A DNA stretch of 63,725 bases, counting the filler, from Octopus bimaculoides (taxonomy: Eukaryota): assembly GCF_001194135.2 (NCBI RefSeq). It is 8 parts of 7 records of this genome, joined end to end, with 100 filler letters (N's around TTAATTAATTAA, not from the genome) between each part and the next. Parts side by side here need not be neighbours in the genome. Positions count along the whole stretch, not along the records: positions 1 to 12,529 come from NC_069002.1; 7 more parts are not named here. One strand, 5' to 3'. The notes beneath the pieces were generated by a model, which ran no database searches, had not been told where the DNA came from, and worked only from the letters and a program-made list of their open reading frames with translations. Shown here one piece after another: positions 1 through 63,725 of the stretch; the stretch's first letter is position 1, and every line of letters starts with the position of its first letter. Position numbers and translations under genes: made by a program.

Positions 1-126
1 ATATATATATATATATATAAATATAAAAATATATTAGAAATAACGAATTTCTAAATCTCTCTGAGAGACTTAAGCAGTAGTGATGCAATAAAGTAGTTGT
101 ATACTGCCAACTTAACGTGACAGTCC

Positions 127-354
127 CAATAGGGGAATATACTACTGCTATTTAGCCCTAGGAAGCTGGACCACTTCCTGTCGGCCTTGACACATTTCCT
201 GTCTCCTTATGTTTGCGAGGCGGAGACAAACTCCTCCACCCAGCCTAGCTTGCATTCAGGGACATGTTTCTGAGTCTTTGCTCGTCATCAGCCTGAAGTA
301 GCACGACCAGCTGGTTGAAATAGGGCTAAATAGCAGTAGTATATTCCCTTATTG
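127..354. mobile_element. Non-autonomous Penelope-like pLTR derivative bounded by 34-bp inverted repeats
   Basis: 127-160 and 321-354 are reverse complements with 1 mismatch and enclose the hammerhead motif. Confidence 0.6.
255..297 (-). ncRNA. Minimal type-I hammerhead ribozyme motif (Penelope-type)
   Basis: Minus strand reads TTCAGG-CTGATGA-CGAGCAAAGACTCA-GAAACATGTC-CCTGAA. This gives a 6-bp stem I, an intact CUGAUGA/GAAA core, GAG/CTC stem II, palindromic ACATGT stem III and a GUC cleavage triplet. Confidence 0.8.
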
Positions 355-1242
355 ATTCGTTTTTCGTTTTTCTTCTTTTTGTTTACATTGTTTTGGACTT
401 GACCTGATCAGAGAGATATCATAATGAAACGAGGGCTTAATGAGCAATGCCACTTTCTGTAACAATAAAACAGTCTGGAATAGTCCAAATTATAGTTCAT
501 TCAGTGGTTGAAGCATCATTGGATTTTTTCTTCTTGTTTGAAGATTTCTTTAACTAAAACCCTTCAACGTGATGTCCCAGCTTGAATGCAGTTTAAGGAT
601 TGAAATGAGTAAAAGATAAAAGATAGAAGCTGAGATATTGTATCAATGGTTAAACAATAGCTGTGGACTGATTGATTGATTGATTGATTGATACTCGCGA
701 CAAGAGTAACTTGGAGTACTCCACATCTACAACAAATAACACAAGAGTATCAGCATTATGTTGATAATATTCCTTTCATTTTGTGCTTTCCCTCTCTCTT
801 ACTCTCCTTACCTCTCTTGCTCCGTCCATCACTTCTCTTCCTCCTCCCTCTCTCCTACTTTCTCTTTCTCTTTCTATTCTGCACTTCTTTTTCTCTCTCT
901 CTCCCCCTCTCTTTATCAGCCTTCTCTATCCCTTTCCCTTTCCACAGTCTACCTCTCACCACCACCCCTCAGCTAACAACTCTCTCTCCCTCTCCCCTGC
1001 TTTCTCTCTCTCTCTCTCTCCCTCTTTCTCTTTCCACAGTCTACCTCTCACCACCCCTCAGCTCAGCCTCAGCTAACAACTCTCTCTCTTTCTCCCCTGA
1101 TTTCTCTCTCTCTCTCTCCATTCCTCACTTATTTCTCTCTCTCTCCCTCTTTATCAGCCTTCTCTATCCCTTTCCCTTTCCACAGTCTACCTCTCAGCTC
1201 AGCCTCAGCTAACAACTCTCTCTCTCTCTCTCTCTTCTCCAG

Positions 1243-1410
1243 CTAACAGTAAATGTAATACAGGCTGCCGACCTACCTGGGATGGATATGTCTGGGACGT
1301 CTGACCCATACGTCAAAGTCTATCTAATGCCCGACAAAAAGAAGAAATTTGAAACAAAAGTCCATCGGAAAACACTGAATCCAGTATTTAATGAATCCTT
1401 CACATTTAAG
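1243..1410 (+). CDS. Syt1: Synaptotagmin-1 internal exon, first half of C2A ([56 protein letters not shown])
   Basis: Polypyrimidine tract plus AG at 1241-1242 and GTAAGT at 1411. 168 nt, phase 0-0. Contains the C2A loop-1 aspartates ([11 protein letters not shown]). Too short for the ORF track; translated by hand. Confidence 0.97.
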
Positions 1411-2105
1411 GTAAGTCACATCCACTGACCAATTTCAGTAACTGGTAACCATAGCAACTGCAGTAACAACACTAACCATAGCAGTCATAGTAGCCATAGT
1501 AACAGCAGTTAGTATAGTAACCACTGTAACCATGGTAACTGCAGTAACCACAGTAACTACTGTAGCCATAGTAACCACAGCCTGTAACATCCTCATCATG
1601 GTCATCATTATCATCATCATTAATTTCATCATCATCATCCTTCGACATGGTTGAACAACCAATCGCAACCAGTCAGGATTCACAGCATGATCGACTTCTC
1701 CACCTTTCGATCATTCATTGCCACCACTTTGATGGCAATTCCTGAGTTGCACGCAGTCACATCTAGAAAGGTGTGTTTCCTTGAGAATGCTCTTCCTGTC
1801 AGCCTCTGCAAGAGGAGAGATGAAATGATCTCTCCCTCTCTCTGCTCGATAACAGTGACCATCCAATTCTAGATGTTTCTGGCCTAGACACAAAGATACT
1901 AGCTTCAACTTCCCATGTATTTGTTATAGGGTAACATGCTCTTTTCAGTAAATGTCTTGTGCTTTGTGACGGAGGTTGGTAACCTCATGCAACAACGGCA
2001 GGATGTTACATCAGAGTGTAACATTAGAATGTAACATCGGTAGGTAACATCAGTGTGTAACAACAGTAACAATATATAACATCAGTAAGTAACAATATTC
2101 AACAT

Positions 2106-2140
<35 letters not shown>

Positions 2141-2739
2141 NNNNNNNNNNNNNNNNNNNNNNNNNNNNNNNNNNNNNNNNNNNNNNNNNNNNNNNNNNNN
2201 NNNNNNNNNNNNNNNNNNNNNNNNNNNNNNNNNNNNNNNNNNNNNNNNNNNNNNNNNNNNNNNNNNNNNNNNNNNNNNNNNNNNNNNNNNNNNNNNNNNN
2301 NNNNNNNNNNNNNNNNNNNNNNNNNNNNNNNNNNNNNNNNNNNNNNNNNNNNNNNNNNNNNNNNNNNNNNNNNNNNNNNNNNNNNNNNNNNNNNNNNNNN
2401 NNNNNNNNNNNNNNNNNNNNNNNNNNNNNNNNNNNNNNNNNNNNNNNNNNNNNNNNNNNNNNNNNNNNNNNNNNNNNNNNNNNNNNNNNNNNNNNNNNNN
2501 NNNNNNNNNNNNNNNNNNNNNNNNNNNNNNNNNNNGGTACACGTGTCTGTGGAGTGCTCAGCCACTTGCACATTAATTTCACGAGCAGGCTGTTCCGTTG
2601 ATCGGACCAACTGGAACCCTCGACGTCGTAAGCGACGGAGTGCCAACAACCACCACAACCACCAAAACAACCACCACCACTCTTCTGTAAATAAATAATT
2701 ACAGCTTCTAATTACCGTTTTTCTATGCTTCTCTTGCAG

Positions 2740-2916
2740 AACGTACCTTATGCTGACATTACGGGTAAGACGCTAATATTTGCGATCTATGATTTTGATC
2801 GCTTTTCAAAGCATGACCAAATTGGTCAAGTCCAAGTTCCAATGAATTCTATAGATCTTGGATCAGTAATTGAAGAATGGAGGGATCTCACCAGTCCTGA
2901 TAATGATGCTGAGAAA
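2740..2916 (+). CDS. Syt1: Synaptotagmin-1 exon, second half of C2A (NVPYADITGKTLIFAIYDFDRFSKHDQIGQVQVPMNSIDLGSVIEEWRDLTSPDNDAEK)
   Basis: TTGCAG acceptor and GTAAGT donor at 2917. 177 nt, phase 0-0. Carries the YDFDRFSKHD calcium-binding loop 3. Confidence 0.97.
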
Positions 2917-3496
2917 GTAAGTTTTGGTTTTTCTTTTACCGCCACACATTATATTTTTATTTATCATTTGTATATTTAATTAGTGAATTAACAAATTATC
3001 TGTATTAATAAGTCGTGTTAATAAAGTAAGTTCATTGTGTGTGTTTGAGGAAGTGTGTGTGTATATTTGTGAGTGTACATGTTTATATGTAAAGGTGTGT
3101 GTGTTTATGAGTGTGTGCATGTGTGTATGCAATGTTCATATATTCAGTGTATGTGTGTAGTAAGTGTATATGTTCATGAGCATAGTGTATGTGTGTGTGT
3201 GTTGGTGGGTGAGTGTGTATGTGTGTGTGTTTGTGTGTGTGTTTGTATGTGTGTGCGTTTGTGTATGTGTGTGCTCAATTGTGTTTTATCCTTTAGTCAT
3301 GAGGGAAAGCTGTGCCCAAGACTCTTCACTTGCTCTCCCTTCTTTGCGGCATTTGACAGACGTTTGGCCAAACAGTGAGTATAAAGTAAAAAAAAAATAT
3401 AACCAAAAACAAAAACAAAAAAAAAATGACCAAATTTATTTTAAGCTTTCAGTTGTGTTCAATGGTTGACCTGTGGTCAAACTTTGTATTTTATAG

Positions 3497-3649
<153 letters not shown>

Positions 3650-3788
3650 ATNNNNNNNNNNNNNNNNNNNNNNNNNNNNNNNNNNNNNNNNNNNNNNNNN
3701 NNNNNNNNNNNNNNNNNNNNNNNNNNNNNNNNNNNNNNNNNNNNNNNNNNNNNNNNNNNNNNAGCTTTACAGATTAAAATATATATAA

Positions 3789-3988
3789 AATATATAGTTT
3801 TAGGGAAAAGAACCAAGTTTCATGAACTCATCGATGAAAATCCACTGTCACATATAGAAAAATTGATAATTAAAAGCACAATAAATGAGTATAATATAAT
3901 ACAAAGTAAATATCATAAGATAAAGAGAATAATATTATTATTCATCGATGAGTTCATGAAACTTGGTTCTTTTCCCTAAAACTATATA

Positions 3989-3990
<2 letters not shown>
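3789..3990. repeat. Perfect 50-bp inverted repeat (3789-3838 / 3941-3990) in a dispersed element
   Basis: The arms are exact reverse complements. A one-armed copy of the same element lies in the opposite orientation at about 49662-49836. Confidence 0.85.
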
Positions 3991-4065
<75 letters not shown>

Positions 4066-4467
4066 TGAATGCAGTGTTCATTGACATAGATCCAGTGACA
4101 ATTATATTGTAATCATGGATGACATTAGGTAGCCTAAACAGTGAAAGACATTTACCCAAGGTCCAAATAACTACTTACATATATCGTTTAAAATAATATT
4201 ACATGAGAATGGAGGATATGAGGCTTTGATAGTAGTTCACCACATTCGTTTCTGCACCATACACCAGCTGAGTTTATATTCTATTGCCATTATACAAGAT
4301 CATTCTTTATAATTATTATATAATTAAATATTTTTCAGCACCAGCAGCTGTGTATGGGTGCTTCACTGGGTAAAATATACCCTATTGTAGGATAACATGT
4401 GATAACCAAATAACAATTATAAGAACTTTTAAATGCATGTTATAAGGTTTTTACCCAAATTATACTA

Positions 4468-4549
<82 letters not shown>

Positions 4550-5566
4550 TATAAATTGAATATTAATTTGATTAAATATATATATAAATATATATATACA
4601 NNNNNNNNNNNNNNNNNNNNNNNNNNNNNNNNNNNNNNNNNNNNNNNNNNNNNNNNNNNNNNNNNNNNNNNNNNNNNNNNNNNNNNNNNNNNNNNNNNNN
4701 NNNNNNNNNNNNNNNNNNNNNNNNNNNNNNNNNNNNNNNNNNNNNNNNNNNNNNNNNNNNNNNNNNNNNNNNNNNNNNNNNNNNNNNNNNNNNNNNNNNN
4801 NNNNNNNNNNNNNNNNNNNNNNNNNNNNNNNNNNNNNNNNNNNNNNNNNNNNNNNNNNNNNNNNNNNNNNNNNNNNNNNNNNNNNNNNNNNNNNNNNNNN
4901 NNNNNNNNNNNNNNNNNNNNNNNNNNNNNNNNNNNNNNNNNNNNNNNNNNNNNNNNNNNNNNNNNNNNNNNNNNNNNNNNNNNNNNNNNNNNNNNNNNNN
5001 NNNNNNNNNNNNNNNNNNNNNNNNNNNNNNNNNNNNNNNNNNNNNNNNNNNNNNNNNNNNNNNNNNNNNNNNNNNNNNNNNNNNNNNNNNNNNNNNNNNN
5101 NNNNNNNNNNNNNNNNNNNNNNNNNNNNNNNNNNNNNNNNNNNNNNNNNNNNNNNNNNNNNNNNNNNNNNNNNNNNNNNNNNNNNNNNNNNNNNNNNNNN
5201 NNNNNNNNNNNNNNNNNNNNNNNNNNNNNNNNNNNNNNNNNNNNNNNNNNNNNNNNNNNNNNNNNNNNNNNNNNNNNNNNNNNNNNNNNNNNNNNNNNNN
5301 NNNNNNNNNNNNNNNNNNNNNTTCACCACATTCGTTTCTGCACCATACACCAGCTGAGTTTATATTCTATTGCCATTATACAAGATCATTCTTTATAATT
5401 ATTATATAATTAAATATTTTTCAGCACCAGCAGCTGTGTATGGGTGCTTCACTGGGTAAAATATACCCTATTGTAGGATAACATGTGATAACCAAATAAC
5501 AATTATAAGAACTTTTAAATGCATGTTATAAGGTTTTTACCCAAATTATACTATATATATACATAT

Positions 5567-5733
5567 ATACGACAGGCTTCTTTCAGTTTCCGTCTACCAA
5601 ATCCACTCACAAGGCTTTGGTCGGCCCGAGGCTATAGTAGAAGACACTTGCCCAAGATGCCACGCAGTGGGACTGAACCTGGGACCATGTGGTTGGTAAG
5701 CAAGCTACTTACCACACAGCCACTCCTACGCCT
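5567..5733 (-). mobile_element. SINE family A, 5' part (GGAGTGGCTGTGTGGTAAG head)
   Basis: Reverse complement of the head seen at 6218, 7152, 17231 and 23023. Confidence 0.85.
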
Positions 5734-6217
5734 ATATATATATATGATAAAAAAATATATAATATATATATAATAAAAAAGGAGAAAAGTCCATTATACT
5801 GCAATATTTCCCAGAAGAAACTTTTAATTGTCTTGGAGAAGAGAAGTGAACATCATTGAATTTCATCGATCTTGCCTCATAATTATGAAATGGACCAATG
5901 TGTAAGGAATCAATACGATGCAGCACATGCTGTACAAATGGTAAAGCGCCACACATAGTTTTATGATGACTAGTTTGATTGTCTTTTATTGCAGTGTTCA
6001 AATCTTGCCTGTCACCCACCCCATCACTTGGTTAATAAATTATGTTAAAATATCTACCAATATGACGCTGGAATTTATTCAAATCTGCTAGAAGAATACT
6101 GTTGTTTAACCCTAGGTAAGGTTTGAATAAGTAGAAATATAATCAAAAGCATTCCAGCCTTGACTCTCTCAGCTTTTTCCAGCATGTAAGGGAGCATAGG
6201 ACCACATTATCTTACAT

Positions 6218-6626
6218 AGGCACAGGAGTGGCTGTGTGGTAAGAAGCTTGCTTCCCAACCACATGGTTCTGAGTTCAGTCCACTGCATGGCACCTTGGGT
6301 AAGTGTCTTCTTTTAGAGTCCCAAGCCAACCAAAGCCTTGTTAGTGAATTTGGTAGACGGAAACTGAAAGGAGCCTGTCATACGTATACATGTATATCTA
6401 TGTGTGTGTGTCATTGTGTTTGTCTCTCACCAGTACTTGACAACCAGTGCTGATGTGTTTACATCCCCGTAACTTAGCAGCTCAGCAAAAGAGCCCGATA
6501 CAATAAGTACCAGGTTTAAAAAAGAAAAAAAGTACTGGGATCAATACATTCAACTTGAAAATTCTTCAAGGTGGTGCCCCAGCATGGCTGCAGTCCAATG
6601 ACTGAAACAAGTAAAAGATAAAAGAT
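6218..6626 (+). mobile_element. SINE family A, full-length-like copy
   Basis: A-box/B-box-like head, internal (TA/TG)n and a GACTGAAACAAGTAAAAGA tail. Similar copies at 7152-7553, 17231-17640, 23023-23412, 25988-26280, 26517-26883 and 29805-30015 (minus). Confidence 0.85.
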
Positions 6627-8568
6627 AATATTTTTTAAAAGTGGCGGAGTGTAATCTGAGTGAAGTTTGGCTTTTATTTCTTGCAAGGCACAGAACCACA
6701 TTGAAACTTTCTCACTGGTTTCAAAAGAATGTTGCATTGTGCCAAAGTAATAAGGAATCAATAGCCAGTTGCACAATAACCATTTTCTCTGATTCTGTTC
6801 GGTTGGACCAACAGAACAATGTTATTTGACAACAGTTCCTGTCTTTTATTGATTACAGTTCTAATTTTAGAAGCTCTGTCTGTAACCATATTCTTGCAAA
6901 TATAGATTTAACATATTTTTCGTTTATTTTTATTTTCCTTGTTTCAATCATTGGCCTGTGACCATTCTGGGGCCCCCACCTTGAAGGGTTTAGTCGAAAA
7001 AATTGACCTCGGTATTTCTTTCTTTCTTCTAAGTCTATCAATCTCTTTTGGTGAACTGTTAAGTTACTTGGATGTAAACAAACCAAAACCAGTTGTCTAT
7101 TCATGGTGGTGGACAAACAATAGCACAAAGACACATGCACACATACACATATAGGTGCAGGCATGGCTGTAGGTAAGGAGCTTGCTTCCCAACCATATGG
7201 TTCCAGGTTCAGTCTTACTGCGTGGTACCTTGGGCAAGTGTCTTCTCTATAGCCTCGAAGTGATCAAAGCCTTATGAGTGGATTTGATAGACGTTGAGTG
7301 TGTGTATATATATGTGTGTGTGTGTATGTATATATTTATGTAGGTGTGTCTTTGTGTTTGTCCCCATCACCACTTGATAATTGGTGTTGGTTTGTTTATG
7401 CCCTCTGCAACATAGCGGTTCAGCAAAAGAAATCAATAGAATAAATACAAGACTTGAAAATAAGTTCTGGGGTCAATATGTTTCACCAGAACCCTTCAAG
7501 GGAGTTCTCCCTGATATGGCTGCAGTCCAGTGAGTGAAACAAGTAAAAGATAAGTCATTTTTTTTATATAAGACATTATTGTATCATTTATGGGAGATTT
7601 AGCTGCTGTTTCTATGAAAGCACATGGCTTAGTGGTTAGAATATTTGGCTCACAATCATTAGGTCATGAGTTCAATTCCAGGTGTCACATTGCGTGCTTA
7701 AGCAAGACTTTATTTTACATTGCTTCAGTTCACTCAGCTGGCAAAAATGAGTGGTACCTGTAATTCAAAAGGCCCGTCCTGTCGCATTCTGTGTCATGCT
7801 GAATCTCCTTGGGAACTACATTAAAGGTATATGTATCTGTGGAGCGCTCAGCCACTGGGACGTAAATCTCATGAGCAGGCTGTTCTGTTGATCAGATCAA
7901 CTGAAACACTTATCGTTACAACCAACGAAGTGCCAGTTAAGTTAACACATAAAGCACAACGGGCCCCGATCGTGGCCGTCAGGCACAGGTCGACAGGCCA
8001 CGATCATGGCCCAGATAGATGCATTTAATTTATGGATGTTTGTTGGGGTCTAATGTCACTCAAACGCTCTGATACCCCACAGAATGCAAGAGGACTAATA
8101 GCTCAACTAATGAGTTTTCAGATGATGTAAAACTTGCCACTATTATATACTAAGAAGATATTTTAACTATTTTTTGTTTTTTGTGTGCATGGTAGTTTCA
8201 TCTTCATAAAATGTGCTCAGCAGTCCATGCTATGTAAATGCAAGTCCCAGCGCTTCATGGGTTAAGTTAAGCTGTTATTTCTATCAAGTTGAGCAACCAT
8301 ATAAACACTCCCTCAATTCAGAATCTAATTAGACTTCCCTGTTTAATTTACTCTCCTTGTTTCTGGAAATTTCTCAAAACAACCAGAAGTACGTACTTGA
8401 CATGTCTATTTTACTTCATCTCATACAACTGATGGGGTTTTTTTTACCTTAAAAAAAAAAATGGATGAAAGATAATCCATTGGTGCCACTCACTCTTTGT
8501 ATTGACACAGAGTCAGTGACTGATCCCCTAATTTGCATTTTTCACCTGAGTATCTTTTCCTTTACCAG

Positions 8569-8702
8569 ATCCCTACGTCAAAATAACTTTATATCAGGGA
8601 AATAAACGACTGAAAAAGAAGAAGACAACCATTAAGAAACATACTTTGAATCCTTACTTCAATGAATCTTTCACATTTGAAGTTTCTTTTGAACAAATCC
8701 AG
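8569..8702 (+). CDS. Syt1: Synaptotagmin-1 C2B alternative exon 1 ((D)[44 protein letters not shown])
   Basis: TTTACCAG acceptor and CAG|GTATTT donor. 134 nt, phase 1-0, joins the 3614 exon in frame. Polybasic KKKK strand present. Confidence 0.93.
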
Positions 8703-9871
8703 GTATTTTTGTTGGGAGATTCTTCAGCTGCATCTTTTCAAGATGTCTCGCTGATTTTGGTGCTCTTACCTTGTTTCCAACGGCTTGCCATATTTGCTAC
8801 GTCCTTCAGCTACAAGCTCAGACCACATTCACGTTCTTCACGATTATTCTAATCCATTTTCTTCAGCATTATTTCTTCATCGACAAATGTAGAAATCTGA
8901 ACATGAAGAATTTCCTTTTTTTGAAACAGACTCATTAACGTGTCAAGTGATGACAAATGTTACAATGACGATGATAAAAATGATGATGGTATGGCAACGA
9001 TGACAGTGACAGCAATAACAAGAACATTCATTTTGTAAACGCTCCAAATAATGGTAATGGACAGAGAGGAATTTTGTGTTCAGATTTCTGTGTTTATATG
9101 ATATACATACATACATATATATATATACATATATATATGTGTGTGTTTGGGCTAATATTAATACAAGTATGGACTTAACGGAGGTGGCTATGGAAAGGTG
9201 AAAACGTAAGTGGTTAAAATGTATAAAAAAAACAAAATAACATCCACAAAAGCTAATACCTCCCCACCGCCCAACATACACACACATGGATGTTTCTCAA
9301 GCATTAATCCTTTAGCATTTGAACCAGCCATATCCTGCCTAAATATTCTACCTGTTTTATGTTCAAACTGGCCAGATCCAGATTCTCACACCTACCTTAC
9401 AATATTATTCTAAAAATAAACAACCATGTCAATGAAATCTCAAATCTACAAGAAAGGGCATGACTAATTCAAAAGAATATGAATAAAAGAACATTACATT
9501 TGACAAAGAAATCTGAATACTAAAGGGTTAAACATTAATTCGAAGTTATTTCTTCAAATATAACCAAATTGAAAAGAACCAAGCCACCTCTGATCTCTGT
9601 TGACATATTTGTATTAGTATAAAATTTTCTTCCAGGTTTTGGGAATTCTTCAACTAATGGCTTTTTGTTTATCTTAAACTGCTCTTTTTATTTTTCATTC
9701 CTACCAAACTTCCTCCTAAGCTGATCTTACGACCCAGCAACAAGGCCACCACTTCACGCATGCGGTGTCTTTGTTTTGTTTTTTTTTGTTTTTTTTAATC
9801 TCCGTTTTTCACCTTCTGTCTTCATGTTTCCTTCAAGCCGCTCTTCTTTGTGCTTCTCTTTTTCAATCCAG

Positions 9872-10005
9872 ATCCTTATGTTAAGATATCTCTGATGCTA
9901 AACGGTAAAAGAATTAAGAAGAAGAAAACCACTATCAAGAAATGTACACTGAATCCATACTACAATGAATCATTTGCGTTCGAAGTCCCCTTTGAACAAA
10001 TACAG
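9872..10005 (+). CDS. Syt1: Synaptotagmin-1 C2B alternative exon 2 ((D)[44 protein letters not shown])
   Basis: Long pyrimidine tract plus CCAG acceptor and CAG|GTATAA donor. 134 nt, phase 1-0, same length and phase as 8569-8702; 34/44 residues identical. Confidence 0.95.
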
Positions 10006-11284
10006 GTATAAACCCTTGTTCCCCCACCCCTCCCAATCACCACCAATGTCTACATTACGTCTCCTTCCTCCCTTCCCTCCAACTGTTTACCTTGATTATC
10101 ATGTGATTGTAGTAGTAGTAGTAGTAGTAGCAGCAGCAGTGCCACATCTGAAAATGTTGCATAACTCTTGGAATGTTGATGTGTTCTTTGATTATTTTTT
10201 TGTGTTACTTTTCTGCCTTCATAGAATTTCTTAGATGCATTCCACACCATCAATATGGAAATGGTGCACACTTCAAGATGCATGGAAAAACATTATACGT
10301 AGTAGATTTCTTTCTTTTTTGTTTGTTTTGTTTTGTACCATTCTGTTTTTATAGTTTACAGTCTCAAAGACAAATTTAGAGTATTGAAACATTTCTGAAA
10401 ATTCTTTCAGGAATTAATATATTCTAAATTTATAAGTTTGTTTTAAAAGTCCATTCTACATTTTTTTAATCGTGTTTTTGTAGTGTTGTCTGCTTAAAAT
10501 GTTGTCCTAATATTTCTGTCCCCATGTGTATAACTTAGTTCTAACAATTCTGTTCACTCTGTGTGGAGTATCCCAAACTGTCCTGTGTGTTTCACCCAAA
10601 CCTTTCCCACTGTCTTACCTTTTTATCTTTTTTTGATATGCCTTACCTGTCCTTTTTAGAGTTCATATATGGTTCTATACAGCTCATATATATTAGGGGT
10701 TTACCTCACGATCATATGGTCATGGGTTTTTATTCCAGGTCTAGGCAGAGCATAGTGTTCTTGAGCAAGGCACTTCTTTCCATGCTGAAATTGAGTACCA
10801 CCGGAGTACTCATACAGCTCTGTCTCTCTCTTTCTTCCTCCCTGTAGCTGTCATATCTTTTATATTCCACTGGTTCAATGGTGAATGGGCCAAGGAGGTA
10901 CCCATATCTACACACAACTACACAGGCACCTAAAACAATTAGTGAAAGCATGGTACACGCTACCAATATATATTTGCTTTCCAAGTGTCAGCTACACACA
11001 TATTTTTATACTGTCCTATAACTAAACTCATATATCATTCCATACATTTGGATCCCTATATTGTCTTAGGTTTAGAACCATGTATAGTTCTGTGTTTGTT
11101 TCTGTAAATTTTCCTATGTCTAAGTCCATGTTGCAGTAATACATCACTTTACAAGGACCCGTTTTATGAGACCCTGGGTTTATGAGCTTTTACATGTCTT
11201 ATTTTCTGTTAATGAGCTTTTGCTTTACGAGCGTTCTCCAAGAAAAAATTAACTTGAATATCGAAGCATCACTCTGTGTGTGTG

Positions 11285-11355
<71 letters not shown>

Positions 11356-11381
11356 GTGTGTGTGTTTGTATACACACACAC

Positions 11382-11419
<38 letters not shown>

Positions 11420-11845
11420 CCTGTACTCAGTCTGACATGCTGTTCTGTCTTTAACCCCTTCTATTGTCCTCTATTTGACTAAATATGTTGTCCTATGTCT
11501 GAGTCCACATATTGTCCTATTTCTTCATCCCTATATTTATTGCCCTGTGTTTGGCTGAATATATTATCCTATTTTTGACTTCACATATTATCCTATCTCT
11601 GAGTCCATATATACATACAACTTACTCCACAAGATTTTACTTCTGATGGTATCTGCATGCATATATATATAAAGTATCATATCAAGAAAATGGAGAGTGT
11701 GACATAGAAAATCAATTTATCTTCATAATAGTAGTCAATCTCATGTCACCTATGCATGTTTCCATTGCTATAACAACAACTGGAACTTCATAAGTGTTAA
11801 GCACCGATGTCAAAGAAGAACCACCAATAAACACCAATTAACAAA

Positions 11846-24428: not shown

Positions 24429-26983
24429 TGTGTGTGTTTGTGTGTGTGTTGTTGGAGAGGGGGATAGAGAGAGAGTGCTACGAAGAGGGAGGCAGGGAGG
24501 GTGAGAAAGAGAGAGAGAGAGGAAGAAGGGAGAGAAAGTAAATATGAGGCTGAGACAAAGTGAGAAAAAAGAGGGAGAGAGAATTATAAAATGTGAAAGA
24601 GATAGAGAAGGTGAGAGAGCGGGATAGATAGATAGATAGATAGAGAGGGGCAAGAGAGAGAGGAAAAAAAGAGAGAAAGTCTGGTGTTAGTGTGGTTGAG
24701 ATATGATAAGATTTAGTTTCCGTGTTGTATGAAGAAGGTAAAAATATAAAATAAAATAAAGAAAAAGAAAAATCGGAACGAAACGAAAATAGAGAAATAA
24801 GCAACGAAATACAAAAAAAAACTAGAGACAGGAAAATAGTTCTGATCGGAAAAAGGAATTAAAAAGAAAAGACAAAAAAAAAAAGAAAGAAAAAGAAGCT
24901 GGTGATGATATGCTTGTTGGTGTTGCTTTGTGTATGTTTTTGGTAGGTTTTCTTTTCTCTCTAGCTTTTTCTTGCTTCTTTCAACATAATATCCTTTAGT
25001 CTCCTTCACTAATTTATACACATATATCTGCACGAATGTACGTATGTACTACTACTACTACTACTACTACTACTAATAATAATGATAATAATAATGATAA
25101 GGATTATTACGAAGTGGCATTAGCATTATCTTCAATTCATTTTTATATATTATACAGCTTCAAATAGACCTACACATGTTTCTGCTGCATCGATTAGTAA
25201 CCGGCAAACGTTTGGAGAAGTCCTTTACTAATTACCTATATATAGCTCGAAACGTCAAAGACTTTCCGTATTCCCGAGCGTCATACTAATACATCCTTTT
25301 GTTATTTACACCACCTGTCCTCGTCTGTTGTTTTTTCGTATATTCTCCCATATATATATATATATATATATATACTGTTGTGTCTGGGGAGGGTCATTTT
25401 CTTTTNNNNNNNNNNNNNNNNNNNNNNNNNNNNNNNNNNNNNNNNNNNNNNNNNNNNNNNNNNNNNNNNNNNNNNNNNNNNNNNNNNNNNNNNNNNNNNN
25501 NNNNNNNNNNNNNNNNNNNNNNNNNNNNNNNNNNNNNNNNNNNNNNNNNNNNNNNNNNNNNNNNNNNNNNNNNNNNNNNNNNNNNNNNNNNNNNNNNNNN
25601 NNNNNNNNNNNNNNNNNNNNNNNNNNNNNNNNNNNNNNNNNNNNNNNNNNNNNNNNNNNNNNNNNNNNNNNNNNNNNNNNNNNNNNNNNNNNNNNNNNNN
25701 NNNNNNNNNNNNNNNNNNNNNNNNNNAATGCTTGATTTTATATTGTGTTATATATATAAAAACGATTCGACTTTAAGCTGAAATGTTTCAGTACGATATT
25801 TATTAAATTTTATAAGGAAAATATCAACATTAACTTCGATGCTTCGGCTTGCTTGCCTTCGAAGGAAGGAGGGTGGGGTGGGTGACGAGCCGAAAGATTA
25901 GGGAACAGAAATAATTGAGAATGACAAGTAAGCATGTATTAGGATAACATCAACAGATACAGGTACATCGCACAGCACAAATTTTGGGCGTTGCTGTAGT
26001 AAGAAGCTTGCTTCTCAGCTGTGGAAACTGAAAGGATCCCGTCGTATCTATCTAAGTATATAAGTGTGTGTGTGTGTTTCTGTCTGTGTTTGTCTCCCAT
26101 CACCGCTTGACAACCAGTGTTGGTGTGTTTAAGTCTCCGTAACTTAGCGGTTCGGCAAAAGAGACCAATAGAACAAGCTTAAAATATCAGTAAGTACTGG
26201 GATCGATTCATTCGACTAAAAATTCTCAAGACGGTGTTCCAGCATGACTGCAGTCTAATGACTGAAACAAGTAGGCGACAAAGGATTTATGAAAATTATC
26301 TTCGCCACCAGAGGGGGTGTTGCAATTATCAAATGGCAACTGATGACAGCTTAGTATGAGAAGGGGAGATAACTTCAAGAATATTGAATTCTCGATAACT
26401 TTGGAGAATTCTTGAAGTTTTGGAGATTTTCTCCTCTTTTCACGTGGAACTGACTTTATTGTCATTTGGTAATTATGATGTATCCTTGAGAGCGGAGATA
26501 AACGTAATAAATCAAGGAATAGCTGCGTGGCAGCTTTACCCGGGTTCGATCCTACTGCATGGTAACTTTGCCAGGCCCCTGGGCGATCAATACTTTGTGG
26601 GGATTTGGTAGACGAAAACTGAAAGAAGCCCATCGTGTGTCTGTGCATATCTATGTGTGTATGTGCAGATATATGTGTGTATGTGTGTTTGTCCCACACC
26701 ATCACTTATCAGTCAGTGCTGGTTTGTTTACGTCTCCATAACGTAGCAGTTTAGCATAAAACACCGATAGAATAAGTACCAGGATTAGAAAAATAAGTAT
26801 TGAGGCCGATCCATTCGACTAAAACTCTTCAAAGCAGTGTCCCAGTATGGCCGCAGTCCAATGACAGAAGCAAGTAAAGGATAATCTATGCTGCATGATA
26901 TTCGATATGCCTATATTTGTCAATCCTCTAAACCCAATTTTTCGCGAAAAAAGCACTGCCATTCCATTATACTTCACCACTCT

Positions 26984-27400
26984 ATCCCGACAGAAAAGAA
27001 GAGGAGTACACTTTAGAGTCATCAAAAATGGGGCTGTGTGCCTTCGTTCTAGAAATTCTTGTTTCGCTAATGGCTACCACATACATGTCAAGTGATTTGA
27101 AATCATTGAGCGAGTGACCTTGCTTCCAAGCTGATCCCAAGCCACGTACATTTACACATCCTACTCCGAATGAAACCATGTGCAACGAAGAAAATAGAGG
27201 GAAGCGTTACTCACCTTGGTCTTCGAGGAGGACAGGTAGTTTGGATTCTTTTACTAGAGAATGTCCCTTAAAATGCCTTTCTAATAAAGCTTTGTCCGTT
27301 AGTTTTCTGAAAATCCCAATACTTCGCAAGAAGTTGTCAAAGAGTGTTTGATAATTACGTCTCCTGATGTTTCTATTAATAATTTGTCTTCGACTGTTTT
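26984..27400 (-). mobile_element. Tx1/L1-like LINE fragment: end of ORF1 and start of the ORF2 APE endonuclease
   Basis: ...KLPVLLEDQGE* is followed by MVSFGVGCVNVRGL...VVAISETRI, the (N)VRGL and (Q/S)ET motifs of LINE APE domains. Confidence 0.7.
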
Positions 27401-27840
27401 ACGGATGAATTTCTCAAAAATGTTCCCCTTTTTGAAAATCGAGTGAAAATCGTTAAACACGTCACTTACCTGCAAAGAGAGAAAGAGAGAAAGAGAAAAA
27501 AAATGAAAAGACAGTGATAAATGCTGTGATGTCAAGCTGACACTCGTTAAAGTATTATGATTAATGAATAATACGATGATCAGTCATATGAAATCTAACA
27601 CAAGTCACCCGAAAGGAATTTAGAAGTGGAGGCAGCGGGCTGGCAGAATTGTTAGTAGGACGGACAAAATGCTTAGCGGTATTTCGTGCGGCGTTTTACG
27701 TGCTGAGTTCGACTCCGCCTTTCATCCTTTCGGGGTCAATAAAATTACTTAATTTTATCAAGTACCAGTAACATACTGGGTCGACGTAATCGACTATCCC
27801 CATCCCACAAATTTCAGGCCTTGTGCCTAAAATAGAAACG

Positions 27841-27873
<33 letters not shown>

Positions 27874-28654
27874 GTTATTATTATTATTATTGACGATGAT
27901 GATGATGATGATAATAGGTGCTGGCAGAATCGTTAGCAATCCGGAGAGAATTCTTGACAGCATTTCGCCCGTTCTTATGTTCTGAGTTCAAATTCCGTCG
28001 AAGTCGACTTTGCCTTTCATTCTTTCGGGGTCGATTAAGTAAGTACCAGTTGGACACTGGGGTCGATGTAATCGACTCACCCCCTTCCCCAAATTCCAGA
28101 CCTTGTGCCTTTAGTAAAAAAGAATTATTTATATTACTCAGTTGAGAAGCAGAATTACATAGAATCTTAGCAGCATTTCTTTCGGAGCTTTACGTTCTGA
28201 GTTCAAATCCAGCCGAAGTAAACTTCACCGTTCATTCTTTTAGAAATCGATAATATACAGTTCCAGTCAAGTATTGGAATCGATGTAATCGACTTGGGTC
28301 CTACCCTAAAATATTGCTGACAGTGAACCCTGCAACTGACTGGCGTCCCGTTAAGGGGGAATGTTGCGATCTCGGTCACTTATGCGTCAAGTAAACCGGG
28401 TAACCGGCTTAATGAGCAGAGTCGTCTTAACAGCATTATGGCTCCATCCGGGGTAAATCAGTGTGCTGGACCCTAAAGAATTTATTTATTGACAGCGCGG
28501 CAGGTCATACTTAGACCCGAATCGGGCCCTTATACCCATGGTGTCCCTGGGCAACTGCTCAGTGTGCTCATCCCTTAAGACGGTACTACTTACACGTATG
28601 AGTCCTAGGGCTAAAAAAAAAAAGAAAAAAAAAAAGGGGGGCAATTATGAATAA

Positions 28655-29240
28655 CTGTTCAAATTTCAAGGCCAAAATGTTGTACCCAGGTGATTGAAAT
28701 CTTTTATAGGGGTAGATTTTTTTTTTCAAGGTGAATGTAATAGCAATTTGTAATCAAATTTCAAGTCCACAATGTTGTGAAGGAGCCCTCCGTCGGTTAC
28801 GACAACGAGGGTCCCAGCTGATCCGATCAACGGGACAGCCTGCTCGTGAAATTAACGTGCAAGTGACTGAGCACTCCACAGACACGTGTACCCTTAACGT
28901 AATTCTCAGGGAGATTCAGCGTGACGTAGGAATGTTGTACCCAGGTGACTGAAACCTTGTATAGGTGTAGGCTTTTTCAAGGTGAAGGCAAGAGTTATTT
29001 GTGATCAAAATTCAAGTCCACAAGGTTGTACCGAGGTAGCTGGAATCTTGCACAGGGGTAGATTCTTTTTTTTTTAAGGTAAAGGCAACAGTTATTTCTA
29101 ATTAAATTTACTTGATTGGCGGAACCTTGCATAGGGGTAGATTCTTATTTGTTTTTTAAGGTAAAAGTTATTTCTAATCAAATTTACTTAAATGGTGGAA
29201 TCTTGCACAGGGGTAGATTTTTCTCTTCAAGGTGAAAGTT
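28655..29240. repeat. Degenerate tandem repeat (60-90-bp units, ...CTTG(T/C)A(T/C)AGGGGTAGATT...AAGGT(G/A)AA...) interrupted by a SINE
   Basis: Units are visible on both sides of the SINE B insertion at 28786-28925. Confidence 0.75.
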
Positions 29241-29991
29241 AGGTCAGACGTTATTTTTAATTTTAATGTAAAATTTGATCTTCTCAGCTCCAGACGGAAA
29301 AAGAAAAACAATCAAAAAACGAAAAAAAACCCTCAGAACACGGTATAGCCCGTAGCACTGCGATAAACGGCGGAAAAATTGTTACTGATTAGAAAAAAAA
29401 ATTCTTCATTTAGAAGAAACTATGGAAACACAGAGTACTTCGAAGAAAAACAAAACGGAAAATATACAAATATGGGTACACGAGAAAATAAAAGAAAATT
29501 GCTATTGAATAATTATATATCAGGCTAAAAGCTCAAACTTGAAATATTCTCTAAATTGCTCGGATGCAAGAATTCTGGGGGAAATATCAGCATTTTCCAA
29601 GACAAATTAGATTGGCAATTTATAATTTCATAACATGGCAAAGCCGTGTACGGTTCATGGTCCGTGCGTGCATGCGCGCGTACGTGCGAGTGTACATACA
29701 TACATCTCCCCTTCTCATACTAAGTTGTCGCCAGTTGCCATTTGATAATTGCAACGCCCCCTCTGGTGGCGAAGATAATTTTCATAAATCCTTTATCGTC
29801 TACTTGTTTCGGTCATTAGACTGCAGTCATGCTGGAGCACTGCCTTGAATTTTTAGTCGAATGAATCGATCCCAGTACTTACTGATTTTTTAAGCTTGTT
29901 CTATTGTCTCTTTTGCCGAGCCGCTTAGTTACGGAGACTTAAACACACCAACACTGGTTGTCAAGCGGTGATGGGAGAAAAACACAGACAG

Positions 29992-30025
<34 letters not shown>

Positions 30026-30059
30026 TTATGAAAAAGCTCTCTGCTGCTGGATGTCAGTA

Positions 30060-30880
30060 AGTGTTGCATGAGATCAACAACAGGACAGGTGCAGCCTCTG
30101 CGGTATATAGAAAGCTTTATCAAAGAATCTCTCCCGAAGCACGGGTTTAAGACTGAGACGGAGCTAATCCGCGTGTATTGTGTAGAAGTTACAAACATTC
30201 GGTACACGGATTTGGAAGAAAAGAAGAGGATTACCTGCGTCCTAGAAGAAGAACTTAGGAGAAGCACTTGTTATATTGAGTAGGTTATGTTCAAAGGATG
30301 GACAATAAAAGTCTGCCCCCCAAAACAAGCTTTTTTCTGAACTAGCAACAACGCTACCATAGATAACACACAGAGAGGTTTTGAAGATGAAGCTCGTACT
30401 CTGCAGGATTCATTTAAAAGGAGTTTGTGACTACCGTAAAGATAGATTATAATGGAAGGATTTCTATGTTGTTTTGCATATGAATTCTCTGAGTTTTGAA
30501 CTGGTAACAAGTACACGTCACCATGGAAGAACACACTTGAGGTTCAGGCATGTCTTCAAGTGGAACCCCGCACTGGGCAGCATCCATCTAAAACGATTTT
30601 CGCGAATGTCGCAAAAGATGGAAATTAAAGAATTTCTGTGTTGTCTTGGCGACGAATTCTTTAGGTGCGGCAGAAAAGACAACGCTTATCAAAACCAGCA
30701 GATCGAAATGAAAAGACTGGAAAAACATCGAAAAACATCGACGGAAAAGCACTATCGATGCCGAGCAAATAAAGAACCCAAATGTTTCAAACAAATCTGG
30801 ATCTCTATAGTTGATAGAGGGCCTACGTCGGACGATTTACTGAGGTCTGTAATGATCTTTAAGACTCATAAGGACAGAGA
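30060..30880 (+). mobile_element. Highly decayed RTE-like LINE 3' fragment
   Basis: HEINNRTGAASAVYRKLYQRI resembles the RTE post-RT EINxRIxKASxAFxxL motif; several frameshifts. Confidence 0.5.
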
Positions 30881-31122
30881 TTAACCCGGTTTTCCTCGTG
30901 TATAATTGACAGAGATCACAATTGTTCACCGCCCCGTGACCGAGACGCCAGCCCGTCGTAGGGTTGACTTCCCGTCAATTGCTGGAACTCATTAATAGCT
31001 GAGTGGACTGGATCTCCGTGAAATAAGTGACTGCTGTTCCACATGTGTGTGTATATCTATGTATCTATGTATCTATCTATCTATCTATAGTTAAAAGAAC
31101 ATATGATAAATGCACAAAGAGG

Positions 31123-31175
<53 letters not shown>

Positions 31176-31206
31176 TATATACATATATTTATACATAATT
31201 ACACAC

Positions 31207-31306
31207 NNNNNNNNNNNNNNNNNNNNNNNNNNNNNNNNNNNNNNNNNNNNTTAATTAATTAANNNNNNNNNNNNNNNNNNNNNNNNNNNNNNNNNNNNNN
31301 NNNNNN
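31207..31306. other. Artificial contig linker
   Basis: N44-TTAATTAATTAA-N44. Confidence 0.95.
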
Positions 31307-33284
31307 TATATATATATATATACGAATGTATGTATGTATGTATGTATGTATGTATGTATAAGTGTACGTATACACACACACAACCTACACATTTACAAGA
31401 GTAAAATAACTCCAAACATCGATATCTTAATATTCCTAACAGATGGCGACACTGAACGAACTGCATGTTTTCACACATTTTACCATAAGAGAGATGTTTA
31501 TCCTCGGTAACTGTAGTGTATTTGTCTTTAGCATTTGAAATATGTGACAAACGTATTTCAACTAACCTAAATTGTGCTCAACCATAAACACTGCTGTGCG
31601 CCAATGCTTCGTTATATATATATATATACATATACACAAGTAAACGATTACCGACATATCTTTATTTTGTATAGACTCCACCATTTTGACTGGCTTTGTT
31701 TGATTTATCGCTTGAAATGCGACATTACTTATCATTGCGTATGGAACACACTAAAACAGAAGTATATCATTGTAGGGTCTGTGTGTAAGAATGTTTATAT
31801 GAAACACACTCATTAAATTCGGTTTGCCGTGCTAATCTCCAACCGTACGTACTCATAACTTATAATCAGGACAGGTATTAATATGTTTTTTTAAAAAATG
31901 CATCAGTTAATCATTTTATGAATAACCACCAATGGACTGATGTTGAACTCTGGGCTTCTTTATAGTTAAACACATAAAAGAGAAATACCATGTCTGTGTC
32001 CTGGAGGCGGTGGTAGTCTATCGCAAGTAGCTTCCGCTAAACATCAGCAAAGTGACATGAAGTAATGTCTATTCAGGATTTTAGCCAAGGAACACAGCTG
32101 CGAAATATCTGCAACACATCTGAACCTCTGACCTATGACCCACCAACAACCCGATCCATTATTCATACAGCAGTTTTGTCTCTTTTTCTTACGCATGAAA
32201 AAAATAATACTCAGCGAAATAAACAGCTAATGATAAAGTTACATAAAACTATTGAAGACGATTTGATGGTACTCGAATTAGTGAGAAGGAAATAATGATA
32301 TTGATCGCCGTGTTTTTCAATTATCAAAGAGTACAAACAAGGCTATTATAATATTGGACAACAACGTTTATAAAATAACTAATTAACCGAACACATACAT
32401 ATATTTTTATCTTTAAACATTTCTAAAATATTATATTGTATTACACAAACACAATAATGTATATAGCGTGTATCGACATTTTTGTGCAAGGATTCATTTT
32501 CGTTACATTATTTTCTAACAAAGTAAGACAATTTCCTTCCTTGAGCTAACATCTTTTAATACAACGATAGAATATTCGTCCTTTTTTTTTATTTTACTTC
32601 TCCATTCATGTAACTTTAAAAGTCATCCTTGTTTAATCTTTTCAGTTCACGTCGTTATTGTGTCTCATTTAATTTCCTGACCAGATTCTAAAGAAAAATG
32701 AACCGAAGTTATCATCAACATTATAAATAATAGATTATGCTGTTTTCTCAGTTTTTCTTTCTTTCATTTCGCTTACACCGTTTATTTCCATTTTTTTGGT
32801 ATTACTCATTTCTGAATTTCTATGACGTTAGTTATTTCTTCCGCTTCATACTCTCCATTATAACAAAGCATTGAATTATTTTGTTTCTGACACATATCTT
32901 CTTTCTATATTTTTATATTTTTTTTTATTTAAATAAACACATAATTTTAGATTCTTAATATGTTACCTTCCACAATATAAAGGAGATACAATGTAGAGAA
33001 ATATTATGTAACAAAGGGAAATAACAGTTACTAAAATAAACTAGTTGTATAATATTAACGTATATGTGGTACGTAATTCTATCACTTTACATCAATCCGG
33101 TTTCAAGTCTCGCTAAGATGAACTTTGCCTTCAGCGGAGAGATAAAATAAGAGGTTAACATAAAGGACTGGCTTCGCTGTTAATCAAATACTTCATATAT
33201 AAACGTGACATCTATTTCTGTTCCGGAAAATATTATCTCATATTGTATTCAGCTACATCGCACACACACAAGGAGATACGCACA

Positions 33285-33339
<55 letters not shown>

Positions 33340-34128
33340 CCTGGAATACACTCACAGAAGCAAACACTCACACATTCACATATACTTACATACGGTATCT
33401 ACTCAACCACGTTTGCGCACACACAACCACACACAAGCGCATGCAAATGTTCGCACACACGTCCTCTCTCACACTACGTGCGGACACAGATGTTCACACA
33501 CAAACACACATACTCTCTCTCTCTCTCTCTCTCACACGTATACTCTTTCTCTCTCTCTCTCTCTCCCTCACGTATACTCTTTCTCTCTCTCTCATGTATA
33601 CTCTTTCTCTCTCTCTCACGTATACTCTTTCTCTCTCTCTCACACACACACACGCAAATGCTCTCTTACACACACGCACGCAATTCCTCACACACACACC
33701 CATCTACCCTGTCCTCTCTACACTCATAAATTGTAATAGGATGACCAGTGCACCCTAACAGATTTGAAACCAAACTGAACTTGAACAAATGACTGAACCC
33801 TTAAAGTGGTCACGGATGGCTAGTACACTCACACAATCACACGTACGAGCCGTCACGCGGGCGTACACACAAAACCACACACACGCATGCGTACGCACGC
33901 GCATGCACACGAACACACACACACATACACACACAAACACTTTGTTTACTCTCACCCTTACATCCTTTTCTAAGCAAACATACACCTACATACAAGCATA
34001 CGTGCACACAGACATAAAACAAATTCTCAGACAGGATCAGTGCAAACCTTGGAGCGAGAAGGATACTCACTGATGGATACTCAATGAAAAAGTCTCGACC
34101 GGTGACAAAAGAACTTTGACTAACAAAC

Positions 34129-34500
34129 TGTTATATCCTTAAAATGTTGGATTGATATAACACCCATTTCGGTATACAGTACACTTAGTAAAACCAGTAG
34201 ACTCGACTACCTCTGACCGCCTACCACGTGCTCCAGTACTTCACGTACTTCTCTTTACTGATAGTGACTATGTTATTCCATTCGTCACGTGGGAGGGGTG
34301 TACCATTATTACTAATTCCCTACAACATCTCCCCTTTTAAGTTTTATTAGTAACTTTTTTATTCACTCCACCTCTCTTTTTTGAGTTTTCTCTTTTTTCG
34401 TGCAATTTAATACTTTTTGTGCTTGGCATCCATTTTCAAGAACTCTGTATGTTTTCTTCTCCGCTCACTTGTACGCCTGGCTTTAATCACCTGCAGTGGC
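34129..34500 (-). mobile_element. 3' end of a Ty3/Gypsy-like element: polyprotein tail, polypurine tract and a 199-bp LTR
   Basis: Minus strand: basic ORF end RRTSERRRKHTEFLKMDAKHKKY*, then PPT AAAAGGGGAGA (34338-34328) directly before TGTTGTA...TATAACA (34327-34129). Confidence 0.7.
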
Positions 34501-35584
34501 GTTGGTACTTGGAATGTATCCTACAACCATTCCATCGGTTCCTGCAACTTCTTTGTTTCCTCGAAAGGAGGAAAGGCAAAGTCGACCTCAGTGGAATTTA
34601 AACTCAGAACGTAAAGAGGGACGATGTGATGCTAAGCACTTTGCCCAACGTCTTAACGATTCTCTCAGCTCAATAAATGAGAAGCCTAAATGGGAAAAGG
34701 CCAACAATTTTGAATGGAGAGAAGTTGTCGATATCATCGATCCTTGCACTTCAATGACTCTTTAATACATAGGACTTTCAGTGTTTATGAAGTTCACTTC
34801 GGTGAAATTTGTTTTCAGAATGAGGAAAGCAAGAAATAAAGCCGTTAAGCATTTTGTGATGCCGAAAAGACGAAAGACAAAATCGATCTCGGCCGCATTT
34901 GAACTCAGAACGTAAAACTGTAAGAAATGACGCTAAGCAATTTGTCCGCCGGGGTAACGACCTTGTCAGCTCGCTGCCTTATCAAAAACAACAACAACAT
35001 CGACCCCAGCAGAATTAGAACACAAAAGGTAAAAACTGACGAAATACCACTAAGCATTGTGTCCGCCATTCTAACGATTCTGCTACTTCGCCGCATATTC
35101 AAATTCCGCCGAGGTCGACTATGCCTTTCCTCCTTTCGGGGTCGATAAAATAAGTATCTGTTGAACATCGGGGTCGATGTAATCTCCACCCCAAAAATTG
35201 TATTTTTGTGACAAAATTGAAGCCATTATTATTATTATTATGTTTGTTTCTTCTCTTTTCAAATGTTCTTCCATTTCTCGCCGAGTGCTTTCCGTACAAC
35301 TAGGGCAGAGAAGCTCATTGTATGCATTCCCAGTTTACACACGCAAATTCACAGGTAAAATATGTATAAGAAAAAAAATGATAAATAAATAAATTCATGA
35401 ATGGATGTTGTTTTCACAGCGATAATGCTCTTCTCGGTACATGAGTCGTTCCAGTTAACACGATTTTTTGCACTTCCAGTAAGGATGGTAAGCCTGGTAT
35501 CATTTTCAAATAGGTTTCCGTACCCTTTTTTTTTATCATTCCTAGAGATCCTACAATCACTGGTACGGTAGTCGCCTTGAGATG

Positions 35585-35827
35585 CTACATTTTAAAAATT
35601 TCTATTAGCAAGTCTTTATATTTACTGATCTTGTCAAATTCTTTCGCCGCTATATTGTGATCGCAAGGAATACTCATGTCAATTAATAAACACATCTTCT
35701 TTGTCTGATCTTTTATAATAATATCCAGTTTATTAACTTTTATAGTTTTGTCGGTATGTACGGGGAAGTCCCAGAGAATCGACACATTTTCCCGCTCAGT
35801 CACAGTTCCAGGATGGTGTTTATACCA
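35585..35827 (-). mobile_element. RLE-type (R4/NeSL-like) LINE C-terminal nuclease fragment
   Basis: WYKHHP..ILWDFPVHTDKTIKVNKLDIII...LIDMSIP...KEFDKISKYKDL matches the PD..D restriction-like endonuclease region. Confidence 0.8.
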
Positions 35828-35829
35828 TA

Positions 35830-36650
35830 GTGATGTAGCCCTCTTGATACAGAGCAACTTCTAGGGATAATCGAGAGGAATCTGATATTTCCCTGAACAC
35901 CAAGAGCAAGTGCCCTCTCCAATTCTTTCTGACTCGTAGGTCTACATTTAGAGAGGTAACATCTGCTCTTGAAGAAGAGTATGAGAGCTCTATCAAAGAG
36001 GAATGTATCTGTCCCCTGCCTTTCTTCCTTATCCACCAAACAAGCTCTTTCAGCAGAGCCATCAGGCTACCAGCAGTGCCTCCCGGTAGCATTGCCAGGC
36101 TAAGAACATCTGGAAATTATCCATAATTGTTCCCGATCGGAAAGTTCTCCGGAACAGACTAGCCAGTTCATTTCCGTCGACGCCCAGATTCTCCCCGAGA
36201 ACGTCGTCGCCACAAGTCCTCTATAAATTTCTAAAGCGGAGCATCTACCGATCCAATTGCCCGACTGGTAGAGGCTGTGAATACCTGACGACATTCTAGG
36301 TGCCAGGGTCCCGGTCTCGCCCTTTTCTTCTTCTAGGACTGCATCTCCGTCAAGGAGACGAGCTGCAGAAAGACGGGCATTAGAAACGGATCTCACACTT
36401 GCTCACAGTCCAAAAATCGGTTGCAGGTGCGTAACTTGAACGCATGTCTGCGCTTTAGTATCCACGGTATACCTAATTCGCCACTCAGAGGATACTGCAA
36501 CAGACTGACCGCCTGACCATTGAAACGTGTCCCTTCCAGAAGAATTTAAATAACAGTCGCTTCAACCTGGTCAAGCAGTAGCTGGGACAAGACACGACAG
36601 CCAGGCGATAAATGATAACGAAGGTGATGTAGGCATTCGCCACTGCGATT
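35830..36650 (-). mobile_element. Decayed Tx1/L1-like LINE ORF2 3' region
   Basis: LKRLLFKFFWKG...VRRSVCC post-RT motif, with broken frames downstream. Confidence 0.55.
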
Positions 36651-39472
36651 TCTTTATTTAATAATAATAACAATTAATGATAATAAGTAAACAACAACAG
36701 CAGCCACAACAATGATAGTTATAATACTAATATGATGATGATGTTGATGATTAATAATGATTAATAAAATAATAATGATTCATGAAAATAGTTGATACTA
36801 CTTGAGACAGCACTGTATCTTCACAACGTGAAAATACAAGAATAGCACCAGAAACAGACACACTCCTCCAAGAAGGTTAACAGGTTATTCATACCTCAAA
36901 TAAGCTGTAAATACAATACAAAAAAAAAAGACAAGGTTGTGCACACCAGACGAGCACAGAAGCGCAGCGAGTGGACTACAAGCAACTTTCATAGAATTTT
37001 TGAAACTATGACGATAAATCATTATAATAATGATTAAAAAAAATAATGATTATAATAATTATTGTGTCTTCTATTAGCCGTAAGATTTCAAATAAGCAAA
37101 ATGTTATAGCATAAGAGGAGTTTACAAAAACATGAGATTAACAAAGAAAGTTGTATGAAAATATGGAGAAAGGTTAGAGAAATACCTTAAAATATGTTAA
37201 AAACTAAGTTTTAAGAATACAGATTAAATATGAAAATATATAAAGAGTACAATAATTACAGCAAGATATATTTTAAACAATGAAAATCCAAATTGTGTTA
37301 TCCACTTACATATGGTTGTGAGGACGTTAACTTGGCAGGATCAGAACATTTCATGATATAATCTGCCTACAATCTATAGTATTGAAATCATGTGCACCTG
37401 AGTGTCTCCATCAAAAGTAAAATCATTCACATCATAAATTGGCAAGTTAAAACTAATACCATGCAAAAAAGTAAAATAACTGCGGTAGACAAAACCATTC
37501 TCTACATCATATAGAGAGTACTGATAAAATGAATCTAAAAAGTAGAAAATAATACAAAGCCGTGATGCTGATTTCAGAGTAGAAAATGTTGAAAATGGAA
37601 TCCATGAACATAACAAGTTATTCATGGTTAACCAAAGAATTAATTAAAAATAAGAGAAAGTGTCCATACTGACCAACGAAAGGTCTACCAAGGACCACTT
37701 TGCAAGATGAAATGAGAGCAGCAATGAATTAACTAAAACTTACGTATCATATTTAATGAAAACAGACACAAACATCAACATCACCAGGCTAAGCGCAATA
37801 CTATTTGTTACTGCCATTGAAGATCCAATGGATAGTGAATATTCTCTCACAGCTAATTAAAATAGCAATACTGAAGCAAATGATATATAAAGCAAATTTA
37901 CAGAAATAAGAATGAAGATATCTAAAAAGATCTCCCAGTATAAGGAAATAAATGGCATCCTCCCCCAACTGTAAAAAATCTATTGGCATACAAACCAACA
38001 GCCCTTCTTTAAACAAAGTACTCATTTCGAGTACAAATCCAAACAACTATATCATGGACTAGGTAAAAATAAAATAAAAATAAAATCAGCAACAACTGAG
38101 AGGGAAATAAAAGAATTATTGGAAAATGCTACGAACGAAGGCAACAGTTTTGATGGGATGGCTCAAAGCGACAAGCACAAGGTCTGAACAATCGTGAGAA
38201 AACATAAAAGAAGTTTGCAAGACGCTATTAAAGCGAAAAAGTAAAAGATATGACGAGATGACAATATTGAAAATTGTGGTTAAAATCCTTAATAGTTACA
38301 TATAAATTGCTGATATAATAAGACATCCACAATAGGATATTCACAAGGCTGAAGACAACAGCTGACTTGCTCAATGATGGAAAACACCCAAAACTAAATA
38401 GAAAGTTACCCTAAACTTACAGACATAAAGGCAGCTTTTCAACGACGTACCAAACATTAGCTGTAATAATATATTTGAGAATAAAAACAAAAATCATACA
38501 ATACTAGCAGAAGTGCAGGAAAGGGATAACGAACCTCTATCTCTATAAAGATAGATTATTGATCTACAAATCAATGTTCATATGCTGCAAGGGCTTGATT
38601 ATTAGATGGATTTTAACATACGCAGACTGTAGGAACATCACTCAGGAGTTAGGTAGCACCAGTAATATGCAGATATGTTAAATAATTGATGAGGAAATGA
38701 CAAAGAAGACCAGATAAAGACAAAAGTACGAATCAGAAAACAACAAACTATGCAAGCCTCCGTTACGAAAGCCTTATTCCTAGAACAGATTCCCTTTCCT
38801 TATCCCTTTTCAACATATAAAACCAGTCTATCCCCGGGTGAAAAGGCTATGAGATGGCAAGAAACTATATAGCATATAGGGATAGTCTTATAGTGTACAT
38901 ATAGATAATATAAAGAAAAATAAAATAGCAACACAACTTCAGAAGGTACGTGGATATACGATAGGAATTAATGTAGTTCGGATAAGAAAAATGTTCCGAT
39001 GGAAATTTATTAATAACCCAAGTACTATAATAAAGATAGACAGGGATTAAACCAAACAGAAGCTTACACATGGTTTGAATTCAGTTAACTAGGCAGTACA
39101 ACAATCATGCAGAATATAATAAGTTAGGGAGGAATGTTACAGACGTATTGTATTAATATTTAAATTACGTTAATGTAATTCAACATAAGGTAATAAACCA
39201 CAATAATTTATCTGTATTAGTTATATGTCAAAATATTCTCAACTGAGTGGTAGAAGTATCCATACTGGTCGGAAATATATCTAAGAAATAATGATTGCAT
39301 TTAGATTACGCCGCACAAGGGCGAGCATATAAATATTACATTAAAAACTATATTAATTTGGGGATGTAGTCCTTATACCAAATACCAAATATGCACTGCA
39401 AGTGTATAAAAATATAGCTATGAAACACGTACACACACACGTACAAACAGACATACTACACATGCACATACA

Positions 39473-39558
<86 letters not shown>

Positions 39559-40952
39559 CAACACACATACAAACCTGATGCAAGACTGGGGCTGCAGTGG
39601 TGGATAGATTTGAGAAGATATAGCAACAGAAATTATAGTTTAGCTGAAAGTTAAACTAAGATTTAAGCAACAGAGTACTATGGTACAGCAGTGGATCGAT
39701 AAGACTCTACTTGAATTAAAATTGAACTGAGGAGAGATAGATTAAGCGAAAGTGTGATGCTGGTCGCAAAGTTTATGAGCAAAGCAGGAATTCTTGACTG
39801 TAATTTAGTGTCAAAGGTTTCCCAGTTGAAGCCTCTGAGATCATGTAACGAAACAAAATATGTTATACAGAACATGTAGATTTTCTCAAAAAACAACTAA
39901 TCAAATTGTCACTGAAAGCTAATTTGTATCACAATAATTCTACCTCTATATGCATGAGAGTGGGAGAGATTTCATACTTCGAAAATTAGAACAGCATTAT
40001 AGAATACTGACAATAAAGAGGTGATATAAACATATAACAGAAATCCTCCCGAGGAGTGAGTAAGAACGCATACTCTGGGATCTGGTAATCCACACAGTGA
40101 GTGAGATGGAAGTTCATACGGTGGATATTGTTATTAAGGTCTACAAGAAAAGATGCTGTGCTTTAGCCGAATTCTGAGTTCTATCAGTCGGTAAGTTATT
40201 TCTCAATAAAATGGAGAAACTTTCTAAACTTACGAGTTTTGGAAATAGAGTTTATCAGAATAAAGTGTTTTAGAACAGAACAATCCATATAGGAAATAAT
40301 TTGCGAATGATACAAAAATATAGATAAATAATTGATATCTTATACATTAGAAAGGTGCATTACAAAGAGAAAATAGCACTGCTTGTCACGTCACGAATAT
40401 TATTTAGAGTTCTCTCAACACAATAGAGAATACAAAACCAAAACAGAACAGAGCACATACTCAAGGCGCCGAGACATGCGCTCGATACTTCATTGAAAAC
40501 ACGCATTAAAAAATAAACTATTCAAAAATGCAATACTGATATTATTACTAATAATTATAATAAATATGGCTGTCTAATTTCCTGTATAACTTTTCAATTA
40601 TATATTTAAAAAAGCCATTAATTTTGGAACTTTAACATTATGACTTAATTATTATTTTAGCATTTTTCTTTTTAATTTAATACTTTTGATGTGGTCGTTT
40701 CTTGTTTGTTGGTCAATGAAAATCTTATTTCCTTCATTGTGATTAAACTTCCTTTTAAATACTCTTTTTATGCTTTACTGTTTGATCTTTTCTCGCGTTT
40801 CATGCCTGTTATTGGTTATCGAAAATTAACAAAGAATAACAAAGAAGGAAAGAAAGAAACATTAAATACGATCCCTTTTGAATATTTCGTTTTCAATATT
40901 CGCTTTCATTATTAAAAAAGATCTCTCTCTCTCTCTCTCTTTCTCTATCACC

Positions 40953-40983
<31 letters not shown>

Positions 40984-41689
40984 NNNNNNNNNNNNNNNNN
41001 NNNNNNNNNNNNNNNNNNNNNNNNNNNNNNNNNNNNNNNNNNNNNNNNNNNNNNNNNNNNNNNNNNNNNNNNNNNNNNNNNNNNNNNNNNNNNNNNNNNN
41101 NNNNNNNNNNNNNNNNNNNNNNNNNNNNNNNNNNNNNNNNNNNNNNNNNNNNNNNNNNNNNNNNNNNNNNNNNNNNNNNNNNNNNNNNNNNNNNNNNNNN
41201 NNNNNNNNNNNNNNNNNNNNNNNNNNNNNNNNNNNNNNNNNNNNNNNNNNNNNNNNNNNNNNNNNNNNNNNNNNNNNNNNNNNNNNNNNNNNNNNNNNNN
41301 NNNNNNNNNNNNNNNNNNNNNNNNNNNNNNNNNNNNNNNNNNNNNNNNNNNNNNNNNNNNNNNNNNNNNNNNNNNNNNNNNNNNNNNNNNNNNNNNNNNN
41401 NNNNNNNNNNNNNNNNNNNNNNNNNNNNNNNNNNNNNNNNNNNNNNNNNNNNNNNNNNNNNNNTAGGTCTGATCAATAATTATCCAGACTGTTGCCGTAA
41501 TAACGAAGCTAAAGCATGGAGAGTGAAACCCCTTTGCAAAGACTGACCTTGAACTCTGTTGTACATGCACACTAGCACACTAAGGTTTAATCTTGTAGCT
41601 CACTTCCGCTGTTTCAGCAGTGCTTGGAAGGAAGTGTGTCGCGTGTGATCATCACGTTGACCATGACAGAGAAAGTTGTCATGGCGATA

Positions 41690-42060
41690 CCTGATCAGAG
41701 GCCTACGCAAAACCGCGAAAAGTGTATGGAAAGGTGTGTATGGGCCGCACAGAAGTTTACGTGTGATTCAGACATTTCCAATATGGCCGAAAAATGTTGA
41801 TATTGACGAACGTTCTGAGAGACCCGCAACCAACAGAACTGAGAAAAGCATCGCAGGTGTGTGTGCAGCTCTGAGGGGATATCATCGAATCCCCATCCGT
41901 GAGTTACCAGAAGATATGCAGATTAAATACGCTTCAGTTCAGTCCATTATCACAGAACATTTGGGTATGAGACACGTGTCTGCCAAGTTTGTGCCAAAAC
42001 TGCTTAAAGCTGATCAAATACACACACGTGTTTCAGATGCCCGATATCTCTTTGCCTGTG
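41690..42060 (+). mobile_element. Tc1/mariner transposase N-terminal fragment
   Basis: DERSERP..T....IRELPEDMQIKYASVQSIITEHLGMRHVSAKFVPKLL contains the mariner HTH and a (W/F)VP(R/K)LL-like motif. Confidence 0.85.
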
Positions 42061-42650
42061 TTGAGAAGAAACATCAGAACAGGAATTATGAAAATGAGCA
42101 AACAAGTACCAATAAATATATTAAGTTGAAAAAGTGATTATACTTTTCTACTCTAGGCACAATGCCAGAAATTTTGGGGGAGGGGGCCAGTCGATTAGAT
42201 CGACCCTAGTACGCAGTTGGTACTTAATTTATCGACACCAAAAGCATGAAAGGCAAAGTAGACCGCGGCGAAATTTGAAAAAAAGTGAATATAGACACGG
42301 CAGTTTAATATGACACGAGCCACAATTTGAGCTACCGTCTTCATGATTTGAAACGTTAAAATTTCTGATTTGCTAAATTGTATTTCCTTTCTTCGCGTCA
42401 TTTCTGTCTCTTTTATATATAGATTCGGACACACTCACACACATACACACACACACACACCCACACACACAAATACACAAATATTTGTGATGTGATCCTA
42501 GGACTTTTCTGTTTTCTTCATTGAAGAAGTCCTGTCCTCGAAACGTCAAAATCTCTCCCTCTTTACCGAGTCAAACTAATACATTCCATCTGCACGTCCT
42601 CTTGTTTTGTTATTGCTAATTTTAATGTTCTGTTATTCGAGTTTAGTATT

Positions 42651-42691
<41 letters not shown>

Positions 42692-42736
42692 ATACATACA
42701 TACATACATTACATACATTTTATATATACATGCATA

Positions 42737-42828
<92 letters not shown>

Positions 42829-43786
42829 TATGTATGAATGTATGCATGTGTGCGTATGTCATGAGTAGCTATCACAGTTAATTTACTTTTTCATGCAACA
42901 ACGCACACACAATACAAAGGAACACGTGCTATTCACACAAACACACGTATGCGCGCGCGCACACACAGACGGCCATATATATATATATATATATACATAC
43001 ATATATACATATATGTATGCAAGCAATAACTCTTATAATGGCTGATTATATGAATACCCATAATTCAAAACGTACAACAATTCACATAAACCAGGCACGT
43101 GTATATTGTAATACTATATAGGCATGCATTAAATATTCATTACATCTGTCTCTATATGTTAGAATTATCAAAAACTCATTTCGCTCGATATTTTATATGT
43201 GCTTGGTTAGGATAAAGACTTCGTTTTGATCATCATCATAAGAACTATACTCAGGAGATAGCACAGCGATGGCACTTCTAACCTCATACAGATATAATAA
43301 AGCAAAAGCGCAATCTCTTTGAGTTATAACATTTCTTTTTTAGAATATGACAACCTAATTATGTTCTTTAGAAATTAAGACATTATTTTCCTATTTTGTG
43401 TATTTATTTAAAACGTTTTATTTTAGCAACAAATACCTCATGAAATTTTAAGAGATAAACGGTTCATTGGTTATACGTTGCTTTCACGAAAGCACAATGC
43501 ATCGCACATATCTAGTAGATGTGTTGAATCCAAACAATAGCTTTAGCCATAGTTATAGTAAATTGGTTTAGAATTTTGGTAGAAGGCCATGCTTTTCGGG
43601 GAAGTGTGGTAAATCGATTACAACGACCCCTAGCGTTCTACTGATTCGTATTTTATGGACCCCGAAAGAATGAAAGTCAAAGTCGAACTCGCCGGAATTA
43701 GAACCCAGAACGCACAAAACAGACGAAATGCCTCCGTGTATTTCACCCGGCATTTTAACGATTCTGCCTATTATTATATATTGTCT

Positions 43787-43995
43787 AGGGCGGCGAGCTA
43801 GCAGAAACGTTACCACGCCGGGCGGAATGCTTAGCGTCTGCCGCTACGTTCTGAGTTCAAATTCTGCCGAGGTTGACCTTGCCTTTCATCCTTTCGACAT
43901 CGATAAATTAAGTACCTGTTGCGTACTGGAGTCGATCTAATCGACTGCCTCCCCTCTCCAAAAATTTCGGGCCTTGTGCCTGGAGTAGAAAAGAG
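43787..43995 (+). mobile_element. SINE family C (GAGCTGGCAGAA...GTTCAAATTCCGCCGAGGTCGAC...TTTCGGGGTCGA)
   Basis: Many diverged copies: 13905-14030, 27631-27840, 27917-28130, 34500-35200 (several), 42150-42280, 43578-43770 (minus) and 44000-44410. The tails often run into (ATT)n. Confidence 0.8.
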
Positions 43996-44408
43996 TTACT
44001 ATATATTGGTTTCCAATCTTGGTATAAGTGCTACAATTTCGAGTAAGTGTAATAAGTCGATTACATCGATCCAGTGTTCAACTGGTACTTATTTTATGGA
44101 GTTCAAAGTGATGAAAGGTAGTCAACCTCGGTGGGTTTGAACTCAGAGCATAAAGACGGATGTAAAGCCGCTAAGAATTTTGCTCGGCATGCTAGCGATT
44201 CTGTCAGTTCTCCTCCTTAATAATAATAGAAATAATGGTTTCAAATTTTGGTACGAGGCCAGCAACTTCCGTGAAGGAGCTAAGTCGAATATTTATTTTA
44301 TCGACCACTAAAGGATGAAAGGTAATGTCAACCTCGGAGGAATTAGAACGTTGAGACAGGCCCCAAGTATTCTACTCGGCGTGCTAATGATTCTGCCAGT
44401 TCGCCGCT

Positions 44409-44520
<112 letters not shown>

Positions 44521-45287
44521 TAGCAACAATAATAANNNNNNNNNNNNNNNNNNNNNNNNNNNNNNNNNNNNNNNNNNNNNNNNNNNNNNNNNNNNNNNNN
44601 NNNNNNNNNNNNNNNNNNNNNNNNNNNNNNNNNNNNNNNNNNNNNNNNNNNNNNNNNNNNNNNNNNNNNNNNNNNNNNNNNNNNNNNNNNNNNNNNNNNN
44701 NNNNNNNNNNNNNNNNNNNNNNNNNNNNNNNNNNNNNNNNNNNNNNNNNNNNNNNNNNNNNNNNNNNNNNNNNNNNNNNNNNNNNNNNNNNNNNNNNNNN
44801 NNNNNNNNNNNNNNNNNNNNNNNNNNNNNNNNNNNNNNNNNNNNNNNNNNNNNNNNNNNNNNNNNNNNNNNNNNNNNNNNNNNNNNNNNNNNNNNNNNNN
44901 NNNNNNNNNNNNNNNNNNNNNNNNNNNNNNNNNNNNNNNNNNNNNNNNNNNNNNNNNNNNNNNNNNNNNNNNNNNNNNNNNNNNNNNNNNNNNNNNNNNN
45001 NNNNNNNNNNNNNNNNNNNNNNNNNNNNNNNNNNNNNNNNNNNNNNNNNNNNNNNNNNNNNNNNNNNNNNNNNNNNNNNNNNNNNNNNNNNNNNNNNNNN
45101 NNNNNNNNNNNNNNNNNNNNNNNNNNNNNNNNNNNNNNNNNNNNNNNNNNNNNNNNNNNNNNNNNNNNNNNNNNNNNNNNNNNNNNNNNNNNNNNNNNNN
45201 NNNNNNNNNNNNNNNNNNNNNNNNNNNNNNNNNNNNNNNNNNNNNNNNNNNNNNNNNNNNNNNNNNNNNNNNNNNNNNNNNNNNNNN

Positions 45288-45318
<31 letters not shown>

Positions 45319-45932
45319 TATTTATTAAGTAACGAGAAGATGGATTTCTTATTAAGTTTTATTCTGTACTACGTTCGTTTCGACCCGTATCCTGCTATCG
45401 TCCTTTTTTTGTGGAACTCTGCTCAGCATGTTACGTTGGATTCATTTTACAATCTGGATCTCATCAGGTACATCGATAGATAAAGTTGTGGCAGCCGACA
45501 CTCACGATCTTTAGCGAGACAACTTTATTTGTCAATGTACCTGATCAGATGCAGACTGCAAAATGGACTCAACATATGTTGAACAGAGTCTCACATATAT
45601 AAAACAATAGTAGAATGGGTAGAAACGAACATTGTACAGAATAAAGTTGAATACCAAATCCGTCTTCTCGTTACTTCATGTAATTAATATAATTGTCCCA
45701 GCTGACACTGCAGAGTTCCTGAAGTAGATGGAACGGAAATATACCACTACTGCGGATAAGAACAGGTAGCCTAAACTGTGCTAGTGCTCTACTAAACACT
45801 TAAACACACTAATCAACTTATACCCATTACTCCAACATATTAATTATATGTATATATATANNNNNNNNNNAGAAAATAATATATAAAACAATAATATATA
45901 AAAAAATAAATATACCAATAATATATAAAATA

Positions 45933-45963
<31 letters not shown>

Positions 45964-46805
45964 ATATATATATATATATATGCACTAACATCTCGGTAAC
46001 TTAGGTCTGTTAATGAAGATACGTATATTTACATATCTTCATCTAGATGGACTTAAGTGGTTTTGCCAACGATTGAGCCAAAACGCCGCGGTTAGAATAC
46101 AAAGCATGATACTGTAACATGTAGTTATGTAGTTTAAATATTAGACAATAACTAGGAAATAAATTTGTCGGTACAGATGGCTGTTTGAAATTTATATTCC
46201 ATTTGATAAAAAGTAAATATTTAGTTTTTCAGTTGCGAGATTGATATTCCTTCTTCGCATTCCTTCTAAAGGAAAACACTGCTTCCTACAATGTCGTATG
46301 TTTCTGATTATATAGCCTATCGTATCACTTGAATCAGGTGAGTATATAAATTGCAGCAGTAAGTAAAGGAATGATATCAATATTACATACAAGATACAAG
46401 GATAATTTGACAAATCTGTTCATTGTATGCTTTCTGGAATCCCGCTGTTACTCCAAAGCGTTGACATATTAAAGCGGATGAATACATTTTAGTGAAAAGA
46501 AGCCACAGAAATTTTTATCCGTAGAAACTGGAGAAAGAATGAAAAATAGATTCAGTGACAGTACTCTAGGACTTCACACTGTGTATTGATAGAAACATAT
46601 TAGTTAACTAGCCTACTGCAGTGATTAAACACTGTAAACACAATTATTCATCCACACGTGTACATGCACTTAAATATACGTCCACTCATTCACATATAAA
46701 ATACACAATTATCACAACTAGTAGGAAAGAGAATAAAAACATATATAATAAATATTCGCTGCTTAAGATAACGCAATTGCAAAGAGATAGAAAGTAGAGT
46801 GAACG

Positions 46806-46888
<83 letters not shown>

Positions 46889-47476
46889 TGACTGTAATTC
46901 ATGATTAGAATAAGCACTAAATGGCAGTTGCAAGTTTATTGATTGGTGTCGTCGCAGTTACAATATACAGACCAGCAAATCATTAACTGGATCAAATAGG
47001 GAATAGATGGGTTTTTGAGGTATAAACGCAGCCTTCATTTGCAATACAATCCCATGATATGTGATTATGAGGTGAGTAAGTCTAATGAGGAAAAAATAAG
47101 TACTAATAAATACTGGGAAACGCGAAACAAAGGAAATAGCAGAATTTATACTTTACAAATAAGGCTGCTTGGCCAACAATCAGCAGTTTGTTTAAAGAGA
47201 GGGCAAGTACAGAATATAAAGCAGTACGCACACAAACACACACACGCGAATGCACACACACATGCACGTGCGCGCAGATACATATACACGCGTTATTCGT
47301 CTAAAAGTTCATAAGTCGGGAAAAAGATGCACTCGTACATCTGTCAATTGAGTAGGTATATTATCCAAACTGTACAGTGTTATATGTCCAATACTGTACA
47401 CTTTGGATAATTTATATATATATATATATACATACATACAGATATAGGGCAGGGAATTGCCAATTAGTAATAAAAT

Positions 47477-48078
47477 GGATCTTTTTCAAAACGGGGGCCA
47501 CATTTTTCATTAACGAAACACTTTGAAACTTGGAACACTGGTAGAATGTGTCATATAAAACATCTTTTTCTCTTAGTCTTCTTTAAAAAAAAGAAATCCC
47601 AAGTTATTCCATGTTAAAGTTCTCGTATTTCTGTAATTTCAACCAATCACTGACGTCCATTCAGCCGATATACATTAAGTGCCGACTACATAAACAAACG
47701 ATTCTGAAACAATTCTATCGGTGATAGGGTTAGGGTTAGGTTTAGGGTTAGGGTTAGGGTTAGGGTAAAACAGCAAATTTAAAAAGAAAAAAGCAAATAA
47801 AACGAAGAAAAAAAAAACGAAAATGAAAAAAGCAAATAAAACGAAGCTATGGCTTAATCAGCCAAAGGAGTAAATGTAAACAACTGAATACTTGTCAGTG
47901 ATTGGTTGAAATTATCGAAATAAGACAATTTTTTACATGAAATAAATTCGAATACAAAAATATTTTTCTGTTCTATAACACAGAATAGATAAGTATACGA
48001 AGTTTGAAAGTCTTTCGGTACCAAAAACACTACGTAAAACATTAATGAAAAATGTGGCCCCCGTTTTAAAAAAGATCC
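47477..48078. mobile_element. 602-bp MITE with long imperfect TIRs, an 8-bp TSD (AATAAAAT) and central (TTAGGG)n
   Basis: 37-bp outer arms with 1 mismatch and an inner perfect 21-bp arm (47634-47654 / 47894-47914). AATAAAAT lies at both 47469-47476 and 48079-48086. Confidence 0.85.
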
Positions 48079-48714
48079 AATAAAATTAATAATTAACAAT
48101 TTTGCCAAGTAGTTCGGTATGAAAAAAAACCTTTATCGGTAAAAACATTTATAATCATAAATATACAGGGATTAGCATGAGTTGCTTCACCAACATACTG
48201 AAAATTTAGAAATAGCAGTCAAAGAACTACTGATTCCAAACTACAAATTTTTTCTCTAACGGATGGCGATATTTATGACACACAGAACAAAAACAGAAGA
48301 GAAAAGCAAAAAACAAACCTGCCTTTAGTTAATCATGTACGACGTTTCACGGTTAAGAGTATAAAGCTACTCTACTCCGATCATCAGCATGATGTTCGAT
48401 AAATTTGAAAGTGTCTATATACTCATGGGAATTTGACCATGCGACATCATGTAAAAGAACTTGGAAATTTGGGCCTCCAACTAGGCCTTTCGCGACACCC
48501 TTAAAGGCAGGAACTTTTCAGCATCCTCTCGTAGGTGATCACTGTATCCGTGACAATGAAAATCAACAACTATTTAAAATTTAAAGGATCTAAAAGAGAA
48601 AAAATAGAATATTTGGTCAGTCAAAATGAACTCTTAATTTCAGTCTGTTAATAAAACAAAAGAAAAAAAAGAAAAAAATCTGTACATACATAGATACCTA
48701 CCTACCTACCTACC

Positions 48715-48748
<34 letters not shown>

Positions 48749-48800
48749 CATACATACATACATACATACATACATACATACATAGGATACATACATACAT

Positions 48801-48945
48801 ATTGGGGCACTGAGATATGTAACAACACTGCCTAAATACCAATCTTAAGAAATTAGGCTTTTCAAAATCAGAAAGGAGAAAGCTGATTCGAAGACTACGG
48901 AACCGTAAAAATTTGTAACACTTTCCAGAAGTTTATAATTTAAAT
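48801..48945 (+). mobile_element. RLE-type LINE extreme C-terminal remnant
   Basis: GAL(R)YVT..LNTNLKKLGFSKSERRKLIRRL...TVKICNTFQKF resembles the GALG-type tail of RLE LINEs, with deletions. Confidence 0.5.
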
Positions 48946-49535
48946 ACAGATATGCAACTATATGCATGAGAATATATATTTATTAAACAAAACTTACAAA
49001 TCTGCACATATACATACATAAATAAAAAAAAAATACCATGTTGATGTTGAAAAGTCAATGAAGTAGCTTTGGGTCTAGGTTAGAAACCAACTCTTTCTCT
49101 ATTGCCAAGAAATCGTGTCTTGTAATAAGACTGAATAATAATTATATACATACATACATGCGTACATGCACACATCCATACATACATACATGCATGCATG
49201 CATGGTGGCTGTCTGATTCTTGGAGAGTTTGAGCTCTCCAACCTATCATCGCTCTTTCCTAATACGGAATCTTAAATGACTTTTGAGTCCTGAAAGATGT
49301 TTGAATAGTAGATCACATATACTGCAGCAATTTCTCATTTCAAAGTTGGCGTCATTTTCCGCTCGTCTATCATGAATGTTCAAGTACCACTTCAATCCTC
49401 CTTGTGACCTGCAGATAATACACTGAGATTACATTGAGATTCCGCTAGTCTAGTCCATTTATACCTTAACCACAAGGGCACGTCGGTGCGATCTCATACC
49501 AGCGTGACATATATACATATATATATATATATATA

Positions 49536-49635
49536 NNNNNNNNNNNNNNNNNNNNNNNNNNNNNNNNNNNNNNNNNNNNTTAATTAATTAANNNNNNNNN
49601 NNNNNNNNNNNNNNNNNNNNNNNNNNNNNNNNNNN
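49536..49635. other. Artificial contig linker
   Basis: N44-TTAATTAATTAA-N44. Confidence 0.95.
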
Positions 49636-49960
49636 TAATATACAGAAAAAATATATATATAATCTTTTTATTATCTTTATCTTGTGATATTTACTTTACT
49701 TTATATTATACTCATTTATTGTGCTTTTAATTGTTGATTTTTCTACATGTGATAGTGGATTTTCATCGATGAGTTCTTGAAACTTGGTTCTTTTCCCTAA
49801 AACTATATATTTTATATATATTTTATCTATAAAGCTCAATTTAATTTTTATTTTTTATAAATTGATTTTAGTTGAGTTTTTACCTGTAATTTTGGATTTT
49901 GTCCCTAATATTATTATTACTATTATTATTATATATAAATGATATGTGTAAAAATATGCT

Positions 49961-50272
49961 GAGACCCCCTTCGGTCATTGCTGACCATGGGATTGCACCT
50001 AGAATGTTACCCTCCTAGACACAAGTCTGGGCAATGATGTTTATGGAAGACCAGCTGTCGCCCATGCATACCGGCCTCCCCTCTACACGCTACCAGCGTT
50101 ATCCAAGGGGCCGATACGGCTTGGAAACTCATTTCTACAGCTGAGTGAACTGGAGCAATGTGAAATAAAGTGTCTCGCTCAAGAACACAACACGCAGCCC
50201 GGTCCGGGATTCGAACTCACAACCTCACGATCGTAAGCTCGACGCTCTAACCACTGAGCCATGCGCCTTCAC
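49961..50272 (-). mobile_element. tRNA-derived SINE family D
   Basis: Minus-strand head GGCGCATGGCTCAGTGGTTAGAGCG...GTTCGAATCCCGG. The CAGCTGAGTG(A/G)ACTGGA central block is shared with 21295-21460 and 21624-21800. Confidence 0.8.
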
Positions 50273-51545
50273 TATATATATTTTCAGAAAGAATACGATT
50301 AATCGGAAATTCTCTCATAAGGTGAATACTTGCACTTTGAAGTGCTCAACAGGAACTTGAGACAAGAGAAACGAAAATATTATATGAAGAAACGTAAGAC
50401 TAGGTAATTTAATCGATAAACATTACTCCGATCTCAGATGAATTTAAAGAACAAGTATATACATAATACATTAATAATACACATAGACATTTCTTAAAAA
50501 TCAATGAATAAATATATTAGAAATATATATGTGAGGCAACAGAATTTTCAATAATTTTTAGATATATGCATATATCAAGAACTTCTGTTGCTTCTGCTAA
50601 GTAAAGAACACATATATAAAGTAAAGGACACATATATAAAACTCATTTTCTGAGTTCTATTTTTTGTTTGTATTTTCAACCTGTATGTATGTATGTATGT
50701 ATATAGGGAATGGAGGCGCGATGGCCCAGTGGTTAGGGCAGCGGACTCGCGGTCGTAGGATCGCGGTTTCGATTCCTAGACCGAGCGTTGTGAGGGTTTA
50801 TTGAGCGAAAAAACACCTAAAAGCTCTACGACGCTCCGGCAGGGGATGGTGGCGAACCCTGCTGTACTCTTTCACCACAACTTTCTCTCACTCTTACTTC
50901 CTGTTTCTGTTGTGCCTGTAATTCAAAGGGTCAGCCTTGTCACACTCTGTGTNNNNNNNNNNNNNNNNNNNNNNNNNNNNNNNNNNNNNNNNNNNNNNNN
51001 NNNNNNNNNNNNNNNNNNNNNNNNNNNNNNNNNNNNNNNNNNNNNNNNNNNNNNNNNNNNNNNNNNNNNNNNNNNNNNNNNNNNNNNNNNNNNNNNNNNN
51101 NNNNNNNNNNNNNNNNNNNNNNNNNNNNNNNNNNNNNNNNNNNNNNNNNNNNNNNNNNNNNNNNNNNNNNNNNNNNNNNNNNNNNNNNNNNNNNNNNNNN
51201 NNNNNNNNNNNNNNNNNNNNNNNNNNNNNNNNNNNNNNNNNNNNNNNNNNNNNNNNNNNNNNNNNNNNNNNNNNNNNNNNNNNNNNNNNNNNNNNNNNNN
51301 NNNNNNNNNNNNNNNNNNNNNNNNNNNNNNNNNNNNNNNNNNNNNNNNNNNNNNNNNNNNNNNNNNNNNNNNNNNNNNNNNNNNNNNNNNNNNNNNNNNN
51401 NNNNNNNNNNNNNNNNNNNNNNNNNNNNNNNNNNNNNNNNNNNNNNNNNNNNNNNNNNNNNNNNNNNNNNNNNNNNNNNNNNNNNNNNNNNNNNNNNNNN
51501 NNNNNNNNNNNNNNNNNNNNNNNNNNNNNNNNNNNNNNNNNNNNN

Positions 51546-51860
51546 GAGGTGTTCTGCGAACCGGTCAGCCAAGCGGCGTCCCGTTTTATCCGATGTACAG
51601 AGAATGGCAGAGAGAGCAGGAGATGCAATAGATGATGTTGGTAGAAGTGCAGGTGAAGGAGTCGGTGATGCGATAGGGTCGGTGATGTGATAGGATCGGT
51701 GATGGGTGCCGGTGAGGAGGGTGGTGTTGGAGAGGTAAGGGCAAGTGCAGCAGCGTGAGCGGAAGCAGGGGAACGAGCCAGGTTAGGAGGTGGGGTTGGG
51801 GAAGAAGCTGTGGACCAAGAGGTCTCGTAGGTTGTGGGCTCGTTTGAAGGAGGGGAGGGG
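51546..51860 (-). mobile_element. Penelope-like element: Cys-rich linker plus GIY-YIG endonuclease fragment
   Basis: In a frame not shown in the track: NLRDLLVHS...GSFPCFRSRCCTCPY...SFTCTSTNIIYCISCSLCHSLYIG*, then after a frameshift TGRRLADRFAEHL. Confidence 0.9.
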
Positions 51861-52009
51861 TCTGTTAGGGAAGATGTGTGAGGTGGAGAGGTGCCACATG
51901 GGAAACTAGGCATTGATGAATGGCTTGTGGGAATTATAGAAACCATGTAGATAGATGTAGTAAGTAAAGTGAGAGACAGCAATGAATTTGGTAACGAATT
52001 TAGCATGCA

Positions 52010-52260
52010 GGCCGGAGTCCTTCAAAGTTCTGTCCTTAGCCCCTCCTTTTCTTATATTTCTAAAGGGCATCACAGAGAGATTTAAGATTGGTCAACTACT
52101 GCGATTCCAATATGTTGATGATTTAGTTCTCGTAGATGAATTAATAGGGAAATTAAAGAGGAAATTCTGAGCGTAGAAGCTAAACTTTGACTTGAGAAGT
52201 CTTCATATAAACTTAGCAAAGACGAAGGTTTTAGTCAGAAGGGGAGAAGACAGGATGCTT
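52010..52260 (+). mobile_element. RTE-like LINE reverse-transcriptase fragment
   Basis: LAPPFLIFL...QYVDDLVLV...LHINLAKTKVLV corresponds to RT motifs B, C (YxDD) and D. Confidence 0.75.
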
Positions 52261-53182
52261 GTTCGCTCAAATACATATATATTTGTAGTTTTTATAGTTA
52301 TACACACACATACATGTGCACGCAAACGCACACTAACACACGCCCAATACATCTTACATCTGGAAGTACATCTGGAATTAAAGCTGATATATATANNNNN
52401 NNNNNNNNNNNNNNNNNNNNNNNNNNNNNNNNNNNNNNNNNNNNNNNNNNNNNNNNNNNNNNNNNNNNNNNNNNNNNNNNNNNNNNNNNNNNNNNNNNNN
52501 NNNNNNNNNNNNNNNNNNNNNNNNNNNNNNNNNNNNNNNNNNNNNNNNNNNNNNNNNNNNNNNNNNNNNNNNNNNNNNNNNNNNNNNNNNNNNNNNNNNN
52601 NNNNNNNNNNNNNNNNNNNNNNNNNNNNNNNNNNNNNNNNNNNNNNNNNNNNNNNNNNNNNNNNNNNNNNNNNNNNNNNNNNNNNNNNNNNNNNNNNNNN
52701 NNNNNNNNNNNNNNNNNNNNNNNNNNNNNNNNNNNNNNNNNNNNNNNNNNNNNNNNNNNNNNNNNNNNNNNNNNNNNNNNNNNNNNNNNNNNNNNNNNNN
52801 NNNNNNNNNNNNNNNNNNNNNNNNNNNNNNNNNNNNNNNNNNNNNNNNNNNNNNNNNNNNNNNNNNNNNNNNNNNNNNNNNNNNNNNNNNNNNNNNNNNN
52901 NNNNNNNNNNNNNNNNNNNNNNNNNNNNNNNNNNNNNNNNNNNNNNNNNNNNNNNNNNNNNNNNNNNNNNNNNNNNNNNNNNNNNNNNNNNNNNNNNNNN
53001 NNNNNNNNNNNNNNNNNNNNNNNNNNNNNNNNNNNNNNNNNNNNNNNNNNNNNNNNNNNNNNNNNNNNNNNNNNNNNNNNNNNNNNNNNNNNNNNNNNNN
53101 NNNNNNNNNNNNNNNNNNNNNNNNNNNNNNNNNNNNNNNNNNNNNNNNNNNNNNNNNNNNNNNNNNNNNNNNNNNNNNNNNN

Positions 53183-53299
53183 GGTTGCATCGATGACAGC
53201 ATCGCTGGTCTCACCAGGTTTCAGGGTCAAATCTACGGCATAGACATGTCTGGCAATGCCAAGACAAATGCCCACAAACAGAAGATATTTGATGGACAT
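53183..53299 (-). other. Identical partial second copy of the secreted-protein exon, probably an assembly overlap
   Basis: 53183-53353 matches 54087-54257 by eye and each copy abuts a gap. Confidence 0.7.
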
Positions 53300-53975
53300 T
53301 GTTGGAAAGGTTCTGGTTCCTTCTGAAATGATAAAAGTCAGACAGCAACTCGCTATCCAGAACTGATCGTTTGGAATCCTCTCTTCGACTTCACACCTTT
53401 ATATATGAAGAATTTTTCTCAGAAATGAAAAAGGGGGGAGGAGGTTAACAATAACAAAAAGGAGTGACACATATCTAATTGCACTGTATATAATAATACA
53501 TACTAGAATTCTACTGCGTAGATTNNNNNNNNNNCAATTATTATTGGTATAAATGTAAATTTGTAATCTGGATATAGAAGCTGGTGGTTTCAAAGCAGCA
53601 GCTGTCCATAGTTATCTTCTTTCTCTTAGATTTTCAAAGAGATATTCACATTAACAGGGCAGCTGAACTCTATGACGGTACTTACTTCTTCTGGTCTGTG
53701 TCAAACAGCAATATCCGGCCTCTTTTGTTTATACGTAACGGAAGTTTTGATGACAATGTTCCACTAATATTCCTAAATGTATGTATTTGATAAGAGAGAG
53801 ATTCTATATATTTATTCTAAAACAGTCTTTATCTGAATGGCATGGGAAGGTGTTCTTTAATGACATTTTGAAGCAGCTACTAATAACAAGCGTGATATGT
53901 TTGTATGTGTGTGCATGTGTACTTCTCTGTGTGTGAGTCTGTGCCTGTGTGTATATATAAAAATCTGGTACTTAC

Positions 53976-54203
53976 CCTCCATATTCCACCCGTTGTTGCT
54001 GCGGTAGAGTTCATCTGGGCCTCTGCTAACCGTCTCAGGAAATAACTGTCTTGTGCCAGAATACATTTCGTTCGGATTTTTCTTACGGTTGCATCGATGA
54101 CAGCATCGCTGGTCTCACCAGGTTTCAGGGTCAAATCTACGGCATAGACATGTCTGGCAATGCCAAGACAAATGCCCACAAACAGAAGATATTTGATGGA
54201 CAT
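53976..54203 (-). CDS. First coding exon of an unnamed secreted protein (signal peptide plus VDLTLKPG...FLRRLA...GGIWR)
   Basis: ATG in ACAATG context, hydrophobic N-terminus (MSIKYLLFVGICLGIARHVYA), 76 codons ending at a perfect AGG|GTAAGT donor (53975-53970). Non-repetitive composition. Confidence 0.75.
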
Positions 54204-54257
54204 TGTTGGAAAGGTTCTGGTTCCTTCTGAAATGATAAAAGTCAGACAGCAACTCGC

Positions 54258-54357
54258 NNNNNNNNNNNNNNNNNNNNNNNNNNNNNNNNNNNNNNNNNNN
54301 NTTAATTAATTAANNNNNNNNNNNNNNNNNNNNNNNNNNNNNNNNNNNNNNNNNNNN
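54258..54357. other. Artificial contig linker
   Basis: N44-TTAATTAATTAA-N44. Confidence 0.95.
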
Positions 54358-54699
54358 GTTTCCTTTTTTGTACTCATAAAGCATTATGTGCCTTAAATGC
54401 TCTTTGTATACTTCCATGTTAGAAAGGGTTTTAATCAAAGACATTTTAATTCTATTATTCTGTAAAATAATATTTAATTGGTCTAAATGTGCACAAATGC
54501 ATAAAAATAATTTTTAATTCCATTAGACATTCTAAAATACTATCAAATTTCATTCAATTTTAAAAAAGGTAAAATCGGACAGAACTTCTGGGATGACCTG
54601 ATAGTTAGTACTGTTAGTATCAGTGTGCCTATTAGTGTTTGTGTCGGTTTCAACTGTGCGCCCGTTACCCTCCGAGGTGGGGATTATATTATGTATGTT

Positions 54700-55760
54700 T
54701 AAGTTGTTTAAAGTGGTCGGGCCAAGGGTACTGGATGTTATTGCAAGCGGTGTTAGTGTTTTCATTGTGTAGGTCTATGATAGGGTTGTACGCATTTAGA
54801 TAGTAAGAGCTAAGTTTATGTTTGTTAGATGAGGTGATGATAGATTCTATATTTGGTGCAGAGGAATAGGATAATTTCAAAGTGAATCTGTTAAAGATAG
54901 AATGGTACTTGTGGTTACGAAGGAAATTAGAGTCAACTATTTTAAAGAATGCTTTAGCAAAGTCCTTAACGTTTAAAGCGAATGGAGGTGTATACCAGAG
55001 AATAGATGTCCCGCAGCTTTTATTACGCAAATTTGGGGAGGTGTGATTCCTATTGTATGTTAGAGGGGAGTTGGAAGGATTGATATTAGTATTCTTAGAT
55101 CGTATGGGTGCTAGGCGGGCGAGATTGTCTATCCATAATGGGAGGCTTTGGATATCCAATATGTGTGCACGCTTGTCTAGGGTTAAGTTTAGAGAGGTGT
55201 TCTTTAAGTTTAGTGTTGGGTATAAATCTAATCTTCTGGGAGAAGCTAGAGATTGGTTGTAGTAATTGGCGTAGCTACTGAAGATTTCCTCAGTGGCGGA
55301 TAGATAGGATATTCTGATAAATATGTCTTTGATTATACTCTCGAAAGTAGATTTACGGTGGCTAAATTTAGTGTTGATGTACTTAAGGCATTGATTGGGT
55401 TTATGATATGGGAAGAAGAGTGAAGAGTTTAAATCTAATGTAACATCTAGAAAATTTGCTGTCTTGTAAGAGTTTCCAAAAGTGATAGATATTTTGAATT
55501 GGCGAAGAATTTATGCAAGACTTTTCTAGTTTCTTTTAATGCAGATTTTGTTAGGTCTGTTGCAATTAAAAATACATCATCTCTATATAAACCTCCTTTA
55601 ATATGGGAGAATTGTGTGTGGAGTTGTTGAAGGGGTACAGTCCGACAAGATCCGTGACCTGAGCAGAGTCGGATGAGCCCATGGTTATATCAATACAACG
55701 TGAGATATTCAGCAACAGTACTTTGTAGTAAAGATTGTTTGACAACATAACATGGCATGT
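54700..55760 (-). mobile_element. Decayed Penelope-like reverse transcriptase region
   Basis: TMGSSDSAQVTDLVGLY, then with frameshifts GLYRDD, ANFLDVTLDL..PYHKPN, and WYTPPF...HSIFNRFTLKLSYS. A near-identical 116-bp piece recurs at 56251-56366. Confidence 0.85.
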
Positions 55761-56826
55761 CACTTTGAAAACAATTTGACCTCTTTGAAAGTCTGATAGA
55801 TCTGTCATTTTAATAAATTTTAATTACTTTTTTCTGATGATATCTGAAAAGAAACAGCAATTTTAGCAAAACATATTAAGCAGCACAAATAATAAATCAA
55901 AAAACATAATAATATACAAGCTTTTGACAGTTTCATAGATATTTCAAAATTATGATGCTATGATGCTAGGTGCTTCCATTATTTTGTCCAACCCCTGTAT
56001 ANNNNNNNNNNNNNNNNNNNNNNNNNNNNNNNNNNNNNNNNNNNNNNNNNNNNNNNNNNNNNNNNNNNNNNNNNNNNNNNNNNNNNNNNNNNNNNNNNNN
56101 NNNNNNNNNNNNNNNNNNNNNNNNNNNNNNNNNNNNNNNNNNNNNNNNNNNNNNNNNNNNNNNNNNNNNNNNNNNNNNNNNNNNNNNNNTGTGTGTGTGT
56201 GATACATATATTTGTATGCATATATATGTATATATACTTGCATATATATATTTTGTTAGGTCTGTTGCAATTAAAAATACATCATCTCTATATAAACCTC
56301 CTTTAAAATGGGAGAATTGTGTGTGGAGTTGTTGAAGGGGGTACAGTCCGACAAGATCCGTGACCTATACTGAATATCCGGGGCCTATTACGAACAAGCG
56401 GCAAAGACAAGTTCCTANNNNNNNNNNNNNNNNNNNNNNNNNNNNNNNNNNNNNNNNNNNNNNNNNNNNNNNNNNNNNNNNNNNNNNNNNNNNNNNNNNN
56501 NNNNNNNNNNNNNNNNNATATATATATATATATATATGTTGTTTAAACATAACTAACATAACTTTCTTAGATATTGATGTAATTCTATCTGCCAAGCAGG
56601 CCCTCATATCCTTCGATAATAAGCTTTGGTCCCGTGCTAACCTCAGTACTAACAGAAACAACTTTGTGGTAAAAACGTTTGCTAACATAACATGGCAGTC
56701 CTGGTTTAGGACGAATGTTGCTATAATTTAGCCCCAGGATATAGTCCCCAGCTGGTTATACGACACAATCTGTGTCCTTATATTTTCGAACAAGGGAATC
56801 TAGCACACCTACTCAGCTCAAAACAA

Positions 56827-56875
56827 TATCAGTGTATCGCGATTTCCAGGTTATTTCTCTTCATCAGCACTAATA
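56827..56875 (-). ncRNA. Second minimal type-I hammerhead motif with a weak stem II
   Basis: Minus strand reads TATTAGTG-CTGATGA-AGAGAAATAACCTG-GAA-ATCGCGAT-A-CACTGATA. Stem I is 8 bp (one G-U), stem III is palindromic and the triplet is AUA; stem II pairs poorly. Confidence 0.6.
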
Positions 56876-57327
56876 ATTGTTCGGCTAGAAGTGGCGCTGC
56901 CAAATACCCGTTCGAAATATATAGTCTAAAAGTTGCTCTGGCCCCGCATTAGGCACGAAGTTGAAAATTTCTTTGACCCATGACACTCCATGGGCCCTAA
57001 GTATTGCATGAATAAAATTTGAATGAAATCAGTTGGGTACTTCTCGAGTTAAGGATTCACACATATAGACAGGCATACATACATTATTAGTTTTATATGT
57101 ATAGATACACATGCATGCATGCATACATACATTTGTTTATATACACATGTACTCACATACATATACTGAACATTGTATATAAATATATATGCACAAAGAT
57201 AGAGTGCGTATTGAAGTAAGTTACAACAGTAATTGTTAGTGTATAGAATGCAATGTAAGCAATACAAATTCAATTCCCCGGTGAACCCAGTAACAACAAC
57301 AATAATAATAACACCAAATGCAAATAT

Positions 57328-60300
57328 TTATTTGTCATAGTGAAAGAAAGCAAAAGATTGATGTCCTGGAAATATTCCAAAAACCATGAAAGAATTGTCT
57401 GAAATATCAAAGCCAAGAACTTGGAAAACCTCATTGTCATCCTCTCTGAGGAGTAAATATTTTTCAATATCTTTAGTTTGCAGGTGTTCACTATCTTCAA
57501 ATGTTTGACTTTCAATATGTCCAGGTATTTGGTAAATATTGTCTTGTGCATCTTTAATGTAAACATATTCATCAACTGCAGTTAGACAAGGTCTGTAAAT
57601 ATTATACTTTGACCTATTATATCGTGGTTGTAGTTTTATTCTCCTGACCAATGACTGTTCTGTGTACCAATCGACAAAGTAGTGATCATCATCACACCAC
57701 TGTCCCCCCTCTTCCTTCTCCCTCCTCGCAACAACGACATCACCAAAATATGTAACCACTACATCAAACACCACTGAATCTCCCTCTAATTTTCCATATT
57801 CTGATGTCTTCCCATGACACACTTCATATTTACACGTCCCATCATTGAGATCAACTACATCTACGTAATAAGAGTTGTAGGCGTTGGGGTCTTTGCAAAA
57901 GTAGTGAAAGTTGTTGTTGTAAAAAAACCTTCCGTAATGCTTGTCTCTCTCATGTGGAGTTATGTCTCTAATATAATAACCACCACACACGAGTTGATTG
58001 TCGTTGTATTTATAAATTGTGTTGTAGTATTTCTTTGTTTCAATGGTTTCTAAACGACAGAGATCTCTATTGAAGACCATCATTTCTTTACCAAAGACGA
58101 CTATGAATCGTTCATCTGTCCACCGACATATGCCTAGTGGTTGCTGTGGTAATTGTTTATGTTGAAGTATGTCACCTGTGGTTGTTCTGATTAATATGAC
58201 AGTGTCTCTAAACAGCAACACACTCACATTGTCATCTAACTTAATTAGTTTAGAGTTGTTGTCCCTAATATCCATACAATCATAATTAACAGGTTCATCG
58301 AATGTAGGAATGGAGAGAGGGACTATTGATGTTCTATGCGGCAGTCTCCTCACTGATATTTCATCAATTCCTGACATACTCTCTGCTATGTAATTACCAC
58401 ATCTCACCTTTAATCTACTTTTACAAGTTATTTCTCCTGATTTAGCTCTTTTTTCTCCTCTTTCATCTCCTCCACTATATTTCACTTTATTAATCAATTC
58501 ATTACTGAATATTTCGTTGTTCATTTGAGATGAAATGGAAGGGAAATGAAAGTCAGAATCAAGCTTTAATAACGCGAAAGATTTCAGAACTTCCAGTTGC
58601 TCTCCATCAATCTTTATGCTATCACAGTCAATCAAATTAATATGTACACACAAGTAAATATTTCCCACTTTCCTCCATATTACACCATAAGGTACTCGAC
58701 TTTGCCAAACTTTATATTTCTCCAAACCTTGTTGCTTCAATTGAAATATTTCTTGTCTGTTAGGAAATGTGGCCAATATGTTTCCTTCTCTTGTAAAACA
58801 CACACCACCAACCAAACTTCCAGCATTTCTGCAACATAGCAACTTTCCATCTTCATCAAATATTTTAAGATTTCCATTGTTAACTTTTTCACACACAACT
58901 GTGTGTCCTTTATCAGAGATATCAATATCTTTTACTTGAACAGGATATATGTCTGTTCGCAAACGAGAAATGGGGAATCTTTCTCGATTAAGCTTAAACA
59001 AACCTTCAATATACAATTTATTCCAATTGCTTCCAACAAACCTTGGTCCTTTACAGTTTATACTGGGGAAATTTACATAATCTTTATAAATTCTTTTATT
59101 TAAAAATATTTTGTTGTATTCACCAATCTCTGTCCAACACAAAATGCTATTGTATGCGATGAAAACACGATATTTATCCCACACACCATAAATGTACAAA
59201 TAACTGTCATCAATTGTCATCTTGTTTTTATCACCAAAATACCCCATGTAGTGTCTAACTGAATGTAAATATTGACCATCACTATTGAAGAAAATGATGA
59301 ATCTTTCATTACCAACAATGATCATGTCATGGGTAGTAACTGCTATATCAAGCATGTCATCATCATATCTACCATGATATTCGTCTCTCGTTAATAATGT
59401 TTCAGGTATGTCTATTTGTTTTATTTCATTCACAGTTAAATGTATTTCGTCAATCTCAACAACATACAAACTACATACATCTCTACGTCCACTACAAAGC
59501 ATTTGATTGTTTGAAAAAGAAGCAATACGGTAATATTCCTTTTCCGTCTGGTAAATTACTAATGACAATGGAAATTCCACTTTTAATGTCAACAGTTGGT
59601 TGTTATAATCACCAGTCGTAATAGCTATTGTGTTTGACTGCCATCGACACATATTGATACGGTAAACAACATTCAACTTGATCGAATCCAGAATTTTACC
59701 ATCAAATGTGACTATTATGAGGTTTTTGTTTTTCTTGTCATATCCTACAATTAGGTTATTTCCAGTAATAACCAAACTGTTAATCTCCACTGACTGCTTG
59801 TCTCCAAAACGAAGAGGGATGTCATCAAGATGAATATGTCTGGCTTTATCAGAAACTGTCAGATCCTGTAAATGTAATATAGAAGACAGCATTTCACTAA
59901 CACAGATGTTTCTGGAAAATACATCTACGAAGTCAATGCACATGTTAAGCTGACTATTTGTAACGAGATCGTTAATCTCCAAGTTATGATCATTTAAAGA
60001 AAACATACGGTTGTTGTGTATCAGATAAACAAACATTTTATCAATAGATCCACCATAAAGATTGGCGGAAGGTTTCCCTCGAGACAGTAAGACAGTCGGA
60101 ACCATCTTAATACTACGAATACGACCATCACAACTACTATTATTACTGCAATGACCACCACCACTGATATTAGTGTTGTAGTGAAAAGCTTTTCCCCTTG
60201 TAACTATTAATAGCTTTAGTGTTTCATGTTCTATTGCTAATGATTTCACTACAGAGGGAATATCAATTCTATGAATTATTTCAGCCTGATTATAATTTTT

Positions 60301-60999
60301 AATGGTTAAAATATCTAAATGAGATGGTTTGTCACAATAACAAGCAATTTGACCAATACCCAGCTTACATACCTGTACATAAGGGTGACTTAATGATACA
60401 CTTCTCACTGTCTTTGATAGGTTTCCAATGACCCTTAATTGTTTCTCTAAGGGTAATGTGACACCTATTTGATTAGAATCCCATTGACATATATCTGTAG
60501 CTGTAGACGGCAGAGATAATCTCGACACAATGTCTCCTCCATTAGAAATGTATAACAAGCAATCATGGTTGATGTCGGACACCACCAACTGTCCATTTGC
60601 CAGATGACATATTTTGGCAATAAGAAGTTTGTCATTCTCCTTTTCTTTGAGTCGTAGATTTAGATTTCTGATATAAGGATTTTTCAGGTGTAAACAACAG
60701 CCAGATGACCAGTCCTGATACTTGTAAAGAAGGACCCTGTTGAGTTGAGTGTCCGGTAGATAAACAGTCCCTTGGAAAACAGCAATGTGAGGGTGAACAG
60801 GGAAAGGCAGTTGCCACTGCCATTTAATTTCTCCATATATATCATAACATACAACAATCGACTGTCTCTTGAACAGGACATAATAATAAACATTATCAGA
60901 GTAGATGTGATGAGGGTAGCCATAGAATGGAAGGTATTTTTCAAAAAGTTCTTCACCACTTTTCGAATAAAATACCAATTTATGCTTCTTTCCATCTAT
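57328..60999 (-). CDS. 5'-truncated single-exon ORF (over 1220 codons) encoding multiple beta-propeller (NHL/TRIM C-terminal-like) modules
   Basis: No stop from the contig edge at 60999 (IDGKKHKLVFY...) to TAA at 57328-57330; the track's first 'M' is a TTG. Recurring blade-like motifs: DICQWDSNQIGVT, NMCRWQSNTIAIT, GVCFTREGNILAT, GICRWTDERFIVV. The fold call is inference. Confidence 0.85.
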   Translation of the reverse strand: MDGKKHKLVFYSKSGEELFEKYLPFYGYPHHIYSDNVYYYVLFKRQSIVVCYDIYGEIKWQWQLPFPVHPHIAVFQGTVYLPDTQLNRVLLYKYQDWSSGCCLHLKNPYIRNLNLRLKEKENDKLLIAKICHLANGQLVVSDINHDCLLYISNGGDIVSRLSLPSTATDICQWDSNQIGVTLPLEKQLRVIGNLSKTVRSVSLSHPYVQVCKLGIGQIACYCDKPSHLDILTIKNYNQAEIIHRIDIPSVVKSLAIEHETLKLLIVTRGKAFHYNTNISGGGHCSNNSSCDGRIRSIKMVPTVLLSRGKPSANLYGGSIDKMFVYLIHNNRMFSLNDHNLEINDLVTNSQLNMCIDFVDVFSRNICVSEMLSSILHLQDLTVSDKARHIHLDDIPLRFGDKQSVEINSLVITGNNLIVGYDKKNKNLIIVTFDGKILDSIKLNVVYRINMCRWQSNTIAITTGDYNNQLLTLKVEFPLSLVIYQTEKEYYRIASFSNNQMLCSGRRDVCSLYVVEIDEIHLTVNEIKQIDIPETLLTRDEYHGRYDDDMLDIAVTTHDMIIVGNERFIIFFNSDGQYLHSVRHYMGYFGDKNKMTIDDSYLYIYGVWDKYRVFIAYNSILCWTEIGEYNKIFLNKRIYKDYVNFPSINCKGPRFVGSNWNKLYIEGLFKLNRERFPISRLRTDIYPVQVKDIDISDKGHTVVCEKVNNGNLKIFDEDGKLLCCRNAGSLVGGVCFTREGNILATFPNRQEIFQLKQQGLEKYKVWQSRVPYGVIWRKVGNIYLCVHINLIDCDSIKIDGEQLEVLKSFALLKLDSDFHFPSISSQMNNEIFSNELINKVKYSGGDERGEKRAKSGEITCKSRLKVRCGNYIAESMSGIDEISVRRLPHRTSIVPLSIPTFDEPVNYDCMDIRDNNSKLIKLDDNVSVLLFRDTVILIRTTTGDILQHKQLPQQPLGICRWTDERFIVVFGKEMMVFNRDLCRLETIETKKYYNTIYKYNDNQLVCGGYYIRDITPHERDKHYGRFFYNNNFHYFCKDPNAYNSYYVDVVDLNDGTCKYEVCHGKTSEYGKLEGDSVVFDVVVTYFGDVVVARREKEEGGQWCDDDHYFVDWYTEQSLVRRIKLQPRYNRSKYNIYRPCLTAVDEYVYIKDAQDNIYQIPGHIESQTFEDSEHLQTKDIEKYLLLREDDNEVFQVLGFDISDNSFMVFGIFPGHQSFAFFHYDK

Positions 61000-61099
61000 N
61001 NNNNNNNNNNNNNNNNNNNNNNNNNNNNNNNNNNNNNNNNNNNTTAATTAATTAANNNNNNNNNNNNNNNNNNNNNNNNNNNNNNNNNNNNNNNNNNNN
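61000..61099. other. Artificial contig linker
   Basis: N44-TTAATTAATTAA-N44. Confidence 0.95.
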
Positions 61100-61179
61100 C
61101 GTCGTAAGCGACAGAGTGCCAACAACAGTACTTGACATGACTAAAACAACCTTAACTCCAGCCCATATCTGCATGAATA

Positions 61180-61590
61180 ATAGTGTTAAGTGAATAAGAG
61201 CACCAGTGCTGCTTTTGGCCATCTACAAACAAGAGTGTTCCAGGATGAAGACATTCAAACCAACACAAAAATTATGGTATACACAGCAGTGGTCATCCCC
61301 ATGCTCCTGTATGAATCTAATATCTGGACTACATACAGAAGACATATAAAAGCTCTTAAAAAGTACCACCAATGCTGCCTTTGAAGTATTTTCAACATCA
61401 GTTGAACATCAACTCGTTGAACTGCAGTACATAGTGCAAATCGGCTTACCCAGAGATAGAGGTAGGGGTCTGCAATGCATTTGAATTCATAAATCATGAA
61501 TCTGTACTTCAGTGCAAGTATAATACTTGACCATTTTGCAAATTGCAATGTGAAATCGCTGGGAGAAAAATAGTCTTTCACCTCCAGTTA
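61180..61590 (+). mobile_element. RTE/BovB-like LINE fragment
   Basis: SAAFGHLQTRVFQDEDIQTNTKIMVYTAVVIPMLLYESNIWTTYRRHIKAL is a typical RTE post-RT block. Confidence 0.85.
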
Positions 61591-62019
61591 TTTGCAGTGT
61601 TGTCCTGTCAAATGTTTACCAAAAATGTTTAAATATCTAAATCTTGTTAAAATACTAAACTTGATGTTGAAACATTATGTTCTATTGGTAAACAAGAAGA
61701 TTTGATATACTGTTGTTTAGGCTTGATGAAGGAGACTTATGCTCAAAAGCATTCCAACCCAACTGATCTCTCATGTTTTTCAAGCATAGTGCAATCATGT
61801 TATTCAATGCAGATTAAAGTAAAAATATATTTGAATTTCTCAGTCTTTCTCTTCACGTTTGTGTCTGAAGGTCTTAATATTTAACAGTATTTTTTGTCAA
61901 CATACCTTTACACATTGGATTATGTAGCTGTAGTACTAGTTGACAAAAAAGACAGGATGGTCATGACTGGAGCGCCTTTAAACATAGATCTGCTCAGTCA
62001 ATGTTGTCAAGCGAAAGCG

Positions 62020-62490
62020 AAATCGTGATGGCAGCTGTACCAGTGGAGCACTAAGAGCACCGTCCGAGCGTGATCGTTTCCAGAGCAGCTGTCTGGCTTC
62101 CGTGCCGGTGGCACACAAATACCACCTTTTGAGCGTGATCGTTACCAACGTCGCCTTCCTGGCACTTGTGCCAGTGGCACATGTAAAGACCTTCGAGCAA
62201 GATCGTTGCCAGTACCGCTGGACTGGCTCCTGTGCAGGTGGCATGTAAAATACACCATTTCGAGCGTGGCCGTTGCCAGTACCGCCTGACTGGCCTTCGT
62301 GCCGGTGGCACGTAAAAGCACCCACTACACTCTCGGAGTGGTTGGTGTTAGGAAGGGCATCCAGCTGTAGAAACTCTGCCAAATCAGATTGGAGCCTGGT
62401 GTGGCCACCTGGTCCACCAGTCCTTAGTCAAATCGTCCAACCCATGCTAGCATGGAAAGCGGACGTTAAACGATGATGATGATGATGATA
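62020..62490 (+). mobile_element. SINE-like element with four internal ~65-nt tandem units and an RTE-type (GAT)n tail
   Basis: Units start at 62066, 62131, 62195 and 62262. The 3' end CCCATGCTAGCATGGAAAGCGGACGTTAAA(CGAT/GAT)n resembles the tail at about 20070-20192. Confidence 0.65.
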
Positions 62491-62568
62491 TAGTATAAAT
62501 AGGTACATATGTATAAGCATATATATATATGTGTGTGTGCGTGCGTGTGTGTGTGTGTGTGTGTGTGT

Positions 62569-62668
62569 NNNNNNNNNNNNNNNNNNNNNNNNNNNNNNNN
62601 NNNNNNNNNNNNTTAATTAATTAANNNNNNNNNNNNNNNNNNNNNNNNNNNNNNNNNNNNNNNNNNNN
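62569..62668. other. Artificial contig linker
   Basis: N44-TTAATTAATTAA-N44. Confidence 0.95.
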
Positions 62669-62739
62669 ATGTTATAATTGCATACTTTATTCCTACATAT
62701 GTTTCAATGGATTACAACTTATGTGATATTAAAATTGTA

Positions 62740-63418
62740 ACCTTCTATAAATAAGAACTTTCCTAAACATTCTCACTACTCCCAAGTCATAAACACACAC
62801 ACGATTAGATTCGGTTTCTCTAACATGAAGAACATTTCACAGATAATATCTGCACACAATATGAGGCTTTTGCATCCAAAAGAAAGTTCAAACAGTAATA
62901 ATATTGAACCAAACATTATTAACCCTTACCAAAATAACAATAATAACACTAATAATAATAATAATATGGGGAACAATAATAATAACACGACACATAATAG
63001 TAATAGTCACAACAACAAAATCCTTATTTCAGAAGTCAATAGCAAAAGAATTAGTTTTTTAAGTGAAAATGCGAAACTCAGAAACACTATCTACCAATGC
63101 CAAGTTAATACTCCCACAAATACTCAATTTTATGTAGGTTCTTCCTCTACACCATTATCCACTAGAATTTCTAACCATTTTTCATCCTTTAGAGATAGAA
63201 ACAAACGTAATTCCACGAGCCTTAGCAAACTAATTTGGGATCTTAAAGATAATAACATTAAATTTAAACTAGACTGGTTTATTCTTTCTATTTGTAAGCC
63301 ATATGCAAAGGGTGAAAAATTTTGCAATATTTGTGTTACAGAACTCCTCTTCATTTTATTTTCAAAGAATAATCTGGTAAATACTTTCATAGAACTTTCT
63401 TACAGATGTAAACACTGA
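62740..63418 (+). mobile_element. Penelope-like element C-terminus with GIY-YIG endonuclease
   Basis: NTIYQCQV...FYVG...RISNHFSSFR...RNSTSLSKLIWDLK...WFIL...KPY...CNIC..E...ELSYRCKH*, preceded by a KxISxHN-type thumb region. Confidence 0.88.
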
Positions 63419-63725
63419 CAAAAACATACATTTTCAGCATTTAAATAACAGTCATTTTTTTAAACGCTATCATCTTTACCCGTAATAAGTAAATTCTTCA
63501 AATAGTTCTAATAAAACATACTATTATTCCCTCAGAGGTTAGAAGATTAACATTATTTACGATTCAAATTTGTTATCTAAACTTTCGTAATTTATTAACC
63601 TAAATTAGAGCATATTTTAAATCTTGATACACTCTTGTAACAACCAAAACATAGAAAATTTATGTACCTTTGAATATACCGGTATGGGTGTTTTTTTTTT
63701 ATATATACGCGTGTATCTGTGAGAG

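Follow-up and report, generated by a model that had tools for sequence, protein, structure and literature searches.

A tandem pair of alternative C2B exons in the synaptotagmin-1 gene of Octopus bimaculoides, probable octopus form of an ancient lophotrochozoan exon pair

The synaptotagmin-1 locus and its two alternative C2B exons

The window, i.e. the whole stretch of DNA analysed here (63,725 nucleotides, filler included), is composed of eight parts from seven records of the Octopus bimaculoides RefSeq assembly GCF_001194135.2, joined end to end. Positions 1 to 12,529 come from NC_069002.1 and are draft genome sequence with three runs of N. A tblastn search with a synaptotagmin-1 (Syt1) probe identified five coding exons in this piece, all on the plus strand, and an AG acceptor and a GT donor could be read in the sequence at each of them (Table 1). 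The gene is identified as Octopus synaptotagmin-1, of which the C2A domain and the early part of C2B are located in the window. In a search with a 293-aa composite query, the protein encoded by the C2A exons and exon B was identical to O. bimaculoides entry A0A0L8IHK9, to O. vulgaris Syt1 and to isoform X1 of O. sinensis. The synonymous divergence between the window and the orthologous O. vulgaris locus is about 0.04.

Table 1. Features of the Syt1 locus in the window.
Feature	Positions	Strand	Basis
Syt1 C2A exon (LTVNVIQ...FTFK), phase 0-0, context only	1243..1410	+	tblastn, splice sites, identical protein in octopus Syt1 models
Syt1 C2A exon (NVPYADI...DNDAEK), phase 0-0, context only	2740..2916	+	tblastn, sequence reading
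Constitutive exon, C2A-C2B linker and C2B start (ENKLGDICF...GGLS), phase 1 end	3497..3614	+	tblastn, decapodiform RNA contigs
Exon A, A-type alternative C2B exon, 134 nt, phase 1-0, (D) plus 44 residues	8569..8702	+	
A-B intron, 1169 nt, with a TA/ATAC microsatellite at ~9095-9138	8703..9871	+	
GCATG, judged not significant	9758..9762	+	frequency, cross-species comparison
Pyrimidine tract and putative branch-point region (TTCAAG at ~-38), 5' of exon B	9830..9871	+	blastn, alignment
Exon B, canonical B-type C2B exon, 134 nt, phase 1-0, (D) plus 44 residues	9872..10005	+	

The third exon of the locus is the common upstream splice partner of the last two, which are referred to as exon A and exon B. 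Its final G opens an Asp codon, which is completed (G|AT) by the leading AT of either exon, and both exons end in phase 0. Exon A has the acceptor ccag|AT and the donor CAG|gtattt, exon B the acceptor ccag|AT and the donor CAG|gtataa. The two exons share 94 of 134 nucleotides (70%) and differ at 10 of 44 residues. Their likeness to Syt1 is not due to chance, given tblastn E values of 6e-11 for exon A and 5e-14 for exon B. A third, degenerate copy of the exon was not found in the window with the same probe. The protein encoded by exon B is identical in the models of O. bimaculoides, O. vulgaris, O. sinensis and Argonauta hians.

The original prediction, made from the sequence of the window, had proposed two 134-nt exons of phase 1-0 lying 1169 nt apart, and the coordinates, AG/GT bounds and phases were confirmed. 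Its list of ten residue differences was matched exactly by translation, and the motif KKKKTTIKK, which it placed in both exons, is indeed present in both.

Reading frame of the exon pair

The length of 134 nt is not a multiple of three, so that inclusion of both exons as well as skipping of both breaks the reading frame. When exon A is joined to exon B, the frame continues as ILMLRYL and then meets a stop, i.e. after seven codons, exactly as had been predicted. Skipping of both exons, which was also expected to shift the frame, leads to a stop after nine codons when the O. vulgaris last exon is used for the reading, the last exon of O. bimaculoides itself being outside the window. With the same O. 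vulgaris last exon, single inclusion of A or of B leaves the frame open to the natural stop. The pair is productive only with exactly one of the two exons included.

The encoded segment of C2B

In transmitter release, synaptotagmin-1 acts as the main fast calcium sensor, and octopus Syt1 already serves as a model for temperature-dependent RNA recoding. By alignment to solved structures of human Syt1 (2R83 and others), exons A and B encode approximately residues 309-353 in rat Syt1 numbering. In that numbering the segment begins with the calcium ligand Asp309 and carries the polybasic strand K324-K327 and Y338 of the primary SNARE interface, and all of these residues are unchanged between A and B. 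Differences between the two exons fall in the 317-320 hairpin, which adjoins the polybasic patch, and at residues 315, 323, 333, 339, 344 and 348. It is plausible, by analogy with reports on the alpha and beta isoforms of Aplysia and Lymnaea, that they tune calcium, lipid or partner interactions of the domain. The octopus Syt1 gene offers two versions of the strand with the polybasic patch, and editing, proteomics and functional analyses need to take both into account.

Two exon classes in lophotrochozoans

For the classification of the two exons, about 55 named mollusc, annelid and nemertean proteins were scored at six diagnostic positions (317, 319, 320, 323, 333 and 339, rat numbering). The scores showed a bimodal distribution with two clean classes, A-type and B-type, and the exons of the window took the extreme values of both (+6/6 for exon A and -6/6 for exon B on the diagnostic residues). 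Pairs of A-type and B-type isoforms, in the style of X1/X2, could be recognised in Mytilus, Crassostrea, Haliotis, Pomacea, Ruditapes, Mercenaria, Gigantopelta and Lymnaea. A-type exons were also found in the annelids Capitella, Lamellibrachia and Paralvinella and in the nemertean Tubulanus.

In unspliced genomic ORFs and spliced transcripts of other animals, the highly conserved A-type exon reads DPYVKIALYQG, N or T, 12 further residues, one of R, N or C, TLNPY, F or Y, and a final 14 residues. Full-length spliced A-type transcripts of other species are present in the Logan, ENA and JGI assemblies (e.g. P0257, P0260 and P0123). Exon A of the window is identical to the bivalve/gastropod A-type consensus at 41 of 44 residues, compared with 34 of 44 for its own neighbour, exon B. 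Its departures from the near-invariant molluscan A-type sequence are T315, H333 and S348.

The arrangement of the exons is shared as well. The order upstream exon, A-type exon, B-type exon, with exons of 134 nt and AG/GT boundaries, was found in O. vulgaris (L019), in Argonauta (L020) and in two unrelated, probably molluscan loci (L009/L010 and L011-L016), the last two with an A-B intron of 0.8-1.05 kb. The last coding exon could also be located in L009/L010 and in the O. vulgaris and Argonauta loci. One further A-type sequence, P0209/L021, was considered as a cephalopod exon, as it has His333 like the octopus; it was set aside, its nucleotides being closer to the probably molluscan A exons of L009 and L011.

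Exons A and B are, very probably, the octopus orthologs of an ancient tandem pair of mutually exclusive lophotrochozoan exons, in which the choice would be made by competition of the donors and wrong-frame products would be removed.

Evolution of exon A in cephalopods

The locus was compared with its orthologs in O. vulgaris (L019), Argonauta hians (L020) and Sepia pharaonis (L017). Exon A of the O. vulgaris genome differs from that of the window by one residue. In Argonauta exon A is intact, with a length of 134 nt, an open frame, the acceptor ccag|AT and the donor gtattt, and the introns that flank it are unalignable. Substitutions between the window and Argonauta are given in Table 2.

Table 2. 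Substitutions between the window and Argonauta hians.
Exons	Nonsynonymous	Synonymous	dN	dS
Exon A	10.5	17.5	0.107	1.63
Exon B	0	10	0	0.51
Three upstream exons, pooled	3	28	0.008	0.34

The dN/dS of exon A in this comparison is about 0.07-0.09, and neutral evolution, for which about 80% nonsynonymous changes are expected, was rejected (binomial p = 4e-7). A pseudo-exon with neutral dN/dS, the outcome that would have argued against the original prediction, was therefore not found between these two genera; the values indicate that exon A, like exon B, is under purifying selection. At the same time, 9 of its 44 residues changed between Octopus and Argonauta, versus none of 44 in exon B (Fisher p = 0.0016). 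The protein change of exon A is also faster than that of the upstream exons (p = 4e-5), its dN being about 13-fold that of the constitutive exons taken together, and its synonymous divergence exceeds that of the other exons (p = 0.0007). The substitution pattern points to exon B as the slowly evolving canonical form in octopods and to exon A as a form kept by purifying selection that evolves much faster.

In decapodiforms, eight RNA contigs (L001-L008) showed the homolog of the constitutive upstream exon joined directly to a B-type exon. All decapodiform proteins seen were B-type; they comprise cDNAs of Doryteuthis pealeii, models from Sepia and at least 11 Logan transcript products. In Sepia pharaonis the upstream exon and exon B are separated by a gap-free intron of 1431 nt, and no exon A was found in it by tblastn, by nhmmer with a profile of five A exons or with an A-type protein HMM. 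The pair is consequently not general to cephalopods. Taken together with the exclusively B-type transcripts of decapodiforms, the loss in Sepia suggests that the importance of exon A in cephalopods may be declining. No A-type transcript of a cephalopod was found in Logan, ENA or the JGI-derived proteins; the matches in these databases included no octopod RNA assemblies, so for octopods this absence is uninformative.

These observations raise the question whether exon A is decaying or nearly unused, i.e. a molluscan inheritance that was relaxed in octopods and deleted in decapodiforms, so that octopus Syt1 is functionally B only. The faster residue change and the raised dN and synonymous divergence of exon A would fit such a decay, as would the single residue by which even O. 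vulgaris departs from the window, its absence from Sepia pharaonis and the lack of cephalopod A-type transcripts in the databases searched. However, the last point carries no information for octopods, and a decaying exon is difficult to reconcile with the rejection of neutrality and with Argonauta, in which the length, frame, acceptor and donor hexamer of exon A were kept amid introns that can no longer be aligned. Two RefSeq isoforms of O. sinensis are moreover modelled with exon A. Decay of exon A is for these reasons considered improbable, and an exon A maintained by selection as one half of an alternative pair is preferred. Its usage in octopus is suggested by the RefSeq models and by evolutionary constraint.

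Splice site choice

For the preferred reading, of an inherited pair with competing splice sites, the following scheme can be proposed. The constitutive exon would be spliced to either A or B, and the chosen exon then to the last coding exon, which in O. vulgaris is located about 21 kb downstream. Transcripts with both exons or with neither would run into a premature stop within 7-9 codons, and they would presumably be cleared by nonsense-mediated decay or give a protein truncated in C2B. The choice between A and B would most likely depend on the competition of two suboptimal donors together with trans-acting factors. We infer that A and B compete, in a regulated manner, for both the upstream donor and the downstream acceptor, and that products in the wrong frame are discarded.

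Both donors had been predicted to be weak. They do lack +4A and +5G, but their weakness is only moderate, with 7/9 (A) and 6/9 (B) consensus matches compared with 7-8/9 at the three upstream exons. The window, O. vulgaris and Argonauta share the donor hexamers GTATTT (A) and GTATAA (B), in introns that are otherwise unalignable. The pyrimidine tract directly 5' of exon B is the sole stretch of the flanking introns that could be aligned with Argonauta by blastn, and the Sepia match 5' of exon B extends further, from ~9767. Within the A-B intron no conserved element was found except at its 3' end, and among Octopus, Argonauta and Sepia no conserved intronic blocks were detected beyond the ~40-100 nt 5' of exon B. 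A Rfam scan of the piece gave no matches.

In an alternative scheme, exclusivity would be brought about mainly by competing RNA structures of the docking/selector kind, as in Dscam or 14-3-3zeta, or by a Rbfox switch at GCATG, with the frame and the competition of sites playing a secondary role. The GCATG upstream of exon B, which had been put forward as a Rbfox-type motif, is present at -114 of that exon, with a counterpart at -118 in O. vulgaris. Its conservation goes no further, the motif being absent at this place in Argonauta and Sepia, and with one copy per ~706 nt in the piece 1-12529 it is frequent by itself. In Argonauta, the 181 nt that follow exon B contain five copies of GCATG, which could speak for Rbfox control; the positions of the motif, however, differ across genera, and no position-conserved Rbfox motif was found within ~300 nt of the regulated exon.

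With regard to RNA structure, Argonauta carries (GA)n 5' and (TC)n 3' of exon A, which could loop exon A out, and the intron at 3615-8568 of the window contains many inverted repeats. However, the A-B intron of Octopus has no (TC)n arm and the upstream intron of O. vulgaris no (GA)n arm, and the inverted repeats of the window look interspersed or simple. Conserved docking/selector pairing, which the original prediction had suggested looking for in the 8703-9871 intron across cephalopods, did not appear in inverted-repeat scans of the window and Argonauta, nor in cross-species blastn of the Octopus, Argonauta and Sepia introns. For the ~21-kb downstream intron, which lies mostly outside the window, the comparison for docking sites covered O. 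vulgaris and Argonauta only. We regard RNA structure or a Rbfox switch as the main basis of exclusivity as very improbable. Competition between the two donors, with the reading frame as a filter, is the scheme followed here.

Relation to known systems and origin of the pair

Splice variants of Aplysia californica synaptotagmin I, named C2B-alpha and C2B-beta, were reportedly described by Nakhost et al. in 2004 (J Neurochem 89:354). Exon A is probably of the C2B-beta type of Aplysia and Lymnaea, an assignment based on the B-type sequence of Aplysia isoform 1 together with the naming reportedly used there. The octopus exons resemble the C2B-alpha/beta system in that the same gene carries tandem duplicated alternative exons at the same position of C2B, and the probably molluscan loci mentioned above share their order, length of 134 nt and phase. 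Lymnaea has both classes, P0310 being B-type like exon B and P0292 A-type like exon A. Unlike in the mollusc pair, octopus exon A has diverged at T315, H333 and S348 and evolves fast within octopods. By every structural test the pair can be placed, at the level of sequence, as a member of the molluscan Syt1 C2B alpha/beta pair.

In the Lymnaea CNS, C2B-alpha and C2B-beta each made up about 50% of the clones (PMC7419297). PMC1976326 and PMC2668829, which both cite Nakhost 2004 and Mathews 2007, describe duplicate alternative C2B exons in the Syt1 of Aplysia and C. elegans, and the statement of the original prediction that the phenomenon is known from these animals agrees with them and with PMC2823689. 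In C. elegans the alternative exon 6 of snt-1 (Mathews et al. 2007, as cited in PMC2668829 and PMC2823689) is also one of two mutually exclusive duplicated exons, by which the C2B domain of Syt1 is altered. According to a survey of 46 genomes (Craxton 2010, PMC2823689), mutually exclusive exons that change the C2 domains of Syt1 have arisen several times among invertebrates, and the snt-1 pair is therefore probably an independent duplication.

The pair in the window had been presented as a cephalopod pair, and a recent duplication within cephalopods, separate from those of Aplysia and C. elegans, would agree with this repeated origin and with the 70% nucleotide identity of A and B, but it can be dismissed almost entirely, given that exon A is closer to the molluscan A-type consensus than to exon B, that it has all six A-type diagnostic residues, that two other, probably molluscan genomes have the same A-then-B order and 134-nt length, and that A-type exons occur in annelids and a nemertean too. 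The pair is instead to be read as the octopus ortholog of an A/B pair that is widespread in molluscs, annelids and nemerteans.

A search of the literature found no paper that describes a Syt1 C2B exon pair in a cephalopod. In RefSeq, two isoforms of O. sinensis, X2 (XP_036368181.1) and X4 (XP_036368182.1), have an exon A that differs by the single change Q318L, and isoforms X1, X3 and X5 contain an exon B identical to that of the window. These isoforms, which are computational gene models, represent the same exon pair in a sister species. For O. bimaculoides itself, the retrieved entries (A0A0L8IHK9 and XP_014774810.1) contain exon B only. The expectation that annotation would miss one exon thus holds for the older O. 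bimaculoides models and not for O. sinensis, where XP_036368181.1 and XP_036368182.1 carry exon A. As exon A is included in the O. sinensis RefSeq models, the pair borders on what is already known. An ortholog of the gastropod alpha/beta pair that is already modelled in RefSeq adds little new in itself; the more interesting lead is the lineage pattern, in which exon A hardly varies among bivalves and gastropods, evolves fast in octopods and is missing from a cuttlefish.

Editing of exon B in decapodiforms

Seven Logan contigs of decapodiforms (L002-L008) were compared with the Sepia genome and the unedited transcript L018, and four differing positions were found in 882 nt. Three of these four differences are nonsynonymous A>G changes, namely I330V and T344A in exon B and an E>G change in the last exon. 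The A>G changes in decapodiform exon B are probably due to recoding. Residue 344 is among the ten positions that distinguish A from B, with Thr in octopus exon A and Ala in octopus exon B.

The deletion in cuttlefish, the B-only transcripts of decapodiforms, the evolution of A at more than ten times the rate of B in octopods and the I330V and T344A changes could be combined into one reading, in which coleoids are abandoning the ancient A-type (beta) exon and the exon choice is being replaced by A-to-I editing of exon B. We put this forward only tentatively and consider it rather unlikely. If it were true, cephalopod Syt1 would provide a natural example of a mutually exclusive exon pair whose role passes to editing. 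In insects, A-to-I RNA editing of Syt1 C2B has been described (Reenan 2005, as cited in PMC1976326); it diversifies the same segment of C2B post-transcriptionally, but by the editing of bases and not by exon choice.

Exon A and exon B in other cephalopods

The Sepia pharaonis locus lacks an A-type exon altogether: the intron that separates exon B from the upstream exon (L017 71456-72886) is 1431 nt long and free of assembly gaps. All decapodiform transcripts and proteins seen were of the B-type. At silent sites, exon A differed from Argonauta with a pS of 0.67, about twice the synonymous divergence of exon B and the three upstream exons (0.27-0.37; Fisher p = 0.0007). This higher value suggests either that the silent sites of the constantly used exons are under extra constraint or that exon A is used less.

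Comparison of seven Logan RNA assemblies (L002-L008) with the Sepia genome (L017) and an unedited transcript (L018) revealed four differences over 882 nt, and nonsynonymous A>G changes account for three of these. The pattern looks like A-to-I recoding. The RNA and genome sequences may come from different species. V330 and A344 (rat Syt1 numbering) were also present in D. pealeii cDNAs.

Coordinates and locations of features at the synaptotagmin-1 locus
Feature	Sequence	Position	Remark
Upstream exons	window	1243-1410, 2740-2916, 3497-3614	silent-site comparison
Exon A	window	8569-8702	silent-site comparison
Exon B	window	9872-10005	silent-site comparison
(AG)28	window	4489-4545	
Long inverted repeats	window	5553-5738, 6213-6397, 7172-7293	intron between 3614 and 8569
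Runs of N (assembly gaps)	window	2141-2535, 3652-3762, 4601-5321	inside introns
(GA)n, (TC)n and GCATG repeats	Argonauta (L020)	25643-25672, 26504-26528, 26667-26700, about 26933-27100	
I330V	L002-L008	exon B	nonsynonymous A>G
T344A	L002-L008	exon B	nonsynonymous A>G
E>G	L002-L008	last exon	nonsynonymous A>G

Introns and repeats around the exon pair

The introns in the window contain assembly gaps and their lengths are therefore approximate; the one leading from the upstream exon to exon A measures 4954 nt on this basis, versus 7124 nt in O. vulgaris. Several long inverted repeats located in this intron have arms of 47-118 nt with 83-89% complementarity. They are probably copies of an interspersed repeat in inverted orientation, and the pre-mRNA could fold into long double-stranded RNA at these sites.

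Argonauta carries a (GA)n tract 5' of exon A that is complementary to (TC)n tracts 3' of the same exon, a pairing which could loop out exon A. The (AG)28 tract of the window lacks a (TC)n partner, and both kinds of tract are missing in O. vulgaris. Argonauta also has five copies of GCATG within 181 nt after exon B, carried by a 20-nt tandem repeat.

Isoforms and public gene models

Two exon-A isoforms of O. sinensis, X4 (P0245) and X2 (P0246), differ by a VQ dipeptide (EKVQPDLEEL versus EKPDLEEL) at a site upstream of the window. This is the same variant as the VQ variant described in Aplysia Syt I (PMC2668829), so that a second splice choice is likewise conserved in octopus.

Some of the public gene models for the Syt1 locus are incorrect. 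Those of Pinctada imbricata (P0247) and Paralvinella palmiformis (P0248) include both alternative exons in tandem, and in the O. bimaculoides model XP_014774810.1 (P0252) there is an unusual insert, about 70 residues long, which looks like a retained intron.

What the first reader, a model, noticed from the sequence alone, without database searches (positions are those of the whole stretch)
57328..60999. Giant intronless ORF with about four tandem divergent beta-propeller-like modules
Seen: at least 3.67 kb of uninterrupted coding sequence in an intron-rich genome, open to the contig edge, with no TE motifs. Four roughly 300-aa-spaced blocks share a pattern (hydrophobic strand, G.(I/L)(L/V), then (D/G)(I/M/V)C.(W/F)...(I/F)..(T/V)), separated by low-complexity linkers (GGGHCSNNSSCDGR; KYSGGDERGEKRAK). 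Inference: these resemble the single NHL-like propeller that ends molluscan B-box/TRIM-like proteins, here multiplied inside one exon. That could be a lineage-specific multivalent recognition or scaffold protein from an expanded, fast-evolving family, or a retrocopy or viral-derived gene. I cannot name it, and it is the best candidate here for an undescribed gene family.
Basis: partly seen in the sequence, partly recalled or inferred. Interest (0 to 1): 0.8.

Follow-up and report, generated by a model that had tools for sequence, protein, structure and literature searches.

The report
Octopus protein of six tandem NHL propellers
This is the last two-thirds of an octopus gene from an octopus-only, fast-evolving, tandemly duplicated family whose ~1,800-residue proteins string together six copies of the NHL-type beta-propeller that normally ends TRIM-like ubiquitin ligases, with no ligase part. 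That architecture has no described counterpart, and its function is untested.

Summary
A 1,223-codon open frame lies on the minus strand (window 57328-60999). It is Octopus bimaculoides LOC128251192 on chromosome CM046628.1. The "contig edge" is a 1,249-N assembly gap. The family's N-terminus (170 aa) lies just beyond that gap, so the gene is probably about 1,800 aa in one coding exon.

The four blocks spaced about 280 aa apart are real, divergent internal repeats (profile-profile E 1e-7 to 1e-14; reversed and shuffled controls fail). Full-length paralogues carry six such modules. The window holds the tail of II, then III, IV, V and VI. Modules III and V are recognisable only over blades 1-3.

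Each module is homologous to the C-terminal domain of cephalopod and mussel RING/B-box/NHL ("TRIM-like") proteins (best E 8e-15). Module IV modelled alone folds as a six-bladed propeller (pLDDT 84). Its closest solved structures are the TRIM2, TRIM3, Brat and LIN-41 NHL domains.

No RING, B-box, signal peptide or transposon domain was found in the family. Members were found only in octopods (Octopus species, Argonauta), in dozens of clustered copies with dN/dS 0.5-0.65.

A viral origin is not supported. Function is inferred, not shown: a RING-less multivalent binding scaffold, possibly in defence. Transcription was not tested.

The parts
57328..60999 (-). C-terminal 1,223 codons plus stop of O. 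bimaculoides LOC128251192 (UniProt A0A0L8HQM5, RefSeq XP_052833737.1), truncated at 60999 by an assembly gap
   Evidence: The piece is 100% identical to CM046628.1. The public models P0001 and P0146 are shorter, spliced versions of this continuous ORF.
60715..60999 (-). Tail (last blades) of propeller module II, ORF aa 1-95
   Evidence: hhalign places module II at P0003 416-623, and the ORF starts at about P0003 562. Short beta strands in the AF2 model.
60250..60672 (-). Module III, blades 1-3 (ORF aa 110-250). It carries the motif LVVSDINHDCLLYISNGGDIVSRLSLPSTATDICQWDSNQIGVTLPLEKQL
   Evidence: hhalign 98.1%, E 7e-14 against the module-IV/TRIM-like profile, solid only over template columns 15-158. 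97.6%, E 5e-12 against the TRIM-like alignment.
59869..60249 (-). Remainder of module III: extra strands, the Gly/Ser-rich low-complexity linker GGGHCSNNSSCDGR, and a strongly conserved segment predicted helical (IDFVDVFSRNICVSEMLSS)
   Evidence: Low pLDDT in the full model. Low column entropy at model residues 321-360. No reliable alignment to blades 4-6.
58981..59868 (-). Module IV, a complete six-bladed NHL-type propeller (ORF aa 378-673)
   Evidence: AF2 pLDDT 84, pTM 0.86, 24 strands. Foldseek top hits are the TRIM2 NHL domain, E 3e-10, TM 0.66/0.70. hhalign 98.4%, E 8e-15 over 220 columns against the TRIM-like C-terminal domain. End-to-end collinear alignment.
58564..58968 (-). Module V, a half module of blades 1-3 (ORF aa 678-812), with the motif VVCEKVNNGNLKIFDEDGKLLCCRNAGSLVGGVCFTREGNILATFP
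   Evidence: hhalign 93.8%, E 2e-7 over template columns 17-153 only. 12 strands in the AF2 model.
58315..58563 (-). Linker between modules V and VI, with the low-complexity KYSGGDERGEKRAK and four short strands
   Evidence: pLDDT below 50 at model residues 786-864.
57331..58314 (-). Module VI, a complete propeller with insertions (ORF aa 896-1223); net charge -17
   Evidence: hhalign 97.6%, E 4e-12 over template columns 17-292. 95.3%, E 2e-8 against the TRIM-like alignment. pLDDT 80-94 in parts. Charge.

Best explanation
The ORF is the 3' two-thirds of a bona fide nuclear gene of Octopus bimaculoides, LOC128251192 on chromosome CM046628.1 at about 12.08-12.10 Mb. It belongs to an octopod-restricted gene family with a single coding exon, organised in tandem clusters. 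Family proteins are about 1,660-1,900 aa. They have a variable, basic N-terminal region of about 140-180 aa with no signal peptide and no known domain. Six tandem copies of one domain follow: the NHL-type six-bladed beta-propeller that forms the C-terminus of cephalopod and mollusc RING-B-box-coiled-coil ('TRIM-like') proteins. Four copies (I, II, IV, VI) are complete. Two (III, V) keep recognisable similarity only in blades 1-3. The family most likely arose from a TRIM-like gene by loss of the RING/B-box part and repeated internal duplication of the propeller. Gene-level tandem duplication in octopods followed. Shown here: the ORF, locus identity, module homology, the fold of module IV, absence of RING/B-box and TE domains, taxonomic restriction, clustering, and dN/dS. 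Inferred mechanism: the protein has no catalytic or E3 domain, so it can only act by binding. It would be an intracellular multivalent scaffold or sensor that presents up to six propeller faces, which are the ligand-binding surfaces of NHL domains (RNA in Brat and LIN-41, proteins in others; established knowledge). The fast divergence and copy-number expansion favour a role in a genetic conflict such as antiviral, anti-transposon or other innate recognition. It might also act as a RING-less competitor or adaptor of TRIM-like ligases. I put about 0.85 on the structural and evolutionary part and about 0.35-0.4 on the defence/recognition function. The confidence figure given for this explanation refers to the structural and evolutionary identity plus the general binding-scaffold mode of action.
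For: The ORF is intact over 1,223 codons. Locus identity is 100%. The gap and the upstream family N-terminus add up to 170 aa + about 416 aa of gap + 1,223 aa, or about 1,809 aa, against a family length of 1,780-1,800 aa. Five complete paralogues have a gene range equal to 3 x (aa+1), meaning one coding exon. Six in-register modules are found and controls fail. The closest non-family relatives are RING/B-box/NHL proteins of cuttlefish and mussel, and the alignment is collinear. Module IV is a six-bladed propeller with TRIM2, TRIM3, Brat, Thin and LIN-41 NHL domains as best PDB matches. The whole 1,200-aa model is all-beta and matches multi-propeller proteins. Pfam finds nothing in the ORF, in five full-length paralogues, or in the N-terminal 170 aa. 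Only 50 hits at E<=1e-3 turned up among 1.84e9 representatives. Every strong hit that carries a name is from Octopus or Argonauta, and the unnamed fragments are 42-96% identical to Octopus members. Clustering: paralogue P0036 lies about 100 kb away on the same chromosome; O. vulgaris copies sit at 9.57, 9.79, 10.30 and 22.66 Mb of OX597841.1, with accessions running CAI9742752-CAI9743021. dN/dS is 0.50-0.65 at dS 0.31-0.37.
Against: No expression or protein evidence was available, and all database entries are predictions. The Pfam NHL model does not reach any threshold on the ORF, so NHL assignment rests on profile-profile and fold evidence. Modules III and V and the linkers are modelled with low confidence, so the real number of closed propellers (4, 5 or 6) is unknown. 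dN/dS of 0.5-0.65 is equally compatible with relaxed constraint. Many family gene models are fragments, so part of the family is probably decaying. Nothing here tests the function, and module VI is strongly acidic (net -17), which argues against RNA binding by that module.
Confidence: 0.8

Rival explanations
1. The same protein architecture works in post-transcriptional or developmental/neuronal regulation, as classical TRIM-NHL proteins (Brat, LIN-41/TRIM71, TRIM2/3) do by binding RNA or cytoskeletal partners through the propeller top face. It would not be in defence.
For: The closest solved structures are exactly these RNA-binding or neuronal NHL domains. There is no signal peptide, and the N-terminus is basic and NLS-like.
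Against: Dozens of rapidly diverging tandem copies with dN/dS 0.5-0.65 are atypical of conserved developmental regulators. Module VI has net charge -17 and module IV -4, unlike the basic RNA-binding faces of Brat and LIN-41. The charge comparison is whole-module only; surfaces were not computed.
Confidence: 0.25
2. The family is cargo or coding capacity of a mobile element, or is of viral origin, and its copy number reflects transposition rather than host gene duplication.
For: The copies are intronless and multi-copy, with similar dS within and between species. TE debris surrounds them, including a mariner HTH at the piece edge and interspersed repeats. Some gene models are fused to DUF4371 or zinc-finger ORFs.
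Against: No reverse transcriptase, integrase, transposase or capsid domain occurs in any full-length member. The nearest relatives are host TRIM-like proteins of cephalopods and bivalves. The best viral structural match is only a generic giant-virus NHL protein. Homology between paralogous loci covers the ORF, patchy collinear sequence up to about 1-2 kb upstream, and 130-210 bp downstream, without evident terminal repeats. Copies sit in local chromosomal clusters.
Confidence: 0.07
3. This particular copy, or the whole array, is an untranscribed or decaying pseudogene cluster, and the open frame is a recent relic.
For: Many family entries are fragments. The public models of this locus are spliced and truncated. 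No transcript evidence was available.
Against: 1,223 codons here and 1,712-1,870 codons in five paralogues are uninterrupted in an AT-rich genome. The divergence of 30-35% at the amino-acid level shows that stops have been selected against, and dN/dS is below 1.
Confidence: 0.06
4. The modules are generic beta-propellers of another class (WD40 or YWTD), and the NHL/TRIM link is a by-product of blade-like sequence patterns.
For: The family profile also picks up bacterial WD40/nSTAND/CHAT repeat proteins at E 1e-14 to 1e-4, always through profile positions about 650-737 in many stretches. The full-length model's top Foldseek hits are LRP2 YWTD and DDB1 WD40 propeller arrays.
Against: The WD40 hits are sums of many short matches to one blade. 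The TRIM-like hits are single collinear alignments of about 230 aa covering a whole domain to the protein's C-terminus. They share the specific motif P.GIC.W...I.VTLP...Q. On the single-module model, NHL domains give TM 0.65-0.70 against 0.50-0.56 for WD40. No Pfam WD40 or Ldl_recept_b hit was found.
Confidence: 0.04

Closest known systems
Cephalopod and bivalve RING-B-box-coiled-coil-NHL ('TRIM-like') proteins, e.g. Acanthosepion pharaonis CAE1315789.1 (P0092, 656 aa) and Mytilus galloprovincialis VDI39367.1 (P0106, 621 aa)
   Same: Their C-terminal domain of about 250 aa is homologous and collinear with each module (hhalign up to 98.4%, E 8e-15; hmmsearch E 9e-9). They share the motif ...V(V/I)SD..N..(L/V)K.F...G.L......L...P.GIC.W....I.VTLP...Q(L/I).
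   Different: They have one propeller preceded by RING and B-box. The octopod family has six propeller modules and no RING or B-box. Identity is only 14-22%.
Canonical TRIM-NHL proteins (TRIM2, TRIM3, TRIM71/LIN-41, Brat, Thin/Abba)
   Same: The six-bladed NHL propeller fold. These are the best PDB matches of module IV (7b2r, 7qrv, 7qrw, 1q7f, 6d69, 6fpt, 8j72; E 3e-10 to 8e-8; TM 0.61-0.70).
   Different: Identity is 9-14%. The Pfam NHL repeat model does not score on the window ORF. There is a single propeller per protein, E3 ligase domains are present, and the genes are conserved one-to-one across animals rather than lineage-specific arrays.
Multi-propeller scaffolds such as DDB1 (three WD40 propellers) and LRP2/megalin (YWTD propeller arrays)
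   Same: Several beta-propellers on one chain. These are the top Foldseek hits of the 1,200-aa model (E 1e-17 to 1e-13). They give a functional analogy as multivalent docking platforms.
   Different: They belong to different propeller classes with no sequence relationship. TM is only 0.11-0.17 because domain arrangement differs or is unmodelled. LRP2 is extracellular with EGF/LDLa modules, which are absent here.

Membership tests
NHL-repeat six-bladed beta-propeller | A domain of about 250-300 aa folding as six blades of four antiparallel strands | tested here: met
   Module IV: AF2 pLDDT 84, pTM 0.86, 24 strands. This is not established for modules III and V, where only three blades are recognisable.
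NHL-repeat six-bladed beta-propeller | The closest structural neighbours are solved NHL domains | tested here: met
   TRIM2, TRIM3, Brat, Thin and LIN-41 rank top, TM 0.61-0.70, E down to 3e-10. WD40 domains score lower, TM 0.50-0.56.
NHL-repeat six-bladed beta-propeller | Pfam NHL repeat (PF01436) at or above the gathering score | tested here: not met
   No NHL hit even at E<=1 on the ORF or E<=0.1 on five paralogues. The nearest relatives do pass: P0092 29.1 bits and P0109 36.1 bits against a cut-off of 20.
NHL-repeat six-bladed beta-propeller | Profile-level homology to proteins that carry bona fide NHL repeats | tested here: met
   hhalign of modules against the P0092/P0094/P0101/P0106 alignment gives 98.4, 97.6, 95.3, 91.6, 70 and 31%. 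Reversed and shuffled controls give 5.6 and 0.1%.
TRIM / RBCC E3 ligases | N-terminal RING finger | tested here: not met
   No RING in five full-length paralogues or in this gene's own N-terminal 170 aa. The one model with a weak RING (P0061) spans 53.5 kb of spliced sequence and looks chimeric.
TRIM / RBCC E3 ligases | B-box zinc finger(s) | tested here: not met
   No zf-B_box hit.
TRIM / RBCC E3 ligases | Coiled-coil between the B-box and the C-terminal domain | tested here: inconclusive
   The family N-terminal region against the TRIM-like alignment gives probability 1.7%. No coiled-coil predictor was run.
WD40 repeat proteins | Pfam WD40 repeats / seven-bladed propeller | tested here: not met
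   No WD40 hit on the ORF. Module IV has six blades. The hits to bacterial WD40 proteins are multi-stretch matches to a single blade of module V.
Transposable-element or viral gene | A hallmark enzyme or capsid domain in the ORF, or defined element termini around the copies | tested here: not met
   No such Pfam domain. Flank comparison of three loci shows no terminal repeats. The viral fold library gives only a generic NHL protein. A genome-wide boundary analysis was not possible.
Processed retrocopy | Poly(A) tract and target-site duplication, and no shared upstream sequence with the parent | tested here: inconclusive
   Paralogues share collinear patches up to about 1-2 kb upstream of the ATG, which favours DNA-level duplication. 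Poly(A) tracts and target-site duplications were not searched systematically.

The most novel reading that the evidence does not exclude
Octopods evolved a new class of intracellular recognition proteins. These are RING-less chains of six NHL propellers, derived from TRIM-like ligases and diversified by tandem duplication and rapid sequence change. They would act as multivalent sensors, restriction factors or decoys against viruses or transposons, an invertebrate counterpart of the diversification of vertebrate TRIM5/PRY-SPRY.
Probability: 0.25. Interest if true: 0.75.

Novelty: new variant of a known kind. Interest (0 to 1): 0.55.

Why it matters
Octopus genome studies have highlighted lineage-specific expansions of protocadherins, C2H2 zinc fingers and GPCRs, as the titles and abstracts found show. 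This family is another large octopod-only expansion. All public entries call it "uncharacterized" and it has no Pfam domain, so its nature has gone unrecognised. Showing that it is a six-fold internal multiplication of the TRIM-like NHL propeller gives it a fold, an origin and a testable binding-scaffold hypothesis. It also adds an unusual architecture, several NHL propellers on one chain with no ligase domain, to a domain family studied mainly as single copies. The analysis also shows that the current RefSeq and UniProt models of this locus are over-spliced and truncated.

Tried and rejected
- BLASTP of the ORF against itself found no internal repeats. The built-in self-comparison mode of hhalign returned nothing. 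Windowed hhalign was needed.
- Pfam on the ORF and five paralogues gave only sub-threshold propeller-family hints: Mala_s_1-like, WD40_CFAP43, Mcl1_mid and DUF4934. A PDB sequence search returned nothing.
- The first representatives search failed because the profile exceeded 1,200 positions. It was rerun with trimmed rows.
- The 1,200-aa AF2 model was mediocre (pLDDT 59) and its Foldseek hits were only generic multi-propeller proteins. This could not settle how modules III and V fold.
- Viral origin was rejected.
- An Ank+RING N-terminus (P0061) was rejected as a likely chimeric 53.5-kb gene model. The DUF4371 and C2H2 fusions (P0006, P0017) were judged the same way.
- Five literature searches found no description of the family. 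PMC8382680 only lists a B-box orthogroup expanded in bivalves.
- I looked for transcript-derived (Logan) members. All ten family clusters examined hold only genome-annotation entries, so there is no evidence either way on expression.
- No tandem DNA repeats occur in the piece.
Full report
**1. The observation**

The piece (window 54358-60999) carries an uninterrupted reading frame on the minus strand, running from the piece edge at 60999 down to a TAA at 57330-57328. That is 1,223 sense codons. The region is 31-39% G+C, so stop codons are frequent by chance and this length cannot be accidental.

So are the four motif blocks, at ORF residues 169 (DICQW), 449 (NMCRW), 732 (GVCFT) and 956 (GICRW).

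**2. Which gene it is**

A protein search returned 68 clusters, all from octopods. One was a 100% match to O. bimaculoides A0A0L8HQM5 (P0001). The same 90% cluster contains RefSeq XP_052833737.1, LOC128251192.

The reverse complement of the piece is 100% identical to GCA_001194135.2 chromosome CM046628.1, equal to L003 13031-19672.

In that chromosome-level assembly the piece edge abuts a 1,249-N gap. Immediately upstream of the gap lies an ATG-initiated ORF of 170 aa (L003 11272-11781), which is clearly the family's N-terminal region. Adding 170 aa, about 416 aa for the gap and 1,223 aa gives about 1,809 aa. That matches the 1,780-1,800 aa of complete paralogues.

So the "open to the contig edge" feature is an assembly artefact. 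The missing part is most likely the same exon, not upstream exons.

Both public models of this locus (1,045 and 1,092 aa) splice out parts of the continuous ORF.

**3. The family has a single coding exon**

For five complete paralogues the annotated gene range equals exactly 3 x (residues + 1). These are P0003, P0011, P0012, P0007 and P0036.

**4. The internal repeats are real**

Pairwise BLASTP of the ORF against itself finds nothing.

On a MAFFT alignment of 20 full-length paralogues plus the query, hhalign of 160-aa windows gives off-diagonal matches with a period of about 260-285 aa. The best is probability 96%, E 4e-9, and several others exceed 80%.

Against a profile made of module IV plus TRIM-like domains, the full-length family shows six in-register modules. 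Coordinates are in P0003 numbering.

| Module | P0003 residues | Probability | E-value | Note |
|---|---|---|---|---|
| I | 144-360 | 97.5% | 6e-12 | complete |
| II | 416-623 | 93.6% | 2e-7 | complete |
| III | 671 to about 810 | 98.1% | 7e-14 | reliable only over blades 1-3 |
| IV | 936-1237 | self | self | complete |
| V | 1239-1373 | 93.8% | 2e-7 | blades 1-3 only |
| VI | 1457-1771 | 97.6% | 4e-12 | complete |

A reversed template gives at best 5.6% and a column-shuffled template 0.1%.

A cross-protein BLASTP also aligns module VI of P0061 with module III of the window at E 2e-4.

The window therefore contains the tail of II, then III, IV, V and VI. The whole protein has six.

**5. What the module is**

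Pfam, including the NHL model, does not hit the ORF or five full-length paralogues. No PDB sequence is detectably related.

An exhaustive hmmsearch of the family profile against 1.84 billion representative proteins found only 50 hits at E<=1e-3. The strong hits are all family members. The first outsiders are listed below with their Pfam content.

| Protein | Source | Length | Pfam content | E-value |
|---|---|---|---|---|
| P0092 | Acanthosepion pharaonis CAE1315789.1 | 656 aa | RING + B-box + NHL | 9e-9 |
| P0094 | unnamed assembly | 634 aa | B-box + NHL | 1e-6 |
| P0101 | unnamed assembly | 864 aa | RING + B-box | 1e-4 |
| P0106 | Mytilus B-box protein | 621 aa | B-box | 5e-4 |
| P0109 | unnamed assembly | 476 aa | NHL | 8e-4 |

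The three with the best E-values (P0092, P0094, P0101) each match as one collinear stretch of about 220-230 aa that ends near their C-terminus; P0106 and P0109 match over about 100 aa of the same domain.

The shared motif is visible by eye:
- P0092: FIVVSDRHSGALKKFGFDGQMLEEFELHSPPHGICLWANYEVVVTLPENKQI
- Window module III: QLVVSDINHDCLLYISNGGDIVSRLSLPSTATDICQWDSNQIGVTLPLEKQL

hhalign places every family module on the same region (about 400-620) of these proteins.

| Module | Probability | E-value |
|---|---|---|
| IV | 98.4% | 8e-15 |
| III | 97.6% | 5e-12 |
| VI | 95.3% | 2e-8 |
| I | 91.6% | 8e-7 |
| V | 70% | 4e-5 |
| II | 31% | 5e-4 |

A MAFFT alignment of module IV with 11 such domains is collinear end to end.

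AlphaFold2 on that alignment gives a confident model: pLDDT 84, pTM 0.86, and 24 strands forming six four-stranded blades. Its best PDB neighbours are the NHL domains of TRIM2, TRIM3, Brat, Thin and LIN-41/TRIM71, with E 3e-10 to 8e-8 and TM 0.61-0.70. WD40 domains score lower, at TM 0.50-0.56.

The 1,200-residue model is all-beta, of moderate or low confidence (pLDDT 59), and matches multi-propeller proteins generally. It cannot tell whether the half modules III and V close on their own or pair with each other.

**6. What is absent**

No RING, B-box, signal peptide, transmembrane-like N-terminus or transposon/viral domain occurs in full-length members or in this gene's own N-terminal 170 aa.

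The one model with Ank plus a weak RING (P0061) spans 53.5 kb of spliced sequence and skips modules. It looks chimeric.

**7. Evolutionary behaviour**

Named members come only from O. bimaculoides, O. vulgaris, O. sinensis and Argonauta hians. Unnamed fragments are 42-96% identical to Octopus members.

Copies are clustered:
- P0036 lies about 100 kb from the window gene on CM046628.1.
- O. vulgaris has dozens of models on OX597841.1, including copies at 9.57, 9.79 and 10.30 Mb. Their accessions fall within a run of about 270, and several copies are more than 90% identical.

Nei-Gojobori estimates between the window ORF and two paralogues give dS 0.31-0.35 and dN 0.175-0.20, so omega is 0.50-0.65. 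Purifying selection is present but weak, as in fast-evolving families.

Paralogous loci share the ORF, collinear patches up to about 1-2 kb upstream, and only 130-210 bp downstream. No terminal repeats are evident. This favours DNA-level gene duplication over transposition or retroposition.

**8. How it most likely works (inference)**

The protein has no catalytic or ligase domain. It offers only propeller surfaces, so it must act by binding.

NHL propellers bind RNA or proteins on their top face; this is established for Brat, LIN-41 and TRIM2/3. Six in a row would make a multivalent intracellular scaffold or sensor.

Derivation from TRIM-like ligases, loss of the RING, copy-number expansion, clustering and rapid divergence together point to a recognition or conflict role. 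It could also act as a RING-less competitor or adaptor of TRIM-like ligases. I hold this at roughly 0.35-0.4.

The alternative of a regulatory RNA-binding role is weakened but not excluded by the acidic net charge of modules IV (-4) and VI (-17).

Expression is untested here.

**9. Comparison and novelty**

The module is a divergent member of the NHL propeller class. Fold and profile homology are met; the Pfam repeat threshold is not.

The protein is not a TRIM: RING and B-box were tested and are absent.

I know of no described animal protein built from several tandem NHL propellers without other domains. Five literature searches found nothing on this family.

It is best called a new architectural variant of a known domain kind, in a lineage-restricted expanded family that public databases list only as "uncharacterized".

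**10. Verdict**

The viral-origin and missing-RING-exon options are not.
- Function is unknown but constrained.
- Interest is moderate to fairly high for cephalopod genomics and for TRIM/NHL evolution. It is limited by the lack of any expression or functional evidence.

Noticed in passing
window 54358-54417, minus strand: The last 20 codons before the piece's low edge read MEVYKEHLRHIMLYEYKKGN. They match the Mos1/mariner transposase HTH (Pfam HTH_48, E 1e-5, 26 bits against a cut-off of 24.1). A mariner-like element starts here and runs into the next assembly gap (L003 19673-25979).
   Followed up: partly
window 56002-56189 and 56418-56517: Two assembly gaps (188 and 100 N), flanked by (TA)n/(CA)n microsatellite, lie about 0.8-1.3 kb downstream of the stop codon. 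Both persist in the chromosome-level assembly.
   Followed up: yes
window about 55545-55660 and about 56250-56366, minus strand: A segment of about 117 bp (ggtcacggatcttgtcggactgtacccc...ttaattgcaacagacctaacaaaat) occurs twice at 98% identity on either side of the gaps. It is either an interspersed repeat or a local duplication or assembly artefact.
   Followed up: no
window 54689-55159, minus strand: A 156-aa ORF (...SILWYTPPFALNVKDFAKAFFKIVDSNFLRNHKYHSIFNRFTLKLSYSS...) has no Pfam hit. It looks like a fragment of a repeat-encoded protein, but I could not place it. The 80-aa ORF at 55566-55808 (MTDLSDFQRGQIV...) also has no Pfam hit.
   Followed up: partly
L003 10001-16702 (the window gene) and UniProt A0A0L8HQM5: Both public gene models of this locus are shorter than the continuous ORF (1,092 and 1,045 aa against at least 1,223). 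P0001 omits ORF residues of about 209-377 as if they were an intron. The models appear over-spliced or truncated because of the gap.
   Followed up: partly
family profile positions about 650-737 (module V; window about 58780-58970): The blade VKDIDISDKGHTVVCEKVNNGNLKIFDEDGKLL draws multi-stretch hits from bacterial WD40/nSTAND, CHAT-domain and 'delta-60 repeat' proteins at E 1e-14 to 1e-4. This is probably convergent blade-like sequence summed over many repeats, but the point was not resolved.
   Followed up: partly
L008 (O. vulgaris CATOCA020000001.1, 3.14-3.21 Mb): Gene model P0061 joins ankyrin repeats and a weak RING to parts of a family copy across 53.5 kb. It is probably a chimeric annotation. 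If real, it would be a ligase-linked relative.
   Followed up: partly
P0056 (Argonauta hians), P0043 and P0022 (Octopus), inside or next to modules IV and VI: Some paralogues carry long low-complexity insertions in propeller loops or linkers: a (TPPPLQYH)n-like proline-rich repeat, an (EDQIS.ES)n acidic repeat and a poly-Asp run. This suggests the loops tolerate large insertions.
   Followed up: no
ORF aa 345-371 (window about 59887-59967): The segment IDFVDVFSRNICVSEMLSS between modules III and IV is among the most conserved parts of the family. Yet it is predicted helical at low confidence and has no counterpart in the TRIM-like domain. Its role is unexplained.
   Followed up: no
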